A stretch of DNA of 64,000 nt from Bugula neritina (lineage: Eukaryota > Animalia > Bryozoa): the NCBI GenBank assembly GCA_964035545.1, contig OZ037766.1, positions 5,384,722 to 5,448,721 on the forward strand. Reading direction: 5' to 3'. Positions 1 through 64,000 of this stretch are shown here, in pieces. The stretch's first letter is position 1; the number at the start of each line of letters is the position of its first letter. Under the pieces are notes generated by a model. It was not told where the DNA came from. It saw only the letters and a list, made by a program, of their open reading frames with translations, and ran no database searches. A program made the translations under genes and the position numbers.

Positions 1-407
1 TTACTTCTCTCAACCTATGACGATTGAAATTTTGTATTAATCTAGTATAAATTTACTTCACTTCAAATTAGTGTCAAAATAATAAATGAATTAGATCATA
101 CCAATGAAATTTTCTGAATTAATAAACTAGACTTTATACAGAAACTTGTGTTCTAGTAAAAAACAGTGCATCTGTGTATTTGCAGCTTGCATGAAACTCC
201 AAGAAAAAAGGGTTATCATAACTATTCCATTTTCTTCCCTTCAATTCCTTCCTGCCAAATTTATCATAGATTCAAAATAGCATCATATCTAATTTGAGAA
301 AATAACTCCAAGTTTTAAATATTTTCAAACCTGTAATTCCAATTTCTAAAGTCTAAACCATATAATTATATAACTTATAGATAAAAGCTATTTGTGTATA
401 ATTTTAG

Positions 408-809
408 ACTACTGAAGGTAATGGACTAGAGGAAGGTGAGAGTTTGCATGAGAATGAACACGACCAATCAAACTTGTTACTTAGATCAGCGGTTAGTGAC
501 GCGGCAGCAATGAATATGGCTTTGATATGTGCTAAACTTCTACTCATACTCGACGACAGCAGAGAAGGGGAGAAAATATTGAATTCTATCTCTCTGTGGG
601 TCAGCCAGGTTGTTATGTTTGCCATAAATATTTTGAACCTGTAAATCTTTTGTCATCCACAATAGGATAGTACTTGGTGAACAATATTAACTCAAAAGCT
701 TTTATATAATGTATTATTATAAAGAATTTGTATGCTGTTAACAACCAAAGCGAGTTGAGACATAACTAGTAGACATAGTAAGTGTGCATACAGACTAATG
801 CTACACACA

Positions 810-841
<32 letters not shown>

Positions 842-3800
842 CACACAGGTACATGCTTATAAATTATAGACAGTCTAATAGAAAACTTGATAAATTTATT
901 CAGAAAAAACTCATTAAAACTGTGGGTGTTGCTCCCAAGAGAAAAATAAATATTTACAATAAAAGCAGAAACAGATTGCTGACAAGCTAGCACTTTTTAC
1001 CTTGTGTCAGGGGTTAGAGAGCCAAAAGAATATTTATTATTTATGATAGTTTTCTTCAAGCATAAAAAATGACAAAAGGAGTTTTATAATGTTCTATTTT
1101 AGAAGTATCCTTTGAAATATGAGGAGCTGTATGTGATGTGTCACATCTACCAGGAGTTGTCCCACGCTGATATCGGCAGGCAGGATTTCAATCTAGCCTT
1201 AGAGCAGCTGCACAAAGCTCAAGAGTGTCTACTTGATATTAGTTCTACTAAAGAAGGTCTAGCTGTTGTTAGTGACAAACTCAAATCCTACATCAAAGGT
1301 GGTTGCAGTTCAGGAGATTTGTTAATTAATTATGGATTTCTATGAATTGGTCATTATTCTGTAGCCTACTGGCTGATTCATAATCCTGGTTGAAAATATG
1401 TTTATTAACCCCTCTCAGCATAGCAGTATTGGGTATGAACTAATTAGTTGCATCAACTAATCAGTTTTCCTAGAAATTAGACTCATTTTAAGCTTTACAT
1501 TGCATTGGCCACAAAATGCTACAAATCCTGATTTATGTTGCTGTTTATTATTTTCTGTAAACTTTGTTTGTTTGAGTTGTAAAATTTAACTGCAGATGCT
1601 GAAGTTTCATACTTTTCTATCAAGCTGCTATTTGTATGAAGTTTTAAAAGTAATGCTGGACTACCAGTTTGAGGTGAGATATTCTCTTTGTATCATGAAG
1701 TTAGTATCTTTGTGTTCCCAGCCTGTCTAAAGATAGAGATGAGCGGAACTTGTCTGATGGCTGGAGATTTGGATATGGCTAAACCGTATCTTGACGAAGC
1801 TAAAGTTGACATGGAAGAGATCCAGTGTATTCCAGGCACCAAATATATTTTGTATAATCAGGCTTTGCAAAAGTAAGAGATGCTTTATCTTACCTATTCG
1901 CATTGTCCTGTAGTTGTTACAGTAACTTGTAACTAATACTGTGCGGCTCTTTTACTTGTCTATATAGTTCACATTTCTGCCCTGACTTACTCAAAGCTGT
2001 AATACAAAACACATCACTTAATATTTTAAAACTATGCTTCAAGCTGACAGTTCTTTTGCAGGGCCGCCCACCAAAACTACCAGCTAGCCACTGACTATCT
2101 ACTGCAGTGTCTTGGATACTTTGAGCTCAGCTATGGCACAATGCATCCAATAGTGGCAGAGATTAGTCACAGTCTTGGAGTTTTACTCTCGGATAACAAC
2201 AATAAAGCTACTAGGTTTCGGATTTATATGTCTATATTTAGTAGTATTTCATAAGAATGTTAAATTAAGAAAAAAAACAGTCTTCTTCAATAGAGCAAAA
2301 GTATGATATTTTAGAATTCATTTCATGTTTGAAAACATCTCATTATTAAAAGAATGCTTTGAATTAGAATGATGATTTCTCCAGCAATTATTCACTTGAA
2401 AGATTTTTAAAAACATGCTCGGTGTGGAAAACCTGTTCAATTTTTGATTTGGCATTATGCATCATCTATATATATAATTAAAATATTTCAATCATTGTTT
2501 GTCTCCCCACGCAGGACAACTAAGGCGCTGAAGGGTTATAAAAACTGTTTGCCTAAAATCAGAGCAGATATAAGTTTGAAATAAAAGTATTTTCATTAAA
2601 TTCTTCACGATAGATTGAGATAAAATATTTTATTTTGCTAGTGTCAATACTTACCTTAACATAAGCATATATATATATAACTAACTACAAACCGTAATTT
2701 CAGTGATCATAAGATGGGTGAGGAGTACCTGTGGAAAGCCCTCAACATCAGACGTGAACGAGATGATGAAAGTCTAGTCGCAGCCGACAGTCTTTTCCAG
2801 CTCGCTTTTCTTATGCAAAAAGATGGAAGCAAATCCAGGAAGAAGGCCGCTATGGAGCTACTGCAAAACTGTGAAGATATTCGGTCTAATAAACTAGGTA
2901 CCCGCTTCACTGCATACTACACTCTGTTCTTCACAAGTCTAAATGCTGGACATGTTTCAACCGAAAAATATTGATTTGAATGCGTATTCTTTTTCAAAAT
3001 TTGACAAAATTAGCCTGTGAATAGATTTAAAAAGCATTTAAATGTCAAATTAAGAAATGAAATTTCAAGCAGCTGTTGAAATTCATACATAACACCTTCA
3101 AATTAGCTGGTTTTAGCAGAGCTAAGCTTAGATGAAACTTTGAATTTGTCTGCTCAGCCATAAATTTTTTCAACTCAATAAAACTTGGATGAAGGCCAAG
3201 CTGCATTGTGATATATAAGAGCACAATTAAAATGGTATATAACTCATCAGTCCTAAACTGTGGCATGTATTGCTTGTTTAAAATTTGTAATTGCAGCTAT
3301 TCATGTTACTTGCACACAGCGGCTTTGCATTACAAACATTCTATATTATCAACAGGCAAAGAGCATGAAAGCACCAAGATTGTTTCATATCTTTTAAACG
3401 ACTTGGAAATTTCACTACAACTGGGTCAGTTTGAGTTCGGGACAGCCAAGCCGATAGATGTACGGTCAAACCAGTTCCCTTTCAGTGAGCTGAGTATGCA
3501 CGAAAAGGCTTTGCTTGAACGCAGTCAGCTGAGAAGCAGCAGGCAGCGACCAAAATCATCATATTCTCTCCGACCCCAGACAACGTTCAGCATAGAACGA
3601 CCTCGGCAGGAAAGCCGTCTTCGGCAGGCTTTAGCCAGAAGACCTAAAACTGCTCCGACGACTCTCAACTGGTCACCTCCCCGCACTGCTCAGACAGATC
3701 TCAGAACGCAAAGTCCACAGCTTACAAATGATTTTAGAAATAATTTCAGTGAGTATTTTGTGCCTGAAATAGACCATTCTTCAGCAAACTCTACTCCGAG

Positions 3801-4293
3801 AACCTTCAGAAGTTGCAGCAGAGAAGGAAAACTGAGCTGCCGTTCGGGAAATGCGAATGTCCTTGAAAGATATGCTTTATTAAACAAGACTAGTCAGCCA
3901 CAAACGTTGCTCGGGGACAGACCTGTGGAGTCACATACTAGTCACGTATCATCAGCACATGTTAAGAAGCACAAATGCCATGAGATTGGCACGCACACAA
4001 TTCATAAGAATTTGCACACTACAACTCTAGGACCCAACAGTACAGTGGGCAGTGTAGCTGGCTACACGAGGCCTAAGGGGAAGACGGAGCCGGTACACAA
4101 GTCCGCTTGGTACCACCAGCCCAATCACTACGCGACGACGCACAAACCTCATATCAACCACAGGGTATATGCCGAGCGAAGGAAAAGGTTAATGCAGCAA
4201 AGATCTCAAGGGTCACCTACAAGGTCACGGTATCTCAATGACCACACAAATGCAATCAAACTCATTGCTCAATACGAGAGTAGTTATTCCTAA
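408..4293 (+). CDS. TPR-repeat protein (kinesin-light-chain/NPHP3-type TPRs) with long basic, Ser/Arg-rich C-terminal tail; 5' end lies outside the window
   Basis: Phase-consistent GT-AG exons 408-608, 1103-1298, 1722-1872, 2062-2214, 2704-2897, 3356-4293(stop). Helical TPR-like motifs YGTMHPIVAEISHSLGVLL, ALNIRR...VAADSLFQLA, IRSNKLGKEHEST. AATAAA signals follow near 4449-4518. Confidence 0.7.
803..846. repeat. Compound microsatellite (AC)n(ACGC)n(AC)n in an intron
   Basis: Directly visible; explains the VCVCACVRAC spurious ORF. Confidence 0.95.
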
Positions 4294-4598
4294 ACTTGTT
4301 TGTTTGACACACCATATAATACTCCTTCTAAACTTTGTGTGTAGTTCTCAGTTATTATTTTATGATATTTTTTCTGATATTATTTTTTATTCTTTTCTGT
4401 ATACATTCATCTGCCAAATATTGCCTTCTAGTAACTTTATTTCTTTTCAATAAATTATGATTTCAATAAATAATCATACAATTACTTTATTGATGAAGCT
4501 AAAAATTGTTTTAATAAAAACAAACAAATTTACAAATGACAACATATATTCTGTACAATATCATATGTAACATTAGCTGTTAGAAAATTGTAAACACA

Positions 4599-7405
4599 TT
4601 AGTTCTGCTTTTCATGGTTATATAAATTACCAGAACTATCTGCCTTAGGGAGTCTATGTTTCCAATATATGTTAGCAAATGCCATTACAAACAGTCCTAT
4701 GCTTATGGTGATGTCATCAATAATCATTTTAATCTGTATCCAATAAGGCACACCTCTTCTATTAACCCAAAAATTTATATCACCGTAAATGCACAGGACT
4801 AGAGCAAAGTTAATGCACATCATAGCTTGACTAGCGTCAGTTAGAAAAATTCCACCATTTATATATATCATTACACATGCACCCATAACAGTAACTAAAA
4901 AGTATAAAGAAGCATTCTGAAAAGGTATTTTCTTAAGAAAAAGATCACGATCTTCATTGCTATTTACTAAAATAAACATGGATGTCATAGTGAAAACAGC
5001 TAGGCAACCTTCACCTATTTTTTGTAGTTTTCTACTCTTTTTCTGGCTCGTCAGAAATGCATATATAATAAAGATTCCTGCAAGCCCTATACTTCGAGAA
5101 ATCATTCGATTCTACAAAAATCAAAACATTAAATATTCAAAAATTACTAATTTAATAACACGAAGATCCTGGGTAGTCTTAAAATACATTATTGTGGTCT
5201 TTTGAGGTACAGCAAAATTTGCTATTACTTTTTTTTAGCAACGAATGCCAGTATTACTGCTGTTTCTACTTTATAAGCTCTTTTGAAATTTTGAACTTGT
5301 CATAAAACTACATTAATATGGTATCTGTAGAGTATAGAATAAAGGCATTCACAAGAATAAAATTATACTAATAGTCATAGAAAATGAAAAAATATACCTA
5401 GTACAAAATGTACTAAGCAGCATATTGCAAAAATCTAAATTGGGTAAAATCATCAACAAAAGTAAAACTTAGCACACGAGAGGCTATTTTGCAACAATTA
5501 TTAGAAAATAGAGTTATCACCCTTGAGAAATGTTCAAAAATGTTAGTAGTTTGATACTACTAATATTCAGCTAATCACGATGCAGAAATCACAAAATTAA
5601 ATCCACAACAAAGCACAGCAAAAAAATAATAGGGGTCAAAGCAAGACAGGTTTTAATATCACAAATGAAGCAAAATGGTACTCACCTCTAACCATGATGT
5701 ATAGTTTAGCTTCTCATTTGTATATAAACTATAAGTCATCAACGCAATCTGAGCGACAAAGGCCATTGCACACTCCAATCGCTTTATTTCATAGCTCATA
5801 CCCATTCCAAAGAGAACCATACACACAATGAATCCATAGAGCACATTTGGATAAAATGGAGGCACACTGTAATCAACATACAATAATTATATTCAAACAT
5901 TGTGAGATATTAAAGTTTAACAGCAGTTGGTTAGTTTGAACTTAATGAATGGAGCATGGCTAGTGAATATACTTGTATATGCAGTACTTGAAGTATTAAT
6001 ACAAAATCAGAGTAACATAACTACAGTTCAATCGGAAATTTAATAAATAGTAATAATAAATTTTTAATGTGCACCAAATTGCATAGCATTCGTTTATGTT
6101 ACTAGATACCATACCTAAATGGAAACTTTGAAACAATCAGTACATAACTGATATACTAAACTATCAGATACTTTTCCAGAAATAAATGCTAAGCCATATT
6201 AGCAGAGTCAGTCATAGTAAAAAATTAAGCAATTAAGTGTAAGTGTAAGAAGAGGTTAAAGTGAATCACAATTAATTTGAATATAATATTAATTTCAAAG
6301 TAAAATCACACAACTCAAAGGAAATTCAAAGAGATTCGACTAGCCAGAGAAGCCAAAGGAGTTACCGTCAATAATAGATTAAAGTAAGTTTCTCTAAGCT
6401 GTGACACACAATTATGCATAACATACTTATATCATAAGTGCCCGACTTTACTGACACAAGCCAGATTGACAGGGAATGTCATTGTGGAAATCAAAATGAT
6501 ATTTACATTGCCTCTAGGTGTAGCCTTATAAGCTATGGCTCACACAAGGAAAATAGTTATGGTATGAGATCAAGTCTAACTCTAACTGTTAAAGCATATC
6601 ATCAACTCATTGATGTTAGGTTTCAGACCAACCTTACCTTGCAATTAACATTTTTTATTGTTAGTGCATTTGTCATTCTTACTATTACTATTAGTATTAG
6701 CACTACTATGACTATGAGGCTAATAAATTGTTTATCACTATAAAGTATAATTACCCTTCTAATTATCATAATGATAAAATATTCACAAGTTAAACCCTAA
6801 ACCTAAGAAGAAGGCAGTAACAATAACGCACTTACTAACAGTAATTGTAAGACTAAGTTAAGCCGAAGACTTAAGAGTAACTGTAATACTAACTGTAAGG
6901 TTAAGCTCAAAGTCAAGGGCAAGAGTAGGAGCAAGAATAACTAATAAGACTAAGACAGTGACTGCAAGTGTAAGAGCAAGAGTAAGACTAATTTAAATCT
7001 AACAATCAGCAAATATAAAACTAAAAGCAACACTAACTGTAAAACTAAGACTAAGAGTAAGAGTATAACTAAGTATTAGTAACTCAAACTAAAACTTTAA
7101 GAGTTAGAGTGAGTCACTCTCAGTCACATTCACTCTCAGTGTCACTGTGACACTGTCACTGACAGTGGCACTGGGAGTGAGTGTGACTGTGAGTGTGAGC
7201 ATGAGCATCAGTGGGGACTTGAACCTAACTATGAAAATAGGATAAATATATGTTTGTTGACATATCTGATATCTCACTTTTTGTCAGCTGGAGCTCTTTC
7301 ACCAAGTATTAACAATATCAGGCATGCGTTAATCATTGGATATCGACCAAGATAGAAAACACCTATATTTTTAAAAGTTTTTAGAGTTAGCCAGGAAGGG
7401 GCCAT
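4599..7405 (-). CDS. TMEM101: Transmembrane protein 101
   Basis: Exons 7405-7278, 5866-5686, 5111-4599 join in phase. Motifs YTSWLENRMISRSIG, KSRKLQKIGE, SNEDRDLFLKKIP, GDINFWVNRRGVPYWIQIKM parallel TMEM101 (YGDWLKVRMYSR, RSRSLQSTGQ, SKEDRLAYLNHLP, GNVAYWHNTRRVEFWNQMK) as recalled. Confidence 0.88.
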
Positions 7406-8617
7406 ATTTACTCTTTGTAGGTCACTAATAATGCTACACAATTGGACAATTTGTAGGAATTCCATTACGTATCAAGTCAGGTGAAAACATTCGATAGGCG
7501 TGGCTATTACGTTTTACGCGGCTTTAAGTAAACAACGTCCAATCACTGCACAAGCCTTTTTTTATAGTGCCAATTGCTTGTCCTGACTTTTTATTTCTAG
7601 TAATTTTTATGCCGAAATCTTTTTGTATGAAATAGTTATTTCAAACCTAGAGAAATTAATCTATGGTAGGAATTTATGCTTTTAGAGGAACGGCATCCCT
7701 TGGAATAACAGTTCTGATTTTGTTTATAAATACAATATATAGATTAAATGCTTTGCCTTGTTTCAGAAGTTACATGCTCATGTATAATATTTAAAAAACT
7801 GTTTTATATCATTGATTTTTATTACAATCTTGGCCGTATTCATTCACTACCTTGTTGTCTTACACTGCAAAGTTAGCGGCAAAGCATTGCAGCTTTTTGA
7901 TGGTATGAAATGAAGGTTTAGAGGCATCTTGAATCCAACCTATTCACAGATGATGCTAATTTTTATAATCTGCATCTATTTGATGAGCAAAAATCTTTCC
8001 TGAGCCTTAAAATGTAACCTCATGACTATTTTGACATCCCCTATTAGAAGAAATAAAAAGAATAATTTTTTTCTAGATAGCAACTAGTAATATACCAAGA
8101 GTTATGGTATTGGCTACACTCATGTTACTTTTCACTCTACTCAGTTTTATCATAACAAAAATATGGTCGATTGTTCTATACAATTCCACACGATTTGCTA
8201 TGATCTAAAAGAAATGTCACGAAGTAAAGTAATCTTTAAACTTATTGAAAAAGAACACATGACACCAAGTAACAGCTAGAAACTTGAAATTTTTTTATTG
8301 CATTTATTCCATTTGTTCATAAGATACATCATTGATTATTTTACGTACAAAATCAATGAGAAATTACACCCATAACATCATGATAAAATGTAATAAAGAA
8401 AAAGGTAAAATTGTAGACAGTACGATTTAGTAGCTACAATTAAAAAACATTATGCTTTAGCTACTTATGGTAAAAATGATATTGTAGTAACCGTGATAAA
8501 ACCAAATAAAAAAATGCATTTTATAGGCATTAGAATAAAGTTTCGTGAGTATTATACCACTGGTAGGTATATGTTAATGGGAATTGTATGAATCAAGAAG
8601 ACAATAGTGTCACCACT

Positions 8618-11600
8618 CTACAGCCTATCAATAATGTAGGTCTTAGCAAAAGCAAGCAATGGAGCACCTGTTGGTATTCCAGGGAAAGGACCAGCTGAAC
8701 CTGCCACATCCACATGAACATACTTGAGAGGTGTAGCTGACTGCTTGCCATACTAAAACACAAGTAAACAAAGTTATAAATACATAAGAGCAAAGTATCC
8801 TAAATATAACGTATATCATGAGCTAATTAACTTCACTGGGATTTCTAACCCAAAATTTGCCAACCAGTAAATAAAACGGAACCCGAACCTGATCAAGACC
8901 AGAGGCTAGAATCATGAAGGCAGCAGGGAATTGATGTCCTCTAGGAGTCTTGCTGGAAGGCTCGTTGTTACACTGGAGGACATCTTCGTACTCGGACTTC
9001 CCTTTAGCAAAGTCATAGTCCTGTATAAAACAATACACGTAGGTAAATGCATGCCCAAGATGTATAGTGGATATATAGGTATGTATATAAAGCTTTGCAA
9101 AGATAGTGCTAGATATTTGTATTATTTTCCATGCCAAATGCTGTCAATCAAAACATCCACTAAACAATGCTCCCAGTACGAATATCTGTCAGATGTATAT
9201 CGTCAGCAATTTGAACACAAGAAAGTGAACTCCATGTAAAAGTTCAATTCATTTAAGAAATCAACCTGCTGATTAAACACATAGATGTGTACTTGTAAAA
9301 CAGACAAACTAGCAACTAGCCGCTATTACAAACCTCTCTCATGATGGTGGAGAGTTGGCAGGGGTCTGCCATGTCTGTTCCGTTGGTAATCAGGTCTTGA
9401 GGAATATTTGCATCACATGCAGGTCCATTTCCCAGCACAGCCTGCAAGCAGTAGCCAATAGTATTAGAAAAAATGGGCCAATAGTATTACAGGAAATGGG
9501 GGGTGTGTAAACAGTATTGAAATCACGTTCCTGTATTAATACAATCATGGATTTATTGGTTAAATGATACAACAGCTAACTCAATATAATACAATTGACT
9601 TATTTTATGAGCACTTATAATTGAATATCTAATCATGAATTATTTTGAACTTGTGCAACAACGACAATAGAATAAAAATAACTTTACTACGGAAACCAGT
9701 AGATCTGATTGCTAACAAAATATTGCCAACTGGATTATTAAATACTGTAGTGATGAAATTACCCAGTAGTCCCCGTGGTGTAAAGACTAGGTTTGAATCC
9801 CAGTGAGGGGCAAAAGTTTTTTAATTGCATTCAACTAAAAACAAGGCACAAAACCAACGTATCTAAATAATAGCTGTGCTCTTATTTTAAAATCTATTGC
9901 AGAGAAATCAATGCTGCATACAAAAATTAAACCAATAGTAAATATTCGCAGCTAGAACATGGCGCACCACCACAACCTTAACACTTAGTAGCAGTGGTTA
10001 CTTACGCTGTATTGGTCACCATGAGCAATAATTACATGACCAGTTAGAGTGGCCCAAGTAGAAATTGTAGCATCAGGGTTGGTTTCCGTATCCAAAGCCC
10101 TTTCCTTCATCTCACACAGGACATCAGTCATAGCCATTCGACCTTGAACAATACGTTTAGTAGGTCACAATAACAGATCAAACCAGTACATGTCATCACT
10201 ACCAGTATGTCTACCCTTATCTCTGTGATCTAGGTTAAACATCGTAGGCATCCAGGTTATTTTGATAAAATCAATTACTGTTAATTAAAAGATCATACTT
10301 TTTTAGTTGCATTCACAAAATATATACAAAAAATCTCAACTCAATATACCAGAAAAAATGAATTAAAATATATGTGTTAATAGCACTGAGATTGACGTGA
10401 CCGTGGCACATGAAAAATCTGAAAGAAGAGTTGTCTTCTATTTTTCTATATTAATATATAGAGCTTGTCGTGAAAATGAAGATTTTTTTAAAAAAATATT
10501 GTGATCCTCTGGTAACTTCCTGAATTTAGAAAATTAACTCATATATTTCTTTTCATGTGGACAACAGCTCACTTTTTTTTAAATTTATTTTGAAGCTCTT
10601 TTCGTAAAAAATAATCAAAAGTAAAAAATCCAAAATTTTTACAAATTGGTTCGGGGCTTGACGTGAAAGGCATTTGGACGAAGATGTCAAGGTCACCATT
10701 AATAAATTTATTTTATCACAATTCACAATACTGCACAGAAAGTTAATGAAGTGGGCTGAAAATTAGGTTGCTAGCATATTCATATTGATATGCATTATAT
10801 TGATTGTTACAGTATTATTTTTTAAATGTGTTTTGTTATCAGTTATGTTTAACTTCTTTATAGAGCTGCTGTTAGACTAAGAGTAAGACATAATATTAGC
10901 AACAATGAATGATTCAATGATAATATTAATAATTAATATCACTTTAATATTAAATTAAAATTATTATTAAATTGAAATTCACGGTGACGTATCACTATCA
11001 CTATGAGTATGAGTATCGTGCAAATTAATTATGAGTATGAGTATCACTATGACATTAACTCAATCAGTGATTGACTATTACTATGAATATGACTGTGCAT
11101 AACTCAATGAGAATATCAATATGAATATGGCTTCTAATTCTTGTAACTTTTGACTATCACTATGATGATGCTGATAGTGATAATCACTGCCAGCCCAAGT
11201 ATCATACTCATAGTGATACTATTACTATTGTCTTTTAGTATTAATAACTAGTATTACTATTAGTACAACTACTAGTACTGTACTAGTATTACTCATAGTT
11301 CTGATAATGATGGAGATAATAGTTTTAAAAGTTCTACTTCTACTTTTATAGTAACTGTGAACTAGATTGTATATGTTGAACTCTACTCATTTTTTACTAC
11401 TAATGCTAATACTAATAGTAATAGTAATACTAATAATAGTTATAGTTGTTATAATGATAGTAATACTAATAGTAATAATAACTATTTCAATTTGATAATT
11501 TATGTTTTACAACAGCATTATCGCTTATCAATTACATTGGTTCATAATATGATTATTTTAATTTTGCTTTGTGTGTTTTTTCATGTTGTAAATTTAAGTT

Positions 11601-14600
11601 CGTATGGTTATTTAATGAACTAGAGAACTAGCCAAATGTTATGTACCGATTGCAATAATTTACTATAAACTCAGTGAAATTTAAAACCTAATTGATATTA
11701 CTATGACATTGATTGTACAGAGGTAGCTAAAATATACATTAAATTACCAATAATTTTAACTCGCCAATACACTATGAGTAGAACAGTCAAATGCAATGAT
11801 AGAAAATTAATTAGTCATAGCAGCCCGTTGCTTGAGGAACATTGAGCTACAGGTCTAAAATGATTTAGTTTTGTGATCCCTTATATAACAAAATAATTTT
11901 TTTTAAACTGGTTTAATACTTTTATTATAAACACGCTTATCAAAGTAACATGTTTTTGATGTATATTCTATTAAAAAAGCAATCACATCAGGTTTTCAAT
12001 TTGTATGTTGTACAAAGTTTATTATGATGACAAGTTACTAAATTATATGGTTCAGCTTTGTAAAGTAAAGCTGATAAAATAAATACAATTATGTAATTGT
12101 TTTACTGCTATATATTAAATTTAAATGAGTTGAATAATATCCTAGTGCATTGAATTAGATATTTTTTTTAGCTTTGGTACACCTGTTTGTTATAGGCTAA
12201 CATTCCACCAATAGAAGAATGGTGCAAGTAGAAGAAAGTTCAGGTGCAGAAAGCTAAGGAGCAGTCAGAATGCTGCCAGAGTTGTGAAGAGGCACTTGAA
12301 AAAGCTGAATTTCAATAATGACATGAGATTCGTAACAGATCACCCTGGTGTAATTGAACTGACATGGCCAGCAGAGTTCTCGAAGTCACATACAACAGCT
12401 ATTTACATCATCATGGTTAGCTTAAATGTAATTCCTATATCAGTCTCTAATATATAGTTTGATATCTGCTGTAAATTCGCTTAAGGAGCATACACATAAC
12501 CAAAACTGAGTTACACTATAGTATTTGTTCTTGAATATATTTACCAAGATAAGTAGATTTGCTAATTCATTAACAGTAAAATTATAATGATACAACAATT
12601 TTTCTTTTAGATGATTCAATCAATAACATAAGACACTACAACATGGTTTTGCAGTTATAGAGTATTAATTTTCTGGCTCTTTCCAAATCTTCATAGAAGG
12701 CAAAGAAAACCACCGTCAGCTTGCCTTTATAACTGAGTGCACGCGTCTTCCACCTACAGATGATGATTAACATTTTGCTGGTGTGGAACTTTCTAATTTT
12801 GTTTACAATGAAGATAGATTATAGGACATTATTCTTTATGTAAAGATTGTCAAGTTTTGTTATAATTAAGAACAGTTTTAGTTTCAATAAATCGGTTCAA
12901 CATTATGGACATCATTGCACAAGCATTTTAATCTTTACTATCTACAAAGTTATCTGATGGACTACTTGAAAATACAAAACTATGCTCCAGATACACAATG
13001 AACTGACCAGCAAAGTTAAAATGAGTTGGAGATGTAGAACATAATATCTTGTTCAAGGCTTTTCCCTGCTGTTGGAACCTTCTACTTCAGAACACTGAAT
13101 TGAACAAACATATGTAGATGTATGAAACTTTGCAAACAATAATAATGTGAAATTAGTTGCTAAGTATTACATTGCTAATAAATACAGCATTGTGTAATGT
13201 TTTATTTAATTTTTTTTGAGCCATTTGATCTATAGGCCTGCATAGTATTTACTATATTATAACTAATAAATTGCAGACACATTATGTCAGACCAGTTTCC
13301 ATTTAAATAGAATCGTGTAGGCTATCAAATTTGTAGAAGTAAAAAACCGAATTCTTATTGAGTAAAATACTTGCCTTTTTTTTCATGATGCCTCTACTGC
13401 TAAAAAGAGAAGTTTTTATCAATACAGCTCCATCAATCTGTATCCTGATGAAGCTAGTAGTTTAGGAACATTTGTGGGGGGGGGGAGTGTAGGCTGAGCT
13501 GCAGTATAGGAAGAACCCCAACATATGTAATCTATTCAGCACATTATATGTATATTTATTCAAAAAAGGATTTAGAAAATGCTTTATGAAGAGATGAACA
13601 AAGTAAAAATTAATGCTGGTGAAAGTAATATTATTACACCCATTAGAATTACTAGCAGCTATAGCATTAAAATTATGTATTTTCATAAAAATGTGTCTAA
13701 TTTATGCTACAAAGTTATTACTGCCAAAGGTTACAAAATTTACCAGTCACATTCATGCAGCTGGCGGAGAATAACTAACTTTCACTTGCAATAAATATTA
13801 TATAATATATTGATAATTATTGGAATCATAATTATATTTATTGTTATGATCATTATGATTATAATTATTTAATATTATCTTTATGTTTGTATTTAAAGTT
13901 GTTCCTTAAATTAAAAGTTGTTTAAGTTTTATAAATTTATTATAATTATATTTCTGTATAAGTATTAGTATAATTAAATTATTATAATTTATATTTTATT
14001 ATTTATATTTATTTCACTTTTTATTTCAAGACCAGCAGTTCAAATTGAAATTAATACTTGTGTCGTTTGCTTTATATTATAACTTACAAGTATAACTATC
14101 AACATAATAATATTACATTTGCTATTAGTATTACTATGAATATAAATATTTATATTAATATAGCTATCGGTATAACTTATAGTTATAGTTATACTTATAG
14201 TTATAACTAATATTATAACTATAAGTATAAGTTAAAGTATTAGTTTCGAAACTGATCCTGCTCCGTAACATTAACATACTGATACTGTCATATGATTATC
14301 ATTATGACTAATAATAGTATTAATAAATATAACCATTGAATATTATTAATAATAGTTCACCAATAGGCGATAGTCATAGACTTAGAGTGAGAGTCAATGT
14401 CATAGAAATAGAGTTAGACTAGTGACACTCATACTGATACTGTGATTCACTGATTTAGTTACAAATTTCAAAACTTGGTTTTACGTAGACAACTACTAAC
14501 CTATAATTCATCACAAAACGGTTGAAAATCATCATTTACTGCATATTTAAGAGTAATTTTCTGGTAGTGTGGTCGACATGATAATTGAAATTAAAATAGG

Positions 14601-17600
14601 GAAAATAATTATTTTGTGATTTACAGCAAGTTACAAACTAGCGAAATGGAATAGTCCATTTGAAAACAGTTAAATTAGTTACCTTTCTTGATGTTGCGTA
14701 GCTAACGTTAGTTATTAGTAGCCGCCCGAAGAGTAACATTCATGTGATTTGAGCTACGAATAACGAGAATCTGTGACAAACCCGCTTCTTAATAACTTTA
14801 CGCGATATAAACTCACGCTACAATTGGGCTATTTTGCCATCCCCACGTCACGGAGGGCACGCTCGCGGGCAAGTCTGGGCAAGTCTAAGACACCTAATAT
14901 GACCACTTTTACTTACATTTTTGTAGTGTTTTCGTATAAGAAATTGGGTAAAATGCTGCTAAAACAGTTGAAAAGCATGCAAACTTTTGCTCAAATGTAA
15001 TAAATAACCTGGAAGCTTACCGCCTTTAAGGGTTATTTCGCAATGACTGGAAGTAGATAGTATTGCAAGCCACCATAAAAACAAGCAAAGAAAATCCAGC
15101 CTCTGAAAAGTTTATACAGCCTAGTAGCAAATAACAAGGCATTTCAACAGTAGGTACACCAGAAATGGGCGGGAGTTTAAGAATGACCTTGGCCTCTAAA
15201 GCACCGCCTGCTCACCTTCAGCATCGGTGTTACCAACTCGAACTCTGCAGCCAGCTCGGGATGTAATGATCTCATCAGACACGTAGCACTGAGACCCGAC
15301 ACTGTTTCTCACCATAGCCATAGCTCCCTGCACTCTTATACCCTTGGGCCTCAGCTTATCCAACATCTACACAACACAGTAGATGATCATTACCAGCCAC
15401 ATGTGTTGAGAGACAAAACATGGAATCAATTTTACAGCTCATGCTTCTAATCAGATCACCACACATTGTTTGCAAGATTTACAGATATTTCAAGGTCATT
15501 CTCGATAATCATTTGCAGACTATTGCTTTTGTCACCTGCTTTAGCTATGCAAAACTGCACTTTACATTTTGTATTTTGTATACTTTTGGTTTTTCAAACA
15601 TTCACACCTGGGAAAAATAATCTATCTACTAGAGTATAGATGTTCAGAAGAATTATCACTGTGTTGTTATAACTTCACACTATTCGAATGGGTCTTTTAT
15701 TATATGTTTGGAAACAGTTGCATCAAATGAAAGATCAACCATAAGTTTATAGAAACCGCAACCACAAATTCATCCTACGAGCACCTATACGAGCACCCAT
15801 ACGGATTCCTTCCAAACAATGGAAATGCAGTGTATATCAACTATATCTAAACTAAGATGCTGACCCTGAAGAAACCAGCGACAGAGGCAGCGCCACACTT
15901 GTCTCTGTGCATGCCAGCCATGACACCACCGGCCTTGATGTCAGCACCACCTGTGTCATAGCAGATACCTTTACCAACCAGCAGAAGAGTCTTATCAATG
16001 GTACCCTCTCCCTGATAGGTCAGCCAGATGACACGGCCTTGATGTCTGGGTATATCTACATTGAAAGCAGATAAGTAGTGAGTACACATGTGTCAAAATA
16101 TCACTGTGCTGTACAGATAAATATAGTAACATGATATGATGAAGAGATACAGAGCAAAATTTTGCTTCAACTTCAGATAACATCATGTTTGAATTACTCG
16201 GCGTTTAATAGCAGGATATGCCACGTATAGCAGCACTAAATCAGAGTAAATAAATAGGAGCATGCAAGATAAAGGTGGGTGAAAGTCATACTTAGAAAAT
16301 AAAATACCATCATTGACTCATAATATCAAGAATGAGGCAAAAAACTAATAAAATGTTTTAGTCACAAATACACTGAAAATGGAGTGTGTATAGGTAAATA
16401 TTAGTAGCATCTTTTAAATAATCTTCTACCATCAGAACATGATTTTCTGGTGTTTGTACCTGCATACCATGTTTGTCAAGTAAATCTCAAGTTTTCTACT
16501 GGCATAATAAACAGCAAGATGGCAAAAAAACTTTAAACAAATTGAATGACAAAAACATAACAAAAATCTTTCAACTTTTTTCAATAACTAAAATAAACTC
16601 AAAACTATGAGTATTAAACAAAGCTAGACTGAAAAGTCCCGATTGTGTTCAGAAAAAACTAAGAATTATTCAATAATGAACTTAGTAGCAATAGCTGGTT
16701 GTTCTCTCAACTACGTAAAAGCAGGAACCTTTGCAAGCTCTGTTGACGGCTGCCAGTAGGGGGTACTCAGCTTCAAACGTGGAATGTCCTTGAGTAATGG
16801 TCACGGTGACAGCTGAGTCAGCATTAGAAAACAACGACTCCACGTACTCTGCAACCCTCGGGGGAGCCATCCTCTCTGGATCCGACCCTCCAATGTCTCG
16901 AGATGCATACCTACCAGAGTAACACACTCGCATATAGTTACTGCAACTTATTCAACCCTGGTGAGATAGCACAAAGTGCATTTAACTCAAACAATAGAGG
17001 ATATAATACCACACGCTGCGAATATAAATAGCTGTAGTGCATGTGAAGAATTTTAAGCTGTTGATGTTTAATGAACAAGAAATAATGACCCTATTTAGAT
17101 TAGAATTGAACTAAACAAATTGCACTTCAGTTAAAAACAAGTATGTCAGTCATATTTCTAACAGCGATCGTTTCATTTTAAAGCAAACATGTTTTGAAAA
17201 CTATTAAGCATACAGAAATGCACTCAACAAATATTAATCATATTAATGTCAACATATTATTGAATGCGGTTTTTAAATAGAATTTAGCTTCAGCATAATC
17301 AATATGGGTGTATATAGCAAGTGGCAACAAGAAAGCACTTTTAAAAAATCAACAAAACCATATCAATAACAAGTTTCCCACACAGAGAGTGCGCATGTGA
17401 ATAAACACCCAGCTAATCTCATTAACCCAGTTCTTTGCTAAAGTAAACAAGATGACAGTCTGCACTACATAACATCTCGTCATATGACAACCCTCATATG
17501 ATAACCGTCACATATGATAGCCCACATCTTAAAGGACATGACAGAAGTGCACCCCTGCACAACATATTTAAACACACAGCACCCAGCAACCAGCAACCAA

Positions 17601-20068
17601 TAAGGGGCAAATGAGCTTTTATCCCTCCCAGGCACCACATATTACAATAAACTGAATAAAAGCACCCACCTGCCCGCCTCCAGACCCTCCACAAGAGTGA
17701 TAAGATTAGTGGCAGCGACGCTGTCTGCGGCATACCACCAGCCTAGATCTGTGGCTTTAGTGCTGTCTGATGGCCTGGCCTCTCTGATTTCAAGTGGCTA
17801 CAAGATGAATGAAAATGCAGCAGACATGAAACAGTCACATGACCTTTTGTAGGCTGCAAAATGTGTCTGATTCATAAGAAATGATGTCATTGCAAAAACA
17901 ATAATTTATTTTGCAATACCTGTTAAGTATGTTTGGTTTACCAGAGAAACTGTAGTCACTGGTAATACACCCTGACAGAACCACAGGTCCTGGTAAACAT
18001 GCAAAACCTGGCTCATTGGGAAATGTAAAGCTTAGTGGAAAATCTAAACTTTAAAAAAAGTAAATAAGATGTTTGAACTGAAACTTAGGCACTTTTTTGT
18101 GTTAACTAGAGTTGCTGGATAACAAGGCGAGTTACTGAGATTATTAGACTGAGTTACTGAGACTATTAGACACAGTTACTGAGACTATTAGACTGAGTTA
18201 CTGAGACTATTAGACACAGTTACTGAGACTATTAGACAGAGTTACTAACAGTGTATAAAGCATGGAGAGCTCCGAGTAGGGCACATCTGTCAGCATCAAC
18301 AAACACTTCATCCGGTGGTCTCACCAGCAAAGGCTTAGTGCTTCCTGCAGCCAAAGCTCTAAAACCAAATTATGTTGATCTGATGCAACTAAAGAAAAAA
18401 TATTCCAACATCTTTATAGCACTTTAAATTTAGCATTATTTCTAAAAAAGTAATTAAAAATAGTCTGAGTTACTAAAATTCTACCTGCCATGACTTGTGT
18501 ATTAAAAAACTACTACCTTTTGATTCCAGTAACAGCAGCATCATAAATTCTTCTCACATCATCTTGGTCTCTGTTCAATGGCCCGGTAGGAGAGTAAATC
18601 TGCAGCACAATTACAGAGTACATCTACAGTCTAACAGCTTTACGATTCCATACTAGAAATGTTCAGTTTCAGTTTAGCTAAATGCATAAACAATAAAAAA
18701 ATAATTTTACAGTCACAACAATAATTGGAGGTTGTAAATGAGAATAGAATAATGCAGCAGAGCATAGCAAATACTGGAAACTCACCAGCTTACTTCCAGA
18801 CACAGCATCAGACACTATCAGTGCAACACTGGAAGAGCCACTAGGATCAACCTTAAATATAGAACAAACTCCAATGTTGGAAATTGTCTAAGTTCATGAT
18901 TATGATTTTGTAAAATCATCAACAGAATGATAAAATATGTTGCAAGAGTCATACCGATATGTAGTTATCAACAATAGTCTTCAAGTTGCTCAAAGTTCCA
19001 GTGAGCTTGTCTGTGGAGTCCGTCACCACGACAACAGAGTCATAGCTAGCATCGGCAGTGTTGGTTGTGATAGCCAACGTTGGTGGGTCGTACCTACACA
19101 GAGCTTGAATTATAAAATCACAATCTTTTTCATTTGAAGACAGGTTCTATTTATTTAATCTGGAAGTAGCACGAACTTTTGCAAAATTATTAGTATTCAA
19201 CAAAAACATCAGCAGAAAAAATATGCCGATGCAATGCAACTTATGAATTTGAGTAAAACTCAGAATACTTTAACCAAAACTAAGAAATTACAACTTTTTC
19301 AGCATCAATAAATATTAGTTCAGTGGTTAGCACCATGTGAGTTAACATATCTACAATTTATATTATGCTAATTACTGCTATCATCACAATAGTAATCAAC
19401 AACAGCACATAATGATAATGATAATTATTAAGAATAACCCAAATAGAGAAATGATTCCCAGGAATTTTCACGCAAAAACCCGATTGGTTAAAATTTCAAA
19501 AGTTGACAAGCTGGTCTCTTTCATAATTTTCAGAATACTCACAATTATAATATTAATATAACAATGAGTCTATTACCTGCAAGAAATCAGTATGAATATC
19601 ATGATTGTAAGCAATATGAATATAAATTGTGTGGTTTTAAAATGGTATCACTGTCAGTATGACTAATACTAATAGCAATAAACTAGTTTAACTGTAAGTA
19701 TTTTCAACTACTAATACTAATAGTAATACTAATACTAATAGTAATAGTAATCCAATTTTAAATTATCATAATCATAATGATAATGGTTTAAATATTAATT
19801 ATTATAATGTAATAAGGTAATGATAATCTAAATCATAATCACTCACAGTGACAGTCATTTATTCTAATTCTTGATTACAATAACAATCACAATGATAACC
19901 ATTTTAAATTTATGATAATCATATTAATAACCGACAACGATCAACTTGAACTTGAAGTTAAAGTTGCGAAACTTCAACTTAAAGTCGTTAACTCTTATCC
20001 CTACTTCAGTACTGGCTATAAATATAAAGTGATTTCATGGTTATATAAAATCATACATACATAGCCAT
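8618..20068 (-). CDS. M17-family (leucyl) metallo-aminopeptidase, W07G4.4-like invertebrate type
   Basis: Exons 20068-20061, 19093-18955, 18851-18786, 18599-18517, 18358-18250, 17797-17670, 16910-16729, 16055-15865, 15366-15216, 10142-10006, 9441-9334, 9020-8889, 8752-8618 all join in phase. Catalytic motifs LVGKGICYDTGGADIK, MHRDKCGAA, GNTDAEGRM, ATLTGH, HVDVAG intact. Confidence 0.92.
9757..9812 (+). mobile_element. Truncated tRNA-like SINE, second family
   Basis: Starts AATTACCCAGTAGTC, the same as the reverse-strand copy at 58529-58604; B-box-like GGTTTGAATCCC. Confidence 0.5.
12196..12800 (+). pseudogene. P2X7 C-terminal 'ballast'/nanor-like Cys-rich accessory gene of the transposon, disrupted
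   Basis: Two exon remnants translating, across stops and frameshifts, to EEWCK*...SECCQSC...FVTDHPG...VLEVTYNSY and WFCSYRVLIFWLFPNLHRRQRKPPSACLYN*...HFAG, matching the ballast pattern WCxC..CC..HPxF..YR..W..R.P.PsC..FP..y.G. Confidence 0.7.
12900..13520 (-). pseudogene. Kolobok-type DDE transposase remnant
   Basis: Broken frames give STNLIAYTILF(NGN)...MCLQFISY and SIQCSEVEGSNSREK, resembling the recalled Kolobok motifs GNlllsaailfSG and QSxEVxxSxxMEK. Confidence 0.5.
18130..18246. repeat. 22-bp minisatellite (~5 copies, alternating variants) adjoining an aminopeptidase splice donor
   Basis: (G/C)AGTTACTGAGACTATTAGAC(T/A) repeated; ends next to the donor at 18249. Confidence 0.9.
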
Positions 20069-20235
20069 TTTCGCCACTTGGTATGAGCTCAGAAACCGTC
20101 AACGCTAAACTTTGAAAAGGAAATGATAATAATTCAAGTGAATTTCAAATTTATAGGTTTTTCCGCTGATCATGTGACCTATGTCACGCGTACTCAAAAA
20201 ATTAAAGTGTAGTCGGATACGTTAAAATTATAGCA
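20069..20235. promoter_or_regulatory. Bidirectional promoter, aminopeptidase (-) / Kish (+)
   Basis: Locally CpG-containing island between divergent first exons; E-box-like TCATGTGAC and GTCACGCG at ~20170-20190. Confidence 0.55.
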
Positions 20236-22199
20236 ATGAGCGTAAACAAGAGTTGTTTACCCACTTACAATGTTTACAAGCAAGTTTGTAACAAACATTC
20301 GGTAATCTACTCTATATATAATAGTTGGTGTCCCAAAAGCTGTTATTGCGTCCGTTAATTATAAAGTTTAAGGAGTTGTTTTCCGCTTTCTTGTTTACAC
20401 GTATCAATGACAATTCCAGTAATATAATAATAGTTATTATAACGCTAGTTCAAGTATAATTTAAAATTTGATAGTTAATACTGATACTAGATTAACAATA
20501 CTAACAGTAACAGTAACACTGATTCTATTACTTGGTATGAGTATGTGTAGCACTAACTATGAGTTCTAAGTCTAATAGTAGTATCAATATGAATTAATGT
20601 ATAAAATTAAATATTAATTAATTTAAATTAAGTTATAAATAATAAAATATTATTACTATTACAGTTACTATTACTATTAGTATTACTGAGTATTAGTATT
20701 ACTATTAGTGTATTACTATTACTATTAGCATTAGTGAGTATTAGTATTACTATAAATAGTACTATTAATAATTTAAATAATATGTTTAATATTATTAATA
20801 TTAAATTAAAATTGATTACTATACTTATACTTATAACTATAAGTATAAGTATAGACAATCATCAAATTTAATTACATCATATTGATATTGATATTCATTG
20901 TCACAATCAGAGTGAGAGTGGATCACTATCAGTATTGCCACCAGTATGACATACTGATACTCATACTCATACTGATAACTTAAACTATGGAATATTGTTT
21001 AATCTAATGTTTCATAGTTTAAATTATACTAATACTTATGCTTATAGTTATACACCTAATCTTATGCCTTTAGACTTTAGAGTTAGAATATAGACTATAG
21101 ACTAAGACTATACTTATACTTATAGACTATCACTACAAGCTTAGAGTTAGAGTATAATATGAGTATTACATTGACTATTTTTATTTTAAGTCTTACTCAC
21201 ATAATATTAGTTATACTTATAGTTATAGTATTAGTTGTTTGAATTTAATTTTATTCGTTGTAATTGTGATGCTGATTGTCATACTTATTATGATTATTTG
21301 CAATTTGCAATATAAATTACAAATCAGCAATCTGAATTAAATTTCATGTCACTTATCACTTTTCACATTATTTCTGCCAATAAGATGATATGTTCTCTAA
21401 GTAATAAGTCATAACTTTTTCACCAAGTTTTCTAATAATTAATGGTTATTTAAATTTTTAAAATCATCTTAGTATTGCACTAATATAATTTATTTAATGC
21501 TAATATTACACCAAGTAGTTATTTACTAAAAGTGCCAAACAGAAAGAGCTATATTTTAATTGGTTACCAGTAAAAATACATTTTATAAATTGCTGTTGCA
21601 ATAGAATGTTGGTGATACCAATTAACACCAACGGTATCAATGAGATCTGATGCATTAATTGTAATTATGATACAACTCTAGACATTAGAAGTTTTTGTTA
21701 TATTTTGCTCATTTCTATTTTTATAATTATATATCTGTTTTTGCATTGTAGTTGACTTATGAGGTGAAAGTAACTCAGGGCTTGGAGTCTGTCAATTCCA
21801 GTTTTTTTAGTAAAACTCATTGTAAGTACCACGAAATAAAGAAATGTACTATTACAAGTAGACAGTATTATTTTACCGAAGTTTATTGGTTGGCTGATAT
21901 TAAGGAAGCTAGTGGCTTCATGGATATGGGGCTTGGTTAGCAGACAAATGTTACAGCCTGAAATCAACGTGATATGTTTAAATGGACCTCAGTCTAAAAG
22001 TTTGGATGAACAATCTTTTTTCAAGAAATTTTACAACAATTATATTTTCGATGGTTGAAATATAATAGTTATTATCAACATTAGCACCAGTCCCATTGAA
22101 ATTTAGTGTTGATGTAGTTTAATTCATTTAGACCGCTATACCCATATTTTCTCTTTTACAGAGCAAGCTTACGTAACTTGTTACAAAAAAATTAGTGGC

Positions 22200-23073
22200 A
22201 TGGTAAGTCACAACTGCATTATTTCTCATCTAAAGTAGCATGTTTTTTTCTAATTTGAGTTTCTTGCATTATAAAAGGTAATACATGGTACACATCCTAA
22301 TAGAGAGGTGAGAATGCAGAAGTAATAGAAATAAATATCAGAGATAAAATTGTTTTTACAGTCTGCGTTGTTCAACTTCCAAAGCTTGTTATCAGTGGTG
22401 CTGCTGTTGATCTGTACCTGTGCCTATATTAGATCTATCTTTCCCAGCATTATTGACAAGCATAAAGAAGGGTAAGCATTCACTTTCTTCTTATATAAAC
22501 TAAAATAGAAATATTTTGCATTTTATTGTATATTGAGTTATTAGTTTTGTTTTTCAATTTTGTGATATAAGATTAAGGGTTGCCAGCTTACCTGCCTTCA
22601 TAACCCGCTGACCACCTTATCCAGAAATTTAGGCTCTGTAGCTTTACAATATCAGTGTAATATAAAACCAAAAAGAATATATGTGTTCCATATATTAATT
22701 ACCTGTTTTGTGGCTACAAGTTGCAGCGAATATGGTGGCTCAAAGGCGGGACAGCCATAATCTCCTGCTTCAGCAGGTTGAATAAAAAAACTCGGTGAAC
22801 ATAATATAACCATTGTAATATGGTACTGGAGCAGGCAAACATCTACAAGTATTTATTCCATTGCATATTGTCAGATGTTACTAATTATAGATATTTTGCA
22901 TAATTATTAATTACCCTTAATGTGTCTATAGTAATAATTTTCATTATAGGTTTTTGTTGTCTTGTAGGTTGCTGGGAATATTTTGGAAGTGTGCTAGAAT
23001 TGGTGAAAGGAAGAGCCCGTGGGTTGGGTTCTGTTGTATAGCAATGGCATTCAGTATTTTATTTTTGACATAA
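22200..23073 (+). CDS. TMEM167A: Protein kish-A (72-aa core)
   Basis: ATG|GTAAGT at 22200-22202, exons 22362-22471 and 22968-23073 give [72 protein letters not shown]. Confidence 0.95.
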
Positions 23074-23877
23074 ATAAATTATTTCATTACTTTATTCTAT
23101 AAATTGTCTATGTAATTACCCTCTTAAGTCTAAGCCTACATCATTTTTCCATCAAAGCAAGTTTTATCACAAGTATTGCATTATATCAAGTACCAACATA
23201 AATTTATGTTTTCATCATTTACAACTCTAGGAGTTGTTTTACTTACAATGATGGTAAGGCAACCCACATTGTGAAGCTTTATTTAATGGAGCATGGAAAC
23301 TGAACAAGTATAACACAATGTACAAGCAGTCCAGACTCCAGGGAATTTGAAGCTTGCATTCTGTTTTTACCAGTTTGCAAAATTTTTCCACAGTAATACT
23401 TATATGGTAATGGAGTGTCCCACTTATTTTATTTCAACAGTTGCCAGTAAAAAAACTGCCTGCTGCTGCAGTATTTCTATTGGTTTACATAATAGTTCTT
23501 GGAAGGCTTCAAGAGTTTTTCACATACCATCATTTCCAACAAATTCCCAACTTGTTTTGTGGTAAAATAGTATAAATTTACAATTATAATTTGCTGTGTT
23601 ATCTATGTTTCTATATCACTTCAAGCTATTTCTTGTAAATATTACATGATATATTTAAGGTATAAATCTATACAGAAAAATGCTTGTGTAGACATTTCAA
23701 GTAAGTTGACAATAATAAAATGAAAATGGTTCTCATATAATGAAAAAAGTTGTGCATTACTAAAATGTATAGTTTCTAAATTTAACATAAAATGAGAAGT
23801 GTACACATTGGACATAAGATCATAAATGCACAGTAAGAAACTGAATATGCTGCTACATCAAAAATAAATTGTGAGGA

Positions 23878-26828
23878 TCAATCTTCCTCCATTTTGGGAG
23901 CCAAGTAGTATCTGATGTGTCCAAGACCATCTCCAATCTTATACTCCACAACTACAATATTGAATGTGGGAGATAAATCCAATGAATATTCAATATCTGC
24001 ACAGCTGCTGCTATGAGTCAAGATGTATCTATTTCCTCAACAGTGAGACATGGATTTATACCTAGCAACGCATTACACCACTAATCCAGCAATAAAGGAG
24101 GGCTACATCTTTCTAAAATTATTTACTCTAAGATTAACGTAAAAAAACTGATTATCAGCCTATGAATTAAAATTAACTCAAGTGACACAGAGACCTGCAA
24201 ATCCTCACAGAATATAATTATGGTTAATTTGTGCACCTTGTTCTCATTAATATTTTAAAACTGAAGCATTCACTATTGTTTTTGTTTTCAAAAATATTAT
24301 TCCGATAGACTGCACCCAGCTGCTTAGAATAACTTAAAAAACTAGTTTTAGAGAGACAATAACTGCAAAATTGAACAACTTGCTAGTTAAATGCTTTACA
24401 AAAGATTTTTTTAACAACTTCAAATGACTAAAAATGGTTGCCTCCACTACATTAGACTAAATGCTACAACCTACATACATACACACAATAAAAACTGAGC
24501 GCGTCCTAATTTCTGTTTTCACATTTGAATTTTAAAATACAGTTCCATTACTATTTCTTGTATAACTACAGCAGTTTCACAACTGACCTAGGGGTGTGTC
24601 ATTGGATAGTGAAAGAGTGACTCTCTCGGACAAGGGTGCTGCTTTTGTAAAATGGTTGAGGTACTTGACAGCGAATGTGAGAGTGCAAGGGTCATTCAGG
24701 TCAATGGACACATCATTTCCATCATCACCAGCTCCGGTCTGTGAGAACTTCATGCTTGCTAAAAACAGAATACATTTACATGATTAATTCACAGCGGTGT
24801 CATTGTCATATAATCTGCAAGGAGATTTTCAGTTTCAAGCTTGAAGTTTTAGCAGCCGAACAGGGGCTATTGCACCCATTCACCAATGACTCTTATTCGA
24901 ATCAACTACAGCGGCCCTTCATGATAAAAAACTCATCAAACAATTAGTCAAATCAAGGAGTCAAGCTAATAGGAATTGAACTTGCACACATACCATTGCT
25001 ACTGTCGCCTTTCACTGAAAATTTCAACCCATCTTTGGTCACGCAAATAGTGACAGATTCGCCAAAGTTACTCAAATCTCGGCACACTCTGGAAAACTCG
25101 CTGGAAGGCATTTTCACAATTGCGCTGTATTCAGTTTCTGGGATACCAACTTGTTCAATGTCGATGTCTGTCAGTTTCATGGCAAATTCCGACATTCTGT
25201 AAACATGCAGCAAATCAGCACATCATTTAAATTCTACCACATCATGAAAAGTTGTCTCCTCTCAGAAATAATCATGGTAAGAGTTTTAGATTAAGAAAAT
25301 TTTAGCATCTACAGTAAAAAGTGTTTTAACACAACGCATTCTAATGGGTGTATAATTGAATCTCACATTTAATTATGATATTGCAGCATGAATATTACTA
25401 AACTTAGTTGTAAACTCAGAAATACTGATAATTTGAGCACTAGTGTCAGAAAACTGAATGCAATCCCATAATTAGTATCGAATATTTTGAAAACAAATAC
25501 TAAAATACAGATATCAAAACCTTACTAAATACTAGTGTAGTACTGAGAGATGGCGTGAAGACAAAGTGCCGATTTTCAAAAAATTGCTTTTTAAAATATA
25601 TAATTAGATTTCAATTGCCATCAGATTGCCTTGGTTTAGATTACCTAAACTGATGAATTACAACTACTGTAAAGAAAATGTATATACTCATTTGTAAGTC
25701 CAAAGTATTGAAAAAATTGAAAATTACTGCATGTGTTTTTATCTAAAACCAAGCTGTACACATTTGGGTCGTGTAAACTTTCTAGCACTAAGTTTCATAC
25801 TAGTCATATAAGCTTTTGCAAGAATTTCAGAGGAAAAAAGAAATTAGCAAATGTTAAAATGCTAGTATTGGTTATTCACAAAGCTGGTAATTCATTTTGA
25901 AAAACCTTTAAATCAAATTTTTAGAATGTTCATCAACAATTTGTTTAATTTTGAAGTTGTGCTACACTCTTACTCACCTGTCACCATTGGGAGATTCAAA
26001 AACCATATTCAGTACATCGCCATCATCTTCTGCTTTTAGTGTCATGACATCATTGTTAGCTGAACATTTGAGAATCTTTCCCATTCTGTAACACAAAATA
26101 TTAACAACTCTATTGAAGAAAGATCCAAAACTCAACAAAACCAAAAATTAGTTGGTTGTCCAGCAGTAGCCAGGGTTCTGCAATAGCCAAATGATTTACA
26201 CAAATTCCTTTATATTAAATTTAATACTTACTTTTAGGTTAATTATTAAATTTAAATTTAATATAATGATAATGTTGATGGGTTATTAAAGTGAATTACT
26301 ATTAGTATTAGTACTACTATTAGATTTAGTGATCCTTATGATTTAGGGGGTTCTAGTACTAGTAGTAGTAATAAAACCAAGTGAGCTACAAATTAACGCT
26401 ATTCTTAATAGAAAAAATTAATACTAATAGTTAAACTTAAACTAAAGTCAAACTTGATGAATCTTTGCCATCATGATTGTAATTGAATTTGATAAAATAA
26501 CATCAAGTTTTAGTTTAACTCTAAGTACAAGTAAAAGATTGAATAACAAACTTACAAAGTGAAACTGAGACTAAGAGGTTTAGAATGAGTTGAAGTTGGG
26601 AACTTACTGTTTACATTGAATACCCAAAGATAAGTTGCGGTCACATCTAAAAGGATCAAATGCTTCATTTCTTAAGCACATTGCTACTAGGGCAACGTGG
26701 GAGGAATCCATAGCTTGTAAGCTTATTCCTTTTGAAGAAATGTCAAACGATCCATCGTCTATCAGGGTTGTGATTGCATCCATCAACCTTTTCATAACAG
26801 TAGTATCACTCATTCGTGCCTCAAACAT
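23878..26828 (-). CDS. PCNA: Proliferating cell nuclear antigen (divergent)
   Basis: Exons 26828-26608, 26085-25978, 25196-24994, 24758-24588, 23951-23878. [65 protein letters not shown]. Confidence 0.97.
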
Positions 26829-26939
26829 TTTTGTAGTATTATGTATGTTTAAAGACAAAAAATAAAGCTAAAATAGTTTTTTATTTGTAAGAAATAAAAA
26901 CCGTGTGCAAAGAATTCGGAAAACAAAGCTACTGGAGCT

Positions 26940-27075
26940 GCTAGTAAAGTGCGTGATATTCCCGGGAGCGGGAACTGAATGTTTTTCTTATTGGTCAGCA
27001 AGATATCGCTTTATTGGCTGACTATGCGTATTACTACATTTAAACCGCATGCGCGTTGTCAACAGCAACGTTACA
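26940..27075. promoter_or_regulatory. Bidirectional promoter PCNA/DNAI1 with E2F-like site, two CCAAT boxes, NRF1-like site and RFX X-box
   Basis: GCGGGAA 26968-26974; ATTGG at 26990 and 27013; CGCATGCGC 27046-27054; GTTGTCAACAGCAAC 27055-27069. Start codons are 330 bp apart. Confidence 0.7.
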
Positions 27076-27158
27076 TGCTCTTATAGAAACTTGAAGAATA
27101 AAGTATAGTTTAAGCAATTTCAATTTGTCATATATCATTATATGTCAAGCTTTGCAAA

Positions 27159-30100
27159 ATGCCACCTAAAAGACAACAGAAGGTAAATTTAATAAGAATA
27201 TTTTCTTGCCCAAGTATTCCAATAGTTGCTAAAAATAAAATAGAAAAGTCGTTTATATGTTATTTCTTTAGTTTGAATTTATATTATTATTAGGCTTATG
27301 CTTTATGATCTGTCTTTAATGATTATCATCATTATGATTAATATTATCATTATCATTACAAATAATTTTGTTTTAGTTTTTAAAATGAAAATTAAAAATA
27401 AAATACAATTTTATGTTCTTTTTTTACTCTATAAGTATATAACTGTGTATTCAATTTATTATTGTACTTAAAATTTATTCTTTTCACCATAAGCATAGAT
27501 ACATTTATATAAATAATAATATGACTATCAACCATGTTTGGTGTACTAATATAGTAAAAGTAATGTTATGTAATAGACATAGTAATATTAATAGCCATTA
27601 TCAGTTATTGTTTATTCATTCTAATTCTATAATAGAGTTACATCAACATGATTAATTCATGAATAGTAACCTCATGGTAGTAATGCCATTTAATTTTATG
27701 TCAGCATGCTTTTGATCTTTCAACTGGGTGTTAGTATTTATTTAATTTTTTTGTAATTAACATTATGTTCCTGTACTTTAAGTACCAGAAAGAAACATCT
27801 GATATTGCTAGCAAATTTGCTTTTGGTGCCCAAATGAATTTAATTATGATATGTTGCAAATAAATTTATCTCAATGTTTTACAGGCACTTGCTGGAAAAG
27901 GAGGAAGAAATAGAAGGGTATAGTACTATAAAATATATTGCCATAAGCATAATAAAATGCTTTGTTACTAAAGAATATTGGAACTTATCAAATTTATACT
28001 TTGAAGAAGATATTTTATTATTAAATAACTTTTAATTGTTACCAAATTAAAGGTTGAGTTTTTAATTAAAAGCTATTACATGAATTTTTACAATGCCATC
28101 TGCTGCATGTTAAAATAAAATTCGTAAAGTACTTTTTTGCAATGAAATATCAATTTTTAATTATTTAGCTTTAGCATATTGTGTTTGATTAAAAAAGTTG
28201 CTAGATACATAATGTTGAGTATCAATTTTGAACTAGGATCCTAAAGGACCTTCTACGGCCGTATTTGAAAGCTTTGCGGTAAATTACAACAAGACTTGCA
28301 TTGATATATTATTTTAATATGAGACATATAATTTGTTATCACATATAGATAATGCAGCATACACTGAGTTTTATTATTTTGGTGTAATTTGCACTTTACA
28401 AACTAAGCTTTGGGCACTGTTAAATTTCTTGTAGTGTATGGTATGAAATATTTAAATCATATATGTTGCTTATTGCTCTGTCACCTTTATTTAGTGTCGA
28501 ATAGTTCACAACTAAAATAGTTATTCCCGGTTATATTTGCACTACTTTATTCTCTGCTTGTTTGTTGTATAATAAAGGAAGATGATGATTTAACTGAAGT
28601 TGGTGATCAAGATGAATGGTTAAATGCAAAAACCTTGGTAAAACCTGAAGATCAGCTCAACCTAACAGAAGTTGTAAGTTTTAATGTTTGTATGCTATGC
28701 TCACTTTTGCTTGCCTTTTGCCGCCATGGATGAGCGGCAGGTTTCTCCTAGTTTCATCAGCTTCTTCTATCTTACCAGTGTTGTATGTTATACTTAGGTT
28801 AAAGAGAGAGTTTCATTTGTATAAGAGAATCATGATGATGTAATTTGATTACAGGAACTGAAAGAGGAGATAACTCGAATTCTAACAGCCAACAACCCTC
28901 ATGCCCCCCAAAACATCGTAAGATACAGTTTCAAGGAGAACACCTACAAGCAGACGGCTCACGTGGATCAGTTAGCTGTGCATTTCTCTCTAGATGGTAA
29001 CTTACTTCACAAAGAGTCGGATGAGGCTAAAAGACAGCTGACTCGGCAAGGCATTGCTGAAGGTGGGGTGACAATTATGCTCATTTCAAACTTATAATGA
29101 AACCATTTACTAATTGCCAGTCATTGTTTTTATTCTTGTCATTTTATTAGTTATCTATTTTTCATTTTCCGCCCATGAATAATTAAGTAAGCTGCATGTG
29201 TGGAACAATACATTTAGGAAATTATATTGCACCTTCTGAAATATAATGTGACATTAATTTATAAATTAATTGTTTATAGCCTATTCATACTATGGTTCAG
29301 GTAAGACAACTTCACAGACATAATTGCTTGCACTTTTTTGTTAAAGAAAAGAAAACAACTCCAACAACTATGTTGTAGTTTGCAGTTAAATGCCATAATA
29401 TGGCAATATACTTATCGCATGCCATTGTTGTGTAGCCTGTGTTACTCTCACATAATTTAGGATGAACTAAGTCTATAATTTCTTTGCACGCGCAATTTTA
29501 TGTTTTGTAATCACAAATTGCATCATATGCCATTATTTATAAGTCATCTCTGGAGCTCATTTTTAATTTATTTACAATGACTCGGTTTTATCTGAACATT
29601 CTCTCTACTCTTCAAAAAAAAATATATTTATAAATTATAGTGTGAAAATGCAGAAATAATAATAGCGTGTTTATTATTAATTGTTGCTGGCTAAAATTTG
29701 ATTGGGTTATTTCTTAGCAAAATGTGTACAAGAGTGACTATTTATTTATAAACCAACTGTTTTGAGCATATTTCTACCTCTTTTTTTGTACTTAGAAAAT
29801 TATTTTTATCTCATTTTCTTAAAATTGCTATGTTGTCATCATATGATGTTTGTTTGTGAAATGCTGCCACTTATGAAGATCAATATTCTACTTGTGCAAG
29901 AAAAATCACGTGGAAATAAGTAGCATTCGGTGCATGTGTCCTCACATCTGTTTCACTGTACGGCAGCTCCAGCAGACGAAGATGCTGCCGAGGAGGAAGC
30001 TGAGAAGACGGATGAAGTGAAAGCAGAAGGAGACGAAAAAGGAGCCTCACCTGAACCAAAATCTGGGGGAGGAGCAAAAAAACTGACCAATCAGTTCAAC

Positions 30101-33100
30101 TACAGCGAAAGAGCTTCACAGACTTACAACAACCCTCATCGGGTGAGTGGGAGGGGGCGCGGTTGATACTTCCAACATACTTACTCTAGATTGTGCTAGA
30201 TTTTAGTCTAATATTTTCTGTACATTAAATTATTATTTTATATGGAGTCAGAAAGGATTGCTTTTCTTTCATAGCCAGTGCAATATTCATGTTTTTACAA
30301 TGGTTTAGGAGCGGGGCACTGCTACAGAGCCCCCACCTCGAGCCACTTTCTCAGCTAATGCCAGCCAGTGGGAAATATTTGATGCATACAAAGAGGATTT
30401 TGAACGCCAGGTATGTCTTGTGTGTCTATGGCCTCAAGCAGTGGTAGCTAGATAGTGAGCACTATGTATTATGTAACCTACGACATGGAAGTTTTCAAGT
30501 TGCAGTGATTCAAACTAACAAGTGTTTAGATTGGCACATTTTTTAAAAATATTTTCAAAAGAATAAATTTTAAAAACTTGCCAATATTGTTCATATGTTT
30601 TTTGGTGTGCTGATTGTTTGAAGGTTTGGCTAGCAGTAATACTATCACAGTTTGATATAACCAGTGTGTCAACATTGTGTGCTGCCGGTATTTGTTTGCT
30701 GTCGTTTTGTGCTGTGCTCATCACTAATTCACTCATTAACAGATGCTTAAAAAGATTGAGGAAGGTGGACTATCACGCGAGGAAAAACAAAAATTAGCTC
30801 TTGCGGTAATACTAAAGCTAATATAATATTACCCAATATGTTTTTGTGTTCAACTGATGATTTCCTTATGCTTTGTTTTTAGCCGAAGCTGAAAATACAA
30901 GTCAAGTATTACATTTTCAACATTTTTGACATGTAATCTATAGTAATTTTTTTATGTTTACTAGGCTCAACACTACTTCATTATCCTAGATTTTTAATAA
31001 AGATAATTTGGAAATTTTTAAACAAGTAAAAAGTTGGGTGAGTCACGCAGTCTGGTGTTATTCACAAGAGTGTATTGCTTTCAGGAAAGGAATAAAGAGA
31101 AAAAACTGCCTGGCAGAAAAGATGAGTCTAAAAACAAAAAGAAACTTACTTCTATTGATGGGCAGGTAATTTTTAAAAACAATACATTTCTTATGTGCCA
31201 GTATATACTGGTGTATTAATTTGTTGAAACTATTTCCATTTCTGCTTACCAGTAAAGTAATGAAAAGAATGTAATGTGTAAGATATGATAAAAGTATAAT
31301 ATGTTTGTCTTAAAGTGTTGAGAAGCATATGGTAAGTATATGCAGTTATTCTACTGCTTTATTTTTTTTTTGTTTCTACATAAAACTGATAATAACCATA
31401 GATATATGAGACTGCATAGCAAACCATATTTCTACCATGTGCCATGTAGGAATTTCGCTTTATTTGGATGTTATTGTCGTATTGTGCTTATCATGCAATA
31501 TGCTGCAGAATGATGATTTCAACCTGATTAGCAAGGCTGTTAAAGTGATAGAGAGAATGGTTAATCAGAATTCATTTGATGATGTAGCGCAAGGTAGTTC
31601 CCTTTTTTATCCCCTCCCATGCAGGCGCTTTAAATGGCTTGTTTTTAACATGGATGAATTGTGATGGGTGAAAATATAATAAAATGTCCTTTAAAAGTTT
31701 GCAAGAGTTTTGGAATAATGCAATTTTGTCAAATGAAGAACAAATAATGCTATCTAAAATTTATAGAAAGGGCATCTATCGCAATTCATTCAATGTTGGA
31801 GCAAGTGTAGTTCCTGCATTTAATGATATAGTGAACTAATATGTATACCAAATGAATGATGATATGTTATAGAGTGATAACCTGGGCTATATCAGCTCAG
31901 CTTCAAAGATTGTTGAAAGGATGATAAACCAAAACACATTTGATGATGTGTGTCAAGGTAGAATGTGTTGCTCAAATATTAAAAAAGATTTATGGCTTCT
32001 AAACAGTTACTATTTGATTCTAATGCTCATCTAATCTGAACAGAAACTCCCAGGCTACTAAGATTACAACAGGCAATTTTTGACTTTTTAGAGTTGTCTG
32101 CCCACACATACACTCATATTAATTATGTTGTCAATGTGCTCTAATTATCCTGGGAATTTCCAATATTAAAATGAATCATGTTTTGCATTAATAGCACAAC
32201 CACATATGTTTGTGCTTATATTTTAATTGCTGAGCAAAACATTAAATAAAACATAAACATAATACTACTATACAGGAAGTAAAAAAATTGCAATGCTGTG
32301 TGGCTCATGCTTTATTAACTAATATCTTGTTGATTGCTTTTTTAGCTGTTCTGTTATAATTTATGCCCACTTCTACAGACACTGAGTGCATACTGTAGAG
32401 TGGTGCAGAAATGTTTGTTCCATTTTTGGGCTTGTGACATACTTGGTATATCTGGGGTTTGAACTCATGACTTACATTGCTTACAGACAGCGTGTTATTC
32501 TGTGGCATCAATACTCTTTACACATTAATGCATGCTGTGGCAGGTAGACTTGTTAATTGGAGTGCTCTAATAACTTTTACTGTATGTATTACAAACAATG
32601 TACAGTATGTAAAACCAGGTAACGTGGCCATAGTATTTTGTACATTTATATCTAAGCTATTGAATATATATCCATGTATGATCACGCAAGTTTATAGTCG
32701 CTATCCCTGTGAGAAACCCCTGATAGAAAGGGTTTTTGTTAGAACGGGCTAAGGACATGTTCAAATGAGGCACAGGAGCAATTATGACTGGATGCTCTTC
32801 CTAACATCACCAATGGCCTTTGTCGGGGTTTGAACCCACAACTTCGTGTTCACAAAGCGAACGCTCTAACCCCTAGACCACGGCTGCTCCCTGAGTATAT
32901 CCATGTATATAATATCTTTATATATGGCAGCTACGTACTATTGTTATTGCATGCATTATATGTTGAACTGAAATAAACAAGTAGAATAATATGTCATAGA
33001 TTTCAAGTATTATGAAGATGTGTCGGATGAGTATAGAGATCAGGAGGGAACTCTGCTGCCCTTGTGGAAGTTTGCTTATGATAGATCTAAGAAGTTGGCT

Positions 33101-36100
33101 ATTACATCACTGTGCTGGAATCCTAAATACAGAGACCTCTTTGCAGTCTCTCACGGCTCATGTATGTACACAATATACGTCTGCTGTTGACATCATTTAT
33201 CTTCCTACTCTTCAACATGTATGAGAAGTTGTGCTCTCTTCATCACACTAATTTTTCTCTAATTCCTAAACTCAAAACTCTATATAACTTAATAGTTGAA
33301 ATAGGTTCTAAAGCATAAATTGAATATAATACATGATACATTATTTTATTTTGTGAGTTGTTAATTTTCATATTGAGTGACATGTACTCAAGTGAATTAA
33401 AGAACTTGAAAATTGTGACTAGACTGATATATAAGTAACTTAAGTAATATAAGATTAGCAGTTCACTTTGACATCATGAAAGTATATTCTTATTGAGTGA
33501 TTTTAATTTTCAGATGACTTCATGAAGCAGTCTAAAGGAATGATATGCTTCTACACACTGAAGAACCCTTCATTTCCTGAGTACACATTCCCGACAGAAT
33601 CGGGAGTTATGTGTCTTGACATACACCCGGAGCACCCGTATCTAGTAGCCGCCGGCTTTTATGATGGATCTGTTGGTGTCTTTAATGTGACTGAAGGAAA
33701 ATCGGTAGGTTTTCGTGGATGTCTATATTCTACTTTTACAAAATTTGTATGACAAGTCAAAGTTGTGTTCATTGTAACCATAGTAACCATAAGTTATGCA
33801 ACCATGTCTCACTCTACAGGTGGCACAGTACATGAGCACGGCAAAGAATGGCAAACACACCGACCCCGTCTGGCAAGTCAGGTGGCAGAAGAATGATCTA
33901 GATAATAATCTGAATTTCTATTCCGTATCCTCAGACGGCAGAATTGTGCAGTGGACTTTGGTCAAGGTAAAACAAGTTTTTAATTGTTTTGAAAGTATAA
34001 CTGACAATATCTTTGGGTTATTAAGTGCCTGGAGAAGTATAAAGACTTTATTGGTTACTATTTGATGGATATTATGTTGACATGTTGTGTTTTAGAATGA
34101 ACTACACTTCCACGACGTGATTCATCTTTCTCTAGCAGAAGGATCAAATGACAGTCCAGATGGAGGCCAACTATCAACACTTTGTGAGTTGTCACCCTTT
34201 TTTCTTGTCTATCCAACTATAACCTGCCAACAAAACTGGTTATTTCTCATTTATAGAACTTGTTTATTGTTTATTTCTTGTAAAATTATTTATTTAGGCT
34301 GTGGTACAACGTTCGATTTCCATCCACAAACAGACTACATGTTTCTTGTGGGAACAGAGGAGGGGAAAATACACAAGTGCTCTAAGGCTTACTCAACCCA
34401 GTTCTTAGATTCGATAGATGCCCATCACATGGCCGTTTACAAAGTGTCATGGAACAAGTTTCATCCCAAAATATTTATCACATGCAGCGCTGACTGGACT
34501 GTGAAAATTTGGGACCATACTGTCAAGTTAGTTGTATTTCTTAGCAATTTGTTCAATATTTAAATACTATTGGTACAGGTATTGTTTCTATATTAGCTCT
34601 AACGATGCTGTAGATTTCCCATCCCTAGTTGTTCAAGAAAGTGCATTTGGAAGGTAAATTGTTGCACTGGCTGCTAGTTTTAACTACCTAAAGTCTACTG
34701 GTGATGTTTGTAATTATTTATATACTAAAACAGAGATTCAAGTGTTAAACACATTGTTTTATTAAAATCATACACCCATTATGATAGGGTCGACCTAAAC
34801 TCATTTTGTTGAGATATAAACTTGCTCATCATATGTCAACAACGTTTTACCACATGATTGTAAACATTGCTGTTCTGTAGACACATCTTACTATGTTATG
34901 TAGACACATCTTACTATGTTCTGTAGACACATCTTACTATGTTCTGTAGAGACATCTTACTACGTTCTGTAGACACATCTTACTATGTTCTGTAGACAAA
35001 TCTTACTATGTTCTGTAGACACATCCTACTATGTTCTGTAGACACATCCTACTATGTTCTGTAGACACATCCTACTATGTTCTGTAGACACATCTTACTA
35101 TGTTCTGTAGAGATCCGATGTTCACATTTGACTTGAGTAGTTCTGTTGGAGATGTAGCCTGGGCTCCCTATTCAGCCACAGTGTTTGCTGCAGTAACAGC
35201 TGATGGGAAGGTAACTCCCACTTTCAGCTTAATAAAACTTTCTAAACATTACTCAATAAATAAATAATTTAGATACAAAAACAATATTGGCCTTTTTCTG
35301 TTTATATTTTAAGACGTTGTGTTTTGCTATTTTGCAATGTTCCATGCGAGATATATTCATCAGAAATCTCATGACATACAGCAATATTTTAGTAACACGA
35401 CTGACTATTATGTGGTTCATGTATAAAACATATTTTATACTTTGAACAGGTGTTTGTGTATGACTTAAACATCAACAAATATGAACCAATCTGTGAACAA
35501 TCGGTAGTGGCTAAAAAGAAGACTAAGCTCACACATATATCTTTCAACCCGTACCACCCCATCCTAATTGTTGGAGATGAGAGAGGCTATGTTACGAGTC
35601 TCAAGCTGTCACCTAACCTAAGGAAGTTGCCAAAGGTTTGTATATACAAATTATGTTATTTCAGCTTCACTTTTTAGCAATATATCGTTAACAATAATTT
35701 TTTTATTACAGTGCGCAATTTTGATTCAATGCTGTGTGTTTTAGAAAAGAATTTACTTAATTTTAGCTTAAAAACAAAATTAAGATGAAGAATAATGATT
35801 AACATTTAAAATGTAGCATTTTGTCAGTATTTTTATTAATATGAATGATGATGCAATTGGTTACATTTTCAGGCTCCCAAATCAATGATGGTACATTTTA
35901 TCACCTTATAAATGCTCATATTTTGAAACATTATTATTTTCATGTGTGCACTATAGTATTATATTGCATGAAGTTTTTAAATTTAGCAACATGCACCCGC
36001 CCCCTCAGTGAAAACTTGTCTCTGAAAAGCACTATTGTTTGGTTCAACAAGTTTAGGCCAACTCTAAAAATACCCCATATGATTAAGACTTTTCCAGTCA

Positions 36101-36985
36101 AAGAATATATGTTTTTAGAGTTATTCTCTTGTTTTTTTCTCGGTTTCGCAACTAGATAATGTAGAAAATATATTATTTTATGTACCACATCTTTTGTTCA
36201 CTTTTCCTTTTGACTATTACTGGTTTTTTTAATTATTTGTTTCCAACTTGAATGATTTATTATGTTCAGAATTCAAATAACTTTGACCGGCGAGCAAAGG
36301 GACAGGTAATACCTTATATAGAGCTAGACTGTGATAAACTCTCCTATTTCTTGATATCCATGTCTGTTAGATTTATATTCATGTAGTCTAACATCTTCAT
36401 GTCCAGCCCCAGCATTATTTAACAATGTGATGACAATTTTCTTTCTTTTAGAGTTGTCTTTTCTACTTTGCAATCCTTTCTAGACTCTTGTTACTAATAC
36501 TCCATGATGTTAATAATAAATTCCCTGTTTTCTAGCCAAATACTCAAAAACAAGATACTTGGTCACCATTTAATTGTAATATAATATAATTTATGTTTAA
36601 GTAATGTTAAAGCTGAAAACTGTGATGTAATAAAATGAAGTTTGTGTAATTTAGTATGTTGAGGTGTGTCTCTCCTCTGTCATATCTCCTCAGATGTGTA
36701 TTGAATTTACACTGGTGATATACTTCGTATATGCCCAATCAACTGACCAATTGTGTTGATATTCTATTCTTAGAAAGCTGCTAGCTGTGTTGTAGCTATG
36801 AATACATGCTGTGTAATTAAATTGCCATACTTTGCATACACCAATATTAAAATTGCCTAAGTTGCATATTTTTTATTCAGGGAAAGAAAGGGGCATCAGC
36901 AGAGATTACCCCAGAAGGAGAAATTGCCAAAATGGACAAGCTATTAGCATTGGTCAGGGAGCCAGAACTGGCTAAAAAGAACTGA
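27159..36985 (+). CDS. DNAI1: Axonemal outer-arm dynein intermediate chain 1 (IC78-like, WD40)
   Basis: Exons 27159-27182, 27885-27917, 28578-28673, 28855-29062, 29967-30142, 30309-30410, 31085-31165, (31509-31593 or 31873-31957), 33000-33161, 33514-33704, 33820-33966, 34096-34183, 34298-34526, 35111-35210, 35450-35635, 36881-36985. Motifs [77 protein letters not shown]. Confidence 0.95.
32683..32892 (-). mobile_element. tRNA-derived SINE, family 1, full length
   Basis: Reverse complement aligns end to end with 37663-37874; pol III A and B boxes at its 5' end. Confidence 0.85.
34871..35110 (+). repeat. 23-bp minisatellite, 10 copies plus a partial, ending in the DNAI1 splice acceptor
   Basis: TGTTCTGTAGACACATC(T/C)TACTA x10, then TGTTCTGTAG|exon at 35111. 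Confidence 0.95.
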
Positions 36986-37662
36986 ATAGACAACACATAA
37001 TATAGCCTCATGTGTTTATATTATGATAGGCATGGTTTACTCCTAAGTTCATATGTTTTATGGTAGAACAGGTTCATATTTTATGGTCACCTTTTAAGTG
37101 AAGGTCAAAATTTCTATTCATTACAATATTTATTTCTATTTATTTCATATATCTTAAAATAAAAAAAATGTATTTGTTCATAAAACTGGTGTTTAATCAT
37201 TCACTATAACAGAAATAATAATATATAAGGTTAAAAGTAGAGTGTAATACATATTTCAATTTTATTGGTAATTTCATGTACAAAGCAGTTGGTGAAGTAC
37301 AAATATTAAGTATTACTTTGCCGAGTAAACTTAGAATGACTGCTGAAGTAAGTTTGTGTGAGCTAGATGTAGTATCTATGTGTGTACATGACTTGAAGTC
37401 TAGGCATAACTTAGCAGCTAGTCTAATTTCACACTTGGTCATAACGAAATCTCAACTTTAATAAAAGGAGCACCAACATAATTTCCTGAGTCTGTGAAGC
37501 ACATAATGTGAGCCAATTTTAAGTGTCTCCACTGAAGGTTAACAATTTGGGAATAACAGAACTTGTTGGAATAAAAATCGGAAAATAAAATTTATATCTA
37601 AAGCTTGATGATGTAAGCTACATGCCAGTATGAAATATGCATAGAATATTTATTGTCAGCTG

Positions 37663-37874
37663 AGGGAGCAGCCGTGGTTTAGGGGTTAGAGCGTCTGCCT
37701 AGTAAACACGAAGGTCATGGGTTCGAGCCCAGACAAAGGCCATTGGTGATGTTAGGAAGAACATCCAGTCATAATTGCTCCTGTGCCTCATTTAAATAAG
37801 TCCTTAGCCCGCTTTAACAAAAACCCTTTTTTATCAGGGGTTTCTCACAGGGATAGCAACTATAAACTTGCGTG
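37663..37874 (+). mobile_element. tRNA-derived SINE, family 1, full length
   Basis: A box TGGTTTAGGGG, B box GGTTCGAGCCC, then ~140 bp body shared with 32683-32892 and 38838-38950. Confidence 0.85.
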
Positions 37875-38837
37875 AGTTTACCTATCGTCAGCTGGAAAGC
37901 TGGTAAAATTGCTTGTAAATGCAAAGGGAGATAGAGTATAGATTTTGCATTATACATTATCTGTATTTAATATCATCTGTTTTGCAATAACATTACCTAA
38001 AGGCATTGCAATTAATACAGTATATCTTTGAGTACTTTGCATGGCAGTTTTATGGCTACTTTGCTATGTTTTTTCCTAAATCACTATTTTAAAAGAAGAG
38101 CTCGCACCTTAAACTTGCAGAAACTTTGGCTCAGCTATAACCAACATGAAGTATGAAATACTGGTAATACTACTGACTATTTAGCATGCAAATCTTTGCG
38201 CACTGTATTAAAGTTTATTTAGCTGGCCATCATTGTGGTAATACGAACTTTCGAAATTGTGAATTTGAAAATAAGCACATCAAATAAAATGTTTGAAGCG
38301 TTCATTTCAAAAGATTTTATCCCTACTGTACTTTTCTAACTTTAAAGAGTATTTTACCAAATTCATAATGTGCGGGGATATTGCACAATGCATTGTACAT
38401 TAGGTGTGCTGCGGCCAAGCATTTTTAATATTGCTATTTTTATGAATGTTATACTGGCTATCTCCATTATAGCCATAAAAATATGCTATCCTTAGCTGCT
38501 ACTATATTATTTTAGCTTGCAGCTAGTGGCTATTTTAAGGAGTAGTCTAACAAAAACTATTAGAATAAAGCTTTCCAAACCCAAACAAAGTTGAGCCATA
38601 AAAAGGAGAAAAATAGTAAAAAATATTATGTAAAATGTTGAAGTATTGGACTTATTTTCTAGCTGGCAACAATGTGGAGTTTTAGCACACAATAGTACAG
38701 TTTTGCTATTATATGCCAAGAAGCAACATGGCTAACTATACAATAACAATTTTTAGTTATATAAACATCTAATCTTTTTATCCCCTGAATGTTATGATTT
38801 GCACCCAAAGCTAGTTTATAGTGAAATAGAAACTCTA

Positions 38838-38950
38838 GCAAGTTTATAGTCTCTATCCCTGTGAGAATATACCCCTAATGGAAGAGGTTTTTGTTGAATC
38901 AGGCTAAGGACTTATTCAGATGAGGCACAGAAGCACCTATGACTGGATGC
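38838..38950 (-). mobile_element. 5'-truncated SINE family 1 copy
   Basis: GCAAGTTTATAGTC..TATCCCTGTGAGAA...GGCTAAGGAC...TGAGGCACAG...ATGACTGGATGC matches the 3' half of the other copies. Confidence 0.8.
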
Positions 38951-40195
38951 TTTTATGTGAGATTCATTTAATATCTAACAAGATGAAGAATCATGTGAAA
39001 TATATGCACTGCACAGATTTCAGGTAAATTAGTTTGTACACTGTATATAACAAATAGCAAGAGTAAAGTAGTTAAAAACTAGTCGGAAATATATTTCATA
39101 TAGTTGTATATAGTGTGGCATAGCTACTATGTTGTGTGTGATTGCAAAATATAGAAAAGTTGTTTTCAAAGTTAGTGGCTCAATCTTACTTAGCATTGTG
39201 GTGTGAGAACTTATCTAATAGATTACTTCTGAGTTGGGGAGGGGGTGATCAAGCACCCACCGTATTGTGTAAGCATATCTTTTAAATCTTAGGTTTATAA
39301 TGGCTATAGTTGCTTCTAGCATCTTACCTACTACACTCATGTCCCTTTCACTTATGGAAATCAAAATATTTTTAAACTAAATCCTTTGAAGATTTTGATG
39401 GCAAATAAATTGTTTTATTATTTTCCTCTGCCTTTGCAAGTTTTGACAAACTGAGAGCCTGGAGTATTCTTGTAACTGCAAAGCTTTTTTTCTCTAGACA
39501 CAGTATAATACTACGTAGTGTAGTGTGATATAATCTAACTTTAAGAGCTGTCACCATAGATTATTTAATACTGGATATATTCAGTAAAATTATCTGTAGG
39601 ATTAAGGTTGGACAACTCCTTACATTTCAATTGCAAGATACTTCAAGCATTGAGAAATTGAAGCTTTTTTACTTATTTTTACACTGTTACTCAGACACTT
39701 TAGTTTCATTTTTAATGAACAGTTTGCAGTGATACATTTGCTATTAAACTAAATTTTCTCCCTAGTTCAACAATGCCTGTATGTAACACCTACTCTGAAC
39801 ATTCTTCTAGCTGCAACATCAATTCAGTTGAGTTTTAAACTTGCTTTTAGGCAGATCACTACCTAAATCTTCAATGCCCAACATTACTTTAAAAAAGATA
39901 ATATACTAATTATTTATTGTCAACAAGTGTTGTGGCTATTCAAGCTTTTTACAACTTCTTTTTAGGGCAAATGCAAAATGTCATAGCTAAGAATATACAT
40001 AGAGCTCATACTTTTCTATTTTTTGTCGAAGATGATTATTTACCTCTACAGATGGTATGTAACATAGTTTAACAACGTCACTATGCAATATAATCTTGCC
40101 ACTGTATTTGTTTCTTTTATAAAAATTGATAACATTTTTCAACTGCCAGAAAATTAGCACAAGCAAGTAAAATTGGTTCTATAAAATAGTATAGT

Positions 40196-43100
40196 CTATT
40201 CAGAAAGTAATTGTGAGACATTTTCTTCTTCTGGTATTAGTCCTATGCTCTTAGCGTACTCTAGTATAACAGTGTGACAGAAGAGGTATTGTTCAGGCGT
40301 CTGCACCGCGTAGGCTCTTTGAGTTCGAAGCAGTTGAACAACCGACTTCACGTTGACCATTTGAAGGTCATCTAACATATGCATGCATATGTCTGTGCAC
40401 ATGAAGGTTCCAGATCGGCCTACACCGGCACTGCAATGTATGATTAGGGGTGGACCCATCGGATGACCCTGTAAATTCACATGAAAAACATGTTAAATTC
40501 AAATAATTTTTTCAAACATAATGCTTAGGAAGTGGTGTGTAATGTTTTATATTATTAGCCTGTGATTTCAAGATATGAAATTAAAAAGTTGTATAAAGCA
40601 AACTGGCAGAAGGAGTTGATGTTATTTTTTGCATACATGGAGCATCAATATTAGTATATAATGAAATACTAAGATCTAAAAATTTAATATGCTTTACAGT
40701 GGCATACATAATAAAGTATATAATGCGAGCTCATTAGTGATTTCAATAATAAGGTAAGAATATTTTTATTCAGAAGTGTTTGACATTTTTAGCATTGAAT
40801 AAATATAAAAAGCAAAATATGCTCTGCTATGCAAGCTTTTTGTATAAAGCTACAAAGTTAAAGCCCAGTAAGCTAAATAAAGCTATGAAAAAGCCTCCAC
40901 CACTATAAAAACCAAGTTTTAGTATATATATTTGCTACTGGGTGTGCAGCTGCAAGAGAAAGAGTGGTCTCTCTTTTTCTGCTTGTCTTTAATTAAGTAT
41001 TTTATTTTGTTTAGTTTAAAACACAGCTAGTTGACACTATACAAGTAGTGTGTTTTTGTTTGTTGCTAAATTGTTTTTAAATTAAAGTGAAAGGTGATTA
41101 ACCTTTTTGATTGGCTATGCCATCTGTGGTAAGCATTTTAGTGATTTATATTTTATCATGTTTTGAAATCAAATTGATTAGAATACATGTTAGAATTTTA
41201 AAAATATTTCTGTTTAAAATATGTGCTTTTAGCTGTTTAATCATTTGTTTTTCAATGTTATTGATTATCTTGTTATTAAAATTGATTTTGACATTTTATA
41301 GGGAGAGTATGTCCAAAACCTGCTAAGTTCTGGACAGCTGGGAGACCTGTGTGGGCGTATGAATGGAGTTAATTCTGAGCGGACACCAGGTAAACCAATA
41401 GAACAAGTAATGATATTATAATTTAAAATGGTTAAAATTCAGGCGTTTTAACCTCTGACTGTTTAACCTTGCATAAACATACAGAATTTTTGTGAAACAA
41501 TTGTGCTTGCAACAGAGTAGCCCCATATCACTCTTGTAAATTATTTTAGCAGCTATGAATGAAACTTATTAAACAAAGCACTTTTAGTACAAACTAGCTG
41601 TGATTAAAGAGTTAGATCTAGCAATTGTAGAATCTGGAAAAATCTGGTTTCTGAAATAATACAAAAGGAGTTATTTTCTTTTTAACAACACCAAAATTAA
41701 TTGAAAAAAATTAAATAACTTGGACTGCTGAAATTTTCATTAATTGCACCTAGAGGCTAATTGTAATTAAATTTTTTCCTAATTATAAAACAGCTTTAGT
41801 CCTAATCTTAAGTAACCCAGTTTGCCGTAGTCTTATTTTTATATCTTTGATTTAGGTGTCTGCACCTATATAATATTGTTAAAAAGATATAAAACAAATT
41901 AAAATATATTGTTATGTAGAGTTGTAATGTTTAAGGAGTTCCTGCTATTGAATCTAATCAGCCTTCTGACTGGAACAGCCAACTGTTGAACCTTCGCTTG
42001 CAGCTCTACAAGCAGGCTCACCAAACACCTGGTGAGGCGCCTCATCCGATAGGCACCCAGTCTTTGCCAACTCCGCCAGATGACGTGAGAATACAAAAAC
42101 CATTAGTGAGTCTGAATAGCAACTACTACAAGTATTGCCATCTGAAAACAACTTTTAGTCAAACAGATTTGTTTATCATTGTAATAGAGTCTCCGAATTG
42201 ACATTACTATTTTATTTTCCAGACCGAAGCAAGTGTAAATGGATATATGATGCCACCAGCTATTTGTGCTGTGAGTGGTGAGAAATGCAATGGCCGTGTA
42301 GTTGAACATGCTCCAACGACCTCAGGTTCAAACATGCCTGCTCAAGCTAAGGGACGGCCCCTTCGTGGCACCGGTTATGCAACAGGAAGTTATGTCGCTG
42401 GCGATGGCTTTAGATGTGATGAGGACTTGAAAGGCTGGAAGTCATCTGACATGGGTGGAGCACAAGATGGCGGCTGTGCTAATATGGCTACATGCTGTAA
42501 TCAATTGGTAAGTTATCAACCATTTGCTGTTTTTTTACTTGTTTGATTTTATATGTTGAAATTCAGATAATAGTAAAGTAGGCGTATATATGTTAAATGT
42601 TTTGTTTTTATTTTAGGAAAGTTTCCACATTCAAGATAGAGCAAATGACTCGGCTGAGAATGTGAGCCCGCAGGATCAAATACCAAGCAGGTTAGTGTTA
42701 TTTTGACTTTTTTAAACTGAAAAACATCCAAACATGTTTTTTTAAATTCATTTACATTCTAAGTAATCAGTCTTTCTATTAAAGTAACATTTTATTGGCA
42801 GAGATGGAAGGTACAAGAGTAGCCTGTGCAAACCTCTCTCTGTATCCACTGCAGGTAAAAACTCAATAATCATATATGCATGTAGGTAAAATGTTTTTGA
42901 AGCACTGGTTGCAATTGTTGCATTGAAATCTTAACTTCACTAGCACCTTTTTGATCAGGAAATGTGCATTGGTGGTACAAATCGGCCGGGCCAGCAAACT
43001 ACTCACAGCTGAATGGTAGCAGCTTGCTGATGCCTGGATGCTTCAACATTGACCTTGTTGCTGACAGTCACAGGAGTGCTGCAGGTAACGGATTTCACAA

Positions 43101-46100
43101 CAGCTGTCCAATGCACTCGCAACTAGCCAGCAGCTGGGAAAAAGGCTAATAAGATAACTGTTTTGTAAAACTTAGCTAAATTTTTACATGATTTTAAACA
43201 GTTTTACACAAATGTGAAAGTTGTAGTAACTGCTTAGTGTTTAATGACAACTGAAGTGCAATTGTTATTCCATATTAAATCCGTATTATTTTAGCCCTGA
43301 ATAACCCAACGTGCACATGGAGTGGGGTCCTGGCACCGTACAGTTGGAGTCACCCTTTATACTCTAACAAGGTGTTTGTTGGCGGGGTACCTTGGGACAC
43401 TAGTCCAAGTATGTCATTCAAACTATATTATTGAGCCTTTTGTGTTAATGTTCGTGAGGTAATAAAGGCAGTCATTTTATGAGGAACATAATATGAGGTA
43501 CTATAATATTAGTTGCTTTCTTTGTCTCTTTTTTCTAATTTGCACACAGTGTCACAATATATATTTAAATAAGAAAGCCACTAACTTTAGGAAAAATATG
43601 TTCTTTGGGATAGTAACTTTCATATGTAAATTTTTTGGTTTTATTAAAGGGTAAACCATGGATAATTAAAATTTAAAATTTTACAGTGGTCCTTCAATTG
43701 GCATTCCAAAAGTTTGGTTTGCAAAAAATAGAAGTTCCAGGGGTGAACGCAAGGCCAAAACATCCCAGATGTCCGAATCAAGGAAAGAACCAAGTTATTG
43801 ATAGTCCTGGTACTGCTAGTGCATTTTGCCATGGTAAGAAGCTGCTAGGAACATAATTTTGCAGTTTTGTGAAACTTGGAAATTTTCTAATAACATGATT
43901 TCCTTATGCATGTTTTAGGATACGTCTACGCTGTATTTGAAACGAGCAAGAGTGTGCGATTCCTACTTGACTCTTGCCACCAGGATGTGAGGAATGCTGG
44001 AGAATATTATTTCTCCATATCCAGCCGAAAAATGAAGATCAAAGATGTGCGTTCCTGTCGTATAGTCTCTCAAAGTGATAGTCTCCAAATCAATTTTGCA
44101 TCAGCTAGCGAGAAGTTATCTTCTCTTCTTTATATGGCTGCAATACATAAATCTCAGCATATATCCAATTTGTTGCAGGTGCAAATAATTCCTTGGATAG
44201 TGAATGACACCAACTTCCTGAGTCCCATTCACCATCACATCAAGTTGAGCAAAGATCGAACTGTGTTTGTCGGGGCGCTGCATGGAATGCTGACTGCTTC
44301 AGGTTTGGCACGCGTCATGAATGACCTATTTGGAGACGTGGTATACGCCGGCATCGACACCGACAAGTACAAGTACCCCATCGGTATGAATCTTAAGCTA
44401 AGTATAGTGCTTGCCAACTTTAGCCTGTGAGTTTAAATTTTGTAGCCTTGAACTGCTGATTTGATGCTCTGAATCAATTGGTGATTGTAACAGGTTCTGG
44501 ACGTGTGACGTTTGGCTCAATAGAAAGCTATACCAATGCTATTCAAACTGCATTTGTGGAAATAAAAACTCCAAAATTTGTCAAGAAGGTAAATTTTCAA
44601 AGTCAACTGCATAGCCTGGTATACTGTCTTGTAAGTAGCTTGTATGTCCACAATATTGTGTTGTTTTTTCTTCATTAAAATAATTGTTTGAGTTGCAAGT
44701 GCTAACTTCAAAACCACAAAGCAGGAATGTTGAATATTAAGTATGGTATGATTATGTCCTGTTTACAGATTCAAATAGATCCCTATTTGGAAGAAAGCCT
44801 TTGCTCTGTGTGTTTGGTTAACCCTGGGTGCTACTTCTGCCGGAACACATCTTGCTTTAAGGTAATTTTTACCCTGCTGTAAGTTCATATGTTTAGTTAC
44901 TAGTTCTACTCTAACATGGATATTGATTCAGAGTTGTATTCTCATGTGTGTAATTTGTAGTATTACTGTGTAAAATGTTGGAAGCTGACTCACAGCGAAT
45001 CGGACGGAGTCTCTGGACTTCACCTACCCATGACTCGCAACTCCAACTTTAAACCTAGTGCAGCAGTAGTACGACAGCTGCCCGAGTTTAAAGCTACAGA
45101 GCTTAGGCCTAGTCCGAGATTTTAGCTTTCTTTTTTACATATTATAGACTAGGCCTATAATTGTTATATTTTGTCATTGCTTAGCCACAGCATTAATCGT
45201 GTTGATTTACTATAACTCATTGACTTGGCAAGGAGAGTCAAAATTAGTTTGTTTGCTAGAAAAAATGTTAATTATTTCTAATTTATTTTTAAAACGTTCT
45301 TAATTTTTTGAATAAAATATATTATTTTGACACTTACTTTCCAGTTTTCTAAAGCTTGAGTAGCTTTCTTTTGTAAGTTTCTTGAGATGGAAAGAAATTT
45401 AATAAGATGATCTGGCGAAGCCGGTACTCCGTAATCAGGCCACAGTAAGAATAGCAGATGATTGAGGATTCTCACTTGACCAGTCTAGAAAGTATACCAA
45501 TATACTAGTTCATGTCTAATCATAAAGTTAAATTGACATTCTAATACAGCATAATATACCATATTACATATATTATATTTTTACTCACAGAGTGGTTCTG
45601 TAATCGAAGTTTAGTAACAACTTGTTCATCACTGCTTTCCATTTCCAGATTATGCAAAACCCAGTTTCCAAATTGCATGGCTGTGTTTGATTCCAATGGC
45701 CAATAAGTTGCGCATTTGGTTCTACCCTTCTCTACTAGTCTATGGAGCATTAAATGCTAGTCAATTAAACTATCTAACTTAGCACTGGATACATGCAATA
45801 ATCTAACTTTTTTTCCTGAAACTTTATCTCTAATGGTCATGCACATTAGCACATGAAATGTTGCATATAAATACCAAAACTTGAGAATGTACGTGAAATT
45901 ACTCTTGCATAAATGACAACAGTTTCTTCAGATTGATATTTACATACAAAATAATAAATAATTGCAAAATAGTTATATGGCATTGCTTAATTTAGCTGAG
46001 TTTATTATTTAGCAACACATTAAGTCCCTAACAGTAAAAAATTGGTTATTTGACCATCAGTGCCTGCTGTTGAGAAATTCAAGCATTCAAGCAATAAAGA

Positions 46101-49100
46101 TTCTAACTATATTTTATCTGCTAAGGAGTTATCTTCTTTTGGTGCTATAATATTGCTGTACTATAATTTGAAAAGAGTATACAGAAGGTAATCACACATA
46201 AAATAAGCTAAATACTGCTACAGATTTACAGAATCTTTATAAATGTTTTACAAACATACTTGGTAGTCATGACGATGAGTCGTACTTCCTCCTGCCACAC
46301 CATGTTCCAGAAGTCAACAATAGTTCTATTAGTTGGACCTTGGCAACATATGTAGGCTTTTTTATGCGTATATCCATTAACAAAGTTGGCGTTGATATAG
46401 TCTGTGGTAGTAGGCTCCTTCAACTTGACTCTCGTGGAGTCATAACAGGGTATGTCAGTGTATCTGTTCTTATTGCTGTTACCTTTCATTCTGTTCAACA
46501 TTAAAGTGCAAGTCTTACAGAACTGGGTGAGTTGATCATCGATATGATGTCACCAAATAGCCAAATAAGTTTAGGGGTTGTGCAGTAGTCAGATGACTTA
46601 TCTACATATCAGCCAATGAAGTAACTCTTATATTTAATCTACCAATCAATTCAGCTCTTTTATAATTCTACTTTGACTCATAGTTAGTAGTTGATGCAGT
46701 GGGATTCCAAACCCTATTAATGGCATATCATTTTCTTCACATTTTTTATTTTTAAAATCCAGATAACTAAAGAATGATCTAGAAATGAGGGTAGCTATAT
46801 ATCTTAGATTATCAGAAAAAGCATGTTTTCTTACTTCTATAAAACATGTATAAGCTTGCACCACCTACCTAGTTGTACGTGCTATCTACATGTATATGTG
46901 AACCACCTACCTGTATGCATGCACTACCTACTCATGAAAACTTATGTAAATCATGTTGCAATTATTGGTCAACTAACAATGTTGAAACAACTCCAACTTT
47001 TCACTAGTCAGAGATATATTAAAAGGTGTCTTTACCTCGCTGTGTCAAATGTGCTTGCAAATGGCTCGTTCACAATATAGAAGTATTGGGATCTCAGCCC
47101 TTCTGATTTATACAGCTTGACTTGGTCCAACTGCTGCTCAGGGGTCATCAACAATGTAGTCTTCGAGGTAAAGACAGACTCGTATAGTTCTGGATTGTCT
47201 ACTTTAGAAGTCTCTGATTTACTTCTCTCAAGTTTGCTGAGGTCTTGCTTATTAGAACCGATGCTACTGCAAAGACAAATTCGTTAAATGTTGTATAAAT
47301 GATGTTTGTTTATTTATAACATTCTAAATTTTATGCTGGGAAATAAAAATAATACACATTTACACTAGCTTTTTTAATGTCAAAATGAATTTGCACACTA
47401 TTATAATACTGAGAAAGCTTGTGAATAGTAATATATATTAATTATACACATCTTCATTTCTATGTTTTAGCAATTGCTAGCGGAGAGATATTTTTACGAT
47501 ATTCAAGCTATAAGAATATTGTAAAGGAGAATGTTTTATATACAGTAATAGTTACTCAACAAATTTGAAAAAAATACACAACTAGTATATAACTTTAGTC
47601 TACCAATAGCATGAAGAATATATAATGGTGTATACAAATAGTATCATACCATTATAGCATAGCTGCTAAAATATATTGCCAAACACCATCAAATAACATA
47701 ATATACCTATATCAGAAGATTTTACTGAAATAAAACTATTACACTTGCATGTTTCAATTAACTTTACAGGAATGATAAAAGCTAAAGTAGACTGAGATAC
47801 AAACTCACCCGCCTGCTGATGAACGGGCCGGGGGTGTGACCGAAGGTGTAGGCACCGCACTGCTAGGTTTATTTGACAGAGCAGATTTTTTTCTCAGATC
47901 CGGGAGACCAGATGGTTTCTTTTCCACACTTTCAGGAGCTACATCAATCGATTTCTTGATGTCCTGTTTACCTTCATTAGTAGCTTGAGGTGCTGGTTTA
48001 CTTTTGCTTTCTTCAGTCTTACTCGGTGGACTTGCTGGCGCATCCTTGTTAGGGTCACTCGAGGCAGCAGGTTTTCGAACAATTTTAGAAGACAGCAGTG
48101 TTTGAGTGCCAGTTCGCATTTTTTGTAGTGGTAGTTTAGAATGCCGATATATTTTATAGCTAATAAGACGATAGTATGTATCGGTAGGTTTCTGTAGGAG
48201 AGCAGCAAATTGTTGTACATTTTTAATTGGCTTAAAATCTTCTTCAGTAACTTGTGTACCAATCTCATAACCATAAAAGGTTAAGTCTGTCTGAGTGGTG
48301 CTATGGCTCGGAGACTGAAGTTTGAAATTGTTTTTATTTTTCCTAGATCTAAAAGCTGCAACTTTCAAGAACAAAGATGTCGGTAAAGTTAGAGATGCCG
48401 CAGGTACGACTGAGTTTTTAAATAGCTCAAACTCTTGCTCTACAACATTTGTGCCGACAGAAAACCCATATTGGTATTCTGCTGGCAAATCATCAACCTC
48501 TTCCTCATCCGAATCATCGTCGTCAAAATCTTCCCCATCGTCACTGTCAGAATCGTCATCATCTTTGTCACTTTCATCGTTGGATCCAAAAAGCATTTTG
48601 TAACCTTCATCTATTTTGGCCATTGTGTAGTTTACATTTTGCTTTGTCTCATCAAACACAGTATTTAGCGAGTATTTCATTAAAGATGTTTTATCTTTTA
48701 ATATTTCACTGGCATTAGAGATCCTTGATGAAACCTGAGATTTAAGTACAGCTGAAGATTTTTGAATCTTATCTTTAATTCCAATTGATTTAGTAGCAAT
48801 TTTATCTTTTAACCCGACTGATTTAGAAGCAAGTGTTTCTCTCAACTTTGGAATTGAAAAATTTAAAGTTTTCTTGCCTTTAAAATTGGAAGGTTTTAAA
48901 TTTTCCATAGAGTTTGAGTGGCAATGCTGATATTTCATAGAATTAGCATTATCATTAAAGTCGATCTTATTTTCAAACTCATCGCTGTCTACCCAATCAT
49001 TCATTTTTTGTGATTCCTTACTGGCATTTCTTTGAGGACTTTTATAATATAGAGAATTATTGACTTTATAATCATAGGTTTTGTGATTGCCACTACTACT

Positions 49101-49445
49101 ATTTAGTGGAAATGGGTAATTTGCAAAATCATCAAGACTTCCACGAATGCCATTACCTACAGAGCTCTTAGGACTTCTAGTTGTATAGTTGTCTGGAATC
49201 TGGTGGTTCCCGTGCCGGCCGTGGAACCTGTAGTTTTCCAGATCTGTATAATTCTGAAAATTTCCGAAACCCTGTGGACCCTGACTGTTTCCCCGATTGA
49301 TAATATTCTGTATGTTTTGACGGTTTTGAATCATTGGTAAGGCAGCCCGAGGGTTTTGTGCTTGTGCTTGATCTTCCTCATCCTCCTGCAGCCCAGGGTA
49401 GAAGGACTCGCAGGTAGTATGAAGGCTTTCACTGTCATCACTCAT
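40196..49445 (-). CDS. Non-receptor classical protein tyrosine phosphatase, PTPN9/MEG2-like catalytic domain behind a long low-complexity N-terminus
   Basis: Exons ~49445-47809, 47266-47036, 46490-46260, 45739-45589, 45484-45338, 40468-40196 in phase. [83 protein letters not shown]. Start codon uncertain (possible acceptor at 49480). Confidence 0.88.
41302..45125 (+). CDS. CPEB1: Cytoplasmic polyadenylation element-binding protein, CPEB1/Orb subfamily (2 RRM + ZZ), nested in the PTP intron
   Basis: Exons 41302-41389, 41936-42105, 42223-42507, 42617-42690, 42802-42853, 42959-43084, 43295-43408, 43687-43833, 43919-44046, 44179-44383, 44494-44588, 44769-44861, 44961-45125 in phase. [87 protein letters not shown]. 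Orthologue versus paralogue not resolved. Confidence 0.9.
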
Positions 49446-51647
49446 TACTATTTCATCACTCACTTTACGCTGCTTGCATTCTATTTTATATAACTCTTGT
49501 CATCTTAAATAAAACTTATATTATAGCATTGTTTGTTCTTAGCAATGTGCAGCATTTCATTACGCATTGTTGCTGTTAAAGTCGCATGCTACCCTGTAAA
49601 CTATCTTGAAAATTTATATTAGAAAATGATAAAAGTAGTCAATTTTATACAAATATTATAATAATTTGACGAAAATTAAGTGCTATCTACAGATTAATGT
49701 CATTATATTGAACTCTTGATAGTATGCATAGGAATGGTACCATACTAAAATTTTTAAATTATCTGATTGCATATATTAAGATTGATTGCCATAGATTTAT
49801 CATTATAATAAATATAATATTATATTATTAATAATTGAACCAATTTTATGAGTATATGAGGAGCTACATGTAAATGATCAACTATAAAAGCATAGCTTTA
49901 AAACTTTGGTAATTTTATTAAATTTACAGATACATTCGAATGTCACAAATCATTACAACACAGTGGAAGTTATTCATTTCTGCATGTTTTATTCTTTGTT
50001 ATTTAGAAGCATGCATAATACTTTATCTAACAGCACTAGCCAGTGTGTAGATCAAGTGCAATATGAAGTCTGAGGTCTAACATGTTATATAATAAATACA
50101 ACTTGAAAAAGGTTTTGAGACAAAACAAAAGTTTGGAACTTGGTTTAATATAAATTTCTCAAGGCAACTTTGAATGATATGCATAAAATACCCACTGTGC
50201 CAAGCATGGGACATAATTTAGGGTCATGCTACTACAACTGCTACTGTATATTAAAGGCCAGCTACTACAATAAAATAATTATTTGATCTTTGATCTTCAG
50301 GTTGTTTAGTCACAAGTATACACTTGGCTAGACAGATATTATCTAAGAAAAAATTCCTGCTTTGCATTGACTTAGTGAGTGCGACAAGTTAAACTCTCCT
50401 TTGTATACTTCATGGTCAACTCCCTCTAAAGGGGTCAAATCAGCAACCAATAAGAGTAAAATAACAAAGATCAATTAAACCTTTTTCTTATGTTTATGTT
50501 TACGTAAGAAACCCAGCACTACAAAAACACAGGCTCTACCTTATTAAAGAAAACATTCTTGAGTTCACTAATTATGTAAACCCTTTGGCTGAAAGGGTGC
50601 AATTGAAAGACCTGTTATGCACATATACTGCACATACCTATCAAAAGATTTTTATAGCATGAAAATTCTAAAGAAAAATTCTATGTCAGATGAATAAGAA
50701 GTATATGTGATGAAGAAATGTTATGAAACAAAGGGCTGCTAGCAACTAATAACATATGTGAGACTACGATTACATCAGTGGCCTATTGCATTCAGCAGGT
50801 AGTGAGAGAAGCATATAGAGATATTTTTGAATTCTGAGCATATATTTATAACAAGGTGAGTTCGAGATTAACCTCAGCTCCATTCACCGTCATATTATTA
50901 GAAAAATCTTTGAGTGGGTAAATAATGACTCTTACCAAATTTCACTTCTTATTACTTGACACTTTATAGTTTATGCTATACATACATTGTGACCATAAAT
51001 ATAATAAAACATTGCAAGAAATTTAGAAATTTTAAGTTCTATTCAATGTTGCTATTACCATAAGGACATATGTACTTGTGGAAAAAATATGATAAAAAAT
51101 TAGTTCAAGGTCAGGTATTAACAAAATAGAAGCAAAACATGTTGTAACAAAGCAATTCACAACCTAGCTCAATATTGCTGTAAACATATAAACATTAAAT
51201 GCTACTGAACTTAGCTGAAAATTTAGGTCTATTGGCATTTCATTGTTAATATCGTGCTGTACGTATTATAGTTTATTATATAAATTTGCAAGCTGTGTAA
51301 AAACATGGCATCATTATTTTAATGAGCATAAAATTTAATATTTAGCAAATTAAAATTTAGTATTTAAGATGCCAGATAGCTGCTACAAGTAGACAATGCC
51401 ACGAATAACAGCCACTTTCTAAACCTGTCAGTTATATTGGATTTTATGAAGCAATGAACTTTAAGGAAAGCAGCTATTGAATTTAGATAATCATTGTTTT
51501 TGCATTGACTTTCATGCCTATCAGTTAATTGGTGCTAAGATTTGAGATCACAGTGACTGTTGGCAAATCTTAGTGCATGTAGAAATTTATAATGCTGGTT
51601 TGATATATTGAATAGGTTTGTTGCAGACACAGGCTATATAACTGAAC

Positions 51648-52763
51648 ATGTCTGGAAGTTCTAAAGAACTAACAGCTATTATAGTAAACCTGAAGGAGGC
51701 AAGGATATTAGACAAATCAGTACAAACACTGGCGTTAGAAGAATCGTATGCCTCCAAGCTCTTAGATCTCAACAGTAAAATGGTCAAGTTCAACTATGGA
51801 AGATTGAAAAACAATGTGAATAAAATTCGGTCATACTTAAAGCCAGAGGAGATCAGCGTAATGAGAAGTTTAGAGTCAGATGGCAAGTTTAAGGCAGAAC
51901 ACCCAATGATATGCAGCAGCAGCAACGCTACAAAAATCGCTGCCGCTCATAAAAGACTGAACTTAAATTCATACAGACGAGCACAAAGTGCCATGCCAAG
52001 AATTCGACAACAGCATAGGAATACAAAACTGTGTAACAGACAAGGAGCTGTTACAAAGTCTGTTGAAATTAGCTCTTTAGACGAGATATCAGAACCTAGT
52101 CTTTTATGCTCACATCGAAAAGAAAGACCTAAAACAACTATTTTATCTGGACACGATGAAATTGACGACAAGGAGTTGACGTTGGAAAGGAACACGACTT
52201 TGCTGTTAGAGAAGATAACACGAGCTCAAAAAGCCAACAAGATTCACTCGCCACAAGTAACTTACAGCTGCCATGATGAAAAACCGCCTGAAAGTGACGA
52301 TTCAAAAGGAAACAAAAGTGTGCTTGATGCTTTTGGTCCCAACCCTTATGAGGAACGCCGACAAAAACTTCTCAAAACTGAAAGTCAAGCATTTTCACAA
52401 TTAACAAACAAAAAGCAGGGATTTGTAGAAGATGTTAAAAAGTTCATCCGAGAAAACCCATGCCCAATTTCAACAGAACCAGCAATGACTCAGGAGATAA
52501 TAAACTCAATAGACAGCATGACAGCTCGACCAGGTAGGCAGTATGCCTCTAATGGAGCTAAGGCTAGGCTTCCAAAGAGGCGTGGCCGCTTGGTGATAGA
52601 TTTGTTTGCAGAGATTAGAAAAACTCGCTATCTAAGAGTAGATGATTCCCAGATTGATTATTCTAACAGTAGTACTCTAGCACGAGAGTTTATGAAAAAA
52701 ACAGTGCAATGGCGTCATTATGAAAGCAAGCCTTTATCTTTTCATGACTCGGCCATGCTTTAA
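51648..52763 (+). CDS. Uncharacterised 371-aa basic protein, single coding exon, N-terminal helical/coiled-coil region
   Basis: 1.1-kb open frame with higher GC than its flanks; acceptor TTGCAG at 51621-51626 just upstream of the ATG. No family recognised. Confidence 0.75.
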   Translation: MSGSSKELTAIIVNLKEARILDKSVQTLALEESYASKLLDLNSKMVKFNYGRLKNNVNKIRSYLKPEEISVMRSLESDGKFKAEHPMICSSSNATKIAAAHKRLNLNSYRRAQSAMPRIRQQHRNTKLCNRQGAVTKSVEISSLDEISEPSLLCSHRKERPKTTILSGHDEIDDKELTLERNTTLLLEKITRAQKANKIHSPQVTYSCHDEKPPESDDSKGNKSVLDAFGPNPYEERRQKLLKTESQAFSQLTNKKQGFVEDVKKFIRENPCPISTEPAMTQEIINSIDSMTARPGRQYASNGAKARLPKRRGRLVIDLFAEIRKTRYLRVDDSQIDYSNSSTLAREFMKKTVQWRHYESKPLSFHDSAML

Positions 52764-54146
52764 GTTCTGATGCCATTACACTTGTGCTGCTAATACATTG
52801 TGTTTGTGATGCTTCTTGTGAGTGTAAAACTACTTTTGCTGTGATGAGTTTTTGATGAAAAAATTAACAATGCTCTTACTGACTATGCACCATTTGTATA
52901 ACACAACTTTATAGCTGGAGATCCAACCCAGAATAATGTTGCGGTTGCTTTTAATATAATTTGATTTAATAACTTGTAAAGCAAATGACGTTATTTAACA
53001 TGCTTACTGTATAATCAGCACACAGAGCAGTATTGTTTGTATTGAGATGAAATTTATATTCTCCTCGGCATAGATCCTTATAATAAGTTTGTTTTTCCTG
53101 TAAACTTTTAAGCCATTTAATGTGACAGTTACAATTAAGTATTATGCTTTTCTCTCTTATTAAATATCTCCAAAGGTTGATTAAGACAGGTGTAGTATAT
53201 AATGATAAAATTTTGAGACACCTACATTCTAGATATGAGAAATATAGCATGAGAAGTTATGTTCTCAAGTGAATTTCACCATTCAAGTTTCAAACCATAA
53301 TTTGAAAAGGCGTTTGGAGGAACTTAGGCTATTGAAATTTCGCCACTGCTGCATCCAAATGGGTAGACTAAAGAGAACCAAACTCAAAGTTGAAAACTTC
53401 AAACAATAATATTTTTTGATAGGCTTTAAATCCTTTTAAACTGGGTGTCTGATTTACTGCTAAAAACACTGGATAATCACAATATTTACCTTTCATATAG
53501 CTGTTACTTGAATTTATTAAAAGTATATTTACATTATATGCTCTAAAATCGAAGAACTATATTATATAGAATACCTACACTGCAAATTTCTTATAAAATT
53601 GCTATTTTGACTTCTTCTATGATTATATTGTAGTCTCATAAATGTGCATAATATTTAGCTTAATCTTAAAAGTACCATCCAGCAATACGTTATTTCAAGT
53701 TGAAGCGAGTTCAAATGCTTATGAGAGATAAGTATATCCCAACGTGTTTCAAAAAGTAAATGCAAGCAACAGACAGAATTACTTTTCAACAAAAGCGTTG
53801 TGTCCTAATCACCACTGTAGTACAAAGAATTGTTGAGTGAGTGAAGACTAATTGCTATTCTAATCAGCACCTCACACCCATTCATCACATTGAAGGAGTA
53901 AGTATACATGTTCACCTAATATCCTGACTCATAACTTGGCAGGTGTTACTAAAAATTATAAACAAAATATTATATTCATTGGCATTGCATTTTGTTATTC
54001 AAGTGTTGACTTGCTACTAATGGCCCCACCCAATATTCAAATGATATCATTGAAATATTAAGGCTGTTCTGAACAACATATTATGTAATTAGACCAACTA
54101 GTAGTAGAGCTCCTTGTGCTCTCTACTGTTATTGCTTTAATTGCAG

Positions 54147-54328
54147 ATGAACGGCAAGAAGAAAGATCAAGCAAGCACATAGATGTAAATTTATTGCAGA
54201 AAGCCATATTCACCGAAGATGTTGATGAGAGAAATTACTACATGCTTAAAATTATGAGAAAGGGCAAACAACTTCCAAATACTAATGAAGATTTGTTTTT
54301 GCCGTATAAATATAGAATGTTGACATAA
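54147..54328 (+). CDS. Orphan candidate terminal exon (DERQEERSSKH...YKYRMLT*)
   Basis: TTGCAG acceptor, 60 open codons of protein-like composition; upstream partner uncertain. Confidence 0.35.
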
Positions 54329-54669
54329 ATGCATCATAATTTGCTTAGAACAAATTATATAATGCTTGCATATTATTACTTGTACTTTTCAATTAGCATA
54401 TTTATACCATTATGTACATATGATAAAATATCTCAATAGATGTGCTAAACGCAGAAAGAGAAACTAAAAGCAAGTTTTAAATGTAAATTGACCTATTCCA
54501 GTTTCCAAGCTTGTAAAACAAAATCAATAAATTACTAAATGAGTCATCCCTCCATATTCAGTTATTGCGTTGCATTTCACACAAGCTTCATGCCATCACC
54601 ACTTGGAATAGGATGGGTTGTAATAAACACTTTCAAATTTTCTACAGTCCAGTGGTAGCTCCACCCTTG

Positions 54670-57600
54670 CTATTCTATATAGGTTGAGCCAAAGTACATG
54701 GTCTCGGGCTCATCGACGTCCTAGAAGTATACAATACAAATTGCTTTACTAACAAATAGATGCTGGCAGGAGAGCATAAATCCCACTATATTTAAATAAA
54801 ACAGTAATACAATCTTGTATTAATTTTATATAATTTTTAAAACATTGCACTAACTTTGACGTTCATATAGCAAAAACAATACAAAAAGATATCCTATATG
54901 CTTCTAACAAGTTGCCATGTAAAACCGTATTTTGATAGTTGCACTACAGTCCTTATCCACACCAGTTCTCTTACTATTTACCACATGCAGCTTTGTAGGC
55001 AATTTTGGAGCTAGATAAAATTTTACCTTTACAGATAATGGACTAAAAATTATATTTGTACTTTTAACTAATGAACGTTCAGAGCATGTATGAATCTTAG
55101 CTGTAAAATAAATGGGTCTTGGAACATTCAACTTATTAACCATATGCAAACACCCTTTATATTGATCTAGCATACTAGCCTACTGTTTTAGTTCAATGAA
55201 ACTGATTTATTCCGGTGCTACTTACTGGCTCATAAGCACTTTTCCCTGGTTTCAGCTTTTTAGCATCTGATGTGCGCTTAGTTGAATGCTTTTTACCAGA
55301 GGATTTGGGGCTTTCAGTAACCTTTCCTGGAGATGTTCGTCTACGCCTACGTCTTTCTGCAATACAAATATGATTGGCCGCTTCACAATGCATCTGCAAG
55401 TATTCAGATTATTTGTAGTCCGAATAGCCAATACTTGTGACATGTTGGCTAGGCACACCTCAGCATGTATATTCACTAACATCTAATTTTATCAAGATAA
55501 CTGGATGGCATTTAAAGTTGGTTAAATAACTAATTATGCTTATGACTTCATTTAAATATTGTGATGCAAGTAGTGATTGATAAAAAATCTTAAATGAATT
55601 ATCTATTTACTTTAGCTAACTTTTTTTTTCATAATCATACGCCCCTAACCTGCAATGTCAAAATATTTCTATCTGTACAAAATTGAATACAGCCTCATTA
55701 TGCTTCTAGCTTTCTCATCAAACCTAATCTATATTTTTTTTCCAAACCCTTACAAGTAGCAGAGCTAACAGAATGTAAGAGAGTTGATTTTTTAAGAGTA
55801 AAGCAATTCTAAATGAACTAGTTCTTAATTTTTATTATTTTGAAACTTAATAAACATGTAATTAAACAAAATGTTACAGTTTAAAATGTGAGATATAACA
55901 TAAAGTGGTAGACTATGGCCACTAAACTAATAATTGCTAAAATAAATTCTCTTTAAATGTTTTGCAGTAGGTAAGTGCAATATTACAGCAATCTTCAAAT
56001 AGTTGACTGATTGCAATAGAAAATAGACGCATTAGAAATACTTACTTTTCGGCTCAGGTTTGTCTTCAAGCCCCTCGTAAACAGGCATTGCATCTTTTTG
56101 AGCAAATCCTTGATACATATTTGGGTCATCTTTTTTTGCAAATCCTTGATACATATTTGGGTCATCTTTTTGAGCAAATCCTTGATACATATTTGGGTCA
56201 TCTTTTTTTGCAAATCCTTGATACATATTTGGGTCATCTTTTTGAGCAAATCCTTGATACATATTTGGGTCATCTTTCTGCGCAAACCCTTGGTAGACAT
56301 TCTTTTCATCCTTTTGTGCGAACCCTTGATACATGTTTTTGTCATCTTTTCGATCAAATCCTTGGTAGACATTTTTCTCATCTTTTTGCGCAAATCCTTG
56401 ATACATATTTGGGTCATCTTTGTGTGCGAATCCTTGATACATATTTGGGTCATCTTTGTGTGCGAATCCTTGATACATATTTGGGTCATCTTTGTGTGCG
56501 AATCCTTGATACATATTTGGGTCATCTTTTTTTGCAAATCCTTGATACATATTTGGGTCATCTTTTTTTGCAAATCCTTGATACATATTTGGGTCATCTT
56601 TTTTTGCAAATCCTTGATACATATTTGGGTCATCTTTTTGAGCAAATCCTTGATACATATTTGGGTCATCTTTGTGTGCAAATCCTTGATACATATTTGG
56701 GTCATCTTTGTGTGCAAATCCTTGATACATATTTGGGTCATCTTTGTGTGCAAATCCTTGATACATATTTGGGTCATCTTTGTGTGCAAAGCCTTGATAC
56801 ATATTTGGATCATCTTTCTGTGCAAACCCTTGATAGACATTCTTTTCATTGTGCTTTGGTTCATTCTTTGTCTGAGGCAATGGTTTATCCCTTTGAGCAG
56901 GTTTCCCCCCTAAAGGTTTATTAGGTTCTAAAAAGCATATACAAGTTTGAACAAAGTAAAAAATACCCTAGTACAATAACTCAAAATAGCTATTCAATCT
57001 CACAAATAAAACAGACATTACTGAGCACCTACATGCTTAAAATTAATTAAAATATGTACTGAGTAAAACCTGTTGCAATGTACTTTTTTTTATAAATTTG
57101 TCCCATAGAATGGTTGAAATTATGACTCAACTTGAAATTTAAAATTAATTTGTGGACTCTACCAGTCAAATCACATTATTAGTATTATTAGTATTGCACT
57201 CATCAATTGTCTTTATTAATTATAGGTATGTGTTTTATCAACCAAAGTACCTATCTGTTAAAAGCTCAAGTTAAATAATTTTTCATCTGTGAAATTAAAA
57301 CTTTGATTTAAATAAAAATTTCAAGAAATAATTCAAATTGACCGAAATATTTAATGGTGGAAACCTATAAACCTGAAATATATGGAGTTAATACAACTGA
57401 TTGGTAAACTCAATCTGGTTTTCAAAATTCGTAACAATGAGGAACTCAATGTAACCAAATAAAATATTTAAATAATACTAACCATTTGAATTCTGTTTTT
57501 GGTTAAAGTTGTCATCAATAATAGCTCGCTAAAAACATTATGATTTGATTTTAAAGCAAAAAATGACACAAAAAATTTATTATGGCGACAATAGGAGTAA

Positions 57601-60600
57601 AACTAGGGTAGCATTTACGCAGGTTGACTAATGAAACAAACATGTTGAGCAAATTTTGTGGCAGAAAACAGCGTTTCAATTTCTTGTAGGTATACAGGTA
57701 ATCTATGCTTATGGGTCATTTTACTTAATTTAGTACACACTGGATATCTTCAGTTTTTAGCTATTTTTCACAATTTAACTGCTAATGGACATGGTTTTTT
57801 GCCCAAAATTAATAAAGTACCAATAAATACACCTAAATAATCAAAGTTCTTTAAATTTTGCTTCATTTCCCATGTTTTTTCCTAATTATTCAGCTACTTT
57901 TGGTTGCAGACCGTTACGGTTTTTTGTAACGGTCCGCACTCCTAATAAGCTAAATATATAAGAAAAAACATGGGAAATCAAGCAAAATTAAAAAGAGCTT
58001 TAATTGTTTCAGTGTATTTATTGGTGCTTTATTAGTTTTAAGCAAAAACCCATGTTCATTACCAGCTAAATTGTGAAAAATAGCTAAAAAATGGAGATTT
58101 CAGTGTGTATTAAATTAGGTAAAATGACCCTTATAGTAACATTTAGCTTTATTTTATGGACGTTTCAAACATAGACATTGCATTGGCTCAAACTTACTTG
58201 TTCTTTCTTGACTTCTCTATCATAGACAGTTGGCCCTTCAACATAATGGGCCGGTCCTAGAATCATAAAACAACATTCATGTGAGAAGACAATTAAGACC
58301 TTTTTTCGCTGAGAAATATTTATAGACACAGAAATTTAAAACAAGCAAATTAATTCAGATTATACCTAAAATAAAAATAGGTAAAACAACAAAATTATAA
58401 TAAAACTTCAAAAAAATAAACACTTGAAATAATTTTTTAAGCGTGTAAGAATTTCTTAGTGATTCTTAAATTTTTAAAATTTATCTGTTTTTCATAATTA
58501 TACATGTGAGAAGTTGAGAAAACAATGTTCCCGCAGGGATTCAAGACCTGCAGCGTTCAAGCTAGAGCACTAACCATTACACAGCAGAGACTACTGGGTA
58601 ATTAAAACGCTACACTCACAGGAGCTTGAAAGGGAAATGATACAATTGAATCTTTAAAATTTAGTTGAGAGAATTGACTAATAGAGTTACAAAAGGAGTA
58701 CAACTTGAGAGTGTAGGCTATATAAAAAGATCAGCACATAGCGAGATGCACAGTGTCAATGGCAATAATACAATACCTGAATCAACAGATTTTATGTTCC
58801 TTTGCTCATTGTAGTCATCCTCTTTTGAAGCCCTCTTTGATGACATTGATTTGGTGATAAACAGAGGCTTTTTGGCGGGCGGCTCTGAGGACGGTTTTGC
58901 TATATTAGGGAGAGGGAGAGGGTCCTCGCCATAGTAATACTCGTACTCATATATTTTCTCAGTATCTTTGTTGTCTCCTGGTTTTACTATATCTTCTTCA
59001 TAATAGTAGTACTCACTCTTCCCATCTGCTCCACACACCAACAATTCATTAATTATTTTATATTACTTATATTCAATGTTTGTGTATCACCACAATATAT
59101 AACAGAGCAGAACACTTGTTGATAGTGGCACTGTGTCATAACTGCAAATATCCCAAATATAATTCAGCACCTGACAAAAGCCCCTTCCTTATAAGAGATA
59201 GGAGCTGAGCTGAGCTGAGCTACGAGGTTGATATGCTTATAAGTTAGAGTAACAGGCTGATAATAATAACTATAACTAATAGATTCTTACCAAATGAAAA
59301 AATCTTGGTTTCACACTGACCAAATATGTAATAAAAAAGCTACAGCTTTTAGTGACTGCTGCAGGTTTAGTGACTCATCTCTACCTGCATTTTTCCTTTT
59401 TCGCTTTTTCCTTCTCTTCTTAGTTTCTTCTGCAACAGCTTTAGTTGCTTCTGCCGTGATTTCCCCGTAATCAATATCTATCTGGTTCAACTTCTCCATC
59501 AGCTTCGCCTGGCCAGCGTCCATAACAGTGCTCTGAACCAGCTGAAAAATTTAAACTACTGAAGTAAAAAATGGAATTAAATGAGAAATTGTAGAAAATT
59601 GTTTAAATAACACAGCCCGGGTCTATGAATTATGACTATTTGTAATTTAAGCAACATTTAAGTTATAGTATGTCTGTCAATAATCATACAATTAATTTTA
59701 AACAATTTGAAACTCTTTACACAACTTCAAGCATCTGTGAATTATTCTGCAATTATGACCTAAAATCTGTAACCTTTGCAGTTACATAAGAAAGTAAAAA
59801 AATACCTTTTTCATCTCCTCAACTGCTTTGTGCTTTGCTGTTATCTCGGCATCAGACGCTCGATGTTGAGCTAACTCGGCGTTTCTGGCCATTTCTGCTA
59901 GGAACTTGTTGTAGAGTGCCACCCCTTGAGCATTCAGTTCCTTAGATTAAAATCACAAAAAATTATGTATAAGCAAACAACTCCAAAAAAATTCAACTAC
60001 ATATAGGAAAGCTGTTAACAAAACATCTCAGACAAATAAATTGATTGATACTCATTTCTTGAGTTGGTAAAAGATGCTTTTCGTCCCGGTCATTCAAGAG
60101 ATTGTACATATGATATAGCTTTATTTTGCAACTCATAATCTAAAATCCACCCTTCACTTTTTGTTTATTGTTTTTCTACAGATTTGCTTAATAAGTCAAA
60201 ACAAACTTGCTATAAAAATGGTCATTCACACCAGTTAGGTTTACATAAAAAATCATTTAATTAATTGAAATGAATATATTTAATCTTAGAAATATCTGAA
60301 ATAATAAGAGCTAAGCATCAACAGATGGTTATGTTGTGCCCTTGATTAGAAGATTTATTTTTAGCATGCTAAATAGTTTGTCTACGAAGTCCCAATCCAT
60401 GGAGATTTGTGTTTCAAAATCCAACTTCATATATTAGTTGAGTGATTGAAAACACATTTAAAAGGAAACTCAACATTCACTCTAAAAGATTTGACAAAAA
60501 ACTATTGACAATACGAAATGAAACGCCACCCACCGCCATATGCTGCTGCTGCATTTTCTGCCATTGAAGTTGTGCCATCTGTATTTGAAGAACTTGCTCG

Positions 60601-61589
60601 GCATCAACGTCTTGCTGCCTCAGCTGCATGGCTAGCAACTCCTGTTGCTTTTCATGCTCCTTTTGTTGCTGATATTCTTGCCACCTAAATAAAATTATCT
60701 TAAGATAGCAGTAAGTCAAAACTTCTCAGCCAAAGGTAAGTTTACAAAAGCACTCATAAAAACTACACCAGGAAAAAACAAAAAAGCATAAAATAATGTA
60801 TAAATGAATAAGAAGTAAAGAAACAAAAAATCTAATGTATGCGCAATACACATTATTTTTTTTACGAGCAATGTGGAGAAGCTAATGCAGCCACATTTTG
60901 TACAACGATAATAGCCACACTGTGTGTGTTTCATCATTCTAGCTACAAACTCACTAGTAATAAAGAATATGTTAACAAGAAGCTCTAACTACCTTTTAAA
61001 GTTTTCAATTGGATCCGCTTCAGGCGCAAGGCTGGGTTCTGCATTTACCTCTACATGAGGTTTTTTAACAGCAACCTGAGTTGGTTTACTAAAGCACACT
61101 GCCTTGATTATCAGGTACAGGGCAGCAGCAAGAACGAAACCAGCTATAGGAAGGGCTATGAGCAGCTTTAAAAGCAAACCATTCTCTTGCCAGTCAGAAT
61201 ATATAAAGTTAGCTGGAAAAATCAACAACAAATGTATACCATATTAGAAATGTTTTTTAAAATAGTACACAATTTACCAGCAATAGAGCTTATGTGACAT
61301 CCAATAAACTCATGTTTTACGCTAGAATAAGAAACCTGATGAAAAATTTTAAAGCTACTGTAATATCAAACATATAAAGAATTGTAATAGTAAAAATATA
61401 CAGTTTCAGCAGCTAACACAAGTACGGATGGCTAGCCATGTTTTACAAATTGCGATATCCTAAAAATAATGTTAATAGTTAAATATAATTAGAACAAAGA
61501 AAATAATAAAACAAAGTAGGGTGTTATTCACATCTAGTTATGAAAACAATACTTTGAAGTATTTGTTTTGATTTCTTACTGCTAGACAT
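54670..61589 (-). CDS. Unrecognised single-pass (type III-like) membrane protein, ~696 aa, with Gln-rich coil, Tyr/acidic patches and 22 tandem Tyr-motif repeats
   Basis: Exons 61589-61580, 61212-60993, 60684-60534, 59940-59806, 59541-59385, 59025-58777, 58256-58198, 57528-57483, 56927-56046, 55356-55226, 54720-54670 join in phase (2091 nt) with GT-AG ends. TM segment LLLKLLIALPIAGFVLAAALYLII. Confidence 0.72.
56059..56850 (-). repeat. Coding 36-bp tandem array, 22 units, consensus DDPNMYQGFA(H/Q/K)K
   Basis: Directly visible; the frame is fixed by the splice phases of the flanking exons. Confidence 0.95.
57713..58130. mobile_element. Foldback/MITE: ~420-bp near-palindrome in an intron
   Basis: Arms GGGTCATTTTAC...GACCGTTAC / GTAACGGTC...GTAAAATGACCC, ~205 bp each with a short T-rich loop; TA/TTA at the flanks. 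Confidence 0.85.
58529..58604 (-). mobile_element. Degenerate tRNA-like SINE, second family
   Basis: Revcomp AATTACCCAGTAGTCTCTGCTGTGTAATGGTTAG...GGTCTTGAATCCC; shares its head with 9757-9812. Confidence 0.5.
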
Positions 61590-62705
61590 GCTACTCCTGT
61601 TGGAGATGAAGAGAATATTCCTTTAGACATCAAGGCATGATTTTTCCTTGAAAACTGTACCAATTGAGATTATGTAACTATGAACATGTTGAAAATATCA
61701 ACATGAATACAGCCTAATACTAAATACAAGATTTTCATGGCAAAATTTCAAAACCTTTCACAACAATGAAAATATTTCAAATAATTATTGTAAAATAATT
61801 TTAAGTTTAATAAAACAATGACAGCATATCTAGAAGCTTTTACAACTCTGTTAACTAAACAAAATATTAATATAATATATTATATTTATAAAATTTGCCA
61901 CTTATAAAAACTACATAACAGAAACTTAAAATCTAAAGCATTAAAACCTACCAACAATAATAATAATCAAAATTTTAGTTTTTAGGCACAGCACTTTATT
62001 TGTAATTTAAAAATCATAGCATAGGTCATAATATGATAACGCAGATTCACCTTGTTATTAATAACTTAAAATAAATAAGTTTATAGCACCTGGTAATTAG
62101 GAATGACATTAGCAAAATACCCTGGTATGATTGAAAAAAATGAGTTTGAGCAACAGTGGCATAAATAAAGATGGGCTAAAGTCAAGTTTCAATAAATACA
62201 AGTTGGACTCAACTTGAAATATTACAATAAATTAAATAACATATTTAATGAAAAAACTGATAAAAAATCTTAACGTTTAATGTAGTATAAAAACTTATAA
62301 CTGAGTGAAACCAAATTTACTGAAAATTCTATCTTATATATATCAATAACGAAACACTGGATTTTATCTGATCATCAACTATATTGAAACTTTTAAAAAT
62401 AATTATCTCAAATTGAGAATAAATTTTAGTTTCTGTCCATAATATAAAAATAAAAGTAAAAATGAAATCAAATATAACAGAGTCAGTATCATGATTGTAT
62501 AATATAACATTCTAAGTATAATATGCATCCATGTGAGGAATGGAAGGAGATTAAAAGTATATTGTATAAGTCATCACCGTGTCTAAAACAAGTGGTATAA
62601 TAAGTAAGCCTGTATAATTGTAAAGTACTTAATATTATAAACTTAATTAAGTAAAAAGACTTAGCACTGGTGAGTAATAGATGGAATGGGAAGTGAAGGT
62701 AACTC

Positions 62706-62773
62706 CTAAGTTGTAGAAGGACACTGACCGCACACGAAGCTTGAGGACAGACAATGTTGGTGGGTCACATGAC
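62706..62773 (-). CDS. Possible terminal exon of a zinc-finger (RING/PHD-like) gene extending beyond the window
   Basis: TTTCAG acceptor, then HVTHQHCLSSSFVCGQCPSTT* (HxxHxxC...CxxC); upstream exons not confidently found. Confidence 0.3.
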
Positions 62774-64000
62774 CTGAAATATTAAGCAGAAACACTGTCA
62801 CAAATTCTACTTTATAAACTGTTATAATACATATCACTCTCTTTTGTTATTTTAGCCTCCACTTGTAATTAGTATGGCACACAAGCCTATGCAAGTATTA
62901 TTGCGCAATAGTTGTTTACATTTTTAGTCAATTTTTATTGGCTAATGAATAGTGCCTATTCTGCACGAGTCATGCAGTGTGGAATGTGGTAGAATTTTCC
63001 AGACTCATCAATTTAGTATAAAAGCAGGTGCTTTACTTGTAAAAGTAAGTTCATTTTCATAAGTTCAATTTCATAAGTTCATCTGTGCATATCTTGCTGG
63101 AGAAATAAAGTCTACTTATATTCACAACTCTATTTACTCTCAACTGGATTAGCAAGCTGTATGCTACTTGTCTATACACTTCTGACTCGTCACACTGCTA
63201 CCAATAGTTTCGTGACAAACACTATGACTGTAGAGAAACATCGATACAATAAAGACTTTTTGCAATCTATTATTGATACGACTCAGAAATTTGAAACCCT
63301 TTCTAAAATAGTTCAAAATAGCTCACAAAAATATACATTATAATAAACTCGGACTTAATATTTAATTCTACTTGAACTTTTTAACAAACCTGTTTAGCTA
63401 GCAATTTTGAATGCACAAATAACAAGCTGCTAAAATGAGTCTCAATCTACAAATGAGTTGGAAACAGAATTTCTGACCACAATTTAACAGAAAAACTGGG
63501 ACTCCATGGTTAGTATTACGATATTCAGGCTGCCCAAATAAAAGCACAAGAGAGGCTTTATTCCCTGGAAGGATATGAAATATCTAAGATATAAAAACAG
63601 TGTATCATGGCATGCTAGGCAGACTGGCTGAGCATTTTATTTATCAGCCATTCTATTCTATTGATTAGCGGCTATTACTGGATTTAGTGCAAAAACCTAA
63701 TAAACCACAGGAAAATGTCAGAAGATGAATGTTAATGTTCATAGTTCTTCAGTTATGGTTGTATTAGCAACACAGGTAATGGTGTTTTGGCATAAAGTAT
63801 TATAGTAAACATAAAACAAGATCTCTAGAATCACAAGTTTTAACTGAAAAACTGATGTAGAGAGATATTGTATGTCATGAATGATATAATACCTACATTA
63901 ATCAGTAGGGTAAAACCCTTACCACATTGAAAGACGGTGACATCCATTTTATCATGTAGAAGAGGTAATCCACAGTGATAGCACTCAGCATCTAAACTAA

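Follow-up and report, generated by a model that had tools for sequence, protein, structure and literature searches.

Multivalent tyrosine-repeat substrates include the p130Cas substrate domain, with 15 YxxP motifs, the EPIYA motifs of bacterial CagA and the repeats of Tarp, and the valency of such repeats is thought to scale signalling. Transmembrane adaptors are, to our knowledge, known almost solely from vertebrate leukocytes, and are undetectable by homology because they are disordered. They represent a functional class, not a homologous family: a very short N-terminal part lacking a signal peptide precedes a single helix, after which come a juxtamembrane Cys and an extended Tyr-rich tail devoid of domains (PMC4861716). 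The Tyr motifs of such tails become phosphorylated and bind SH2 proteins. Another membrane-anchored layout is that of p180/RRBP1, in which an N-terminal anchor is combined with a cytosolic body, a coiled coil and many copies of a short unit in one long, uninterrupted tandem array (PMC12491259).

The locus described here is located on the minus strand at 54670-61589 of a window of 64,000 nucleotides, the whole stretch of DNA analysed, from Bugula neritina (GCA_964035545.1, contig OZ037766.1, 5,384,722-5,448,721). It is a single-copy, lineage-restricted protein-coding gene of a Bugula-type bryozoan. On the model, the predicted product has 15 residues ahead of a single hydrophobic helix; a Gln-rich helical region follows, and the rest of the tail carries two polybasic runs, acidic Tyr clusters and the tyrosine array. 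A preliminary description had assigned it to the adaptor plan and described the array as ITAM-spaced; the plan agrees with the predicted helix, juxtamembrane Cys and Tyr-rich tail, while the label of a canonical ITAM does not hold, the residue at +3 being Phe in 21 of 22 units.

Gene model and predicted topology

The splice model consisted of nine coding exons encoding 661 aa, with AG/GT sites and compatible phases at all junctions (Table 1). An alternative model of 10 exons and 662 aa results if the 59-nt exon is paired with the internal acceptor at 56871. The start at 61589 and the stop at 54670 are those proposed in the preliminary description, whose 11 exons and ~696 aa were not reproduced. 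The 59-nt exon was open solely in the phase left by exon 6 and was in frame only via the internal acceptor, with an early stop when joined to the 56927 acceptor; a search for an extra exon restoring the frame after it found none, and the internal acceptor solves the frame. The repeat exon was phase-symmetric, the frame surviving its skipping, and exon 9 continued the frame of either the repeat exon or exon 6. The first AATAAA occurred at 54195.

Table 1. Coordinates of exons and features of the gene, in window positions.
Feature	Position	Strand	Description
Exon 1, coding part	61580..61589	-	ATG and 7 further nt; gtaaga donor; phase 1 at its end; predicted from splice logic
Exon 2	60993..61212	-	N-terminal residues, hydrophobic helix, KAVCFSK, basic juxtamembrane stretch
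Hydrophobic helix	61106-61177	-	Residues 16-39; sole Kyte-Doolittle peak, 2.62
Sole tail Cys	61094-61096	-	Within KAVCFSK, four residues past the helix
Exon 3	60534..60684	-	Gln-rich helical segment; 8 synonymous and 2 nonsynonymous sibling differences; splice sites kept
Exon 4	59806..59940	-	Helical, charged; pS 0.208, pN 0.028; splice sites kept in sibling
Exon 5	59385..59541	-	Helical, polybasic run at end; pS 0.146, pN 0.025; one 3-nt indel
KKRRKKRKRK	59392-59421	-	Run identical in sibling
Exon 6	58777..59025	-	Acidic Tyr clusters, Pro-rich part, Ser/Lys-rich part; pS 0.169, pN 0.057; two 3-nt indels; all Tyr kept in sibling
EYYYYEED	58991-59014	-	Exon 6 cluster
YEYEYYY	58931-58951	-	Exon 6 cluster
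Candidate cassette exon, 59 nt	58198..58256	-	Strong acceptor and donor, both kept in sibling
Repeat exon	56046..56927	-	882 nt, phase 1 to 1; acceptor ttttag, donor gtaagt; alternative start 56871
Array	56062..56853	-	22 units of 36 nt
Exon 9	55226..55356	-	KRRRRRR run, then basic Ser/Lys-rich stretch; YEP motif at end
Last coding exon	54670..54720	-	Acidic stretch, two more Tyr; stop TAG 54670-54672

Because exon 2 contains no in-frame ATG, an upstream exon is required. The proposed exon 1 was the nearest of three ATG-plus-donor candidates fitting exon 2, with A at -3, and additional ATGs occurred immediately upstream of its start codon. With another candidate first exon, at 63679-63742, the protein would begin with a signal-like sequence; the tail would be cytosolic under either start. 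The linkage of exons 1 and 2 is a prediction, the sibling-lineage contigs described below covering exons 3 to 8 only.

The product would be a single-pass membrane protein with ~15 residues outside and a ~620-residue tail in the cytosol, a topology predicted from sequence. On the model with the proposed exon 1, the part before the helix was 15 residues long. The predicted charges flanking the single helix were -2 N-terminally and +4 C-terminally, a difference of +6 toward the C side, and therefore the tail is predicted to lie in the cytosol, in agreement with the earlier application of the positive-inside rule. The tail contained no N-glycosylation sequon and one Cys, with no second Cys, where the adaptors have a juxtamembrane palmitoylation motif. 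Features reported previously were present as noted, namely the hydrophobic helix with KAVCFSK after it, the stretch rich in Gln, KKRRKKRKRK, EYYYYEED and YEYEYYY. AF2 predicted two helices in exon 3 (pLDDT 84), and a conserved helical region of ~150 aa at the start of the tail would probably serve self-association or partner binding. The polybasic run and the poly(Glu,Tyr)-like clusters would then come between the helical region and the array.

Homology searches were run exon by exon, the joined spliced model serving only to check the frame and hydropathy and to count substitutions; a full-length relative whose size falls beyond the length window of the word-based search may have escaped. Pfam searches with every exon (E up to 1) gave no match to p180/RRBP1-kinectin or any other usable family, and searches of the own genome with exons 2, 4, 5, 6 and 8 revealed no paralogue. 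Neither the exon 2 frame nor the non-repeat lead-in of the 882-nt exon retrieved anything in the homologous-protein search, no locus was confirmed by metagenome scans with exon 2 and the repeat exon, and PDB sequences, ESM Atlas and full-text motif searches yielded nothing usable. No homologue with known function was found across the Pfam, PDB sequence, ESM Atlas, homologous-protein and representative-library searches. The 168 representative-library matches of the repeat exon were unrelated 12-residue-repeat proteins of similar composition, none an orthologue, the best being 45% identical inside a 1585-aa protein devoid of an anchor. Another locus (L008), considered as a second helix-plus-Tyr-array gene, turned out to be an intronic minisatellite of an importin-like gene.

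Repeat exon and coding constraint

The array carried 22 Tyr motifs, 21 YQGF and then one YEGL, with each Tyr-to-Tyr distance being 12 residues in the translation of the exon frame, as originally counted. Tandem Repeats Finder returned a 36-nt unit in 20.7 copies with 91% matches at 56091-56835, and the consensus peptide of the unit was KDDPNMYQGFA followed by a variable H, Q or K. In total, 38 Tyr were found within the 622-aa tail. The exact 12-residue spacing exists because the unit is 36 nt long and is no evidence of tuning to tandem SH2 domains; the ITAM-type spacing pointed out earlier is a mechanical outcome of the unit.

Codons for N, Y, Q, G and F showed five synonymous and no nonsynonymous variants (P about 9e-5), and over the whole unit 11 of 24 changes were synonymous, compared to an expected fraction of 0.157 (P 5e-4). 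The last unit was degenerate, with 12 of its 36 bases changed, yet V-Y-E-G-L was kept. Variation at the motif core was solely synonymous, among units as well as between lineages. The selected core of the array is N-(M/V)-Y-Q-G-F.

Genomic contigs of a sibling lineage (L012-L015), found via the exon 6 frame, covered exons 3 to 8. Identity with the sibling was 93.7% in exons versus 88.5% in introns (Fisher P 1e-5), and indels were multiples of 3 in three of three cases in exons versus five of 34 in introns. Over exons 3 to 8, dN/dS was about 0.15 and every splice site was kept. Identity reached 95.6% in the non-repeat lead-in of the repeat exon, and the 59-nt exon, with two synonymous and one nonsynonymous differences, was 94.9% identical versus about 87% for the flanking intron. 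Exon identity, 3-nt indels, kept splice sites, dN/dS and the synonymous core indicate that the gene is coding and constrained, with purifying selection on exons 3 to 8 and selection on the motif core. Units 3-13 of the window array were missing in the sibling; therefore, copy number is labile and the number 22 is not conserved.

No confident AF2 fold was obtained for the array (pLDDT 38.7). Such low values are expected for linear motifs, and the array is probably disordered. A match to Pfam PF23348 RDM3_C, a beta-solenoid, at 47 bits versus a cut-off of 35 was treated as a probable periodicity artefact and read as repeat-inflated, because unrelated tandem arrays also pass Pfam cut-offs and AF2 gave no confident fold.

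Candidate roles of the array

The leading reading, held tentatively, is that of a membrane-anchored protein with a multivalent tyrosine docking array, for which phosphorylation followed by SH2 recruitment would be the likeliest mode. Each unit would serve as a short linear docking motif centred on tyrosine, and the units together as a multivalent platform, most likely phosphorylated by a Src- or Syk-type kinase and then bound by SH2 domains. The Tyr of the unit is surrounded by acidic residues at -4/-5 and hydrophobic residues at -1 and +3, to which the established motif preferences of kinases and SH2 domains were applied. The own genome contained at least 46 SH2 exon matches, several adjoining Tyr-kinase exons, and at G000:C7:14371513-14377601 two SH2 exons were followed by a Tyr kinase. 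Phosphorylation, SH2 partners and a plasma-membrane location are predictions, and the immune, allorecognition or gamete roles proposed earlier are speculative. Points against this reading are the phase-symmetric repeat exon, the start of sibling coverage at exon 3, the ATGs upstream of the proposed start, Phe at +3 together with the fit of YQGF to YxxPhi, the single Cys, the conserved helical region unlike the disordered vertebrate adaptors, the copy-number difference between siblings and the outcome of the searches above, which gave no homologue with known function. A more elaborate and rather doubtful form of it is a bryozoan-specific scaffold whose Tyr pairs, ITAM-like, overlapping and up to 21 in number, would on phosphorylation recruit tandem-SH2 kinases or phosphatases side by side. 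The result would be a switch-like, condensate-type signal amplifier, perhaps serving immunity or colony recognition, with a valency that evolves fast as units are gained and lost.

The same membrane-anchored protein could, less probably but with some claim, work independently of phosphorylation, its array being a YxxPhi ladder for clathrin-adaptor mu subunits or a set of aromatic stickers for multivalent assembly, on an anchor that could be endomembrane and p180/RRBP1-like. YQGF, as a Y-x-x-bulky hydrophobic motif, fits the phospho-independent YxxPhi sorting pattern equally well, and the array is without a predicted fold. None of the sequence features is specific to the plasma membrane, the polybasic runs and coil recall organelle scaffolds, and the p180 architecture offers a precedent for an endomembrane anchor (PMC12491259). 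However, Pfam similarity to the p180/kinectin families was absent, the unit is neutral to acidic compared to the strongly basic p180 unit, and mu-subunit binding has no need of the poly(Glu,Tyr)-like clusters or of acidic residues before Tyr, both of which are classic marks of kinase substrates. It is improbable that the membrane exon lies outside the main transcript, which would leave a soluble, probably nuclear protein whose helical domain is accompanied by a low-complexity, Tyr-rich tail and a pair of polybasic runs resembling NLSs: exon 2 ends in precisely the phase that exon 3 needs, with a good donor, its uninterrupted frame encodes a textbook helix with a basic C-flank, and no alternative upstream exon candidate for exon 3 was seen. 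Consistent with a soluble protein, nonetheless, are the start of sibling coverage at exon 3, beyond exons 1 and 2, the in-frame Met held by exon 3, and the resemblance of KKRRKKRKRK and KRRRRRR to nuclear localisation signals.

It is very unlikely that the tail is luminal or extracellular, as part of a structural, adhesive or sulfated-tyrosine protein that is secreted or displayed at the surface, or of a decapeptide precursor, an option that the preliminary description had raised. The acidic Tyr clusters look like tyrosine-sulfation sites, the Lys-plus-Tyr repeats are reminiscent of adhesive, cross-linked matrix proteins, and small residues occupy -3 and -1 (A-V-C) after the helix, but the charge difference strongly favors a cytosolic tail, opposite to the bias of a secreted repeat-peptide precursor, and the 20-24-residue hydrophobic run has the length of an anchor. 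Furin-type enzymes would cut long polybasic runs in the secretory pathway, the 622 residues contain neither a sequon nor Cys pairs, and the dibasic sites that would flank every copy in a peptide precursor occur at only six of the 21 unit junctions, with no unit having Gly and basic residues at its end. The least probable reading is that the array is an untranslated minisatellite, intronic or in a skipped exon, with its Tyr periodicity a by-product of AT-rich repeat DNA. Against this stand the synonymous changes at the motif core, whether units or lineages are compared, as well as the open, conserved lead-in between strong conserved splice sites and the hydrophobic-Y-E-G-L retained by the last unit despite its changed bases. 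On the other side, four of the six reading frames are open across the array, exon 6 joins exon 9 likewise in frame, and other 36-nt-type minisatellites in the same genome yield Tyr-rich periodic frames, so that openness alone is no proof of coding. For genome scans this is a warning that AT-rich minisatellites readily give tyrosine-periodic open frames, and such arrays should be trusted only after tests at synonymous sites and across lineages. An antisense frame of the array also showed a similar synonymous bias, but without gene context.

Comparison with known systems

If the adaptor layout is true, this constrained invertebrate gene would represent an independent invention of the transmembrane-adaptor plan. 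Like LAT, PAG/Cbp, NTAL, LIME, SIT, LAX and GAPT, the predicted protein would have a short outside part, a helix, a juxtamembrane Cys and a domain-free tail with multiple Tyr. It differs from LAT or PAG in having one juxtamembrane Cys instead of the typical pair, and from the vertebrate adaptors as a whole in its bryozoan origin, its polybasic runs and the absence of sequence similarity (Pfam). Additionally, the membrane segment is succeeded by some 150 aa of conserved helical region, whereas the vertebrate adaptors are fully disordered, and their five to 10 different motifs contrast with a recent tandem array of one motif.

The ITAM chains (CD3 zeta, FcR gamma and DAP12, and Draper of the fly) are alike in their Tyr-x-x-hydrophobic pairs. 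The eight residues between motifs lie at the upper end of the 6-8 range of ITAMs, but in place of two YxxL/I motifs there are 21 YQGF, with YEGL only in the last unit. Moreover, 22 motifs stand in overlapping registers with a spacing set by the repeat unit, compared to discrete pairs in ITAM chains. The p180/RRBP1 array is a basic, ribosome-binding one adjacent to the membrane, whereas in the bryozoan protein the coil precedes the array and the units, centred on Tyr, are neutral to acidic.

One motif amplified 22-fold, with copy number differing between siblings, would provide a natural series for relating motif valency to signalling output. Although p130Cas, CagA and Tarp are soluble or injected, use other motifs and have no homology to the bryozoan protein, they share with it a repeated single Tyr motif, a disordered region and a lineage-variable copy number.

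Array, exon structure and reading frame

The window DNA was eukaryotic and AT-rich. Translation of the repeat exon, whose reading frame was set by the flanking splice sites, confirmed the 22-unit tyrosine array of the preliminary description: 21 units carried YQGF and a final degenerate unit YEGL, and the Tyr-to-Tyr distance was 12 residues in 21/21 intervals because it equals the unit length. The remaining sequence elements named there were all found. The splice model (canonical AG/GT, compatible phases) gave a predicted product of 661 aa from nine coding exons, or 662 aa with a candidate 59-nt exon; the 11 exons and ~696 aa proposed earlier were not reproduced.

Features of the gene model, its surroundings and other loci (window positions, or contigs of the Bugula assembly G000)
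Feature	Position	Strand	Remark
Exon 1	61589-61580	minus	10 coding bases; nearest of three ATG-plus-donor candidates
Exon 2	61212-60993	minus	AG/GT sites, phase match
Exon 3	60684-60534	minus	AG/GT sites, phase match
Exon 4	59940-59806	minus	AG/GT sites, phase match
Exon 5	59541-59385	minus	AG/GT sites, phase match
Exon 6	59025-58777	minus	AG/GT sites, phase match
Candidate 59-nt exon	58256-58198	minus	open only in phase left by exon 6
Repeat exon (exon 8)	56927-56046	minus	AG/GT sites, phase match
36-nt tandem repeat	56091-56835	minus	20.7 copies, 91% matches (Tandem Repeats Finder)
Exon 9	55356-55226	minus	AG/GT sites, phase match
Last coding exon	54720-54670	minus	AG/GT sites, phase match
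Palindromic element	57712-58132		421 bp
Open frame	47805-49463	minus	552 aa
Open frame	51648-52763	plus	371 aa
SH2/Tyr-kinase locus	C7:14371513-14377601	plus	within 6.1 kb
Minisatellite L008	C5:7204522-7208037		36-nt unit
Minisatellites L002, L003, L007	C1:34910945-34914829, C1:34981958-34985377		Tyr/Thr/His-rich
Kinase domains, in-frame TAA/TAG	C176:33222-33977, C33:18549-19265, C133:75718-76287, C66 (several)

The 59-nt exon kept the frame only when spliced to an internal acceptor at 56871, and splicing to 56927 led to an early stop. The exon and acceptor 56871 could offer a mutually exclusive choice between two ~20-residue linkers; alternatively, the exon could break the frame and so act as a switch for loss of the array. 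The repeat exon was phase-symmetric, such that a transcript skipping it would also be in frame. Upstream ATGs lay directly 5' of the proposed exon 1 start, and a more distant first-exon candidate added a signal-like start, with the tail predicted to keep the same membrane side.

Comparison with a sibling lineage and variation among units

Four of the six frames of the array were open and other minisatellites of this genome yielded Tyr-rich periodic frames; an open frame across the array means little for coding. A protein search with the exon 6 frame returned a 93-aa product of a public assembly, plus its cluster mate. The contigs encoding these products (L012-L015, genomic DNA) shared 99% identity among themselves and about 88% with the window, which places them in a sibling lineage. 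Their span corresponds to window positions 60808 to 56722, from exon 3 to the array start. Over this span, identity was 93.7% in predicted exons vs 88.5% in introns (Fisher P 1e-5), and indels were multiples of three in 3/3 exonic and 5/34 intronic cases. All acceptors and donors in the compared region, including those of the 59-nt exon, were conserved, as was every exon 6 Tyr. Nei-Gojobori estimates were dS 0.22 and dN 0.032 (ratio 0.15), with the strongest constraint in helical exons 3 to 5 (pN 0.016 to 0.028). These comparisons indicate that the gene is genuine and under selection; it is also judged to be lineage-restricted.

Across units 1 to 21, five codon variants occurred at the N, Y, Q, G and F positions, all synonymous, against a neutral synonymous share of 0.156 (P about 9e-5), and residue-changing variants fell only at unit positions 3, 4, 6, 11 and 12. 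When all unit positions were counted, 11 of the 24 single-site variants were synonymous (0.157 expected, P 5e-4), and in units shared with the sibling the N, G and F codons varied only synonymously. One antisense frame, with the same wobble positions and no gene context, had a similar synonymous bias. In the sibling array, units 1 and 2 were followed directly by the equivalents of units 14 and 15 in the window, so that window units 3 to 13, many identical in DNA, represent a lineage-specific expansion. The total of 22 units is not conserved.

The intron between the 59-nt and repeat exons held the palindromic element, which has 33-nt terminal inverted repeats and was not at the corresponding site in the sibling contigs. 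At least 40 full-length genome copies, 87-94% identical, were found out of 1215 first-look candidates, and the element is assigned to a recently active MITE family. The two Ser/Asp/Lys-rich single open frames nearby, without a Pfam family, are predicted neighbouring genes.

Predicted protein and search for relatives

Protein properties were derived from the script-joined model or predicted exon by exon. The model has a single hydrophobic segment (residues 16-39) with flank charges of -2 on the N side and +4 on the C side, which under the positive-inside rule predicts an outside N-terminus and a cytosolic tail. The 622-aa tail contained 38 Tyr, no N-glycosylation sequon and a sole Cys four residues past the helix. 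AF2 predicted two helices for exon 3 (pLDDT 84) and, run without alignment, no confident fold for the repeat exon (pLDDT 38.7).

Pfam gave no match on the non-repeat exons. An above-cut-off RDM3_C match on the array was treated as repeat-inflated, as unrelated tandem arrays likewise cross other cut-offs and no solenoid was predicted. All hits of an exhaustive search of the representative library were unrelated proteins with 12-residue repeats, PDB sequences, the ESM Atlas and the literature yielded no relative, and an own-genome search found no second copy of exons 2, 4, 5, 6 or 8. The word-based protein search, run exon by exon, covers only product lengths between 0.55 and 1.75 times that of the query, and full-length annotated orthologues could therefore escape it.

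Other loci were recorded during these searches. In L008, a minisatellite frame combined a helix-like hydrophobic run with ~16 Tyr-containing 12-residue units; the array is intronic, since exons of an importin-like HEAT-repeat gene flank it on the minus strand, and it illustrates how a false-positive tyrosine-array adaptor can arise. The large arrays L002, L003 and L007 had several open frames with TAA in the matched frame, and a retrotransposon integrase fragment adjoined one of them. Small unplaced contigs carried dozens of full-length protein-kinase domains with 5-15 in-frame TAA/TAG and no TGA. Such codon use resembles a ciliate-type genetic code, and the assembly therefore probably includes DNA from a colony-dwelling ciliate.

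A possible phosphotyrosine platform and its alternatives

The product is most likely a membrane-anchored scaffold with a multivalent Tyr-motif tail, as read from its sequence. Each array unit has acidic residues upstream of Tyr, a hydrophobic residue preceding it and another at +3, a pattern that suits Src-type kinases and several SH2 classes; the exon 6 clusters resemble poly(Glu,Tyr) substrates. The ITAM-like character previously proposed holds for the 12-residue Tyr spacing, but Phe at +3 sets the unit apart from a canonical ITAM. SH2 exons were matched at least 46 times in the genome, in several cases beside Tyr-kinase exons, and at the C7 locus two SH2 exons preceded Tyr-kinase exons on one strand, the domain order of Syk/ZAP-70/Shark. 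Such readers and writers are consistent with the phosphotyrosine interpretation and are not evidence for it. A tail array acting as a phosphotyrosine platform would be the leading mechanism, though held tentatively. Two rivals are serious: an array working independently of phosphorylation, which is rather unlikely, and a soluble isoform, which appears improbable. YQGF suits the phospho-independent YxxPhi sorting pattern equally well.

Transmembrane adaptors are defined as single-helix proteins with only a few residues outside, an acylation site beside the membrane and a long tail bearing Tyr motifs (PMC4861716). The predicted layout would fit this definition, in agreement with the adaptor plan suggested earlier. 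Unlike LAT and PAG, the bryozoan protein has a conserved helical region and polybasic runs, which recall anchored scaffolds; p180, for example, combines an N-terminal anchor, a coiled coil and a tandem short-unit array (PMC12491259), as does the bryozoan model.
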